Source of the DNA: Candidatus Woesearchaeota archaeon
Lineage (GTDB): Archaea; Nanobdellota; Nanobdellia; Woesearchaeales; GW2011-AR15
Reading direction: 5' to 3'
Length of the DNA: 49,536 nt
NCBI GenBank assembly: GCA_038874655.1
Contig: JAVZBY010000001.1
Span: forward strand, 1-49,536
The notes beneath the pieces are model-generated. The model was not told the DNA's origin. It saw nothing but the letters and a program-made list of their open reading frames with translations, and ran no database searches. Numbering within the stretch: position 1 is the first letter of the stretch; every line of letters starts with the position of its first letter. Positions 1 to 49,536 of the stretch are shown piece after piece. The translations under genes were made by a program, and so were the position numbers.

Positions 1-254
1 TCAGTTCCAACCATATTAAAAATAAAATGACCTATAATCATAGTCAAAACATAATAAGTAATCATTTGTTCAAATGTATAACCTAAAATAACTTCTCTGC
101 TTGAATAAACTGCTTTCCAAATAAAGTATGAAAGCAACAACATTAAAGGAGATATAACTATAGAAGACATAAACTGAAATCTATAATTGATTGAGGTCTT
201 AAACTGCCTTTTTACATAAGCAGAAAACTTATTAAAGTACTTTATATTAAACAT
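1..254 (-). CDS. ABC-2 family transporter permease (5' part; runs off the window)
   Basis: Hand translation, not in the ORF track: MFNIKYFNKFSAYVKRQFKTSINYRFQFMSSIVISPLMLLLSYFIWKAVYSSREVILGYTFEQMITYYVL..., with the 'YR...W.AVY...GY....MITY' pattern of DUF990-type ABC-2 permeases. Confidence 0.75.
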   Translation of the reverse strand, partial: MFNIKYFNKFSAYVKRQFKTSINYRFQFMSSIVISPLMLLLSYFIWKAVYSSREVILGYTFEQMITYYVLTMIIGHFIFNMVGT

Positions 255-338
255 AATAATTAAAAAATATCTTTGTTTTTAATTCTTTTTGGTTTTTTAA
301 AAATTTGTTTTTTAAATTCTGACCATTAAATAGAAAGA

Positions 339-373
339 TTTAAATATTAACTTTAGTTAAAATATTTTAACTA
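339..373 (+). promoter_or_regulatory. TATA box plus perfect 20-bp palindrome overlapping the start codon (probable autoregulatory operator)
   Basis: TTTAAATA at 339-346; TAGTTAAAAT|ATTTTAACTA at 354-373 ends on the A of the ATG; leaderless layout. Confidence 0.65.
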
Positions 374-924
374 TGGTAAATATAAATAAACACAAGTTAA
401 CATTACTGCAGCAAGAGATATTGAAATTATTATATAAAAAAGCAGGTTTATCTCTAAATCAAAGACAAATTGCAAAATCTCTTAATGTTAGTTCTCCTGC
501 TGTTTTAAAGGCTCTTCCTATATTGAAGAAATTAAATTATATAATTTATGAAAAAGACAAAGAAACTGGCAGAGTCTCAATAAAATTAAACTTAGAAAAT
601 AGAGATATCATTAATTATAAAAGAGCAGAAAATTTAAAACAAATTTATGAAAGTGGGTTATTTGATTGTCTTGAAAAAGAATTTCCAGGATCAACAATTA
701 TTTTATTTGGTTCATATTCAAGAGGAGATGATTTAGTAAATTCAGATATTGATATAGCAGTTATAAACACAGAAGAAAAAAAAATTAATTTATCAAAATT
801 TGAAAAAGTATTAGAAAGAAAAATAAATTTAAACTTTTTTGATTCATTTCAAAATATTAATAAATATTTAAAAGAAAATTTAGCTAATGGAATATTGTTA
901 GCAGGCGGTTTTGTGTTTAACTAA
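373..924 (+). CDS. wHTH-fused minimal nucleotidyltransferase (MNT antitoxin)
   Basis: N-terminal HTH (LNQRQIAKSLNVSSPAV); GSX10DXD motif FGSYSRGDDLVNSDID. Confidence 0.85.
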   Translation: MVNINKHKLTLLQQEILKLLYKKAGLSLNQRQIAKSLNVSSPAVLKALPILKKLNYIIYEKDKETGRVSIKLNLENRDIINYKRAENLKQIYESGLFDCLEKEFPGSTIILFGSYSRGDDLVNSDIDIAVINTEEKKINLSKFEKVLERKINLNFFDSFQNINKYLKENLANGILLAGGFVFN

Positions 925-965
925 TTTTTTAAAAAACAAACAAAACTTTTAAAAAGAGATATTAA

Positions 966-1397
966 ATGAAAAAATTTGATTATTTTATTGAAAATAGAAT
1001 TGTAAAAAAACAAAAGCCAGATATTTCAAGAGCTAATTATTTAATAGAGGAATCAGAAAAATCTTATAATCTTTTATTGAAAAAAATTGAAAAAATAGGC
1101 ATTGATGATGAATCTGCAAATGATTTTATTAAAACTTGTTATGATTTAATTATGGAACTAGTAAGAGCAAAAATGCTTATAGATGGCTATAATGCTTCAG
1201 GTCATGGTGCTCATGAGGCAGAAGTATCTTATTCTGAAAAACTAGGTTTAAGTGAAACTGAAATAAATTTTTTAGATCAATTAAGAAACTTTAGAAATGG
1301 AATTCTTTATTATGGCTCAAATCTAAAAAAAGAATATGCTGAAAAAGTTATTGACTTTACAAAAAAAATTTATTCTAAGATAAAATCTAACAATTAA
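966..1397 (+). CDS. HEPN-domain protein (partner of the MNT)
   Basis: 143 aa helical-looking protein directly after the MNT; HEPN-like LRNFRNGILYYG motif. Confidence 0.7.
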   Translation: MKKFDYFIENRIVKKQKPDISRANYLIEESEKSYNLLLKKIEKIGIDDESANDFIKTCYDLIMELVRAKMLIDGYNASGHGAHEAEVSYSEKLGLSETEINFLDQLRNFRNGILYYGSNLKKEYAEKVIDFTKKIYSKIKSNN

Positions 1398-1398
1398 A

Positions 1399-1917
1399 AT
1401 GTCATATTACAACTCAATCTCAACTGGCTACGAAGAACTCCATAAAGAAGAGCAATTAAAAAAAATAGCATTAATTAAAGAATATTTCAAAAGATATCCA
1501 GACTTTGAACCAAAAACAAATGATAAATTACTAGATGTTGGTTGTGGCACTGGTTTAACAACGATTCCTTGGAATTGTGAATTATATGGTATTGACCCAG
1601 CAAAAAAACTATTAGAGCGTGCACATAAATTAGGAGAGAATAATAAAAAGATTATATACAAGCAAGCACAAGCAGAAAATATCCCTTATCCAGATAATTA
1701 TTTTGACTTTGTTATATCAATAACAGCAATTCAAAACTTTGAAGATATTGAAAAAGGTCTAAGCGAAATAAAACGAGTTGGCAAAAAAAAATTTATATTA
1801 AGCTTTTTAAAAAAATCAAAAAAATCAGATTTTATAAAAAAATTAATATATGATCTTTTTAAAGTAAAAATTGAAATTGAGGAACAGAAAGATAAAATTT
1901 TCTTTTGTGAAAAATAA
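1399..1917 (+). CDS. Class I SAM-dependent methyltransferase
   Basis: LLDVGCGTG motif I, GID, AENIPYPDNYFDFV. Confidence 0.9.
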   Translation: MSYYNSISTGYEELHKEEQLKKIALIKEYFKRYPDFEPKTNDKLLDVGCGTGLTTIPWNCELYGIDPAKKLLERAHKLGENNKKIIYKQAQAENIPYPDNYFDFVISITAIQNFEDIEKGLSEIKRVGKKKFILSFLKKSKKSDFIKKLIYDLFKVKIEIEEQKDKIFFCEK

Positions 1918-2066
1918 TATTTATAAACTTTAAATAAAATTTACAATTAAATGATATCTCCTTTTGTTTAATTCTATTTTTATAATTATAATATAGTATT
2001 CAGAAAAAATACCAAAACGATAATTTTATATATTTTAATATATTATCATATTATATGGTGTTATAA

Positions 2067-2237
2067 ATGGTTAAAATTCAACTAGATTTAAGTGAAGAAG
2101 AAGATAAAATTGTAGAAATTTACAAATTAGTGAATAATTTCAAAACAAAACAAGAAGCTATAAAACAAATGATTGCATATTTTAAAGCAGAAATAAAACC
2201 AAAAAATCTGAAAGAAAAAGATTATTTTTCAATATAG
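2067..2237 (+). CDS. Small ribbon-helix-helix-like protein (DUF2683-like), 56 aa
   Basis: Below the ORF-track cutoff: MVKIQLDLSEEEDKIVEIYKLVNNFKTKQEAIKQMIAYFKAEIKPKNLKEKDYFSI; SD GGTG at 2057-2060; TATA-like TTTTATATA upstream. Confidence 0.65.
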   Translation: MVKIQLDLSEEEDKIVEIYKLVNNFKTKQEAIKQMIAYFKAEIKPKNLKEKDYFSI

Positions 2238-2249
2238 GAGGAATAAAAA

Positions 2250-2861
2250 ATGGAAATTTCAACAATTATTTTGATTGGTGTAGGAACAATCTTGTTTATT
2301 TCTTTATATTCATTGATAATAAATTGGATAATTATCTATAATAAATTTATTTATTGGAGAAATAAACTTGATGAGAGATTTGCAGGTATAGATGTAATAA
2401 TGCAAAGGAGATTGGATATGATATCTGCATTAGCGCAGGTTGCAAAAAAATATAGTATTCATGAATATAAAACAATAAAAGAGACTATTGAAGCAAGGAG
2501 CAGATGGACAAAAGATACACCCCTTAATGATAAAATTCAAGCAATTGAAGATATAGAAAACAATTTCATTAAGATCCAAACTATTTTTGAAAAATATCCA
2601 AAAGTTAAAGCAGATAAATTATATCAACAAATTATGGGACATGGTAATATAAGTAATATAGAAAAAAAGTTAGAACATTTTAGATTAAATTATAATAATG
2701 TAGTTAGAAATTATAATGAAAGAGTTCAAAGATTTCCAAGAAATATTGTAGCTAAAGTCCATGGTTTTAAACCTGCAAATTATTTAAGACTAGGCAATAG
2801 TATTAATCAAGAAACACATGAAAATTATAATCCAAAAAAAATTTTCAGCGATATAGAATGA
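2250..2861 (+). CDS. lemA: LemA family protein
   Basis: N-terminal TM; IDVIMQRRLDMI, EKYPKVKAD, YNNVVRNYNERVQRFPRNIVA; SD GGAGG. Confidence 0.85.
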   Translation: MEISTIILIGVGTILFISLYSLIINWIIIYNKFIYWRNKLDERFAGIDVIMQRRLDMISALAQVAKKYSIHEYKTIKETIEARSRWTKDTPLNDKIQAIEDIENNFIKIQTIFEKYPKVKADKLYQQIMGHGNISNIEKKLEHFRLNYNNVVRNYNERVQRFPRNIVAKVHGFKPANYLRLGNSINQETHENYNPKKIFSDIE

Positions 2862-3556
2862 CACTATATTTAATTGAATTTAGATTTCATGGATATGCAA
2901 AAAGGTATGCTAAAAATATAATTTATGATGTTGCAAAAAAATTTAAAGTAAAAGGTGTTACTAGAAAAAGAGCAGTACCACATATGACTCTTTTTGGACC
3001 TTTTTCAACTAATAATGAAATAAATGTCATTAAAACTATTTTAAATGTTTGTAGAAAATATCAAATTATTTCTTTTAGGATAAAAGGTTTTAATTATTTT
3101 GATAGTTGGGCAAATAAAGTTATTTTTTTAGATATTGTTCCTTCAAAAGAGCTTAAAGAATTAAGATGGGAGCTAGCAAAAAAATTAAGGACTATTGTAT
3201 ATACATTATCTGAGTTTGATAAAAAAAAAGAATTTTTTTTTCATGCAACTATAGCATTCAAAGATATCGATACTAAATTTGATAAGATATGGAAATATAT
3301 TAAAAACAAAGAAGAACCAAATATTAATCAAAAATTACTTAGAATAACAATTGTTAAAAATGGAAAGATTCTTTGCGAATATGATTTTATACAAAAAAAG
3401 CTTTTAAATAGAAAAGAAGCACTTAGTAAAAAAGAGTGGCTTAAAACAATAAATAAATATAAACAATTAAACTTTGATGCTAAAAATTATTTAACAAAAG
3501 AAATTACACTTTTTGATAAAATAAAATCTTTCTTTGAAATTATACTTAAAAGATAA
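2858..3556 (+). CDS. 2H phosphoesterase (2'-5' RNA ligase superfamily)
   Basis: Two HxT motifs (PHMTL, FHATI); ATGA overlap with lemA. Confidence 0.85.
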   Translation: MTLYLIEFRFHGYAKRYAKNIIYDVAKKFKVKGVTRKRAVPHMTLFGPFSTNNEINVIKTILNVCRKYQIISFRIKGFNYFDSWANKVIFLDIVPSKELKELRWELAKKLRTIVYTLSEFDKKKEFFFHATIAFKDIDTKFDKIWKYIKNKEEPNINQKLLRITIVKNGKILCEYDFIQKKLLNRKEALSKKEWLKTINKYKQLNFDAKNYLTKEITLFDKIKSFFEIILKR

Positions 3557-3671
3557 ACCTATTTTTCTTTCTTTAATTTTTGTTTCATTCTAAACATCAA
3601 AATTATATTATAACTTTATTAACTGATTTTTTTAATTTCTTTTATGTTTTTAAAAAAGTTTGTTTAATTTT

Positions 3672-3967
3672 TTAATATATTATTTCTGCACATCTTTTAC
3701 ATGTTTCCCAATACAATTCTCTTAATTTAACAATAATAGGATTATTGTAATTTAATTTAAACATTCTTGCTTTTCCTACTTTTCTTGTCATTATCACAAT
3801 TTTTTCTTTTTCTAGTTTTTTCCAAAATAGTTTTAATGTAGAATATCCAATTCCAGAATATTTAACAATATCAACCATGCTGTAATCAAAATCCTCATTT
3901 ACAATTAAAAAATCAAAGACCCTTAAAATAGGCTATCTCCAAATGTATTTAAAAAAACGCTTTTCAT
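3672..3967 (-). pseudogene. Frameshifted winged-helix DNA-binding protein
   Basis: One extra C at ~3931-3932 joins MKSVFLNTFGDS(P) to ILRVFDFLIVNEDFDYS-MVDIVKYSGIGYSTLK...; span is 296 nt, one base short of 99 codons. Confidence 0.7.
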
Positions 3968-4064
3968 AAACTAAAGAAATTTTTTAGTGTTAATAATTTT
4001 TCTAAATAAATATGAATCTAGTAAAATCATTATCTATTTAAACAAATAAAATTTTATTTTTTTA

Positions 4065-4598
4065 ATGAAAATCACTATCTCAGGAACAGCAGGAAGTGGA
4101 AAATCAACTTTAGCAAAAATGTTAGCAGAGAAATTAAATTATAAGTATTATTCAATGGGCTATATTCAAAGACAAGTTGCAAAAAAGAAAAATGTTTCTA
4201 TTGAGGAATTAGCAGAATTAGAAAAAACAGATCCTAGTATTGATATAATGATAGATGAAACACAAAAAAAATTAAATAAAAAAAATAACTTTGTTTTAGA
4301 TTCGTGGCTAGGGTTTTATTTTTTACCAGATGCTTTTAAAATTTTTATCACAGCAGATATAAAAACAAGAGCAAAGAGAATACTAAATAGAGAGCCAGAA
4401 AACTATAAAAATTTAAAAGATGCAATAAAAAAAATTAAACAAAGGGAAAAAGCAAATAGAGAAAGATGGCTTAAATTATATAAAATTGACTTTTTAAAAG
4501 AAAAAAATTATGATTTATTTCTTGATACCACAAATATAAATCAAGAGGAAGCACTAAATATAGTTTATAAAAAAATAAAGAAATTTATAAAAAAATAA
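4065..4598 (+). CDS. cmk: Cytidylate kinase, archaeal type
   Basis: MKITISGTAGSGKST P-loop; typical length and layout. Confidence 0.85.
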   Translation: MKITISGTAGSGKSTLAKMLAEKLNYKYYSMGYIQRQVAKKKNVSIEELAELEKTDPSIDIMIDETQKKLNKKNNFVLDSWLGFYFLPDAFKIFITADIKTRAKRILNREPENYKNLKDAIKKIKQREKANRERWLKLYKIDFLKEKNYDLFLDTTNINQEEALNIVYKKIKKFIKK

Positions 4599-4626
4599 AA
4601 AATTATTATTATCTAAAAATTTTTAT

Positions 4627-7182
4627 TTAAATCTCATCCAATCTTAATTGTCTAGATTTAATTAAATTATTAACTTCTTCTACCTCTTTTCTTAATTTAT
4701 CTTTATTTCTTATTTTCTTTGTCTCTATTATTATTTTTGCACTAATCTCATCATCTTTTTCTAATTTAAATTGTATTTCTTTGCTTCTATCTACAACTTC
4801 TTTAGGCATGCCAGCTAATTTTGCTACATGGATTCCATAACTTTTATCAGTGCCGCCTTCTAGGATTTTTCTTAAAAATATTATTTTGTCTTCTTTTTCC
4901 AAAACAGCAATGTTATAATTCTTTATTCCTTTTATTTCTTTTTCTAAATTATTTAAAACATGATAATGTGTTGCAAACAATGTTTTTGCCTTTATCTTTT
5001 TAGCAATATACTCAGCAACAGCCCAAGCAATTGCAACACCATCATAAGTGCTTGTTCCTCTTCCAATTTCATCCATTATAATTAAAGATCTTTCATCAGC
5101 ACTATTTAATATCTGAGCTGTTTCTAGCATTTCAACCATAAAAGTACTTTGACCTCTAGATATATCGTCACTAGCTCCTGTTCTACAAAATAATTTATCC
5201 ACAATACCTATATGGGCTTCTTCACATGGAACAAAACAACCTATTTGAGCCATTATGACATTTAAAGCAACTTGTCTCATAAAAACACTTTTTCCAGCCA
5301 TGTTTGGCCCAGTTATAATCATCATTCTATTTTCTTCAGTAATATTTACATCATTACTAACAAAATTTTCAAATTGTTCTATAACAGGATGTCTTGATTT
5401 TTTTAATTTTATATCAAATTCATTATTCACATAAGGCTTTGTATAATTGTTTTTTAATGAAACATATGCAAAAGAACATAAAACATCAAGTAAAGCAATA
5501 TCTTCTGAAATTTCCTGTAATTTTGTAATATTTCTTTTTATCTCATTAATTAAGTCATTAAATAACTTTTTTTCAATTTCAATAATTTTTTCATCAGCAC
5601 TTAAAATTTCTTCTTCTAATTTTTTCAATTCATCTGTAATATATCTTTCACTATTAACTAATGTTTGTTTCTTTATATAATCTTTTGGAACCAAGTCCAA
5701 ATTTGATTTTGTAATATCAATATAATATCCAAAAACTTGGTTATATCTTATTTTCAAAGATTTTATTCCAGTTCTTTCTCTTTCTTTTTGTTCAATTGCT
5801 AAAATATGTTTCTTTGCATTATTTGATATATCTCTAAGTTTATCTAATTCCTCATTAAAGCCCTCTCTAATCACATTCCCTTCATCCAAACTGGAAGAGG
5901 GTTCATCAGCAATAGCTTTATCAATTAAATTTGCTAATTCATGCAAATCATCCATCTTTGATATTTTAATTAGTAAATCTGAGTTAAATTCAATTAAAAT
6001 TTTTTTAATTTCAGGAATCAATGATAAAGAACCTTCTAATGAAATAACATCTCTAGGGGATATATTTCCAAAATTTGCTTTTGAAATTAATCTGTCTATA
6101 TCTGAAAAATTTTTAAGTAAATTTCTCAATTCATCTAATAAAAAAGGTCTTAAAATTAAATCCTCAACTGCTAAAATTCTTTCATTAATCTTTGAAACAT
6201 CTTTTAATGGAGACATTAAAATCTTTTTTAATAATCTTGAACCCATGTTAGTTAAAGTTTTATCCAAAACATAAATTAAAGAACCCTTAGAATTATTGCT
6301 CTTACTTTTAAACAATTCTAAATTATCAATAGTTATGCTATCCATTTGCATAAATTCACTATCAGATAAAATCTTTATGAATTTAATATGACTTAAAACA
6401 TTTTTTTGAGTTTCATTAACATAATTCAATAAAGAACCAGCACAGCTTACAAGTAATTCTTTATCTTTTAATCCTAATCCTTCAAGAGAAGCCAAATTAA
6501 AATTTTTCATTAAAGTTTCTTTTGCATTCTCTTGGTAAAAATTAAAATCAGAATAAAATGTAATAAAGAATTTTTCTTTTAATCTTTTTATTTTTTCATC
6601 TTTTTCATAACTACTAGGAACTAAAATTTCAGCAGGTTGTATCTTCAATAAAAAATCAAAAACTTCTTCAAACAAATTATTCTCAGAATTATTAGAATAA
6701 TTTTTCAAAAATTCCTTTCCAAAAAAATCACCAGTAGTAATATCTAAAAAAGCAAATGCATGTTTTTCATCTTTAGCGTCTTTTACATAACTATAAGAAC
6801 AAATAAAATTATTTTGTATTCCTAAAATCTTTTCTTCAATAATAGTTCCAGGTGTTACAACTCTGACAACATCCCTTTTTACCACACCTTTAGCAAATTT
6901 GGGATCTTCTAATTGCTCAACTATAACTACTTTATAACCCTGTTTAATCATTTTTGATAAATAAGATTCTAAAGCATGATAAGGAATTCCAGCTAAAGGA
7001 ATTTCTCTATCACTATTTTTAATTCCTCTTCTAGTTAATGCAATATCTAAAACTTGTGAAGTAATTTTAGCATCATCATAAAATGTTTCATAGAAATCAC
7101 CCATTCTAAAAAAAACTATACAATCTCTATACTTATTTTTTATTTCCATATATTGTTTCATTGCAGGAGTCAAATCTTCCAT
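4627..7182 (-). CDS. mutS: DNA mismatch repair protein MutS (MutS1)
   Basis: TPAMKQY, FFRMGDFYE, GPNMAGKS, STFMVEM, DEIGRGT, SYGIHVAKLAG. Confidence 0.97.
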   Translation of the reverse strand: MEDLTPAMKQYMEIKNKYRDCIVFFRMGDFYETFYDDAKITSQVLDIALTRRGIKNSDREIPLAGIPYHALESYLSKMIKQGYKVVIVEQLEDPKFAKGVVKRDVVRVVTPGTIIEEKILGIQNNFICSYSYVKDAKDEKHAFAFLDITTGDFFGKEFLKNYSNNSENNLFEEVFDFLLKIQPAEILVPSSYEKDEKIKRLKEKFFITFYSDFNFYQENAKETLMKNFNLASLEGLGLKDKELLVSCAGSLLNYVNETQKNVLSHIKFIKILSDSEFMQMDSITIDNLELFKSKSNNSKGSLIYVLDKTLTNMGSRLLKKILMSPLKDVSKINERILAVEDLILRPFLLDELRNLLKNFSDIDRLISKANFGNISPRDVISLEGSLSLIPEIKKILIEFNSDLLIKISKMDDLHELANLIDKAIADEPSSSLDEGNVIREGFNEELDKLRDISNNAKKHILAIEQKERERTGIKSLKIRYNQVFGYYIDITKSNLDLVPKDYIKKQTLVNSERYITDELKKLEEEILSADEKIIEIEKKLFNDLINEIKRNITKLQEISEDIALLDVLCSFAYVSLKNNYTKPYVNNEFDIKLKKSRHPVIEQFENFVSNDVNITEENRMMIITGPNMAGKSVFMRQVALNVIMAQIGCFVPCEEAHIGIVDKLFCRTGASDDISRGQSTFMVEMLETAQILNSADERSLIIMDEIGRGTSTYDGVAIAWAVAEYIAKKIKAKTLFATHYHVLNNLEKEIKGIKNYNIAVLEKEDKIIFLRKILEGGTDKSYGIHVAKLAGMPKEVVDRSKEIQFKLEKDDEISAKIIIETKKIRNKDKLRKEVEEVNNLIKSRQLRLDEI

Positions 7183-7517
7183 TTTTACGATACTTTTGTG
7201 CTTTTGAATTTTTTATGCATCTAATTTAAAATTTGAAAATTTAAAAAATGAAATAAAATTTAAAGTTATATCTTTTTTTCTAATTAATGAAATTAGATAT
7301 AAGAAAGAATCGATTGACCTTTGCTTAATAAATACTTAATTAAGCACTTCTTTAATAAAAATATATTCTAATATATACACTATATATTTTATTGCGTCAA
7401 TATTATACAATATAATAAACTTTATAAATATCCAAAATTTTTTCTGAAACATTTTCATTTATTAAAAAAATTTTTTATAAATTTCAATTTTTATTATATT
7501 ACGATTAGGTGTGGGAA

Positions 7518-7883
7518 ATGCATTCAGAACATAAAGAAAATACTAATTCAAAAACAGATTTTGATATATTCTCTGAAGAAATAAAAAAATTGGAATTAGA
7601 TGCAGAAAATATAATAAATGAAGCATACAGAAAAAAAGAAGAATTTATAGCAAAAGCAAAAACAGAATCTATTGAATTAATAAAGAAAAAAGAAGCAGAA
7701 TACTTAGAAAAGAAACATGAATATTTAGAAAAAGAAAAAAAGTTATTAGATGATGAAAAAGAAAAAAAGTTAAAAAATAGCGAAAAAGAACTTAAAGATT
7801 TAGAAACTAAAGCAATTAAAAAAATAGATTCTGCTGCTAAATATGTTATTGAATTAATGAATAATGAAATAGACAATATATAA
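7518..7883 (+). CDS. atpH: A-type ATP synthase subunit H (peripheral stalk)
   Basis: Charged coiled coil, first in the operon; ATG at 7518 after GGTG preferred to the track's 7509. Confidence 0.7.
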   Translation: MHSEHKENTNSKTDFDIFSEEIKKLELDAENIINEAYRKKEEFIAKAKTESIELIKKKEAEYLEKKHEYLEKEKKLLDDEKEKKLKNSEKELKDLETKAIKKIDSAAKYVIELMNNEIDNI

Positions 7884-7955
7884 AATTTGTATTTGATTTT
7901 GCTTAAATAATAAAATTTTGATTAAAAAATTCAAAAAAATAATCAGTGATAAAAG

Positions 7956-9956
7956 ATGATAAAACCAAAACCAATGTATAGAGTTACTATTTTAGCACCT
8001 AAATTATATATGAAAGAAATAATTGAATCAATGTACAATTTAAATGTTGTCCATATTGAAGAACATACTAAAAATGAAGTATTTGACATTGGAAAACCAT
8101 TAGAAAATAATGAGAAAAATGCAGAAATCTTAGTAAAATTAAGGTCATTAATATCAAATCTTAAAATAACAGGTTCAATAAATCCATCAAAGAAATCTTT
8201 TGATACTATTTCAGATGAAACAAATAAACTATATGATGAATATGTTAGATTAATAAACAAAAAAGAATATTATCAAGGTTTAAAAAAAATTTATACAAAA
8301 AATAAAAAAAAAGGTTTTTCTAAGATTTTAAATAATTTTAAATTTGAACAAGAAAATGGTTTCTCTAATGAAAATTATATCCATTATATAGGTTTTATTA
8401 ATTCGCAAGCTGAAAAATTTAAAGAAAAACTTGATATAGAAATTAAAAAATATTTCTTATTTAATACAAATTATGAAAATTTAAACTTAATTGCATTATT
8501 TATTGAAAAAAATAAAAAAGAAAAGACAGAGATATTGTTAGAAAATTTTGATTTTTCACCAATAGAACAGCCGCATATAAAAGTTGCATTTCCAAAATTA
8601 AAATCCAAATCAGGGATAAAATTTGTAAAATTAAATTATCAATTAGAAAAAATAAATGCAAAATTAAAAGAGGTTGATTCTGAAATACAGCAATTTAAAA
8701 TCAAAAACACAGAATTTTTGCTTTCTGCTGAAAAAGCATTGAGAATTGAATCAGAGAAAGCTGAAGTCCCTTTAAAATTTGGAGAAACAAAAAACACTTT
8801 CTTAGTAAAAGGATATGTGCCTGTTGAAAATAAAGAAAAGTTAGAGAAAAAATTATTAGAGATTACAAAAGGAAGTATAATGATTAAATTTGAGAAGCCA
8901 AATAAATCAGAAAATGTGCCAACAGCATATAATCATCCAAAGATTGTAGAGCCATTTGAAGCATTTATGGATTTATATACCATTCCAAAATACAAAGAAA
9001 TAGATCCAACATTTTTCATGTTTTTAACATTCCCTATATTTTTTGGATTTATGTTAGGAGATGTAGGTTATGGTTTAGTCACATTAACTTTATTTTTATT
9101 TTTAAGAGCAAAAATGCCTGGTGCAAAAAACCTTCTAAATGCATTTATAATAGCTTCCATTTCATCTATATTTTTTGGTATTATTTTTGGTGAGTATTTT
9201 GGTTTTGAAGAACTTCCACATTCTTTAGGAGAATCATTACAACATAGTTTACCAAAGAGTTTTATTGACACATGGCACATGAAACCAATTGAAAAAGGTC
9301 ATGGTAGTAAAGAACTAATATATCCAACACCACATTTATTTTCAAGAAGCCATGGAATTACAGAATTATTGTCAATGGCAGTACTTTTTGGTATTGTCCA
9401 TATACTAATTGGTTTCATAATAGGTTTCATAAATATTTATAATGCACATGGTTTAAAACATGCTATTTTTGAAAAAGGTGGCTGGATATTAATATTGCCA
9501 ATGATAGTTTGGATTTTGATGGAACCATTAGGCATAATAAAAGGATTTGTTTATGATATGCTGAAAATAATAATTCCACCTTTCACTATTCTGATTGGTT
9601 TATTTATTTTAGGAGCAATATTAACTATTATAGGTGAAGGCGTCCAAGGTGCAATTGAAGTTTTATTTTTGTCATTAATGTCAAACATCTTATCTTATGC
9701 TAGATTAATGGCTGTAGGTTTAGCTTCATTAAGCTTGGCTGTTGTAGTAAATGATTTAGCAACTGAAATGTTTAGAAGTGGAATTGTAGGAATATTAATG
9801 GGTATTATTATATTACTATTAGGTCATGGAATAAATATAGCTTTGGGAATTTTAAGTCCATTTTTACATTCACTAAGATTACATTATGTTGAATTTTTTG
9901 GTAAATTTTTCAAAGGTGGCGGAAAAAAATTCAAGCCATTTGGTTTGAAGGATTAA
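7956..9956 (+). CDS. atpI: A-type ATP synthase subunit I (a)
   Basis: PKYKEIDPT, FFGFMLGDVGYG, essential Arg in LSYARL, LRLHYVEFF. Confidence 0.97.
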   Translation: MIKPKPMYRVTILAPKLYMKEIIESMYNLNVVHIEEHTKNEVFDIGKPLENNEKNAEILVKLRSLISNLKITGSINPSKKSFDTISDETNKLYDEYVRLINKKEYYQGLKKIYTKNKKKGFSKILNNFKFEQENGFSNENYIHYIGFINSQAEKFKEKLDIEIKKYFLFNTNYENLNLIALFIEKNKKEKTEILLENFDFSPIEQPHIKVAFPKLKSKSGIKFVKLNYQLEKINAKLKEVDSEIQQFKIKNTEFLLSAEKALRIESEKAEVPLKFGETKNTFLVKGYVPVENKEKLEKKLLEITKGSIMIKFEKPNKSENVPTAYNHPKIVEPFEAFMDLYTIPKYKEIDPTFFMFLTFPIFFGFMLGDVGYGLVTLTLFLFLRAKMPGAKNLLNAFIIASISSIFFGIIFGEYFGFEELPHSLGESLQHSLPKSFIDTWHMKPIEKGHGSKELIYPTPHLFSRSHGITELLSMAVLFGIVHILIGFIIGFINIYNAHGLKHAIFEKGGWILILPMIVWILMEPLGIIKGFVYDMLKIIIPPFTILIGLFILGAILTIIGEGVQGAIEVLFLSLMSNILSYARLMAVGLASLSLAVVVNDLATEMFRSGIVGILMGIIILLLGHGINIALGILSPFLHSLRLHYVEFFGKFFKGGGKKFKPFGLKD

Positions 9957-10048
9957 TTACTCAGATATAATTTAATGCTCAATTAGTATTTAATTTATAT
10001 AAAAAATAAAAAAAAAGACAATCAAAAATTCAATTGGAGGTAAAAAAA

Positions 10049-10288
10049 ATGGTAGAAGTTAGTGTAGGTTTAGGTTTAATTGGAATAGCAGCATCATTAG
10101 CTGTTGGAATAACTGCTATTGCAACAGGAATTGCAGAAAAAGCGATTGGAACTGCTGCTGTTGGTGCAATGGCTGAAAAAGAAGAATTATTCGGTAAAGG
10201 ATTAATTTTAACAGTTATTCCCGAGTCATTAGTTATCTTTGGATTAGTAGTTGCTATTCTTATATTAGGATTAGCATCAGGCGCTTAA
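10049..10288 (+). CDS. atpK: A-type ATP synthase subunit K (c), single hairpin
   Basis: Two TM helices with IPES carboxylate; ATG at 10049 follows SD GGAGG. Confidence 0.95.
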   Translation: MVEVSVGLGLIGIAASLAVGITAIATGIAEKAIGTAAVGAMAEKEELFGKGLILTVIPESLVIFGLVVAILILGLASGA

Positions 10289-10303
10289 AAAAATAAAGCG
10301 CTT
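10279..10303 (+). terminator. Hairpin over the atpK stop codon (terminator or mRNA stabiliser)
   Basis: AGGCGCTT-N9-AAGCGCTT stem followed by T-rich tract. Confidence 0.45.
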
Positions 10304-10409
10304 AATTTATTTTAATCCAATAAGAAGTAATTTATAAACTATCCTTTATTTAATAGGTTATAGAAATCATTAAACAATTGCCAATTATTAAATTTATCAG
10401 GTGAGTTAA

Positions 10410-10955
10410 ATGGGATTAGATGAACTAAAAGCAGAAATTATAAATAATGCTAAAAAACAGGCAGAAAAAATAAACAAAGAAGCAGAAAAAGAAAAAGAAA
10501 TAATTATGAATTCAGCAGAACAAAGAATAAAAGAAATAAAATCAAAAATAGATGAAGAAACAAAAAACTCACTAGAACAATATAAAACTTATATCCTTAC
10601 AGAAATTAATTCAACAATAAAAAGAAAAAAACTCATGATGGAAAAACAAATAATAGATACTGTTTTTGAAAAAGTGTATGAAGAATTAAAAAATTTAGAT
10701 AAGAAAAATAGAGAAGAACACATAAAAAAAATTCTTTCAAAATATAATAATTATAAAAAAGTGTATTGCTCAGAGTCAGATTATAACATTGTAAAAAAAT
10801 ATCTTAAGAGTTATGAACCAAAAGTAATTGATATCATTGGAGGATTAATCTTAGAAGATGATAATGGTGAAACAAGAATAAATCTCTCTTATGAAGAAAT
10901 ATTAAATGACATAAAGAAGAAATATCTACTAGAAATATCTAAAAAATTATTTTAA
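10410..10955 (+). CDS. atpE: A-type ATP synthase subunit E
   Basis: MGLDELKAEI start, coiled coil, IIGGLILE...RINLSYE; SD GGTGA. Confidence 0.92.
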   Translation: MGLDELKAEIINNAKKQAEKINKEAEKEKEIIMNSAEQRIKEIKSKIDEETKNSLEQYKTYILTEINSTIKRKKLMMEKQIIDTVFEKVYEELKNLDKKNREEHIKKILSKYNNYKKVYCSESDYNIVKKYLKSYEPKVIDIIGGLILEDDNGETRINLSYEEILNDIKKKYLLEISKKLF

Positions 10956-10994
10956 GTTTTAATAAAAAAATTTTAAAAAACAAAAATCTCAAAA

Positions 10995-12029
10995 ATGGAA
11001 CAAAAAATATCTTATGAATTTAGCCCATATACTTATGCTAGAGTTTCAGCAATGAAGGGCTTACTACTAAAGAAAAATGATTATGAGAAATTATTAAAGT
11101 TAGAATTAAATGAAATTATAAAATTCTTACAAGAAGGCACATATTCAAATGAAATAAATGAATTAGCGTTGAAATATCAAGGTTTAAAATTAATTGAAAG
11201 AGCACTAAACAAAAATTTAAGTAAAATACTAACAAAAATTAGACAAATTTCAGATATAGAAATACAGCCATTAATAGATATGTATTTGAAAAGATATGAT
11301 TACTATAATATAAAAACTTTGCTGAGAGCTAAATATTCTAATTTAAATTTTGAAGAAATTGAAGATTTGTTAATTCCAGTATCAAGCTTGAATAAAAACA
11401 ATTTAAAAAAACTCTATCAAAAACAAATTATTAACATTTTAGTTGATTCTAAATTATTGCCAAATTCAATAGCAAAAGAAGAAATATCTAAATATGAAAA
11501 CACAAAAGATCTTTCATCAATAGAAAACACATTAGACTTTTTTTACTATAAAAGCACTTTACAACTATCGCAGAAAATTCCAGAAGAAGGTAAATTATTT
11601 AAAGAATTTTTTGAGCATGAAATCTCAATATATAACTTAAAATTAATATTAAAAAAAATTGCGTTTGAGTTAGATAAAAGGGAAATTGAAAAATACATTA
11701 TAAATGGTTCTAAAATATTCTCAATCCAGCAAATAAAAAATTTAATAAATTCTCAATCATACGAATCATTTTACAATGAATTCAAAAAAACTTATTATGG
11801 AAAATTTATAGATTTTAAAGAAAAAGATCTTTTAAAATATGAAGTATTATTTGAAAACTTTTTGTTAAAAAAAAGAAATTTATTATCACATCAACATCCT
11901 TTAACAGTAGACACAATTCTTGGTTTTATGTTTCAAAAAGAAACAGAGGTAAAAAATTTAAAAGTAATTGTAAAATCAAAATCCTTGCAATTAGAATCAG
12001 ATTATGTTGAAAAATTATTAGTTTATTAA
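10995..12029 (+). CDS. atpC: A-type ATP synthase subunit C
   Basis: YTYARVSAMKGLLL, YDYYNIKTLLRAK, KETEVKNLKVI. Confidence 0.92.
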   Translation: MEQKISYEFSPYTYARVSAMKGLLLKKNDYEKLLKLELNEIIKFLQEGTYSNEINELALKYQGLKLIERALNKNLSKILTKIRQISDIEIQPLIDMYLKRYDYYNIKTLLRAKYSNLNFEEIEDLLIPVSSLNKNNLKKLYQKQIINILVDSKLLPNSIAKEEISKYENTKDLSSIENTLDFFYYKSTLQLSQKIPEEGKLFKEFFEHEISIYNLKLILKKIAFELDKREIEKYIINGSKIFSIQQIKNLINSQSYESFYNEFKKTYYGKFIDFKEKDLLKYEVLFENFLLKKRNLLSHQHPLTVDTILGFMFQKETEVKNLKVIVKSKSLQLESDYVEKLLVY

Positions 12030-12041
12030 AGGTGATGAAAA

Positions 12042-12350
12042 ATAGCAGAACTTGCAGTCATAGGAAATAGTGAATTTGTATTAGGATTTGAATTAATTGG
12101 ACTTAATGTTTATGAAGCAGAAACAAGTGATAAACTTAAAGAATATTTTTTAAAATGTTTAAATGATAAAAACATAGGTATTATAGTAACTAATGACAAA
12201 ACATTACAAAAATTAGAACCAAATATAAAAAAACAAGTAGAAAATTCCTTGAGTCCTGTTTTAGTGGTTTTATCAGATAAACCCGGTGCACAAGAAAATT
12301 TAAGAGAAATGATAAAAAAAGCAATTGGAATAGATTTATGGTCAAAATAA
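12042..12350 (+). CDS. atpF: A-type ATP synthase subunit F (apparent ATA start), 102 aa
   Basis: Absent from the ORF track. (M)AELAVIGNSEFVLGFELIGL...NIGIIV...PVLVVL...LREMIKKAIGIDLWSK; canonical position between C and A. Confidence 0.92.
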   Translation: MAELAVIGNSEFVLGFELIGLNVYEAETSDKLKEYFLKCLNDKNIGIIVTNDKTLQKLEPNIKKQVENSLSPVLVVLSDKPGAQENLREMIKKAIGIDLWSK

Positions 12351-12391
12351 TTAGATATTAAAAAATATAACTAATCATTAGGTGAAAAATT

Positions 12392-14188
12392 ATGGTTGAA
12401 AAGAATGAAACTAAACTAAAAAGTAAAAATAACAATGAACAAAAAAATGAGTTGTCAAAAGGTGTTTTAGTTAGAATTGCTGGCCCAGTTGTAGTTGCTC
12501 AAGGGATAGATGCAAAAATGTATGATTTAGTTAGAGTAGGAAATGAAGGATTAATGGGAGAAGTAATTCAAATTGATGGATTAAATACAACAATTCAAGT
12601 TTATGAAGATACCTCAGGAATAAAACCTGGTGAACCAGTTATAAATACAGGAAAACCATTATCAGTAAAATTAGGGCCAGGTTTATTAACAAGTATTTAT
12701 GATGGTATTCAAAGGCCATTGCCAGTTTTAGCTGAAAAAATGGGTTCATTTATTCAAAGAGGAGTAGATGCTTCAGGATTAGATGAAAAGAAAAAATGGG
12801 ATTTTAAACCATTAGTTAAAAAAGGAGATTATGTAAAACCAGGCTCAATTATTGGCGAAGTTCAAGAAACAGAAACAATAAAACATAAAATTTTAGTTCC
12901 TCCTTACCCTGACTATGAAGGAAAAATTACAGAAATAAAATCTGGGAAATTTACAGTTGATGAGGTTGTAGCTGTTTTAGATAATGGTTCAGAATTAAAA
13001 TTAAGTCATTATTGGCCAGTTAGAGTTCCAAGAAAAGTTAAAGAAAAATTAGCACCAAAAATGCCATTATTAACAGGACAAAGAATTTTTGATGCATTAT
13101 TTCCCTTAGCAAAAGGTGGTGTAGCAGCTATTCCTGGCCCTTTTGGTGCTGGAAAAACAGTTTCACAACAACAATTAGCAAAATGGTCTGATGCTGACAT
13201 TGTAGTTTATATTGGATGCGGTGAAAGAGGAAATGAAATGACAGAAGTTTTAACAGAATTTCCTCATTTAATTGATCCAAAAACAGGAAAACCCTTAATG
13301 AATAGAACTGTCTTAATTGCAAATACCTCAAATATGCCCGTAGCAGCAAGAGAAGCTTCAGTATATACTGGAATTACAATTGCAGAATATTTCAGAGATC
13401 AAGGTTATTCTGTTGCATTAATGGCTGACTCTACTTCAAGATGGGCAGAGGCAATGAGAGAAATTTCTTCAAGATTAGAAGAAATGCCAGGTGAAGAAGG
13501 TTATCCTGCTTATTTAGCAACAAAATTAGCTGAATTTTATGAAAGAGCAGGCATTGTAAAAACATTATCAGGTAATATTGGCTCTGTTTCTGTAATTGGT
13601 GCAGTAAGTCCTCCAGGAGGAGATTTTTCAGAACCAGTTACACAAAACACTCTAAGAGTTGCAAAATGCTTCTGGGCATTAGATGCAAAATTAGCCCAAA
13701 GAAGACATTTCCCAAGTATAAACTGGCTTACCTCGTATAGTTTGTATAATAAAACCTTAGAGCAATGGTATAAAGAAAATGTTTCTCCTAAATGGCCAGA
13801 ACTAATGGCTGAAATAATGTCGATTTTACAAGAAGAAGAAAAATTATTAGAAATTGTGCAATTAGTAGGTAGTGATGCATTGCCAGAAAAGCAACAATTA
13901 ACACTAGAAATAGCAAGAATGATTAGAGAATTTTTCTTACAACAAAATGCATATCACGAAATTGATACTTATTGTGAACCTAAAAAAACATTTATGTTAG
14001 CAGAAACAATACTTTATTTTGGTAAAAAAGCACATCAAGCATTAGACGAAGGTGTTTCTATTTCAAGTATAATTAATTTAGATTCAAAAGAAAGAATAGC
14101 TAATGTTAAATTCGTAAAAGACTATGAAACAGAATTAACTAAAATAAAGATTGATATTGATAAAGAATTTGCGAAATTAAATGCATAA
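12392..14188 (+). CDS. atpA: A-type ATP synthase subunit A
   Basis: [34 protein letters not shown]; no intein. Confidence 0.98.
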
Positions 14189-14214
14189 TTATTAGAAAAA
14201 ATTAAGGTGATAAT

Positions 14215-15663
14215 ATGTTAAAAGAATATAAAACAATAACAAGAATTGCTGGGCCTTTAGTTTTTGTTCAAAAAACACATCCTGTTGGTTATGGTGAATT
14301 AGTCAGTATTAAATTATCTGATGGCACCATAAAAAATGGTCAGGTATTAGATACAAGTAATGAGATAGTTGTTGTTCAAGTTTTTGAAGGCACTTCTAGA
14401 ATTGATAAAAACTCTTGGGTTAAATTTTTGGGTGAAACAATAAAATTAAATGTTTCTGAGCAAATGTTAGGTAGGATTTTAACTGGAGCAGGAAAACCTA
14501 GAGATAATGGCCCTGAAATAATTCCCGAAGCAAGATTAGATATTAATGGAGCAGCAATTAACCCTTATGTTAGACAAAGTCCATCTGATTTTATTCAAAC
14601 AGGTATTTCTACAATAGATGCAACAAACACATTGGTTAGAGGACAAAAATTACCTATCTTTTCTGGAAGTGGACTGCCTCATAATGAAATTGCATTGCAA
14701 ATTGCAAGACAAGCAAAAGTTCCAGGACAAGAAGGAAAGTTTGCAGTTATTTTTGCAGCAATGGGTATTACTAATGAAGAAGCACAATATTTTATGAAGG
14801 ACTTTGAAGAAACTGGAGCATTGCAAAGAGCAGTAGTTTTTTTAAACCTAGCAGATGATCCTGCTGTAGAAAGGTTGATTACACCGAGAATGGCTTTAAC
14901 AACAGCAGAATATTTAGCTTTTGAAAAAGATATGCACGTATTAGTTATATTAACAGACATGACAAATTATTGTGAGTCATTAAGAGAAATTGGTGCAGCA
15001 AGAGAAGAAATCCCCGGTAGAAGAGGTTATCCTGGCTACATGTATACAGATTTAGCATCAATTTATGAAAGAGCTGGTATGATTAAAGGTAAAAAAGGTT
15101 CAATAACACAAGTGCCTATTTTAACAATGATAGGAGATGATATTACACATCCTATTCCAGATTTAACAGGCTATATTACAGAAGGACAAATTGTATTATC
15201 AAGAGAATTACATAGAAAAGGAATTTATCCGCCAGTTGATATTTTGCCAAGTTTGTCAAGATTAATGAACTCTGGAATTGGTGTAGGTAAAACAAGAGAA
15301 GATCATAAACAAGTTTCAGATCAATTATATGCAAACTATGCAGAAGGAAGAGATTTAAGAGGCTTAGTTGCAATTGTTGGTGAAGAAGCATTATCAGACA
15401 GGGATAAAAGATTGTTAAAATTTGCTGATGAATTTGAAAAAAGGTTTGTAAGACAAAATTCAAGAGAAGATAGAAGTATTACAAGAACATTAGAAATAGG
15501 TTGGGAATTATTAAGAATGATGCCGAAGAAAGATTTAACAAGAATAAAACCAGAATTCAGAGATAAATATTATGGTGAAGAAAATGTTGAATTAAAAGGT
15601 CAAAAAATAGAAACTCCCTTAGAATCAAGTGAAGATAATGATAAATTAAAAAGAAAAAAATAA
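14215..15663 (+). CDS. atpB: A-type ATP synthase subunit B
   Basis: [39 protein letters not shown]. Confidence 0.98.
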
Positions 15664-15721
15664 AAATTTACATTTTTAAAATTCAAGAATTAAAACAAAA
15701 AAATAAAATGAGGTATAAAAA

Positions 15722-16348
15722 ATGCCAAAATCAATCATAAAAGAATTGTTAGAAAATAATGAGCATTATCACGAAAAAGTTCAATGGGACTTAATTAAAA
15801 ATGGGCAAAGCCCTAAAATTACATTAGTCACTTGTTCAGATTCAAGAGTAAGCGGACATATTTTTGGTAAAGACTTAGTGAATTTTGTTTTTCACATAAG
15901 AAATATCGGAAACCAAATTGTAAATAATTTTGGCAGTGTAGATTATGGTGTTCATCATCTAAAAACACCAATACTGATGATTTTAGGTCATACAGATTGT
16001 GGTGCAGTAAAAGCAAGTCAAAAAGATTTTTCAAATGAAACAACAGAAATAAAAAAAGAACTTTATCCATTATACTTTAATTTAAGGTCAGGTGATAAAT
16101 CTAATATAACAAAACTAGTGCAATTAAATGTTGATATTCAAGTAGAAGAAGCAATGAAAAGATATGGGACAGAACACACTTTTATTGTAGGTGCAATATT
16201 TGATATTCACAAACATTATACAGAAAAAGAAGGAAGAGTCATAATAACTAATATAAATGGAATCACAGATGAAAAAAAATTAAAAGAACACCCTTTATTA
16301 AGTGCATTAACAAAAGAAATGCTCAATGCAAGAGTAAAGAGATTGTAA
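15722..16348 (+). CDS. Beta-class carbonic anhydrase
   Basis: GQSP, CSDSR, RNIGN, GSVDYGV, GHTDCGA; SD GAGG. Confidence 0.92.
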   Translation: MPKSIIKELLENNEHYHEKVQWDLIKNGQSPKITLVTCSDSRVSGHIFGKDLVNFVFHIRNIGNQIVNNFGSVDYGVHHLKTPILMILGHTDCGAVKASQKDFSNETTEIKKELYPLYFNLRSGDKSNITKLVQLNVDIQVEEAMKRYGTEHTFIVGAIFDIHKHYTEKEGRVIITNINGITDEKKLKEHPLLSALTKEMLNARVKRL

Positions 16349-16395
16349 ATAAAAAATTTAAAAAAATTTGCAAAAAATAAAACTCATTGATAAAA

Positions 16396-17019
16396 ATGGA
16401 CATAAAACCAACAAGATCAGAATTGATAAAACTTAAAAATAAAATCAAATTAGCTAAATCAGGCCATAAATTATTAAAGAAAAAAAGAGATGGCTTAATT
16501 TTAGAGTTTTTTGAAATACTTAAAGAAACAAAGTCAGTAAGAAAAGAGATGACTGAAAAATATAAAGAGGCAATTAAAAAAATAAATATAGCAAGAGTTT
16601 TAGAAGGCGATGTTGCAATAAAATCAATTGCATTAGCAATTAAAAATAAACCAAGCATTAATGTTAATACAAAAAATATAATGGGTGTTGTTGTTCCTAA
16701 TATTGAAAGTGAAAACATAAAAAAAGAAGTCCATGAAAGAGGTTATGGTTTAATAAACACAAGTGCAGCTGTTGTTGAAGCAGCAAATGCTTATGAGCAA
16801 TTATTAGAATATATTCTATTAATTGCCGAAGTTGAGACATCTATGATAAGATTATTACAAGAGATTGATAAAACAAAAAGAAGAGTTAATGCCTTAGAAT
16901 TTAATGTCTTGCCTAAATTAAACAACCAAAAAAACTTCATTCAACTAAGATTAGAAGAAATGGAAAGAGAATCTGTTTATAGAAGTAAAAGAATAAAAGC
17001 AAAAAGCAAGAAAAAATAA
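16396..17019 (+). CDS. atpD: A-type ATP synthase subunit D
   Basis: KPTRSEL, GHKLLKKKRDGL, TKRRVNALE, LEEMERE. Confidence 0.97.
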   Translation: MDIKPTRSELIKLKNKIKLAKSGHKLLKKKRDGLILEFFEILKETKSVRKEMTEKYKEAIKKINIARVLEGDVAIKSIALAIKNKPSINVNTKNIMGVVVPNIESENIKKEVHERGYGLINTSAAVVEAANAYEQLLEYILLIAEVETSMIRLLQEIDKTKRRVNALEFNVLPKLNNQKNFIQLRLEEMERESVYRSKRIKAKSKKK

Positions 17020-17110
17020 AAAAATTTTATTAATTTATATTTTTTTCAAGAAAAATAAAAAAGGGGTTCTGTATTAATTATGTTTTTAATTAAATAAGGA
17101 GGAGTTTATA

Positions 17111-18139
17111 ATGGAAGTTAGAACTGAAATTTACTATGTTGAAGCAACTATTCAAAGTAAATTACCAAAAAAATTAGATAATATTATAGAGGCAAATGCA
17201 CAATATGAAAAAGAGATTAAAGAATTAATTAAGCAATTAGACAATTCAAGCAATTATGCAGTTGGGTGCTCTGATGCAAGATATCCAGGAATTCCAGGAA
17301 TGCCTAATTCTTTTATGGCAGGAAGCAGAAATGATGGTAATCCAGATGATTATAGATTAAATGAAAAAACAAGAATTCAAGTTGATCATCATAATGGTAA
17401 TGGTAATGCTTGTGGCGGCAGAGCAAATGCACAAGCACATTTAGAAGGAAAAGTTTCAGATACATTATATCAAGAATTAGCTAACGGAGTAAATCCAAAT
17501 TTTATTCAAAATGCAATAGAAGGTGCTGGAGAAAATGGAATTCCAATGGTTTACAATCATTTAACTGGAACATTTCAAATGATTCAAGGAAATTATAATT
17601 TGCCAATAGCATTAGAAAATTTACCAGACCATATCTTAACAAATTTAAAAGAAACTGGCTTTCATAATGGCAGAACAAATTTTGTTGAGAAACAAGATCC
17701 TAATTATTTGGTTTTAAATTTAGCATTAGGAACATTAGGCCAATACATAGGAAGCGAATTTCCAAAACCATTAGGAGAGGTTTTTGAAGTAAAACCTAAT
17801 GCTTTGGGTATTTCATTGCTTGCTTATGAGCCAAGAGTAGTTGATGTGGCTTCTCTAATGTATTCCTTAGACAGCAGATTACAAACATTACAAGGAAAAC
17901 CTCATGGTTTTAGCAGCATGGATACTTTTGTAATTTTATATCATGTATTAACGACAAACCAAGAGCAAACACACTATTTAATACAAGGAATAGTTAAACA
18001 AATGATCCAATTAGGCCCAAGATTAGGGGAACATTTAACAAATCCTTTACAAGGAATAAGTATTTATGCGTTAGGTGTTAATAGAAATGGTTTAATTTTG
18101 CCTGAGTCTGTTTATGCAATAGAAGTTTCTAAACTTTAA
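17111..18139 (+). CDS. Divergent two-domain beta-carbonic-anhydrase-like protein
   Basis: GCSDAR and HHNGNGNACGG in the N-half; C-half keeps a beta-CA skeleton without ligands; strong SD GGAGGAG. Confidence 0.55.
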   Translation: MEVRTEIYYVEATIQSKLPKKLDNIIEANAQYEKEIKELIKQLDNSSNYAVGCSDARYPGIPGMPNSFMAGSRNDGNPDDYRLNEKTRIQVDHHNGNGNACGGRANAQAHLEGKVSDTLYQELANGVNPNFIQNAIEGAGENGIPMVYNHLTGTFQMIQGNYNLPIALENLPDHILTNLKETGFHNGRTNFVEKQDPNYLVLNLALGTLGQYIGSEFPKPLGEVFEVKPNALGISLLAYEPRVVDVASLMYSLDSRLQTLQGKPHGFSSMDTFVILYHVLTTNQEQTHYLIQGIVKQMIQLGPRLGEHLTNPLQGISIYALGVNRNGLILPESVYAIEVSKL

Positions 18140-18152
18140 ATTTTTTTAATTT

Positions 18153-18539
18153 TTATTTTATTATCTTCACTTTTTCTAATCCCTCAAAATCAAAATCCTT
18201 ACTAATCAATATGGCATTATTTTCAATAGAAGTTAAATAAATTAATGAATCAGTTAAACTAAAACTAGAAGTTTTATTTTTTTTTCTTTGCTTTTCTTTT
18301 AATAAGCCAGATTCTAAACAAGATTTTAAATTTAAATTTACAATTACAGAATTTCCTAAAATAAAGTTAAAAAATTTTTCAAAATCAATGTTTTTTTTTG
18401 CAAAAATAGATGATAATTCTGCTATAACAATAATTGGCGTAATTAAATCTCTTTCATCAATAATTTTTTTCAATTCTTCATTACCATTAAAAAACTCAAG
18501 CCATGCTGATGTATCCAAACAATATTTTATATTATTCAT
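18153..18539 (-). CDS. vapC: PIN-domain toxin (VapC-like)
   Basis: CLDTSAWLEFF, IAEL, SLTDSLI, LISKDFDF. Confidence 0.9.
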   Translation of the reverse strand: MNNIKYCLDTSAWLEFFNGNEELKKIIDERDLITPIIVIAELSSIFAKKNIDFEKFFNFILGNSVIVNLNLKSCLESGLLKEKQRKKNKTSSFSLTDSLIYLTSIENNAILISKDFDFEGLEKVKIIK

Positions 18540-18595
18540 TTTTTTATTATCTTTTTATTACTTTTTTTCTTTATAGATTAATTCTTTTTTATTGA

Positions 18596-18817
18596 TTAAT
18601 TTTCACTTTTGAATTTCATTCTATGTTCTTTTTTATTATATTTTATAGGATTTTCTCTTAAAATTCCAAACATACTTTCTTTTTCAACAATTTTATCTTT
18701 CATTTTATCTTTTAAAATGTTTAAAATTACTTCGTCATATGTTTTGTAATTCTCTTTTTCTTTTATATCTTTTAAAATTTGTAGGGTTGTTTCATTAATT
18801 TGAATTGTAGTTGCCAT
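18596..18817 (-). CDS. RHH-type antitoxin (VapB-like), 73 aa
   Basis: MATTIQINETTLQILKDIK...TYDEVI...SMFG; start at 18817 lies just downstream of a TATA box, so the track's longer N-terminus is probably promoter DNA. Confidence 0.75.
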   Translation of the reverse strand: MATTIQINETTLQILKDIKEKENYKTYDEVILNILKDKMKDKIVEKESMFGILRENPIKYNKKEHRMKFKSEN

Positions 18818-18954
18818 AATTATAATTATAGTTATAGTTATATAAATATTTTTCTTTTTTTTATTTTGTTTTTTTATGTTTTTGATATTATTTTTCAGTA
18901 GAAACAAAATACATTTAGCTATAGGATTTTTAAATAAAACCACTATCCCTACTT

Positions 18955-19151
18955 ATAAATATTGAAATTTCCAAAAATTTAATAAAACATAGATTTAATC
19001 AATTTTAGAGATTCAAATTGCTTATAAAAAAGAAATATTAAAAAGCCAAAAAGATATTGAAGATGCATTTTTTCATGAAGAATTGTTTAATGATAAATTA
19101 GATAAAAACCTGATAAAAGAATATTCGAAATTTTTAAAAAAGTCTTTTTAA
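18955..19151 (+). pseudogene. Gene remnant, C-terminal part of a nucleotidyltransferase-like family
   Basis: Start-less frame LEIQIAYKKEILKSQKDIEDAFFHEELFNDKLDKNLIKEYSKFLKKSF*; family recalled from the 'LE.QIAYK....S.KDIEDA' pattern only. Confidence 0.4.
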
Positions 19152-19179
19152 TAAATTAAATGGATTATATTAAAATAAA

Positions 19180-19440
19180 TCAAAACTCATCCATGGGCTC
19201 TTTTAAAGAAACATAATATCTTTGTGGTTTTGGCTTTGAATTTTCTCTTTCTACTTCTTTTATTGCTTTTTCAACATCCTCTTTATTCCAATGACTTAAA
19301 TCCTCAAATATTTTTTCAGAATCATATTTTTTTACATTTATATAGTATCTAACTAATCTTTGTACTTCCATAATTGTTGGTGATTTTTTTTCTCTTAGTT
19401 TTTTCATTTCTAAGTCAACATTTTTATTTTCGTCTACCAT
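19180..19440 (-). CDS. Hypothetical protein
   Basis: 86 aa, protein-like composition, TATA-like TTTAAA upstream. Confidence 0.6.
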   Translation of the reverse strand: MVDENKNVDLEMKKLREKKSPTIMEVQRLVRYYINVKKYDSEKIFEDLSHWNKEDVEKAIKEVERENSKPKPQRYYVSLKEPMDEF

Positions 19441-19563
19441 ATTTACATTAAAGACAATTCCATTTAAATAATTTACGAAAATAGAATATAACTAATAAAT
19501 AGAATAACAAATGACTAAAACATGCACAACATATTTATATATTTATGATTATTTAATATCCAT

Positions 19564-20361
19564 ATGTTTTATCACAATATTAATCCAGATTTATTAAAAA
19601 TAGGATTTTTTTCAATTAGATTTTATGGGATTGTTTATGCTTTGGGTTTTCTATCAATTGGTTATTATTTATCAAAATCAAAAATAAAAAACTTACCAAA
19701 AGAAAAAGCATGGGATTTAGTTTCATATACACTTTTATTTTCTCTAATTGGTGCAAGATTATTTCATGTTATAAGTGATTTTCATTTATACAAAAATAAT
19801 CTATTAGGAATTTTTGAGATATGGAAAGGCGGTTTAGGTTGGTATGGTGGCTTGTTTTTTGGAATTGCTTTTATAATTTTTTACACAAAAAAACATAAAA
19901 TAGAAACTCTTGAAATTTTTGATAAAATATCATTAATTCTACCTCTTTTTATAGGTTTAGGTAGAATTGCTAATTTCATTAACTCAGAACATTTAGGATT
20001 TCCAGCAAACCCTGAAACAATAACATGGTGTGTTGTTTTTCAAAATATAGATACTTTTTGTAGACATCCAACTCAATTATATGAAGCAATATCAATGTTT
20101 TTAGTATTTGGAGTTTTAATCTTAATAAATAAATTTATCCCTAAATTAAAAACAAAAGGAATTTTATTCTCATTTTATCTGATTTTATATAGTATTGCAA
20201 GATTTACCACAGATTTTTTTAGAGAATCACAAAGCATTTATATATTGGGTTTAGCACATACACAAATTATAAGTCTAATTACTTTATTTATAGGAATTTA
20301 TCTATTGTTTAAATTTAGTGATATAAATTATAGCAAATTATTTAAAATAAAAAAACTCTAA
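19564..20361 (+). CDS. lgt: Prolipoprotein diacylglyceryl transferase (bacterial-type Lgt)
   Basis: IRFYGIVY, IGARLFHV, IWKGGL, LGRIANFINSE, RHPTQLYEA. Confidence 0.9.
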   Translation: MFYHNINPDLLKIGFFSIRFYGIVYALGFLSIGYYLSKSKIKNLPKEKAWDLVSYTLLFSLIGARLFHVISDFHLYKNNLLGIFEIWKGGLGWYGGLFFGIAFIIFYTKKHKIETLEIFDKISLILPLFIGLGRIANFINSEHLGFPANPETITWCVVFQNIDTFCRHPTQLYEAISMFLVFGVLILINKFIPKLKTKGILFSFYLILYSIARFTTDFFRESQSIYILGLAHTQIISLITLFIGIYLLFKFSDINYSKLFKIKKL

Positions 20362-20370
20362 TATATTAAA

Positions 20371-21138
20371 ATGTCAAAGAATAATTCTAAAAACAATAAA
20401 AGCAATGCCATGAAATTTTTTTGTGGTAATTGGAAAATGCACAAAACAAGCAAAGAAGCATTAGATTATTTAAAAAAATTTATTCCTTTAATATCTGATG
20501 TTAAACATGAAATTGTTTTAGCAGTTCCTTTTACTTTACTTCCTGTATTAAAAACAAAATTAAAAAATTCAAATGTAAAATTAGCAGCACAAAATATTTT
20601 TTATGAAAATCAAGGTGCATTTACAGGAGAAATTAGTCCTTTAATGGTTAAAGAATATGCTTATTATGTTATTATTGGACATTCTGAAAGAAGGCAATAT
20701 TTTAATGAGACAGATGAAATTATAAATAAAAAAATAAAAGCTGCATTAAATAATCAATTAAAATTAATCTTTTGTGTTGGCGAAACCTATGAGCAAAGAG
20801 CTATAGATGAAACAAATTTAGTTATAGAAAGACAAATATTAAACGGATTAAAAGGTTTAAACTCAGAAAATTTAAAAAATATTATTATTGCATATGAGCC
20901 AGTTTGGGCAATAGGCACAGGAAAAGTTGCTTTGCCTGAGCAAGCAGAGGAAGTACATTCTTTTATTAAATCACTTATTAAAAAAAATTTTAACTTAGAA
21001 ATAAAAGTTATATATGGTGGCAGTGTAAATCCTGAGAACTCAACATCTTTATTAAAAATGCCTAATATTGATGGTTGTTTGCCAGGTGGAAGTAGTTTAG
21101 AGCCAGAAACCTTTGCAAAAATAATAAAATCTGTTTAA
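20371..21138 (+). CDS. tpiA: Triosephosphate isomerase, bacterial type
   Basis: GNWKM, GAFTGEIS, IGHSERR, AYEPVWAIGTG, YGGSV. Confidence 0.96.
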   Translation: MSKNNSKNNKSNAMKFFCGNWKMHKTSKEALDYLKKFIPLISDVKHEIVLAVPFTLLPVLKTKLKNSNVKLAAQNIFYENQGAFTGEISPLMVKEYAYYVIIGHSERRQYFNETDEIINKKIKAALNNQLKLIFCVGETYEQRAIDETNLVIERQILNGLKGLNSENLKNIIIAYEPVWAIGTGKVALPEQAEEVHSFIKSLIKKNFNLEIKVIYGGSVNPENSTSLLKMPNIDGCLPGGSSLEPETFAKIIKSV

Positions 21139-21178
21139 TTATATTTTTTTATAATTATCTCTCTAAAAAAATAAATTT

Positions 21179-21751
21179 TCACTTTACTTCAATTCTTATT
21201 TGCTCTGTGCTATCATATAAAGAAGGATATGCATTATCAGGACATTTATTTTGATCTCTATTAACATCAGAGTCAAAACAAACATTTACATTAAATACAT
21301 AAGTGCCTTTTTTTGTTCCAGAAGGAATTTTAAATGGAATTTTTAAAATATAATGCTCATTATCTTTTAATGTTATCTCTCTAAATGAATCAAATGTCCA
21401 TTTTTTATTCAATGAATTTAAAATATCTCCATCTTTTAATTCTGCAACAGCAAAATTTACATAAGGTTTAAATTTTTTTTCTTCTCCCATTGTATTATAA
21501 ATAACTAAACCAAAGGTGTAAGTTTTTCCAATATACCCTTCTTTATAAGATTCTGGCAAACACAATCTTATTTGATTATCAATACAATTTTGAGCCAATC
21601 TATCAAAATTACTAGGCAAAATCCCAGGTTTAATCTCTGTAGATTTTAAGATATTAAATAAAAAAATTAAACCAAGACTAAACATTAGAATCCCAACAAT
21701 TAGACCAATAATAAAATTTACTGAAAATTCAATTGCACCTTTTTTCTTCAT
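21179..21751 (-). CDS. Pilin-like protein with class III signal peptide
   Basis: MKKKG|AIEFSVNFIIGLIVG, then a beta-rich domain with Cys pairs. Confidence 0.7.
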   Translation of the reverse strand: MKKKGAIEFSVNFIIGLIVGILMFSLGLIFLFNILKSTEIKPGILPSNFDRLAQNCIDNQIRLCLPESYKEGYIGKTYTFGLVIYNTMGEEKKFKPYVNFAVAELKDGDILNSLNKKWTFDSFREITLKDNEHYILKIPFKIPSGTKKGTYVFNVNVCFDSDVNRDQNKCPDNAYPSLYDSTEQIRIEVK

Positions 21752-21811
21752 GATATCACATTAATAATTTTTTTTTAATTATTTTAAATAAAAAAATAAT
21801 AAAAGAAAAAA

Positions 21812-22033
21812 CTAATGTTTAGTAATCTCATATTCTTTTAGCAATATAAAGATGAACAACATTAAAATAAACACACCTGAAAAAGTAAATGCTAATGCTG
21901 TTATCAAAGTTGAATTCCCACTTACTAATAAATAAAAACCATAACCCATGATTGCAAATCCCATCCATAAAAATTTATCCAAAACTAATTTTAAAATTTC
22001 AAATTCCTCCATTTGTGTAAGTTTTTTTTTCAT
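21812..22033 (-). CDS. Small two-TM hypothetical protein
   Basis: MKKKLTQMEEFEILKLVLDKFLW + 2 TM; ATG after SD GGTGA. Confidence 0.7.
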   Translation of the reverse strand: MKKKLTQMEEFEILKLVLDKFLWMGFAIMGYGFYLLVSGNSTLITALAFTFSGVFILMLFIFILLKEYEITKH

Positions 22034-22069
22034 CAAAATCACCCAACTTTTCTTTCAGTTTTATTGAAA

Positions 22070-22681
22070 CTATTCTACATTAATTACAAAATCCTTTCTT
22101 GCATATTCTTGATTAGGTGTGGATGGGTCTTCTATTATCAAAGCGCAATTATAAGTTGTCTTTTTAGCATTTCCTTTTACTTTTATAGTAATTTTTGAAA
22201 CAAAACTTTCTCCTGGATTTAAAGATCTTCTCTCATTTGTGTAAAAGATAATATCATTTGTATTACTATTCTTTCCATCTAATTTAACTGGCTTTTCAAA
22301 TGCATCAAAACATGCAATAACAGATTTTTTTATTGACCAATTTCCTGGATTTTGTTGTGTGTCTATTTGACCATCACCATTAATAACAAATGTTTTTTGA
22401 GAATCTAATTCATTTCTTAATCCGAAATAAACATCTTTTTGTTGACCTTGTCTTATATCCATATTATCTGGATCCAATACTAATCTTTCAGGACTTTCTT
22501 TTATTCTATCTAGCATTCTTTTTTCAGCTTCTTTATTTATATCACCAATCTGCCCAGTTGTTTTTTCAAACATACTTTTTATAAAACCGATAATTAAGCT
22601 TAAAATTACAATAGCAATTATCAATATTACAATTGTATTAACAGAAAGCTCTAATGCTGCTTTTTTCCCCTTTTTTATCAT
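22070..22681 (-). CDS. Pilin-like protein with class III signal peptide
   Basis: MIKKGKKA|ALELSVNTIVILIIAIVIL; SD GAGGTGA. Confidence 0.75.
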   Translation of the reverse strand: MIKKGKKAALELSVNTIVILIIAIVILSLIIGFIKSMFEKTTGQIGDINKEAEKRMLDRIKESPERLVLDPDNMDIRQGQQKDVYFGLRNELDSQKTFVINGDGQIDTQQNPGNWSIKKSVIACFDAFEKPVKLDGKNSNTNDIIFYTNERRSLNPGESFVSKITIKVKGNAKKTTYNCALIIEDPSTPNQEYARKDFVINVE

Positions 22682-22871
22682 TATTTCACCTCAAAATTAA
22701 CTAAAAATAAATAAAATTAAATTTATAATAAATAAAAAATGATTTTTAAACTTTTTAAATTTTTCTATGTTTAATTTATATAATCTTTTTATAAAATTCA
22801 TTTCAACACTAAAATTAAGACTAATAAAAAGAATAGAAATATTTATATACAAATAATAACTTTCTGCTTAA

Positions 22872-23462
22872 ATGGAGAGTCATTCTAACAAAAATAAACC
22901 ACATCACATTTATTTTAATCAGGTAAAAAAATACTTAACATTACGAAATCTATTGATTTTTGGATTGGTTTTTATTCTTTATTTAATGTTTTCAAATCTG
23001 GCAAAAGCAATTATATTTATGGCTTTGTTTTCACCTTTATGTATAATATCCATTAAAGTTAGTAGAGTTGTTCCTAATGCAAATGTTCAATTAATAACGC
23101 CATTAACATTGCTTTTATCATACCTTTTTGGATTTCCAGTAGGTTTTATTTTTGGAACAATATTAGGTTTATATTTTTGGTCAACAGCATATTCTATCTC
23201 TCAATTTGTTCTTATGGAAGTTTTTTTAAATGCTATTGTAGCATTTTTAGCAAATTACATAAAAACTAATTTTGCTTTAAACTTCACAATAACTTATTTT
23301 GTTGTCATGATAATTCAAAAAATACTTTATTTTTTTGGAGGTTTAGCAATTGGAGGTAATCCAATGGAAAACACCATACATACTATATCTTCTTCAATAA
23401 CACATTTAATTATTGCACCTTCTTTTATTTTCATATTTTTTCAATTAGCGACAATTATTTAA
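22872..23462 (+). CDS. Multi-pass membrane protein, possibly ECF S-component-like
   Basis: About 6 TM segments; LSYLFGFPVGFIFG pattern. Confidence 0.5.
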   Translation: MESHSNKNKPHHIYFNQVKKYLTLRNLLIFGLVFILYLMFSNLAKAIIFMALFSPLCIISIKVSRVVPNANVQLITPLTLLLSYLFGFPVGFIFGTILGLYFWSTAYSISQFVLMEVFLNAIVAFLANYIKTNFALNFTITYFVVMIIQKILYFFGGLAIGGNPMENTIHTISSSITHLIIAPSFIFIFFQLATII

Positions 23463-23554
23463 AAAACGGAATTATCTTTATTATGAAATTATTTTATACA
23501 TAAATTAAAAATATCGATTTAAAAAAAAGTAATTAGAGTAAAAAAGAGGTCCAG

Positions 23555-24322
23555 ATGGTATCTTCAATAATAACTTTTATAGGAACATTATTTAACACAT
23601 GGATTCATACTCTTTTTTTAGTGCCTTTTGAAAATTATGATATGCTATGGCTTCTAATTCCAATATGGCTGGCATGGTTTTTTGCTGAATTTTTCCAAGA
23701 AAAAGTTGGTACTTCAATGGGAAATGCAATAACAAATGCAGTTGTTATTTTATGGGGCAGTATTGATTGCGCAAGACAAACCGTTAATTTTATAATACAA
23801 AAACAAATTACAAACACTTTTAATATTATAGCAAGATTTTTTTTAATCTTTTTTCTATTTTTATATGGTTTTATAATTATACATTATGGAATTAAAGGTA
23901 ATCCTATTATAAAAAAAATTGGTAGAGTAAGAAATATTACCTATGTTTTTGCAATGTTTGTTCCTATATTCTATAATGCAATACCTTTTTCATTAAATCA
24001 TATATTAGCAGCAATACTATTTTTTCCACTATTTTATTATTTTATAGAAGCAATAGATAGAATCGTTCCAAATCCAAAAGCAGTTGAACAAGATCTTATG
24101 GAGTCAAGCTCCTCTAATATAAAATCCAATATAAAAAAAGATATTTTTGATAAAAGACCAACAACTACTTTTTCACATTATAACAATATTTATGGAAGAA
24201 GTCAAAATTATAATAATTATAGTACACAACCCTACACTAATAAACAATCCCAAAGTTTTTCTGGCACTTCACATAATTCTACACAAAATAATTATTCTCA
24301 TACCACAAAAGAGAAAAAATAA
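23555..24322 (+). CDS. Membrane protein with low-complexity N/S/T/Y/Q-rich C-terminal tail
   Basis: Several TM segments then a polar tail; SD GAGGT. Confidence 0.7.
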   Translation: MVSSIITFIGTLFNTWIHTLFLVPFENYDMLWLLIPIWLAWFFAEFFQEKVGTSMGNAITNAVVILWGSIDCARQTVNFIIQKQITNTFNIIARFFLIFFLFLYGFIIIHYGIKGNPIIKKIGRVRNITYVFAMFVPIFYNAIPFSLNHILAAILFFPLFYYFIEAIDRIVPNPKAVEQDLMESSSSNIKSNIKKDIFDKRPTTTFSHYNNIYGRSQNYNNYSTQPYTNKQSQSFSGTSHNSTQNNYSHTTKEKK

Positions 24323-24536
24323 ATTACCAATTAACACTATTTCAAACTAAGATTTCTAAAATATCAAATTATTAATAAATTACTTCTTTTTTACAATTTT
24401 TTTAGTTAGCAATATTAGTATACAAAAAAATATACAAATCTATTAAAATCATAAAGTTTATATACTAGTATCTTTTTATATTTAATATAGTTTTTTGTAG
24501 ATTAAAAAAAATTTTTTAGAAAAAATGGGTGAAAAA

Positions 24537-25562
24537 ATGTCTGAAGAATTTGAAGTTGGAATGGCCAATATCAAAGTTATTGGCGTCGGTGGAGCTGGCA
24601 CAAACATGGTAAATTGGCTTTACCATCGTGGCGTTAAAGGTGCAGAAATTATTGCATGTAATACAGATAAATTGCATCTTGACACAATTGATGCAGACAG
24701 AAAATTTTTGATTGGAAAAAATTTAACAAGAGGATTAGGTTGTGGTGGTTTTCCTGAAAAAGGTGCAGAAGCAGCAAAAGAAACAATTAATGAAATTAAA
24801 GATGCTTTAAAAGGAGCAGACATGGTTTTTGTATGTGCTGGAATGGGTGGTGGCACTGGAACAGGAGCAGCTCCAGTAATTGCAAAAGTAGCAAAAGAAG
24901 CTGGAGCAATTGTAATTGGAACAGTGACAATGCCCTTTACAATTGAAAGAGCAAGAGTTGATAAAGCAGAATTTGGTTTAAATCAACTAAGACAAGTTTC
25001 TGATACTGTAATAGTAATTGATAATAATAGATTGGTTCAAATTGCTGGAAATTTGCCAGTTAGACAAGCATTTGCTGTTGCAAATGAATTGATTTCAACT
25101 ATGTTAAGAGGTATTGTAGAAACAATTGCAGTTCCATCATTAGTTAATTTGGATTTTGCAGATGTCAAAGCAATTATGTCTAATGGTGGTGTTGCAGCTA
25201 TTGGTGTTGGTGTTTCAGACACAAACAACAGAGTAGAAGAAGCAGTTCAAGGTGCTTTAAGTCATCCATTATTAGATATTAATTATGAAGGTGCGGAAGG
25301 TGCTTTAATTCATGTTGAAGGAGGCCCAGATATGACACTGGAAGAAGTAGCAAGAATAGGTGATCTAGTGACTGAGAAATTTGATGCAGATGCAAATGTC
25401 ATATGGGGTGCCAGAGTTTCAGAATCAATGAAAGGTAAAATATGTGTAATGACAATTATTACAGGTGTAAAAAGCCCATGGATATTAGGTAAAGTTGATC
25501 AAAAAGAAAAGAAAACACAAAAAGTTAGAATGGAAGAAGAATTAGGAATAGAAATTCTTTAA
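24537..25562 (+). CDS. ftsZ: Cell division protein FtsZ
   Basis: VIGVGGAG, GMGGGTGTG, NLDFADV; ATG 24537 follows GGTGA. Confidence 0.97.
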   Translation: MSEEFEVGMANIKVIGVGGAGTNMVNWLYHRGVKGAEIIACNTDKLHLDTIDADRKFLIGKNLTRGLGCGGFPEKGAEAAKETINEIKDALKGADMVFVCAGMGGGTGTGAAPVIAKVAKEAGAIVIGTVTMPFTIERARVDKAEFGLNQLRQVSDTVIVIDNNRLVQIAGNLPVRQAFAVANELISTMLRGIVETIAVPSLVNLDFADVKAIMSNGGVAAIGVGVSDTNNRVEEAVQGALSHPLLDINYEGAEGALIHVEGGPDMTLEEVARIGDLVTEKFDADANVIWGARVSESMKGKICVMTIITGVKSPWILGKVDQKEKKTQKVRMEEELGIEIL

Positions 25563-25797
25563 AGTATCTCTTTTTTTATTTTTTTATTTTCCTTCTATTA
25601 AATTTTTAATAATAAACTCAGATAAAATATTGATTTAATGTTTAGATTTTCAATAAAAGAATTCAAAAAAATTCTCTTATTTTCAAAACATTTATAAATG
25701 TAATGCTAATCCAATTGCATAAAAATATAAATACTAAATCTTTAATAAAGATTCAAAATAAAAAGATTCAAAAAACAAAAATTTTGAGGTGTTTTTA

Positions 25798-26019
25798 ATG
25801 GAATTAAGACCTTTGGACATGTTAAACAAAGCAAGAAATCAAAGAGTAATTGTAGAATTAAAAAATGGAAAACAATTAGTAGGAAAATTAACTTCCTTTG
25901 ATATTCATATAAATATAGTATTAGAAGATTGTGAAGAAAGAGTAGATGGTGAAGTCAAAAGAAAGATTGGAAATGCATTTGTTAGAGGAGACACAATAAT
26001 CATGTTATCCTCAGAATAA
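25798..26019 (+). CDS. Sm-like (Lsm) RNA-binding protein
   Basis: RPLDML, GKLTSFDIHINIVL, FVRGDTI; known archaeal linkage to rpl37e. Confidence 0.92.
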   Translation: MELRPLDMLNKARNQRVIVELKNGKQLVGKLTSFDIHINIVLEDCEERVDGEVKRKIGNAFVRGDTIIMLSSE

Positions 26020-26110
26020 CTAATTAAGATAAAAATTTTCAAATAAAAATTTGATTTAATAATAATTATAAAAAAAGTATTTTTTGAGGTAAAAATTTTG
26101 AGGTAAAAAA

Positions 26111-26293
26111 ATGAAAGGAACACCTTCACACGGAAAAAAATCAGGGAAAAAAAGTCATATTAGATGTAGAAGATGTGGAAAACCAAGTTATCACATAAGA
26201 AAAGAAAAATGTTCTTCCTGTGGTTATGGTAAATCTTCAAAAATAAGAACATATGCTTGGTTAAAAAAGAAAAAAATCGAGCATTCTAAATAA
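26111..26293 (+). CDS. rpl37e: 50S ribosomal protein L37e
   Basis: [23 protein letters not shown]. Confidence 0.97.
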
Positions 26294-26343
26294 ATTTTTA
26301 TTAATTTTTAATAATTTATCTTTCTTAATTTTTATTAATTGAT

Positions 26344-27483
26344 TTACATATAATAACAGCCTTCTAAATTTCTTTCTTTTATAATTTCTTCATAATTATC
26401 ATAATTTAATGCTAATCTTTCTATTGGAGTATTATAATCAACTAAATTATAATTATATAACTTTAATTTTGTTATTTTATCTTTCTTTGGATCAACATCA
26501 TAACAATCAATTTTATTCCCTATATCTATAATATTAAATAAACAATTATTTACACCAGAATTATTTAAAATAAAATGAAATTCAGAAGCATAATAAAAAT
26601 GAGTTGTCATAAAATGATGATAACTTTGCACAAAAATCTTGTGCTTTAATTTTAATCTATCTTTTTGTTGTTTTAATTCTTCAATAAATTGTCTAACTGC
26701 TTGACTTTGAGGTCTAAATGAAAAAGGATCTTTTGTTAATTTTCCTTGCGTTTGATTCAACATTAAAATTTTATTTACATAACCTAATTGCCTTTTTATT
26801 GTTGATATTAATTCTTCAGCAGTTTTTTCCTGAAATTCTGACATCTTATCAACAGGAATTGAACTTGGATTAAATCCAGGAATTCCTGCTATTAAAAGAT
26901 CATTTTCTATTGAAGTAAAAGCACCTATATACTTTAATTTTTTAACATCTTTAAACTTAGCTAAAAAATCTTTAAAAATATCCCTATAATTAGACAGTAA
27001 GGCAACTTTTCTTAAATAATTTTCATCAATCTCTAATAAAAATGCCAATTCTTTTAAAACATTATATTGCAAAGGTGATTCATAATTGCCACAATTGAAC
27101 AAAGTTTTTGTGATTTCAGAAAATCTTTTTAAAATATCAAATAAATAATTATATCTCTCAATCATATACTCCTTTATAAGAGAAGAAAATTCTAGCTCTT
27201 TTTCCTCATTATTTAAACCTTTTTCATATAATTCAACATAGCTTTTTAAAATCTCTGCTTTTTGGGTAATACTTTTTAATATCTCCGTTTTGTTTAATGA
27301 TGCTAAAAATAGAGTTTTATTATAATTGAAACCATAACCTTCTCTAATCTCATTTTCACCTAAAACATCTCCGTTTATTATAATTAAATCTGGTTTCCAT
27401 TCTAGATACTTTTTTTTCACATATTCATAAATAAACTCAATATTCTTTTTTGTATGTGTATCAGAAATTAGGATTACTCTCAT
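26344..27483 (-). CDS. Calcineurin-like metallophosphoesterase, divergent
   Basis: LISDTH, INGDV, GNYE, SYHH with long helical inserts. Confidence 0.65.
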   Translation of the reverse strand: MRVILISDTHTKKNIEFIYEYVKKKYLEWKPDLIIINGDVLGENEIREGYGFNYNKTLFLASLNKTEILKSITQKAEILKSYVELYEKGLNNEEKELEFSSLIKEYMIERYNYLFDILKRFSEITKTLFNCGNYESPLQYNVLKELAFLLEIDENYLRKVALLSNYRDIFKDFLAKFKDVKKLKYIGAFTSIENDLLIAGIPGFNPSSIPVDKMSEFQEKTAEELISTIKRQLGYVNKILMLNQTQGKLTKDPFSFRPQSQAVRQFIEELKQQKDRLKLKHKIFVQSYHHFMTTHFYYASEFHFILNNSGVNNCLFNIIDIGNKIDCYDVDPKKDKITKLKLYNYNLVDYNTPIERLALNYDNYEEIIKERNLEGCYYM

Positions 27484-27668
27484 TTTGTTATTAACTTATT
27501 TTTGATTTTATTTTCAAATCTTTCATTAATATAGTAAATACAAATTAATATAAATAATTTTTTAGTTTTATATTTCTATTTTTAATTTCTTTTTTTAATT
27601 TTAAAAAATCAGTCTTTCAAAAGAGCACTTCAAGAAAAATATATAAAAAAATAATACATCTTAAAAAT

Positions 27669-28271
27669 ATGCTAAAATTAATCAAGAGCAAATACATTAG
27701 AAATTTTTACTTTACTCTATTACTAATAATCTTTTTTTATATCTTTGGAGTTATTTTTTGGAAAGATTTAGTTTTTTACTTAGAAAAAGTTCCTATAATA
27801 AACAATCTTCTAAAAATAGTATTTATGGAATTTAATAATAGGTCTATCATAGGTTTAGCATTAATATCTTTTTTTGGCAGTTTGTTTTTTTTAGGTTTTC
27901 CAGGAGAGATTATATTTATTGTTTATACAAATATAGGTTATAACATAGTTCTTGTTTTTTTTATAATGCTTTTTTTCATAATGGTAGCACAATTTATAAA
28001 CTATCAAATAGGTTATTTTATAGAAAAAAAATGGCTAGAAAATTACATAAAACATGATAAAAAACATTACCACATTTCATTAAAAAAATATGATGTCTAT
28101 TTCATTCTAATTTTTAATATTCTACCTTTGCCTGCAGATTTATTAAGTGTTTTTTTAGGAATAATCAAATATGATTTAAAGAAAGCAATGTTATATACTT
28201 TTTATGGAAAGATAATTAAATTTTTATTTTTGATACTTCTTTTCTTTTTGCTTCACTTTATTAAAATATAG
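27669..28271 (+). CDS. DedA/VTT family membrane protein
   Basis: FPGE, INYQIGY, LPLPADLLSVFLG, GKIIKF. Confidence 0.8.
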   Translation: MLKLIKSKYIRNFYFTLLLIIFFYIFGVIFWKDLVFYLEKVPIINNLLKIVFMEFNNRSIIGLALISFFGSLFFLGFPGEIIFIVYTNIGYNIVLVFFIMLFFIMVAQFINYQIGYFIEKKWLENYIKHDKKHYHISLKKYDVYFILIFNILPLPADLLSVFLGIIKYDLKKAMLYTFYGKIIKFLFLILLFFLLHFIKI

Positions 28272-28383
28272 TTTTTCTTTAATGATTATTAAAATTTTAG
28301 AAAATTTAGTTTTAACTAAAATTTATTTTAAACTATTTTGTAAATAAAAAACTTTATAAATGCTTTATTTTTCTAAAAAAGTT

Positions 28384-28764
28384 ATGGTTTTAGATCAACA
28401 AAGAAGCATAAGAAAAGAAACAGGAGCTAGATACAAAAAACAGCATTCAAAGAAAAAACACGCATTAGGAAGAAATCCAACATTAACAAAAATAGGAGAA
28501 ACAGCAAAAAAAGTAATTAGAGTAAGAGGGGATAATAAAAAAATCAGGGTTTTAAGAGCAGATGTGGTAAATTTATATAATCCTAAAACAAAGAAATATG
28601 AGAAAGCAAAAATTAAAATTGTAGTAGCAAATCCAGCAAACAGGCATTATGTCAGAAGAAACATAATGACAAAAGGAACAATAATTCAAACAGACAAAGG
28701 AAATGCAAGAATTACTTCTAGACCTGGACAAGATGGTCAAATAAATGCTGTTTTAGTTGAGTAA
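28384..28764 (+). CDS. rps8e: 30S ribosomal protein S8e
   Basis: RVRGDNKK, NPANRHYVRRNIMTKG, TSRPGQDGQINAVL; leaderless start after TTTATAAA. Confidence 0.96.
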   Translation: MVLDQQRSIRKETGARYKKQHSKKKHALGRNPTLTKIGETAKKVIRVRGDNKKIRVLRADVVNLYNPKTKKYEKAKIKIVVANPANRHYVRRNIMTKGTIIQTDKGNARITSRPGQDGQINAVLVE

Positions 28765-28873
28765 GAAATAATTTTTTAATTCTTATTTATTCTAGTAATA
28801 TCTTTTTATTATTTTTAAAATATTTGTTTTCAGATTAGTAAATTTTTTTAATTAAGAAATTTTTTTAAAAGAT

Positions 28874-29356
28874 ATGGGTTTGTTAAAATATCTTCAAGAT
28901 TTTGAAAGTTTGTTTTATAGTGATATTGTCCGTAGAAAAAAAACAACACCTTTTCTAATTTTCATATTTTTATTAGCAAGTTTTTTTGTTTCAAGGGTTT
29001 TTGTTATTTATTTTCCTGAGAGAAGTGTTTTCATAAAAGGATATCATATTCATCATTTCTTTTTTGGATTAATCTTTTTATGTATTGCTGGCTATATTGC
29101 ATTAGTCTCTGATAAAATAAACTTACATAGATTATCTGCAGTAATGTATGGTATTGGATTAGGCATGATCTTAGATGAAATTGGCTTATTTTTGACATGT
29201 GGGACTATTTCAAAAGGATGCGATTATTGGGCGAGAGTTACTTACGATATATTAATTTTTGTCATAAGCTTATTTTTATCAATAATCTATTTTGAGCCCT
29301 TTTGGTTGAGGATGGGTAAAAGCTTTAAAGCAATTTTTAAAAAAATTTTCAAATAA
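28874..29356 (+). CDS. Membrane protein with HIHH motif
   Basis: GYHIHHFFFG and GIGLGMILDE in a 4-TM protein. Confidence 0.7.
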   Translation: MGLLKYLQDFESLFYSDIVRRKKTTPFLIFIFLLASFFVSRVFVIYFPERSVFIKGYHIHHFFFGLIFLCIAGYIALVSDKINLHRLSAVMYGIGLGMILDEIGLFLTCGTISKGCDYWARVTYDILIFVISLFLSIIYFEPFWLRMGKSFKAIFKKIFK

Positions 29357-29387
29357 ATTAATAAATAACTTTTTACTTTTTAATAAA

Positions 29388-30026
29388 ATGCAGCAGTTAA
29401 GTTTATTTCAAAACAATTCATCAGAAAATAAAATAGAACCTAAAAATTCAGCAGAAAACTATGGTATTAGAAGCCAATTATTGAACATTGTTTTTAATCC
29501 AAAAAGAACAAACAAAGAAATTGTTTTTCAAGCATTAAGGCATACTTATCATGGAATTTGGAACATAGATATCCCTCATGAACTTTATCAATATATGAAT
29601 CCATTGGAAATTATTGCTTTGTATTGTGGTGTTGGAATTATTAAAGAGAATAATTTACCTAAAAATTTAGATCTTTCTTTTCCTGATTTAATTTCTAAAT
29701 TAGTAGGAATTGCATTTGATAAATATAAAGAAATTTTTCCTTATGCTCAACATCAGTTAAATCATCCTCATACAATAAATAAAGGAGATTTAATAAAAAG
29801 AATGCAAGATTATTTTTCACAATATCCAAATCAGGCACAAGAAGTATTGAATTCATTTTTTAATGATTTAAGATTACCCCATCCAAGAAATATTTATTCT
29901 AATATTCCAGGAGTTAAAAGTTATAATGATCCTAATGTTGATGGCAAAAGCATAATAGTCTATAAACAAGATATTTTAACAATGATTTCAAATATTTACA
30001 AAAGAAATACAAAAAATAAGGATTGA
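29388..30026 (+). CDS. Hypothetical protein
   Basis: 212-codon ORF; no family recognised. Confidence 0.65.
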   Translation: MQQLSLFQNNSSENKIEPKNSAENYGIRSQLLNIVFNPKRTNKEIVFQALRHTYHGIWNIDIPHELYQYMNPLEIIALYCGVGIIKENNLPKNLDLSFPDLISKLVGIAFDKYKEIFPYAQHQLNHPHTINKGDLIKRMQDYFSQYPNQAQEVLNSFFNDLRLPHPRNIYSNIPGVKSYNDPNVDGKSIIVYKQDILTMISNIYKRNTKNKD

Positions 30027-30090
30027 AAAAAATTAAAAAAATAATACTTTTAAATATAAATTAACTTTTTTTAAAAAATAAGGTGGGTAG

Positions 30091-30945
30091 ATGTTAGTTT
30101 TTCCAGAAAATAGTATTAGTAATTCTAAAATTTCAGATTTAGAAGAAAAATTAAAAGAAATAAGACTTCAAGAAAATGTTGCTTTATTATTCTTAGAAGA
30201 AAAGGGCCCTTTTGGCTCATTAAAAACAGATGCATTTGTTAGAAAAGTATTAGCAGAATTAAAAAGATTGAACCAAAAAGGTTATTATGTAATGCCAGTT
30301 GTTGATGGAAATTCTCCATATGTTTTAAGAGAAATATCAGAAAAAGATAAAGAAGCATTAAATAGAAGAATAAATTATCAAGAAAATTGGAAACCTAAAT
30401 TATTAGAATTATTACAAAATCAAGTTAATTTAAAAAATAATGGTGTTTATCAAGCACAAGAAGGTTCTTTTATCAGATTATCAATTACAGAAGACAGGTT
30501 TTATCATTTACAAACTGTGAATAATGAAAACGAATTAGGTTTTCCTGGAGCATGGATGCTTTATTATACAGATAAAAAAGGTTTTTGGATTCAAAAAATA
30601 GAGCCAATTTTAATAATTCCTTCTTGCTTAGTATGTCCTTATGGAATGATTGAAAATTTAGTAAATCAAGGTTATAATATGGAACAAAAACAACAAGAAA
30701 TATTGCAAAGATTAAATTATAATGGTGAAAAACGAAGAAGAAACAGGCCTTATGATTGTCCTAATCCTCAATGTGATTTAGTATTTTCACATAATGAATA
30801 TGGAAAAGTTTATAGACCTAGAGAAAGAGCATTTAGTTTTCCCATTTCTTTAAATGAAATTGGGCAAGGTTATTCTATTATACAAGAAAAAACTCCAACA
30901 GGATTAAAAATAGCAAAAATTAAGGGTCCATTAAGAAAGAGATAG
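30091..30945 (+). CDS. Hypothetical protein with putative zinc site
   Basis: CLVC and CPNPQC; SD AGGTGG. Confidence 0.65.
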   Translation: MLVFPENSISNSKISDLEEKLKEIRLQENVALLFLEEKGPFGSLKTDAFVRKVLAELKRLNQKGYYVMPVVDGNSPYVLREISEKDKEALNRRINYQENWKPKLLELLQNQVNLKNNGVYQAQEGSFIRLSITEDRFYHLQTVNNENELGFPGAWMLYYTDKKGFWIQKIEPILIIPSCLVCPYGMIENLVNQGYNMEQKQQEILQRLNYNGEKRRRNRPYDCPNPQCDLVFSHNEYGKVYRPRERAFSFPISLNEIGQGYSIIQEKTPTGLKIAKIKGPLRKR

Positions 30946-31013
30946 ATAAATTTTTTAAAAATCCTTTTAATTTTAGAAAATAATTTAATTTCTTAACTTT
31001 TTTAACAATAATT

Positions 31014-31700
31014 ATGATTTATGAGATCTATAAAAAATTCTTATTTCATTATGGTAATCAATATTGGTGGCCAACTACATCTGAAAATGAAATAATCCCC
31101 AAATATCAAGGAGGTCCTATTACAGAAAAACAAATATTAGAAGTAATTTTTGGCTCAATTCTAACACAAAACACTTCTTGGAAAAATGTTGAAAAAGCTA
31201 TAATAGAATTGAACAAAAGAGATTTAATTAATATAGATAAAATAATTAAAATTGAAATAAAGGAATTAGCTCAAATAATAAAATCTTCTGGCTACTATAA
31301 TCAAAAAGCAATTAAATTAAAAGAAATAGCATTATTTCTAAAAAAGAACCCTATTAATGAATTAAAAAAATTTAAAATTAATGAACTAAGAAATTTACTT
31401 TTATCAATAAAAGGTGTTGGCAAAGAAACTGCAGATTCTATAATTTTATATGCATTTAATAAACCTATTTTTGTTATTGATGCATACACTAAAAGAGTTT
31501 TTTCTAGAATAGGTATAATAGATGAAAAGTTAAATTATGATGAAATACAGGAAATATTTCAAAAAAATTTGCCTAAAAATGAAAAAATATACAATGAATA
31601 TCATGCTTTAATTGTAGAGCATGCAAAAAAATATTGCAAAAAAAAACCACTTTGTGAATTTTGTATTCTAAATAAAATTTGTAAAAAATTGATAAAATAA
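31014..31700 (+). CDS. Endonuclease III-like HhH-GPD DNA glycosylase
   Basis: ILTQNTSWKNVEKA, IKGVGKETADSI, VIDAY, C-X6-C-X2-C-X5-C [4Fe-4S] motif. Confidence 0.92.
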   Translation: MIYEIYKKFLFHYGNQYWWPTTSENEIIPKYQGGPITEKQILEVIFGSILTQNTSWKNVEKAIIELNKRDLINIDKIIKIEIKELAQIIKSSGYYNQKAIKLKEIALFLKKNPINELKKFKINELRNLLLSIKGVGKETADSIILYAFNKPIFVIDAYTKRVFSRIGIIDEKLNYDEIQEIFQKNLPKNEKIYNEYHALIVEHAKKYCKKKPLCEFCILNKICKKLIK

Positions 31701-31751
31701 CTTTTTTTATTAAAAATTTAATATATAATTATAATTAAACTAGAAACAGGA

Positions 31752-31884
31752 TGCGGGGGAAGGGATTTGAACCCTCGAATCCACTAAGGAACTGGATATC
31801 TAACATGCTTTTAATACCATTAAAAGCTGTTCTTAGTGAATTGTCTTAAGTCCAGCGCATTTGACCAGGCTTTGCTACCCCCGC
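31752..31884 (-). tRNA. tRNA-Leu(TAA) with 47-nt intron at 37/38 (intron 31798-31844)
   Basis: Acceptor GCGGGGG/CCCCCGC, anticodon stem CTGGA/TCCAG, long variable arm, GTTCAAATC; CCA not encoded. Confidence 0.92.
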
Positions 31885-31941
31885 GCAAGGGATAATATTT
31901 TTAATGGATTAGGATTTCATTTATATATTTTGCTTAAATTT

Positions 31942-32442
31942 TTAAAAATCTTCAAAAAACCAACCTTTTCTAATATCAAAATAAGGTTTTATCAAAATAT
32001 CTGATAAAATCACATGAACTAAGCCATTCCAATAGTTATTGGGTGTTTTTTCAAAGCATAATTTATTAGCTAAATTGAACCAATATCTTCTATTTATACC
32101 TAAAATTTTTAAATCTAAGTCAGAAACATTCATTTTTGAAGGATCCAAATAATATCGATGAGAACTATCTAAAAAATAATTTTCTATTTCTCCATAATTA
32201 TAAAATTTAGATAAGTATGTTATCTCTTCTTCACTTAATAAACCCTTTTTTGCTTTTTCTATTAAATCTCTAATTTTAATTAAATCCTCATTAGAGCGCC
32301 AATCACCTCTTGCATTGGAACCTACAACAAAAATAGAATAATCCTTAAACTTTTTTAGATTACTTTCAATTTCCCATATAATATGTAATAAGTTATTTGT
32401 AGGTAAGCCTTGATCATTAAACCAATAGGGGTTATATCTCAT
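31942..32442 (-). CDS. Nucleotidyltransferase-like protein with split motif
   Basis: FVVGSNARG ... SDLDL. Confidence 0.5.
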   Translation of the reverse strand: MRYNPYWFNDQGLPTNNLLHIIWEIESNLKKFKDYSIFVVGSNARGDWRSNEDLIKIRDLIEKAKKGLLSEEEITYLSKFYNYGEIENYFLDSSHRYYLDPSKMNVSDLDLKILGINRRYWFNLANKLCFEKTPNNYWNGLVHVILSDILIKPYFDIRKGWFFEDF

Positions 32443-32529
32443 AATTTATTAAAGAAAAAAAGTTATCTAAAAATTTATTTCTATATTTATTTGTATAGAA
32501 TTTAGATTAATTTTAGCACTATAATTAAA

Positions 32530-32600
32530 TGCGGCGACTGGGAATCGAACCCAGAACTCAACCTTGGCAAGGTCGAATTATACCATTTAACCATCGCCGC
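32530..32600 (-). tRNA. tRNA-Gly(GCC)
   Basis: GCGGCGA/TCGCCGC acceptor, CGACC-TTGCCAA-GGTTG, GTTCGATTC. Confidence 0.95.
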
Positions 32601-32671
32601 ATATTAATTATTAATAAACTATGAAAATAACATAACTTTAAAAAAATTATTCCTTTATTAAGTTTTTGAAT

Positions 32672-33052
32672 TTATTTTTCTCTAGTTATTTGTCCATTAT
32701 TAATTAATTTTTTTAATAATTCAACTATTAGTTTTTGTCCTTCTTCTTCTATTTCAACTCTAATGCCTCCTAAGGAGATAGCAATGTTATTGTTTCTCCA
32801 TAAAATTTTTCTATAACCTTTATAAATCTTATCTTCTTTTTTCAGTGAGCAATATAAAATAATCTTTTTGTTATTTTTATTTAAAAAATTATAAAAACTC
32901 TCTTTATCAATATACTCTTTTAAGTATATAAATAAACTAAAAATAGAATTTTTAAAATTTAGAGTATTATTACTATAATTAAATAAAAAATCACTTTCAA
33001 TTTCCTCTTTTGTGTTAGTTGCAAAATAAAGCAACTTCATATTTTTTTGCAT
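32672..33052 (-). CDS. Hypothetical protein
   Basis: 126-codon ORF; no family recognised. Confidence 0.5.
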   Translation of the reverse strand: MQKNMKLLYFATNTKEEIESDFLFNYSNNTLNFKNSIFSLFIYLKEYIDKESFYNFLNKNNKKIILYCSLKKEDKIYKGYRKILWRNNNIAISLGGIRVEIEEEGQKLIVELLKKLINNGQITREK

Positions 33053-33156
33053 TTATAGCTTATATTTAAATTTTTTAATTAAATAAAATTGTTTATACTT
33101 GTTTTATCATTGTTGAAACCTAAAATATTTAAATCCATTTTAAATTACTTTTTAAA

Positions 33157-35739
33157 ATGTTATCAGATAAAGAAATAAAAAAACAATTTAAATTAGAAGC
33201 TTCTAAAAATCCAGAAAAATATTATGCAGTAGAACATTTAAAATCAGAGCATTTTGAAAGAAGACAATGTATAAAATGCGGAACATTTTTTTGGACAGTC
33301 AATAATGAACAAAATGTTTGTGGTGATCCTGCTTGCTCAGGTGGTTTTAGATTTATTGGAGATAAACCAGAAAATAAACCAGCAAAAGAAGAATTAGATT
33401 ACATAGAAGTTTGGCAAAAATTCTCAAAATTCTTTGAAAAGTTAGGCTATACACCAATAAAAAGGTATCCTGTTGTTGCAAGATGGCGTGATGATCAATA
33501 CTGGGTTGGAGCTTCAATTTATGACTTTCAACCACATGTTGTTTCTGGAGCAGTAGAACCACCAGCTAATCCATTAGTAGTTCCACAATTTTGTTTAAGA
33601 TTTAATGATATAGATAATGTTGGAATTACAGGAGCACATTACACTGGTTTTGTAATGATAGGCCAGCATATGTTTGTTCCAAAAGAAAAATGGGATCAAA
33701 ACAAGGTTTTTTCTGATATACATATGTGGCTAAAAAAAGGATTAGGTTTGCCTAATAAAGAAATCACCTTTCATGAAGATGCATGGGCAGGCGGAGGTAA
33801 TTTTGGGCCATGTATGGAATATTTTTCAAGAGGTTTAGAACTAGGAAATCAAGTTTATATGCTTTATGAACAAACTCCCTCTGGAAAAAAGGAATTGCCT
33901 TTGAAAGTTTTAGATATGGGCATGGGTCATGAAAGAAATGCTTGGTTTACAAAAGGCACTTCAACAAGTTATGAAACAACTTTTCCAACAGTAAGCAAAA
34001 AACTTTATGAACTAACAGGAATAAAACCAGAAGGGAATTTGATGAGAAAATTCCTACCCTTTTCTTCATATTTAAACATTGATGAAGTTGATGACATAAA
34101 TAAAGCTTGGAAAAATGTTGCTGATAAAATTGATATTGATGTTGAAGAATTAAAAGAAAAAATACTTCCTTTGTCAGCACTTTATTCAGTTGCAGAACAT
34201 ACAAGATCAGCATTAGTAGCAATAAACGATGGTGCTTTGCCAAATAATGTTGGTGGAGGCTATAATTTAAGAGTTATTATAAGAAGAGCCTTTGACTTTT
34301 TAGAAAAATATGATTGGAACACAGAATTAAATGATATTGCAGAATGGCACGCTGATTACTTGAAACCTTTATTTCCAGAATTAAGTGAAAATTTAGAAAG
34401 TGTAAAAACAATATTAGATGTAGAAAAAAGAAAGTACAATGAAACAAAAACAAAATCAAAGCAAATAATAATTAATCTTTTAAATAAAGAAAAAGATAAA
34501 GAAACAGAATTATCAGAAAAGAAATTATTTGAATTGTACACCTCTCAAGGAATAAGTCCAGAGATGATAAAAAAACAAGCTACATTAATGAATAAAGAAA
34601 TAAAAATTCCTGATGATTTTTATAAAAAAGTATCTGAATTATATAAAGGAGATGAAATAAAAAAAGATATAAAAGAAAAAATTGATTTAGATGAAATCCA
34701 AGACACAGAAATTTTATATTATGATGATTTTGCATTAACAGAGTTTGAAGCAGTTGTTTTAAAAGTAATTGAAAATAAAGTTATCCTAAATAAAACAGCA
34801 TTTTATCCCACATCAGGAGGACAATTACATGATATTGGTGAAATAATTAATTTAAAAGATATTAAGCAAAAATATAACTTAGTTGATTGTTATAAACAAG
34901 GTAGCATTGTTGTTCATGTAGTAGATAAAAAGGTAGAATTGAAAAAAGGAGATATTATCAAAGGGAAAATTGATTTTAAGAGAAGATTACAATTAGCTCA
35001 ACATCATACAAGCACACATATTATAAATGGATGTGCAAAAAGAGTTTTAGGAAACCATATATGGCAGGCAGGAGCTCATAAAGACATTGACAAAGCAAGA
35101 TTAGATATAACACACTATGAAGCATTAACAGATGAGCAAGTAATGAAAATAGAAAAAATGGCTAATGAAATTATAGAAAAAAATTTGCCAGTTTATTCAA
35201 CATTAATGAAAAGAAACATAGCAGAATTAGAATATGGTTTTGTTTTATACCAAGGTGGTGCAGTTCCTGGAAAAATATTGAGAATTGTCAATATTCCTGG
35301 TTTTGATGTTGAGGCTTGTGGAGGAACACATCTACACACAACAGGAGAAGCAAAATTAATTAAAATATTAAAAACAAGTAAAATCCAAGATGCAATAGTT
35401 AGAATAGAATTTACTGCAGGTGAAGCAGCAGTTAAAGAAATAGAAAAAGAAATTACAATATTGCAAAAAGCAGCAAAAGAATTAGATTGTAAGATTAATC
35501 AAATTCCATTTAGAGCAAACGAATTATTTGAAAAATGGAAAAAAGTTGTTAAAAAAGGAAAAATTGATAATAAAAATGATTTTAAACTTGAATCAAAAGA
35601 AGAATCAAATGAATCTGAAACATTAATATTGAAAAAAACAACAGAGATTTTAAAAACGCAACCAGAACATATTGTAAATACAATAACTAGATTTAAAAGA
35701 GAATTATATGAGGCAGAGCAAAAATATGATAAAAGATGA
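33157..35739 (+). CDS. alaS: Alanine--tRNA ligase, archaeal type
   Basis: YPVVARWRDD, ASIYDFQP, WAGGGNFGP, editing motifs QHHTSTH and ACGGTH. Confidence 0.97.
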   Translation: MLSDKEIKKQFKLEASKNPEKYYAVEHLKSEHFERRQCIKCGTFFWTVNNEQNVCGDPACSGGFRFIGDKPENKPAKEELDYIEVWQKFSKFFEKLGYTPIKRYPVVARWRDDQYWVGASIYDFQPHVVSGAVEPPANPLVVPQFCLRFNDIDNVGITGAHYTGFVMIGQHMFVPKEKWDQNKVFSDIHMWLKKGLGLPNKEITFHEDAWAGGGNFGPCMEYFSRGLELGNQVYMLYEQTPSGKKELPLKVLDMGMGHERNAWFTKGTSTSYETTFPTVSKKLYELTGIKPEGNLMRKFLPFSSYLNIDEVDDINKAWKNVADKIDIDVEELKEKILPLSALYSVAEHTRSALVAINDGALPNNVGGGYNLRVIIRRAFDFLEKYDWNTELNDIAEWHADYLKPLFPELSENLESVKTILDVEKRKYNETKTKSKQIIINLLNKEKDKETELSEKKLFELYTSQGISPEMIKKQATLMNKEIKIPDDFYKKVSELYKGDEIKKDIKEKIDLDEIQDTEILYYDDFALTEFEAVVLKVIENKVILNKTAFYPTSGGQLHDIGEIINLKDIKQKYNLVDCYKQGSIVVHVVDKKVELKKGDIIKGKIDFKRRLQLAQHHTSTHIINGCAKRVLGNHIWQAGAHKDIDKARLDITHYEALTDEQVMKIEKMANEIIEKNLPVYSTLMKRNIAELEYGFVLYQGGAVPGKILRIVNIPGFDVEACGGTHLHTTGEAKLIKILKTSKIQDAIVRIEFTAGEAAVKEIEKEITILQKAAKELDCKINQIPFRANELFEKWKKVVKKGKIDNKNDFKLESKEESNESETLILKKTTEILKTQPEHIVNTITRFKRELYEAEQKYDKR

Positions 35740-36778
35740 TGATTTAGAAGAGATAAGAAATGCTTTAATAAATTCAGCAAGACCATTAATCTTTTTTGAT
35801 GATGATCCAGATGGATTAAGCTCTTTTTTGCAATTTTATAAACTAAATACAGAGTCAAAAGGAATTATTTATAAATCTTCAGGTGCATTAGATACGCAAT
35901 TCTTAAAAAAAGTAAGTGAATATCAGCCAGATAATATTTTTATTTTAGATGTAGCAGAAGTTAGTCAAGATTTTTTAGATAAAGTTCATAATGTATATTG
36001 GATTGATCATCATAGCCCCTTAGAAAGAAAAAATGTTCATTACTTTAATCCAATGATTTTAAGCAAGGGAAAGGACAATAGACCAATAAGCTATTGGGCA
36101 TGGAAAATAACACAAAAAAGTAATTGGCTTGCATTAGTTGGTTGTGTTGGTGATTGGTTTATTCCAGAAGATATTAGAAATGAATTTAAAAAAGAATCAG
36201 AAAACAATTTTAATTATACAGATTTATTTCCTGATGAAATAACAAAACCAGAAGATGCCTTATTTAAAACTAAGATTGGAAAATTAGCAAGAATATTTTC
36301 ATTTGTATTAAAAGGAACAACAAAAGAAGCAATGTCATGTGTAAAAACATTAACAAGAATAAATGACCCATATGAAATATTAGACCAGAAAACCTCTCAA
36401 GGAAAATATATTTATAAAAAATATGAAAAAATAAATAAAATCTACCAAGAAATAAAAAATTCAATAAAACCAATTGACAATAATCTTTTATTATATATTT
36501 ATTCTGATGAGAAAATGGCACTAACCTCAGATTTAAGTAATGAGATTTTATATGAAAATCCAGATAAATTTATAATCATCGGAAGAGAAAGAAATGGTGA
36601 TATAAAATGTTCTTTAAGAAGTGCAAAATATGAAGTATTGCCAATTTTAGAAAAATCATTAAAAGGAATAAATGGTTTTGGTGGCGGTCATTTACATGCA
36701 TGTGGTGCAAATATTAAAAAAAATGACTTTGAAAAATTTATAGAAAATATTAAATATTACTTAAGTAAACTTTATTAA
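35726..36778 (+). CDS. DHH/DHHA1 phosphoesterase
   Basis: DDDPDG, ILD, IDHH, SLRS, GGGHLHACG; overlaps the alaS 3' end (track start 35708 also possible). Confidence 0.9.
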   Translation: MIKDDDLEEIRNALINSARPLIFFDDDPDGLSSFLQFYKLNTESKGIIYKSSGALDTQFLKKVSEYQPDNIFILDVAEVSQDFLDKVHNVYWIDHHSPLERKNVHYFNPMILSKGKDNRPISYWAWKITQKSNWLALVGCVGDWFIPEDIRNEFKKESENNFNYTDLFPDEITKPEDALFKTKIGKLARIFSFVLKGTTKEAMSCVKTLTRINDPYEILDQKTSQGKYIYKKYEKINKIYQEIKNSIKPIDNNLLLYIYSDEKMALTSDLSNEILYENPDKFIIIGRERNGDIKCSLRSAKYEVLPILEKSLKGINGFGGGHLHACGANIKKNDFEKFIENIKYYLSKLY

Positions 36779-37590
36779 TTTAATAATTCCAAAGTTTCAT
36801 TTCTTAAAAAGCCGTATTCAACAAGCATTCTCAATTTATCTTGAATTAATGAGCTCTTTTGCATTCTATGATATAAAAATTCAAAATTTATATTCCAGGG
36901 ATTATTTAACCATAATCTCTCAGGGAGTTTATCTAATAAATAAAAATATTGTGTGTGAACAGCAACATCTTCGCAAATTTTAGAATTTGTTTCATTAACT
37001 TTCGGATTCCAAAAAAAGGGGTTTTCTGTAAAGGGTGTTAAAAAAACATTAATTTCAACATTAGGAAAATCCATTGGCAATAAACCGAAATTTTTAAGCC
37101 ATGAACTAGAATTTAGGTAATCATTTAAATTGACAACAAAAATTTTAAAATTCTTTATTTCAGTAAGATAATATTTAATAAGAGTTATTGATTCTTCAGT
37201 AGTTATTGATTTTTTATTAGATCTTCTGTTTAAAGTAATAATAAACTCAAGTAGTGGATCAAAATCATAGTCGTAATTTGCATAAGGATGTAATACATGG
37301 GTTAATTCATATAATAATCGTGAAGTCCAAGGCAAAGGTATAATATTTCTTGGGAATCTAAATAATGATAGCCATCTATTTGAGAAATCAGAACCTGATT
37401 CATCTAAAAGATAATGAAAATAATGCGCAGATTCATGAACTAAATTTGGATCACATATTTCAATAGGTTTATGCTTATCTCCTATCTTTAGTAATTGGAG
37501 CGTAGGCAAAACCATAAAAGGAAAATCTAATTCATACGAATTTTTAACTTCATAAGCTGATAATGACATATTTTTAATTTTTTTTTTCAT
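36775..37590 (-). CDS. Hypothetical protein with HExxH motif
   Basis: LVHESAHYFH; start uncertain (37623, 37590 or 37569). Confidence 0.6.
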   Translation of the reverse strand: MKKKIKNMSLSAYEVKNSYELDFPFMVLPTLQLLKIGDKHKPIEICDPNLVHESAHYFHYLLDESGSDFSNRWLSLFRFPRNIIPLPWTSRLLYELTHVLHPYANYDYDFDPLLEFIITLNRRSNKKSITTEESITLIKYYLTEIKNFKIFVVNLNDYLNSSSWLKNFGLLPMDFPNVEINVFLTPFTENPFFWNPKVNETNSKICEDVAVHTQYFYLLDKLPERLWLNNPWNINFEFLYHRMQKSSLIQDKLRMLVEYGFLRNETLELLN

Positions 37591-37721
37591 TATATTTAAA
37601 TCTTTCAAAAAATTTATAAACAAGTTTATTTTACTAATAAAATACTAAAATAAAATTAATAAATAACTAAATTTAAAAATAATATAAAAACCAAAAATAT
37701 TTTTTTAAAAAGAGGTGTAAA

Positions 37722-38447
37722 ATGAAAAATATTTTTCTAGTTTTAACTATTTTATTTTCTGTTATTTTTGTTTCAGTTTTTTCTGTTTATAATGTAAATG
37801 CCACATTAGTCTTTACAGAAATAATGTACAATCCTTTTGGTAATGAAGCAAATAGAGAATGGATAGAATTATTTAACTATGGTAATGAAACTTTAAATAT
37901 AAGCAATTGGAAATTACAAGATGGCACAACAATAAGAAACATAAATCTTTATAATGGTAGCTATTTAATTGAGCCATATTCATTTGTTATTTTAGCAAGA
38001 AATCCTGAAAATTTTTCTAAAGAATATAATTATTCCGGAAATCTATTTCAATCAAGCTTTACATTAACAAATACAGGAAAAGAATTAATCTTATATGACA
38101 ATAACAATAACATAGTTGATTCTGTTTTTTATGCAAATTTAGCAGAAGAAGGCTATACTCTAGAATTGAAAGATATTAATTTAGATAATTATCTAATTGA
38201 AAATTGGCAACAATCAAACTTTTTAGGAAATCCAGGAAAATTACCTTTTGAAATAATAGCTATTTCAAATACAAACCAAGAAAACAACTCAGAAGAAAAA
38301 ATTTTAAATGAAAGTAATCAACAAGATAATAATCAAAATAATCAAGAGGATATCCAAGAAACCTATAATCAAGTTCCAGAATTTACAACATACGGAATAA
38401 TTTTAGCATTAACTTTTGTTATTGCAATGTTTTTTAAGAATAGATAA
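37722..38447 (+). CDS. Lamin-tail-domain surface protein with PEF-CTERM-like sorting signal
   Basis: Signal peptide; TEIMYNP...EWIELFN...LTNTG; C-terminal VPEF + TM + KNR. Confidence 0.85.
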   Translation: MKNIFLVLTILFSVIFVSVFSVYNVNATLVFTEIMYNPFGNEANREWIELFNYGNETLNISNWKLQDGTTIRNINLYNGSYLIEPYSFVILARNPENFSKEYNYSGNLFQSSFTLTNTGKELILYDNNNNIVDSVFYANLAEEGYTLELKDINLDNYLIENWQQSNFLGNPGKLPFEIIAISNTNQENNSEEKILNESNQQDNNQNNQEDIQETYNQVPEFTTYGIILALTFVIAMFFKNR

Positions 38448-38722
38448 AATTAATTTTTTATTAACTTTGGTTTATTTTTTTAATTTTTTTAAAACTTTTT
38501 TTTACATAAAATTTTTAAATAATAAAATATTATATTTTTTAATGATTTATTTGATTCATTCAAGAGTTATAGCTAATTTTTTGTTTTTATCTAGAATAAT
38601 TACGAATTCTTTGAAATTTTAATATCCTTAAATTAAATGTTTAAAAAAATATTTTTTATATTTTTTTCATAGTTTTTTTAAAAAATTGAAATAAAAAAAC
38701 AAAAAATCAGAAAGGTGATTAT

Positions 38723-40666
38723 ATGAAAAAAATAAAAATTGAATTGCCAGATGGTTCAAAATTAGAATTTGATAATTTTGTTAATGGTTATGATATTGCA
38801 AAAAAAATAGGTGAAAGATTAGCAAGAGATGCTTTGGCTATTGAAGTTAATGGAGTTGTTAAAGATTTAAAAACCTTAATTACAGAAGATTCTAAAATCA
38901 GGATCTTGACTTCAAAGGATTTAGAGGGAAAAAAGGCATTGTGGCATACAGCAGAACATATTTTACAGCAAGCAGTTTTAAATCTTTATCCTGATGTAAA
39001 ATTAGCTATGGGTCCTGCAACAGACGAAGGCTTTTACTTTGATTTTGACTCTGAAAGAAGGTTCTCAGAAGAAGATTTCAAGAAGATTGAAGAGGAGATG
39101 GAAAGAATAATTAAAAAAGATTTAGAGATTATAAGAAAAGAAATTGATATAAAAGAAGCTAGAAAATTGTTTGAAAATAATCCTTATAAACAAGAATGGC
39201 TTGATGAAATAGAGCAAAAAGGTGAAAAGGTTTCTGTATATTATACTGGAAATGAGTTTTTTGACTTATGTTCAGGGCCACATGTTCCTAGTACAGGAAA
39301 AGTCGGACATATAAAATTATTAAGTGTTGCAAGTGCCTATTGGCGCGGTAATTCTAAAAATAAACAATTACAAAGAATTTATGGAGTTGCATTTCAAGAC
39401 AAAAAAGAATTAGATAAATATTTAGAGATGTTAGAGGAAGCAAAAAAAAGAGACCATAGAAAACTAGGTAAAGAATTAGATATATTTGAAATTGATGAAG
39501 ACATTGGTCCAGGATTAGTATTATGGCTGCCGAAAGGAAATATTATTAAAGAAGAATTAGAAAAATGGGCAAAAGAAACAGAGGAAAAATGGGGTTATTT
39601 GAGAGTCACAACACCTATTATAACAAAAGAAAATTTATTTTATACCTCTGAGCATTTGCCGCATTACAAAGACTCAATGTTTAGTCCTATGGACATAGAT
39701 GGTGAAAAATATTATATTAAACCAATGAATTGTCCATTTCATCATAAAATTTTTGCTGCAAGACCAAGATCTTATAGAGATTTACCATTAAGATTAGCAG
39801 AATATGGTTGGTGCCATAGGTATGAACAATCGGGTGCAATAACAGGATTAATGAGAGTTAGGGGAATGCAAATGAATGATGCCCATATTTATTGTAAAAA
39901 AGAGCAAGCAGTTGAAGAATTTATAACCGTCATTAGATTACATGAATATTATTATAAAAAGTTGGGCATAACAGAATATCAAATGGAAATGGCTTTAAGA
40001 GATCCATTGAGCAATAAATATCATGGAAATGAGGAAATGTGGCAGGAAGCAGAAAAATTAATGACAGAAGCAATGAAAAAATCAGGTGTGAAATATAAAA
40101 TAGTACAAGGTGGTGCTGCATTTTATGGTCCAAAAATTGACTTTCAAATTAAATCAGTTATAGGCAGAGAATTCACAGCATCAACAAATCAAATTGATTT
40201 ATTTATGGCAGGAAAATTTGGTTTAAAATACACAGATGAAGATGGAAAAGAAAAAGTTCCTGTAATAATTCATAGAGCTCCTTTGGGAACACATGAAAGG
40301 TTTATTGGATTTTTATTAGAACATTTTGCTGGTAAATTTCCAATATGGCTTTCTCCTGTTCAAGTTAGAATATTAACAGTAAGCCAGAAATTTGGTGATT
40401 ATGGAGAAGAACTAAGAAAAAAATATTATGAAAAAGGAATTAGAGTTGAATTAGATAACAGAGCAGAATCAATTCCAAAAAAAGTCAGAGAAGCACAATT
40501 ACAAAAAGTACCTATTATATTAACTGTTGGTGAAAAAGAAGTTGAAAATAAAACAGTAGCTTTAAGAACTTTAGATGGTCAAGTGAGATTTGATATGAAC
40601 CCTGATAAATTATTAGAAAAATTAATTGAGAACATTAAAGAAAGAGAATTAAAATTTGAGGTTTAA
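38723..40666 (+). CDS. thrS: Threonine--tRNA ligase, bacterial type
   Basis: TGS domain, DLCSGPH, RDHRKLG, KPMNCP, AFYGPKID, IHRAPLGTHERF. Confidence 0.97.
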   Translation: MKKIKIELPDGSKLEFDNFVNGYDIAKKIGERLARDALAIEVNGVVKDLKTLITEDSKIRILTSKDLEGKKALWHTAEHILQQAVLNLYPDVKLAMGPATDEGFYFDFDSERRFSEEDFKKIEEEMERIIKKDLEIIRKEIDIKEARKLFENNPYKQEWLDEIEQKGEKVSVYYTGNEFFDLCSGPHVPSTGKVGHIKLLSVASAYWRGNSKNKQLQRIYGVAFQDKKELDKYLEMLEEAKKRDHRKLGKELDIFEIDEDIGPGLVLWLPKGNIIKEELEKWAKETEEKWGYLRVTTPIITKENLFYTSEHLPHYKDSMFSPMDIDGEKYYIKPMNCPFHHKIFAARPRSYRDLPLRLAEYGWCHRYEQSGAITGLMRVRGMQMNDAHIYCKKEQAVEEFITVIRLHEYYYKKLGITEYQMEMALRDPLSNKYHGNEEMWQEAEKLMTEAMKKSGVKYKIVQGGAAFYGPKIDFQIKSVIGREFTASTNQIDLFMAGKFGLKYTDEDGKEKVPVIIHRAPLGTHERFIGFLLEHFAGKFPIWLSPVQVRILTVSQKFGDYGEELRKKYYEKGIRVELDNRAESIPKKVREAQLQKVPIILTVGEKEVENKTVALRTLDGQVRFDMNPDKLLEKLIENIKERELKFEV

Positions 40667-40714
40667 AATTTTTTATTCTTTTTATTATTTTTTTAAATTT
40701 TTAAAATTTTAACA

Positions 40715-41077
40715 TTATTTTATCTTTAGCTCATCATCCTGCACATAATCCAAATCATATTTTAAAGCTAAATAAGCTTTTTCTAATTCTTTTCCTAGAT
40801 AAGCAGCGTGTTCCATTCTTGATATTAATTTTTCTTTGACAGCAGTATAATAAATCTCTTGCGGTGTTTTTCCAATAATAATAATCTCAACAACATTATT
40901 TTTTTTGCAGAAACCTAATTCAATTGTTTTTTTCTTCCTATCAAGTCTTATTAAGAAATATCCTTTTTTATCTTGATACCAATCTTTATAAGGGTGATAA
41001 CTGCCTTTTATTATTTTTACATTTTCTGAGATTGTTGAAGGTATTTTTAGATGTGTTTTTTTATTATTCGTACTCAT
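40715..41077 (-). CDS. DUF4346-domain protein
   Basis: DKKGYFLI, EHAAYLGKELEKA, YVQD. Confidence 0.8.
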   Translation of the reverse strand: MSTNNKKTHLKIPSTISENVKIIKGSYHPYKDWYQDKKGYFLIRLDRKKKTIELGFCKKNNVVEIIIIGKTPQEIYYTAVKEKLISRMEHAAYLGKELEKAYLALKYDLDYVQDDELKIK

Positions 41078-41380
41078 CTTTTTCCCTAGATCTTATTTTT
41101 TTAATTTTAATTAATTATTTGTAGTTAATTATGCTATCTTTATATTGTTTTTGTTTATTTTAATATTTTAATTGTGAATTATACAATTTATATGAATCTT
41201 TATACAACAAACTAATAATAGACAAATGTGTGAAATCATATAAAAAAATAGCATATCATATAATTACACAATTGCTAAATTAAGGAAAAATTTTTAAATA
41301 TCAGTATACTTCCTACTATATTAGGGGGTTAAGTACATTTTTTATAATTACAAAAGAATCTATTTTCGGGGGTATATAAG

Positions 41381-41797
41381 ATGGTAATCCTATATGATAG
41401 ATTTAATTTACCTGATGATATCTATGAAATTATTTTTGCTACAAAACAGCAAGTTATAGTAGGAAAACTCTTGATAAATTACATGAAACAAAACGGGGGT
41501 CAAATTGGAAAAACAGAGATGTCTGTTTTTGCAACAAAATTACATGAAGGTGAGTTAATTGGTGAAATTGATGAACCTCCTTACATTGGTAAAAAAGTAA
41601 AAATCTCCTATAACAAAAGACAATTTTATGATAGAATCTTAACACCAATGAAATCAATGGGATTAATTGACTATGACTTATATAATAAGACCTATAAAAT
41701 TTCAGACAAATTCAATAAAGACATGATGAGAATTGGTTTAATGTGGCTCCAAGAAATACAAAAACCAGCATATAGCTACGAAGAAAAAAATAAATAA
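41381..41797 (+). CDS. Hypothetical protein, possibly winged helix
   Basis: RQFYDRILTPMKSMGLIDYD..KTYKIS helix-plus-wing pattern. Confidence 0.65.
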   Translation: MVILYDRFNLPDDIYEIIFATKQQVIVGKLLINYMKQNGGQIGKTEMSVFATKLHEGELIGEIDEPPYIGKKVKISYNKRQFYDRILTPMKSMGLIDYDLYNKTYKISDKFNKDMMRIGLMWLQEIQKPAYSYEEKNK

Positions 41798-41827
41798 AAA
41801 CTAAAAATAAAAACTTCCCATTAAAAA

Positions 41828-43030
41828 TTAAATTTTATTATGATGTTTTCTCTTTTTCCTAATTTTTGATATTAAAATTAATATTACTAAACCGATAATT
41901 ATATACAAAATAAAGAGTAAATATCCAGGCATTTTTTTATCTTTTTTTAATACTTTAACTTGTTTGCTTTGTTCTTCAAATGTTATTTTATTGTTATAAA
42001 GAACTCTTCCAGAAATTTGATATTCCCCAGTTTCTTTTGGTAAAAAAAACAAGTTAAATTCAATTGATTCCTGAGGATTTACCTCTAATGAATCAGATTC
42101 TAAAATTTGCTCTATTTTTCCTGTTTTCAGATTTTTAATTTCTCCTTTAAATTTTGCAATAACCTTTCTATTGCCTGTATTTTGGAATAATGGTCTAATA
42201 GGCAATATTTCATTTTCATAAGCAATCTCATTTGTTCTTATGCCAATTAGTTTTCCTGAATCAGCAATCTGTCCCTTTTCTAAAACATCAAAAGTAACTA
42301 ATTGTTGTTGATTACATTGTTTCAAATAAATGTAAGCAAAATATTGTCCTAGTGGCAAATTATTATTAATCTCTGCAAAGATTTCTTTTTTTGTTGTAGG
42401 TAAAATTTCTTGACCTAATGTAGTTGTTGAATAAACCATTTTTGTTTTATATTGATCATAAACTTCTACCTTAATCTCAGGTCTTAATCTTATATTTCCA
42501 TTATTCTCCACAATTGCACTTACAATAAAAGGTTGTCCAATTTCTGTATTAGAAGCAGTAATCTTTCCAGCAGTGCAATCAATAATCTCATCCCCTACAA
42601 CTTCAACATAAATTAATAAACCAACTTGTGCCATCACAGATGAACCTGCACCACTTTCAACAGTTGCATAACTATCTGTTGTTATTTTTAATAAACCACT
42701 ATAATTTCCAGATGGGATATCTTTTGGAGGTTCTATTATTAATTTAACAGAGTAAGGTTTTGATTTTGAAAATTGAAAGCTCTCATTAGTTGGCTCTAAT
42801 TTAATCCAATCAGCAATCTCACCATCACCTTTGAATCTCGCTGTTAAAGGAAATTCTGTTGATGTTGTTATTGTTATGTATGTTTCAGCATAGCCTCCTT
42901 TCATCATTTTTGAAAATTTAACTATACTCGGACTTACACCTATTACAGCAGAACATACATTAAATGATAATAAAATTATAAAAAGAAAATTATAAAAGAT
43001 GAAAGTAAAAAAAAACTTTTTTTTAATCAT
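41828..43030 (-). CDS. Membrane-anchored secreted protein with Ig/CARDB-like beta domains
   Basis: Signal peptide, IGVSP, ENNGN and QNTGN repeats, C-terminal TM + basic tail. Confidence 0.75.
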   Translation of the reverse strand: MIKKKFFFTFIFYNFLFIILLSFNVCSAVIGVSPSIVKFSKMMKGGYAETYITITTSTEFPLTARFKGDGEIADWIKLEPTNESFQFSKSKPYSVKLIIEPPKDIPSGNYSGLLKITTDSYATVESGAGSSVMAQVGLLIYVEVVGDEIIDCTAGKITASNTEIGQPFIVSAIVENNGNIRLRPEIKVEVYDQYKTKMVYSTTTLGQEILPTTKKEIFAEINNNLPLGQYFAYIYLKQCNQQQLVTFDVLEKGQIADSGKLIGIRTNEIAYENEILPIRPLFQNTGNRKVIAKFKGEIKNLKTGKIEQILESDSLEVNPQESIEFNLFFLPKETGEYQISGRVLYNNKITFEEQSKQVKVLKKDKKMPGYLLFILYIIIGLVILILISKIRKKRKHHNKI

Positions 43031-43140
43031 GCTAAATTAATTATTTTAAGGTTTTATAAAAATTGCGATAATCTTATTAACTTTAATTAAACTATTGTCA
43101 TTGCGATACCTTTATAAAAAAATAGAATTTTAGTATTTTT

Positions 43141-44502
43141 ATGGTTTTAGAAAAGCTTAGCGATTCATTAAAATCAACTTTAGAAAAAATAGCAAAAGCA
43201 GTTTTTGTAGATGATACTTTAATTAATGAGTTAATTAGAGATATACAAAGAGCATTGCTCCAAGCTGATGTAAATGTAAAATTAGTTTTTGATCTTTCTA
43301 ATAAAATAAAAGAAAAAGCAAAAGAAGAGCCACCCAAAGGATTAACTAAAAGAGAACAATTAATAAATATTGTTTATGAAGAATTAGTCTCATTCTTAGG
43401 AGGAGAGGGTTATAAAATAGATATTTCCAAAGCAACTAAAAAACCATTTAAAATAATGTTAGTTGGATTATTTGGTTCTGGTAAAACAACAACAGCAGCA
43501 AAATTAGCTAAGTTTTTTCAAAAAAGAGCAGGCAAAATTGCTATGATTCAATTAGATGTTTGGCGACCTGCAGCATTTAAACAATTACAACAATTAGGTA
43601 ATCAAATAAATGTTCCTGTTTATGGAGATGAAAAAGAAAAAAATCCTGAAAAAATTTACAAAAAATTTGAAAATGAATTAAATAAATATGAATTAATAAT
43701 TATTGATACAGCAGGAAGAGATGCACTTTCAGATGAATTAATAGAAGAATTAAATAAAATAAACAAATTGGTAAATGCAGATGAGAGATTGTTAGTAATT
43801 AGTGCAGATATAGGACAAGCTGCTGAAAAACAAGCATCAGCATTTCACGAAACTTGCAATATTACTGGAGTTATTATAACAAAAATGGAAGGAACTGCTA
43901 AAGGTGGTGGTGCTTTATCAGCATGTGCAATAACAAAAGCACCTGTTAAATTTATAGGAGTCGGAGAAAAAATTGATGATTTAGAAGAATTTAATCCAAA
44001 AGGCTTTGTTTCAAGATTACTAGGAATGGGTGATATAGAAGCATTATTACAAAAAGTTGAAGACGCAATTTCAGAGGAAGAAGCATTAGATATGAGTAAA
44101 AAATTCATAAAAGGTGAATTTAATTTAATAGATTTGTATGAGCAAATGCAAGCAATGAAAAAAATGGGACCTTTATCAAAGATAATGGAATTAATTCCAG
44201 GCATGGGACAATTAAAACTGCCAAAAGAATTAATTGATATTCAGCAAACAAAATTAGAAAAATGGCGTTATATAATGGACTCATGCACAAAAGAAGAACT
44301 AGAAGATCCTGAATTAATAGCAGGAACAAGAATTGATAGAATTTCAAAAGGTTCCGGTGTTAGTGAAAAAGAGATTAGAGAATTAATAAAACAATATAGA
44401 CAAGCAAAAAAATTAATGAAAATGTTTAAAGGAGATACTAAAAACATAGAAAAAATGATGAAAAAATTCCCTGGCTTTAAGGGAATGAATTTTGGGATGT
44501 GA
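43141..44502 (+). CDS. srp54: Signal recognition particle protein SRP54
   Basis: LLQADVNV, GLFGSGKTT, DTAGR, AKGGGALS, M domain. Confidence 0.97.
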   Translation: MVLEKLSDSLKSTLEKIAKAVFVDDTLINELIRDIQRALLQADVNVKLVFDLSNKIKEKAKEEPPKGLTKREQLINIVYEELVSFLGGEGYKIDISKATKKPFKIMLVGLFGSGKTTTAAKLAKFFQKRAGKIAMIQLDVWRPAAFKQLQQLGNQINVPVYGDEKEKNPEKIYKKFENELNKYELIIIDTAGRDALSDELIEELNKINKLVNADERLLVISADIGQAAEKQASAFHETCNITGVIITKMEGTAKGGGALSACAITKAPVKFIGVGEKIDDLEEFNPKGFVSRLLGMGDIEALLQKVEDAISEEEALDMSKKFIKGEFNLIDLYEQMQAMKKMGPLSKIMELIPGMGQLKLPKELIDIQQTKLEKWRYIMDSCTKEELEDPELIAGTRIDRISKGSGVSEKEIRELIKQYRQAKKLMKMFKGDTKNIEKMMKKFPGFKGMNFGM

Positions 44503-44574
44503 TTCTTAAAATTTTAGTTTAGTGTTTAATTGCAATTAATTTAATATTTAATAGCGACATTCTTTATTAGAAAA

Positions 44575-44671
44575 CGCCGGCGCCCGGATTTGAACCGGGA
44601 TATCCTTTCGGAAACAGGATTTTTGTATTTTAATTCCAGTCCTGCGCAGTACCAGGTTGTGCCACGCCGGC
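44575..44671 (-). tRNA. tRNA-Ser(GGA) with 13-nt intron at 37/38 (44621-44633)
   Basis: GCCGGCG/CGCCGGC acceptor, G73, CAGGA/TCCTG stem with a 20-nt loop, variable arm TCC-GAAA-GGA. Confidence 0.9.
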
Positions 44672-44677
44672 TTAAAA

Positions 44678-44750
44678 AGCCCCTGATGGGATTTGAACCC
44701 ACGACCTTGCGCTTACCAAGCGCACGCAATAGCGACTATGCTACAGGGGC
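44678..44750 (-). tRNA. tRNA-Thr(GGT)
   Basis: GCCCCTG/CAGGGGC acceptor, TGCGC-TTGGTAA-GCGCA. Confidence 0.92.
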
Positions 44751-44820
44751 TTAATGAACTTTTAATAGACTCTTTTAAACAAATTTTGTTTTTAAACCAA
44801 ATAGTCTATTTCCTTTGCTA

Positions 44821-44892
44821 TGGACTCGTCGGGAATTGAACCCGATGCCTCCCCTCAGCCAAAGGGGCGCGATACCGATTCGCCACGAGCCC
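44821..44892 (-). tRNA. tRNA-Ala(GGC)
   Basis: GGGCTCG/CGAGTCC with G3:U70, A73; CCCCT-TTGGCTG-AGGGG. Confidence 0.88.
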
Positions 44893-45009
44893 TTTAAAGT
44901 AATAAATAAAATAACTAAATCAAAAATACTAAAATAAAAAAATTCATTCTTTAAAAAATTAATGAAAAATATAAAAGAATGATATCTATAAAATAACAAA
45001 TTAAAAATA

Positions 45010-45417
45010 TTATAAATTCAATCTCTCGTCTATTTTTTTTGCAGCATCTTTTAAATCATCCATTACTCTTAAAATATCATGTTCTAATTCATCAATTAAA
45101 GAAGATAATTTATTAACTCTCAACATGTATTTTTTTCCATCATAAACAACCAATCCAGAACCAATTAACTTGTGTAAGTGATGCACAACAGTTCCTCTAG
45201 ATAAGCCAACCTTCTCAGAAATTTCATCGCTAGTTAAACCCTCTGATGTAGGGATTGCTTTTAATAAAACTACAAACATTCTAAAACAACTTTTATCTTT
45301 ATCTCTCTCACCAAACAAACCTAGAGAATCACATACCCATTGTAAGTCTTCATTTAAATTATTCTCTGTTGGTTTTTTTGATTTGTAAATAGTTATTTTA
45401 TTTTTTCTTGCAATCAT
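45010..45417 (-). CDS. ArsR-like wHTH transcriptional regulator
   Basis: GLTSDEISEKVGLSRGTVVHHLHKLIGSGLV; C-terminal coiled coil. Confidence 0.85.
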   Translation of the reverse strand: MIARKNKITIYKSKKPTENNLNEDLQWVCDSLGLFGERDKDKSCFRMFVVLLKAIPTSEGLTSDEISEKVGLSRGTVVHHLHKLIGSGLVVYDGKKYMLRVNKLSSLIDELEHDILRVMDDLKDAAKKIDERLNL

Positions 45418-45423
45418 AATCTT

Positions 45424-45510
45424 TATTAGTTATAACTAATATTTAAATTTTTTCCGAAAAATTTATAAATAAGTTTAATTTCACATAAACATAGTTGATT
45501 TTAAATCAAC
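45424..45510. promoter_or_regulatory. Back-to-back BRE/TATA promoters, each followed by a perfect palindrome
   Basis: TATTAGTTA|TAACTAATA 45424-45441; minus-strand CGGAAAAAA-TTTAAATA; plus-strand CCGAAAAA-TTTATAAA; GTTGATTT-T-AAATCAAC 45494-45510. Confidence 0.7.
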
Positions 45511-45634
45511 AAAACATAAAATAAAATAAACAAAAATTATAACCTTTACTAAATATAAATGAATTATAAAATCTAATAATTACAAAAAATTACAAAATAT
45601 AATTTTTTATCTAAAAAAGGAGGAGGTGGTAAAA

Positions 45635-46144
45635 ATGTACTGGGACCCATTTGAAGAATTAGAAAGAATGCATGAAGAAATTGATAGATTATTTAAGAGA
45701 TCATTTATGCAGTTTATGCCAGAGTTATATGACAGAAACTTAAAAGATTATAGAAATCTTTTGGGATATGATACTATGGGAAGTAGAGATTTAATAACAA
45801 CTGACAGAACTTTAAGTTTTAGAAAACCAGTATGTCATCTCCATGAAACAGAGAAAAACATAATAGCAGCATTTGAATTGCCTGGAGTTAAAAAAGAGGA
45901 TATTGAATTAAATGTAGATGATAGAAGCATAGAACTAAAAGTAGAGTCAAAAAATGAAAAGAAGCATGAAGATGATGAAAAGAAAGTATATGGCTATACC
46001 TTACAGAAATTTTATAGAAGAGTTGCATTACCCAAAGAAGTTGATTCAAGTAAAGCAATAGCAGAATACAAAGATGGTGTTTTAAGAATAGAGATGCCTA
46101 AAAAAGAACAAGATAGTGAGAAAAAGAGACTTCAAATTAAGTAA
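45635..46144 (+). CDS. hsp20: Small heat shock protein (Hsp20)
   Basis: WDPFEEL, ELPGVKKEDI, FYRRVALP, AEYKDGVLRIEMPK; SD GGAGGTGG. Confidence 0.95.
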   Translation: MYWDPFEELERMHEEIDRLFKRSFMQFMPELYDRNLKDYRNLLGYDTMGSRDLITTDRTLSFRKPVCHLHETEKNIIAAFELPGVKKEDIELNVDDRSIELKVESKNEKKHEDDEKKVYGYTLQKFYRRVALPKEVDSSKAIAEYKDGVLRIEMPKKEQDSEKKRLQIK

Positions 46145-46193
46145 AAATTTTTTTCCTTTTAATTTTTTTGTTTAAAAAATAAGGGTTGAGAAA

Positions 46194-47048
46194 ATGAAAA
46201 TAACTTCAATTGAAAATCAATTTAAAACTGTAATTTTGTTAGGATTATTAACAGCATTACTATTATGGATTGGTAATTTATTAGGTGGCTCTCTAGGTTT
46301 AACATTTGCTTTTATCATTGTTTTAATTATGAACTTAGTGAGTTATTTCTTTTCAGATAAAATAGTTTTAGCATTATATAGAGCTAAAGAAGTAAATAAA
46401 GATTCTAGAATTTACCATCTTGTTTTAGAAGTAGTCAAAAAAGCAGAAATTCCTATGCCAAAAGTTTATACAATAAAAACAAAAAATCCAAATGCTTTTG
46501 CAACAGGACGAGATCCTAAGCATTCAGCTGTTGTATTTACAGAAGGTATTTTAGAAATATTGAATGAAGATGAATTAAAAGGAGTAATTGCTCATGAATT
46601 ATCACATATAAAAAATAGAGATACTTTAATTGCAACAATAGCAGCAGTCATTGCTGGAACAATAAGCTATATAGCATCAATGGCAAGATGGGCTGCTATA
46701 TTTGGAGGTTTTGGAGATAGAGATAGAGGTAAATCCTTATTTGAATTCCTTTTATTGGCAATATTAGCACCTTTTATTGCTCTAATCATACAATTAGCAA
46801 TTTCAAGACAAAGAGAATATTTAGCAGATCTAACTGCAGCAAAAATAACAAAAAAACCAAATTATTTAGCAGATGCATTACTAAAAATAGAAGAAGGTGT
46901 AAAAAATCATCCTTTAACTTTTGGTAGTGAAACAACTTCCTCATTATTTATTGCTAATCCTTTCAAAGCAAGTACTTTCATTAATTTATTTTCAACTCAT
47001 CCACCAATTAAAGAAAGAGTTGCAAGATTAAGAAAAATGAAGGTTTAA
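46194..47048 (+). CDS. htpX: Zinc metalloprotease HtpX
   Basis: PNAFATGRDP, AHELSH, SRQREYLAD, FSTHPP. Confidence 0.95.
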   Translation: MKITSIENQFKTVILLGLLTALLLWIGNLLGGSLGLTFAFIIVLIMNLVSYFFSDKIVLALYRAKEVNKDSRIYHLVLEVVKKAEIPMPKVYTIKTKNPNAFATGRDPKHSAVVFTEGILEILNEDELKGVIAHELSHIKNRDTLIATIAAVIAGTISYIASMARWAAIFGGFGDRDRGKSLFEFLLLAILAPFIALIIQLAISRQREYLADLTAAKITKKPNYLADALLKIEEGVKNHPLTFGSETTSSLFIANPFKASTFINLFSTHPPIKERVARLRKMKV

Positions 47049-47068
47049 ACTCAAATCGTAAAATTAGT

Positions 47069-47335
47069 ATGTTAATTTTTAAAATATTTTTAATCAATTT
47101 TTTTAAAAAACATGGAGGTAGGGAAGAAAGAACAAAATCTGGTTTATACATACCAGATTCTGCTAAAGAAAAACCATTACAAGCAATTGTAATTGAGATA
47201 GGAGATGGTAAAGACATAAAATTAAAACCTGGAGATAAAGTTATTCATGAGAGTTATGCTGGTTCAGAGATAAAAATTGATGGTGTCAAGCATCTAATTA
47301 TGGATGTTAAAGATATCATAGCAATAATAGAATAA
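47069..47335 (+). CDS. groES: Co-chaperonin GroES with aberrant or missing N-terminus (possible pseudogene)
   Basis: EERTKSGLYIPDSAKEKP...KPGDKV...YAGSEIKIDG...DIIAII; the conserved KPLxDRV strand is absent. Confidence 0.85.
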   Translation: MLIFKIFLINFFKKHGGREERTKSGLYIPDSAKEKPLQAIVIEIGDGKDIKLKPGDKVIHESYAGSEIKIDGVKHLIMDVKDIIAIIE

Positions 47336-47390
47336 TGATATAAATATAGAATAATGATATAACATTTGATAAAATAATTATAAAAAATAA

Positions 47391-49040
<1,650 letters not shown>

Positions 49041-49119
49041 ACTAATTAAAGATATGTATTAAAGATATGTAAGTGATTTATTATTTTTTTTTATTTTTTA
49101 AAAAATTAATAAAGGTGAA

Positions 49120-49536
49120 ATGATGAGTAAAAAAGAGATTGAAGAAGCGTTAGAAAAAGTTATGGACAAAAATTATCATGAAAAAAAAAATAATCATGAG
49201 AAAATTAGTATTCCTAATGATAATAATAACAAAACTAAAAGTGAAGAGATTAATAATTATAATGAAGATATCTCTAATTACAATCAAGAAACTAGCAAAG
49301 TAGAAACAAAAAAAAACGAACAATATGAGTCAAAAGTCTCTGAATTAAATCAAAAAATTGATGACTTAACAGAAACTTTGAAAAGAGTACAAGCAGATTT
49401 CATTAATTATAAAAATAGAGTAGAAAAAGAAAAAGCTTATTGTATAGAATATGGCAATGCAGAATTAATAAAAAAATTACTTCCAGTGTTAGATAGTTTT
49501 GATTTGGCATTGCAAAATGCTACAGATTTAGAAAAA
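49120..49536 (+). CDS. grpE: Nucleotide exchange factor GrpE (truncated by the window end)
   Basis: Hand translation: ...LKRVQADFINYKNRVEKEK...LIKKLLPVLDSFDLAL; SD AGGTGA. Confidence 0.92.
   Translation, partial: MMSKKEIEEALEKVMDKNYHEKKNNHEKISIPNDNNNKTKSEEINNYNEDISNYNQETSKVETKKNEQYESKVSELNQKIDDLTETLKRVQADFINYKNRVEKEKAYCIEYGNAELIKKLLPVLDSFDLALQNATDLEK

Follow-up and report, generated by a model that had tools for sequence, protein, structure and literature searches.

A gene for a beta-class carbonic anhydrase (CA) is embedded between atpB and atpD in the A-type ATPase operon of a Candidatus Woesearchaeota archaeon, and the evidence presented below indicates, with a probability of roughly 0.85, that it is a selected and co-expressed member of this operon. 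The window, that is, the whole stretch of 49,536 nucleotides that was analysed, comes from a genome referred to here as G000, which belongs to a small, Woesearchaeota-like DPANN archaeon. It contains a complete A-type ATPase operon with the gene order H-I-K-E-C-F-A-B-CA-D, in which subunits I, K, E, C, A, B and D of the A1AO enzyme (7 out of 7) are encoded on one strand and match their Pfam families. The features of the locus are the following:

7509..7883, + strand: probable atpH, peripheral-stalk subunit and first gene of the operon; a 124-aa Lys/Glu-rich ORF immediately 5' of atpI, assigned by position and composition only
7956..9956, + strand: atpI, membrane a-type subunit (Pfam V_ATPase_I, E 1.1e-30)
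10034..10288, + strand: atpK, c-ring proteolipid (Pfam ATP-synt_C, E 1.4e-15)
10410..10955, + strand: atpE (Pfam vATP-synt_E, E 8.5e-17)
10995..12029, + strand: atpC (Pfam vATP-synt_AC39, E 5e-63)
12039..12350, + strand: probable atpF, identified solely from its place between atpC and atpA; an open frame of 103 codons from stop to stop
12392..14188, + strand: atpA, catalytic subunit (Pfam ATP-synt_ab, E 1.1e-73; N-terminal, Xtn and C-terminal domains also matched)
14215..15663, + strand: atpB, 482 aa (Pfam ATP-synt_ab, E 4.8e-81)
15664..15721, + strand: atpB-CA spacer, 58 nt, with GAGGT at 15710-15714 and a TTTTT run at 15673-15677
15722..16348, + strand: beta-class CA, 208 aa, N-terminus not signal-like (Pfam Pro_CA, PF00484)
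16396..17019, + strand: atpD, central stalk (Pfam ATP-synt_D, E 5.2e-58); ATG start, with a TTG at 16387
17020..17110, + strand: atpD-orf342 spacer, 91 nt, with a T7 run at 17040-17046 and GGAGG at 17098-17102
17111..18139, + strand: orf342, near-orphan, 342 aa, with beta-CA-like C-S-D-A-R and D-H...C-G-G motifs

The genes flanking the insertion are well assigned. AtpB scores 800.5 bits against NCBIfam NF003235, above the 349-bit cut-off, and 829.8 bits (E 4.3e-250) against TIGR01041, slightly below the cut-off of 844.65 bits, while AtpD exceeds the cut-off of the NF001542 equivalog (E 1.3e-90). The probable atpF frame carries no ATG, GTG or TTG near its 5' end, and common start codons would give its last 33 codons only.

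The sequence-only reading of this DNA had described an intact beta-CA between atpB and atpD on the same strand, and the profile searches bear it out. The 208-aa product matches PF00484 (E 1.1e-19, 71.7 bits, Pfam cut-off 25.7), with the CSDSR motif at residues 38-42 and GHTDCG at residues 89-94. The zinc-site residues C38, D40, H90 and C93 do not vary among 33 homologues, and conservation of R42 is at least 90%; CxDxR and HxxC are retained in 16 of 17 operon-embedded CAs, with operon copies being 38-76% identical to that of the window. The same Cys-Asp-Arg...His-x-x-Cys zinc-site signature characterizes the bacterial and archaeal beta-CAs of this family, and 34 solved beta-CAs match the protein, the nearest being the Porphyridium purpureum enzyme (PDB 1ddz, E 3.2e-16). 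The gene is under purifying selection: NG86 dN/dS between G000 and G002, a genome of the same genus, was 0.146 for the CA and 0.100 for atpD, both rough values given a dS above 1. Outside Woesearchaeota, the nearest sequences are CAs from Desulfobulbaceae/Thermodesulfobacteriota and Desulfurobacterium (41-48% identity), and a rotary ATPase operon setting was not found at the six non-Woesearchaeota CA loci examined. The bacterial relatives, of approximately 265 aa, are extended at the N-terminus by about 45-50 residues, which by eye resemble a signal sequence; since the archaeal operon copies are devoid of this extension, they are probably cytoplasmic. A working cytoplasmic beta-CA, with its activity predicted from sequence, would be the best explanation for the 208-aa gene product.

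Uniqueness to a single genome had been named beforehand as grounds for abandoning the idea, and the opposite was found: the insertion occurs in 17 genomes belonging to 7 families of the order, with the arrangement atpB-CA-atpD in 15 and the CA directly after atpD in 2. Across these genomes the CA lies on the same strand as the operon, its junctions are short or overlapping, and gene order is conserved. In a sample of relatives, atpD was detected in 25 out of 41 genomes, of which 8 showed atpB-CA-atpD, 1 showed atpD-CA, and 16 had no CA there. In a sample of the whole order, 12 of 401 genomes had a CA match (E<=1e-10) and 155 carried atpD; 11 of the 12 matches were located inside the atp operon, 10 of them between atpB and atpD and the remaining one behind atpD. 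Since an operon CA is present in just 11 of the 155 atpD-bearing genomes, the pairing of CA and ATPase is dispensable for most relatives. A literature search found no published description of a CA inside an archaeal ATPase operon.

The intergenic distances in the window, 58 nt between atpB and the CA and 47 nt between the CA and atpD, are as had been claimed, and so is the CA's own Shine-Dalgarno sequence (GAGGT, 7 nt upstream of the start codon). In a consensus scan, a hairpin terminator was absent from the 58-nt spacer. Because both gaps are AT-rich and the CA has its own Shine-Dalgarno sequence, an internal promoter may operate in the window, in whose DNA (roughly 25% GC) TATA-like AT-rich strings are ubiquitous. 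In the relatives, junctions range from -8 to +31 nt in most genomes, and many of them are 0-20 nt long or 4-nt overlaps, making co-expression of the CA with the ATPase very likely in these organisms; 4-base overlaps were found in G012, G114, G265, G239, G171, G049 and G389. For G000 itself, we infer that the CA is probably co-transcribed.

The CA tree conflicts with the AtpB tree, on which at least 8 changes in CA presence are required (31 operons). Indeed, the CA of G003 shares only 43% identity with the CA of G000, a genome of the same genus, and clusters with the CA of G012 (SH-aLRT 97), whereas its AtpB clusters with that of the CA-less G017 (96). The disagreement between the two trees indicates that a CA was inserted into this slot of the operon, or replaced there, on more than one occasion.

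Other genes at the end of the operon appear to encode diverged proteins with a beta-CA fold. A family of about 245 aa is found 3' of atpD in G002, G004, G007 and G011; its model is confident (pLDDT 91.3), and 14 of the best 15 structural matches have a beta-CA fold (12 CAs, a COS hydrolase and a CS2 hydrolase; Z 5.7-7.9). A 272-aa gene lies between the CA and atpD in G239, G171 and G049, with 24 of its 30 ESM Atlas matches being LCIB_C_CA (top score 0.94). Neither of them, nor orf342, reaches the Pfam threshold. These accessory genes look similar to LCIB/LCIC (theta-type, PF18599) and CsoSCA, which are diverged beta-CA-fold proteins, with orf342 resembling them at lower Atlas scores; however, in contrast to those proteins, they show no carboxysome or algal CCM context.

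The case of orf342 itself is less clear. The sequence-only reading had called it a second CA-like gene following atpD, so that CAs would lie on both sides of atpD. It is a real ORF with CA-like motifs (C-S-D-A-R at residues 53-57 and D-H-x7-C-G-G), but it has no Pfam, NCBIfam or PDB profile match, and its CA nature is a lead; likewise, the flanking arrangement is unproven in the window, although in G002, from the same genus, atpD is followed by a diverged gene of the beta-CA fold. The odds are even that orf342 is unrelated to CAs, its motif strings having arisen by chance in a recently acquired accessory gene parked behind the operon. Profile-profile alignment with the CA profile (hhalign) gave a probability of just 31%, and the distance from His to Cys is 7-8 residues in the orf342 family instead of the canonical 2 (H-x-x-C). 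Of the 401 genomes sampled from the order, G000 was the only one in which the family was detected, and the only homologue locus that could be retrieved does not adjoin atpD. An oligo-T run can act as an archaeal terminator, and the T7 run together with the gene's own GGAGG suggests that orf342 may be transcribed separately from the atp operon. On the other hand, both motifs are in register in the alignment with the CA profile, and the patterns C-[SA]-D-A-R and D-H-x(6-7)-C-G recur in the family members whose sequences span this part of the protein (3 of 4). Furthermore, four of the six matches shown by an ESM Atlas feature search correspond to diverged beta-CA-fold families (CDCA, 17%; LCIB, twice; and CsoSCA) with scores of 0.83-0.87, to be taken as a lead only, and a beta-CA-fold gene occupies the genomic position of orf342 in G002, G004, G007 and G011. 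BLASTP against the window's CA gave an E value of 0.002 across 64 residues. The AlphaFold (AF2) model has a pLDDT of 45 and is unusable. A word-based search of 5.8 billion proteins returned no homologue other than orf342 itself, and a search of 1.84 billion representatives yielded three relatives (E 1.9e-23 to 1.6e-10).

As for the role of the embedded CA, the reading we prefer, at somewhat short of even odds, is that it handles protons and bicarbonate for the ATPase. In one publication (PMC8421398), all the Woesearchaeota genomes analysed are described as being without complete electron-transport chains, with some of them encoding a V-type ATPase. Since the organism studied here has no recognisable respiratory chain, the rotary enzyme most likely works chiefly as an ion pump driven by ATP, which would energise the membrane and remove protons. 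A cytoplasmic CA would hold the reaction CO2 + H2O <-> HCO3- + H+ at fast equilibrium; metabolic CO2 would thereby yield protons for export by the pump, leaving bicarbonate behind as an alkaline buffer, and in the reverse direction incoming protons would be mopped up by bicarbonate. The proton argument would be weakened if the c-ring were Na+-coupled.

The same pairing logic, a V/A-type rotary proton pump with a cytoplasmic CA, is known from acid-secreting animal cells, in which the V-ATPase is paired with cytosolic carbonic anhydrase II making H+ and HCO3- from CO2. However, the animal enzyme is an alpha-class CA, unrelated to the beta class, its gene is not linked to those of the ATPase, and the bicarbonate leaves by way of an anion exchanger, whereas the CA of the window belongs to the beta class and is encoded inside the ATPase operon, and a SulP-type bicarbonate carrier was not found. 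Indeed, searches of five CA-bearing genomes (G000, G002, G004, G026 and G114) for the bicarbonate exporter SulP, for Rnf and for Proton_antipo_M (PF00361, the DabB family) gave no match in any of them. A membrane pyrophosphatase (H+-PPase) is present in G002, G026 and G114, where the ATPase therefore need not be the only pump; it was not found in G000.

Of the three purposes originally proposed, pH homeostasis, proton supply and carbon capture, the last one is the weakest, as RuBisCO, SulP and PEP carboxylase (PEPcase and archaeal PEPC) were not found in G000, and neither was a DabB-type subunit. In the DAB (DabBA)/MpsAB inorganic-carbon pumps, there is a functional link between a zinc protein resembling beta-CAs and a cation gradient, and DAB requires DabB, a member of the Proton_antipo_M family. 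By contrast, no gene of the DabB family was found in the five genomes, and the CA of the window is a canonical short beta-CA rather than a long DabA.

It is rather unlikely that the CA merely provides a house-keeping supply of bicarbonate for biosynthesis, like Can of E. coli, its location being due to the reliable expression of the ATPase operon in a small, promoter-poor genome and not to any functional connection with the enzyme. The CA may serve biosynthesis in G004 and G114, which carry two-domain CPSase_L_D2 genes (E 7.9e-78 and 5.7e-77, respectively), with G114 possessing PurE and archaeal PEPC as well. The low frequency of the pairing (11 of 155 genomes) also fits this explanation. In addition, the operon CA is the sole PF00484 match in G000 (71.6 bits in the genome profile search), so that any need for a CA in that organism must be met by it. 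Nevertheless, G000, G002 and G026 have retained the CA without a strong match to CPSase/biotin carboxylase, PurE, PEPcase or archaeal PEPC; in G000, where PurE was not found, the only candidate bicarbonate users are two ATP-grasp matches, both of them weak and partial (27 and 24 bits). Moreover, 11 of the 12 matches in the order sample are concentrated in one operon, and CAs of different subclades occupy one slot, which makes chance hitch-hiking hard to invoke. Should the link turn out to be co-regulation only, it would still be a clean example of a metabolic gene repeatedly recruited to one slot of a core operon.

A physical or vectorial coupling, in which the CA, perhaps with a second diverged beta-CA-fold protein, would dock on the A1 head or stalk so that the CO2/bicarbonate disequilibrium enters the chemiosmotic cycle, is improbable. 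For instance, a CA acting as proton sink could enable a non-respiring cell to power ATP synthesis by an external gradient of pH or DIC. The slot is flanked by two A1 subunit genes and translationally coupled to both in several genomes, different CA lineages have refilled it, a second beta-CA-fold gene adjoins the CA in several lineages, and G000 has no other recognisable primary pump, all of which would fit such a coupling. However, the CA is a soluble beta-CA of ordinary length that lacks additional domains, and the C-terminal tail of AtpB is also present in CA-less relatives. In its broadest form, the idea that the ATPase and one or two beta-CA-fold proteins constitute a single functional, possibly physical, unit in ultra-small non-respiring archaea is a long shot; in such a unit, the CO2/bicarbonate/proton equilibrium would be coupled to ion translocation, and a CO2/bicarbonate disequilibrium with the surroundings or a host would sustain an ion-motive force, even ATP synthesis, without an electron-transport chain.

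The operon CA offers a concrete, testable handle on the use of a rotary ATPase without a respiratory chain by DPANN archaea and CPR bacteria: either proton/bicarbonate handling limits the pump, or CO2/bicarbonate gradients are part of the energy economy. The canonical CA, the ~245-aa family, the LCIB-like 272-aa protein and orf342 are small and soluble, and thus can be expressed and assayed.

Least probable of all is a neutral passenger kept by inertia, or an enzyme for COS/CS2 hydrolysis instead of CO2 hydration. In favour are the patchy distribution, with its 8 or more changes on the AtpB tree, and the fact that hydrolases of COS and CS2 also have the beta-CA fold, as seen among the structural matches of the ~245-aa model. 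Against this, 16 of the 17 copies have preserved the catalytic residues at 38-76% identity, dN/dS is about 0.15, overlapping junctions are maintained across the 7 families, and both the closest sequences, by annotation, and the solved matches are CAs.

The complete gene set of an A-type ATPase was found on the forward strand of the window between positions 7509 and 17019, recognized with Pfam and NCBIfam profiles except for two genes assigned by position only.

Genes of the A-type ATPase operon in the window
7509-7883, + strand, probable atpH (124-aa Lys/Glu-rich ORF; position only)
7956-9956, + strand, atpI (Pfam)
10034-10288, + strand, atpK (Pfam)
10410-10955, + strand, atpE (Pfam)
10995-12029, + strand, atpC (Pfam)
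12039-12350, + strand, probable atpF (103-codon open frame between atpC and atpA; position only)
12392-14188, + strand, atpA (Pfam)
14215-15663, + strand, atpB (Pfam)
15722-16348, + strand, carbonic anhydrase, CA (Pfam Pro_CA, PF00484)
16396-17019, + strand, atpD (Pfam)

The sequence-only reading had described an intact beta-class carbonic anhydrase with its own Shine-Dalgarno sequence between atpB and atpD, and both observations were confirmed. The product scored 71.7 bits against PF00484 (cut-off, 25.7 bits) and keeps the active-site residues, the gene is separated from atpB and atpD by 58 and 47 nt, respectively, and the motif GAGGT lies 7 nt before its start. In an alignment of 33 homologues, C38, D40, H90 and C93 were invariant and R42 nearly so, these five residues corresponding to the beta-CA zinc ligands and Asp-Arg pair. 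Sequence matches were also obtained to 34 solved beta-CAs, the best being 1ddz (E = 3.2e-16). An intact CA gene does lie between atpB and atpD and, judged by its sequence, encodes a typical beta-CA. No other PF00484 gene occurs in the window's genome, G000 (1.26 Mb, 97% complete). In the comparison of G000 with its genus-mate G002, the CA gave a dN/dS of 0.146 and atpD one of 0.100, rough values given the saturation of dS.

The GC content of the window DNA is about 22-31%, and near-identical proteins bear source names that assign the organism to Candidatus Woesearchaeota, a lineage of DPANN. Scanning of positions 7000-18600 returned 67 promoter-like sites against 76.6 expected, using a sigma-70 consensus that is uninformative for an archaeon, and a single hairpin terminator-like site, inside atpA, equally uninformative in such an organism. 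The atpF-sized frame (12039-12350, + strand) lacks ATG, GTG and TTG near its 5' end, and gene calling restricted to common start codons recovers just its last 33 codons; a non-canonical start codon may be used here.

The concern that the insertion is peculiar to this genome, raised in the sequence-only reading, was dispelled by two samples, which together yielded an operon CA in 17 genomes of seven families (f1, f8, f31, f42, f90, f96 and f131). The first comprised 41 genomes of relatives, with the window proteins mapped onto about 10 kb around atpD from 24 relatives; atpD was present in 25 of the 41 and a CA match in nine. The order atpB-CA-atpD was found in eight of them (G000, G002, G003, G004, G007, G008, G012 and G026). 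In G005, atpB and atpD are followed by a diverged 273-aa CA that shares 30% identity with the window CA over its whole length, carries CGDSF in place of CSDSR and scored 24 bits against Pro_CA, slightly below the cut-off. In 16 genomes of this sample atpB adjoins atpD with no CA detected, and no CA remnants were found in their atpB-atpD gaps by tblastn (E ≤ 1e-4). Past its conserved domain, the window's AtpB has a charged C-terminal tail of ~25 residues (15580-15663, residues ~455-482). Because several CA-less relatives have an alignable tail, this feature is not confined to CA-bearing operons.

The second sample consisted of 401 genomes drawn evenly from the order, where a CA match (E ≤ 1e-10) was found in 12 and atpD in 155, the latter tally taking in four unpublished genomes (G150, G225, G227 and G331) that no other claim uses. 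Ten of the 12 matches lie between atpB and atpD (G000, G004, G026, G049, G060, G108, G114, G171, G239 and G265), that of G389 comes straight after atpD with a 4-base overlap, and that of G185, the weakest (E = 1e-11), is the only one not beside atp genes. Junctions, taken from ORF boundaries, mostly range from -8 to +31 nt, with 4-base overlaps in G012, G114, G265, G239, G171, G049 and G389. Both CxDxR and HxxC are kept in 16 of the 17 operon copies.

A scan of named genomes, reaching eight loci, gave two with the order atpB-CA-atpD, one in a Woesearchaeota MAG and the other in L038 (CAYMPC010000015.1), titled "uncultured Methanosarcinales archaeon"; no atp genes were found within 3.5 kb of the CA homologue at the other six, all outside Woesearchaeota. 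The AtpA and AtpB of L038 are 86-89% identical to the window's, suggesting that its bin label is probably wrong.

The closest relatives of the CA outside Woesearchaeota are those of Desulfobulbaceae/Thermodesulfobacteriota and Desulfurobacterium (41-48% identity). In the alignment, the ~265-aa bacterial CAs show an N-terminal extension, signal-sequence-like by eye, which is absent from the archaeal ones. A quick IQ-TREE search was run on 70 CA rows, namely all 23 locus-derived proteins and 47 of 114 database proteins, with 67 left out. All 17 operon copies fell in one clade of 43 rows (SH-aLRT 82), in which they are the rows of known genomic context, and this clade is adjoined by a bacterial clade of Desulfobulbaceae type. 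The AtpB tree comprised 31 operons, with CA-less rows from the relatives sample only and without G006 (a different ATPase, 48% identical) and G389 (partial atpB). On this tree the presence of the CA requires at least eight changes, six of them forced by well-supported branches. The CA of G003 is only 43% identical to that of its genus-mate G000 and pairs with the CA of G012 (SH-aLRT 97), while the AtpB of G003 pairs with that of CA-less G017 (96) and the AtpB of G012 groups with those of G009, G013 and G015 (90). This conflict between the CA and AtpB trees indicates repeated loss, refilling or exchange at the one slot, which favours selection on the location, though each tree came from a quick search. 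For part of Woesearchaeales, the CA counts as a conserved component of the ATPase operon that has been renewed repeatedly.

Two roles were weighed for the enzyme, biosynthetic supply of bicarbonate and proton/bicarbonate handling for the pump, through a search for listed pump and bicarbonate-related families in five CA-bearing genomes (G000, G002, G004, G026 and G114). Proton_antipo_M proteins (complex I, Mrp, Mbh and DabB type) and Rnf were found in none of the five, and membrane pyrophosphatase in three, G000 and G004 having none. This leaves the ATPase as the one primary ion pump recognized in G000. Among consumers and carriers of bicarbonate, RuBisCO, SulP and PEPcase were each absent from all five genomes, archaeal PEPC and PurE were found in G114 only, and strong matches of CPSase/biotin-carboxylase type in G004 and G114 only. 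G000 gave two weak partial ATP-grasp matches (27 and 24 bits), and no clear bicarbonate consumer of the listed families was found in this 97%-complete genome. With the ATPase as sole recognized pump and no clear consumer in G000, the favoured role is to handle protons and bicarbonate for a pump driven by ATP rather than to supply bicarbonate for biosynthesis, an argument from absence in a genome of that completeness. The CA would then serve the pump in this capacity, and from the sequences a functional tie between the two is plausible but unproven.

In animal cells, V-ATPase is paired with CA II, and the arrangement in the window is alike in logic. CA-like proteins are also tied to ion gradients in DAB/MpsAB and as the gamma-CA subunits of plant complex I, a looser likeness. 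The arrangement is not a DAB system, because a DabB-type gene is absent (none of the five CA-bearing genomes). The pairing of a CA with a rotary proton pump is itself known; its wiring into one operon of a prokaryote is the new element here. No description of a V/A-type ATPase operon that holds a CA gene was found in the full-text literature, subscription journals and supplementary tables lying outside the search, so that a mention in a gene table is possible. The passages retrieved from PMC3543383 and PMC7325909 carry CA and ATPase terms in unrelated places. According to the main text of a Woesearchaeota comparison (PMC8421398), complete electron-transport chains were absent from all genomes analysed and some encode a V-type ATPase; neither "carbonic" nor "bicarbonate" occurs in that main text.

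The sequence-only reading had further placed carbonic anhydrases on both sides of atpD. A CA-fold gene does stand on each side in G002, but the second candidate of the window itself, orf342 (17111-18139, + strand, 342 aa), lacks an established CA fold. G002, G011 and G004 carry, downstream of atpD and on its strand, a gene of a ~245-aa family, whose G007 copy is broken into two frames.

Further genes at the 3' end of relatives' operons
L013:4164-4907, - strand, ~245-aa family
L018:4204-4926, - strand, ~245-aa family
L025:3204-3956, - strand, ~245-aa family
L047:683-1501, - strand, 263-272-aa gene between CA and atpD
L049:710-1501, - strand, 263-272-aa gene between CA and atpD
L050:707-1498, - strand, 263-272-aa gene between CA and atpD

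Further members of the ~245-aa family are P0126-P0137, and alignment with 11 more homologues showed C23, D25, H82, H158, D160 and C161 to be invariant. Its AlphaFold model (A5) reached pLDDT 91.3 and pTM 0.91. No PDB entry reached E ≤ 0.001 with Foldseek, in which pea beta-CA 1ekj took rank 25 (probability 0.44). With an exhaustive structural aligner, 14 of the top 15 rows were of beta-CA fold (12 CAs, a COS hydrolase and a CS2 hydrolase; Z 5.7-7.9, 111-141 aligned residues), LCIB ranking 18 and 21; Z below 8 is middling alone, and it is the consistency of the rows that carries this result. Against the CA profile, hhalign aligned only the HPDCG strand (2% probability). On the strength of the model, this looks like an undescribed, diverged beta-CA-fold family. 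It occurs in five of the 401 order genomes, of which just two (G011 and G004) have it next to atpD, and outside family f1 it does not stand beside atpD. P0132, P0135 and P0136 are extended at the N-terminus, and the extension of P0132 matches zinc-ribbon families.

The 263-272-aa gene sits between CA and atpD, with overlapping junctions, in G239, G171 and G049, all of a single genus. By Atlas language-model features, 24 of its 30 matches were LCIB_C_CA (theta-type) clusters (top 0.94, 205 shared features), and its best E-value against Pfam LCIB_C_CA was 0.057; the slot of the f31 genus likely holds two CA-fold genes. Downstream of atpD in G008, a 585-aa ORF (L026:1240-2997, - strand) with CSDSR and H...G-C-G strings and no family match is possibly another diverged CA-like gene.

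In the window, a 91-nt spacer with a T7 run (17040-17046) and GGAGG separates atpD from orf342, which for this reason is probably its own transcription unit. No match was found for orf342 in Pfam or NCBIfam, and nothing meaningful against PDB and Pfam profiles. A word-based search of 5.8 billion proteins returned only orf342 itself, and HMMER, run exhaustively on 1.84 billion representatives, gave three relatives (E = 1.9e-23, 1.9e-17 and 1.6e-10). C-[SA]-D-A-R and D-H-x(6-7)-C-G are common to orf342 and the full-length relatives P0122 and P0123, the N-terminally truncated P0124 having the C-G part only. Profile-profile comparison with the CA family put both motifs in register at 31% probability. 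The AlphaFold model, built from a four-sequence alignment, had pLDDT 45; the ESM Atlas's own model had pLDDT 0.45, with all structural rows at TM ≤ 0.33 by query. The six rows of the Atlas feature search include clusters with CDCA (17% of members), LCIB_C_CA (twice) and CsoSCA, at 0.83-0.87, a lead. No significant similarity was detected to the ~245-aa family, the 272-aa family or the G005 and G008 proteins. The orf342 family is present in one of the 401 order genomes, G000, with a 42-residue fragment in same-genus G001, and the single homologue locus retrieved, from metagenomes, is not beside atpD. Taken together, the profile, model, Atlas and distribution evidence gives the CA-fold reading roughly even odds. 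The gene that the sequence-only reading called CA-like is a real ORF with such motifs, but with no Pfam or NCBIfam match and a profile-profile probability of 31%, orf342 as a second CA in the window is a lead. P0122, its closest relative, and P0019, a CA 61% identical to the window's, each have a longest contig of 43,661 bases and may share a contig in another organism.

Directly after orf342, at 18153-18943 on the - strand, come a PIN-domain gene (Pfam PIN, E = 3.3e-13) and a partner that is weakly VapB-like. Another PIN-like ORF with a small upstream ORF lies between atpD and the beta-CA-fold gene in G004 (L025:4124-4782, - strand), and toxin-antitoxin pairs may tend to land at the 3' end of the ATPase operon. 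Further downstream, an 86-aa ORF (19180-19440, - strand) converges on the atp operon and is a conserved neighbour of it, found near atpD by tblastn in 12 of the 24 relatives' loci; it marks a syntenic boundary within which variable accessory genes are inserted.
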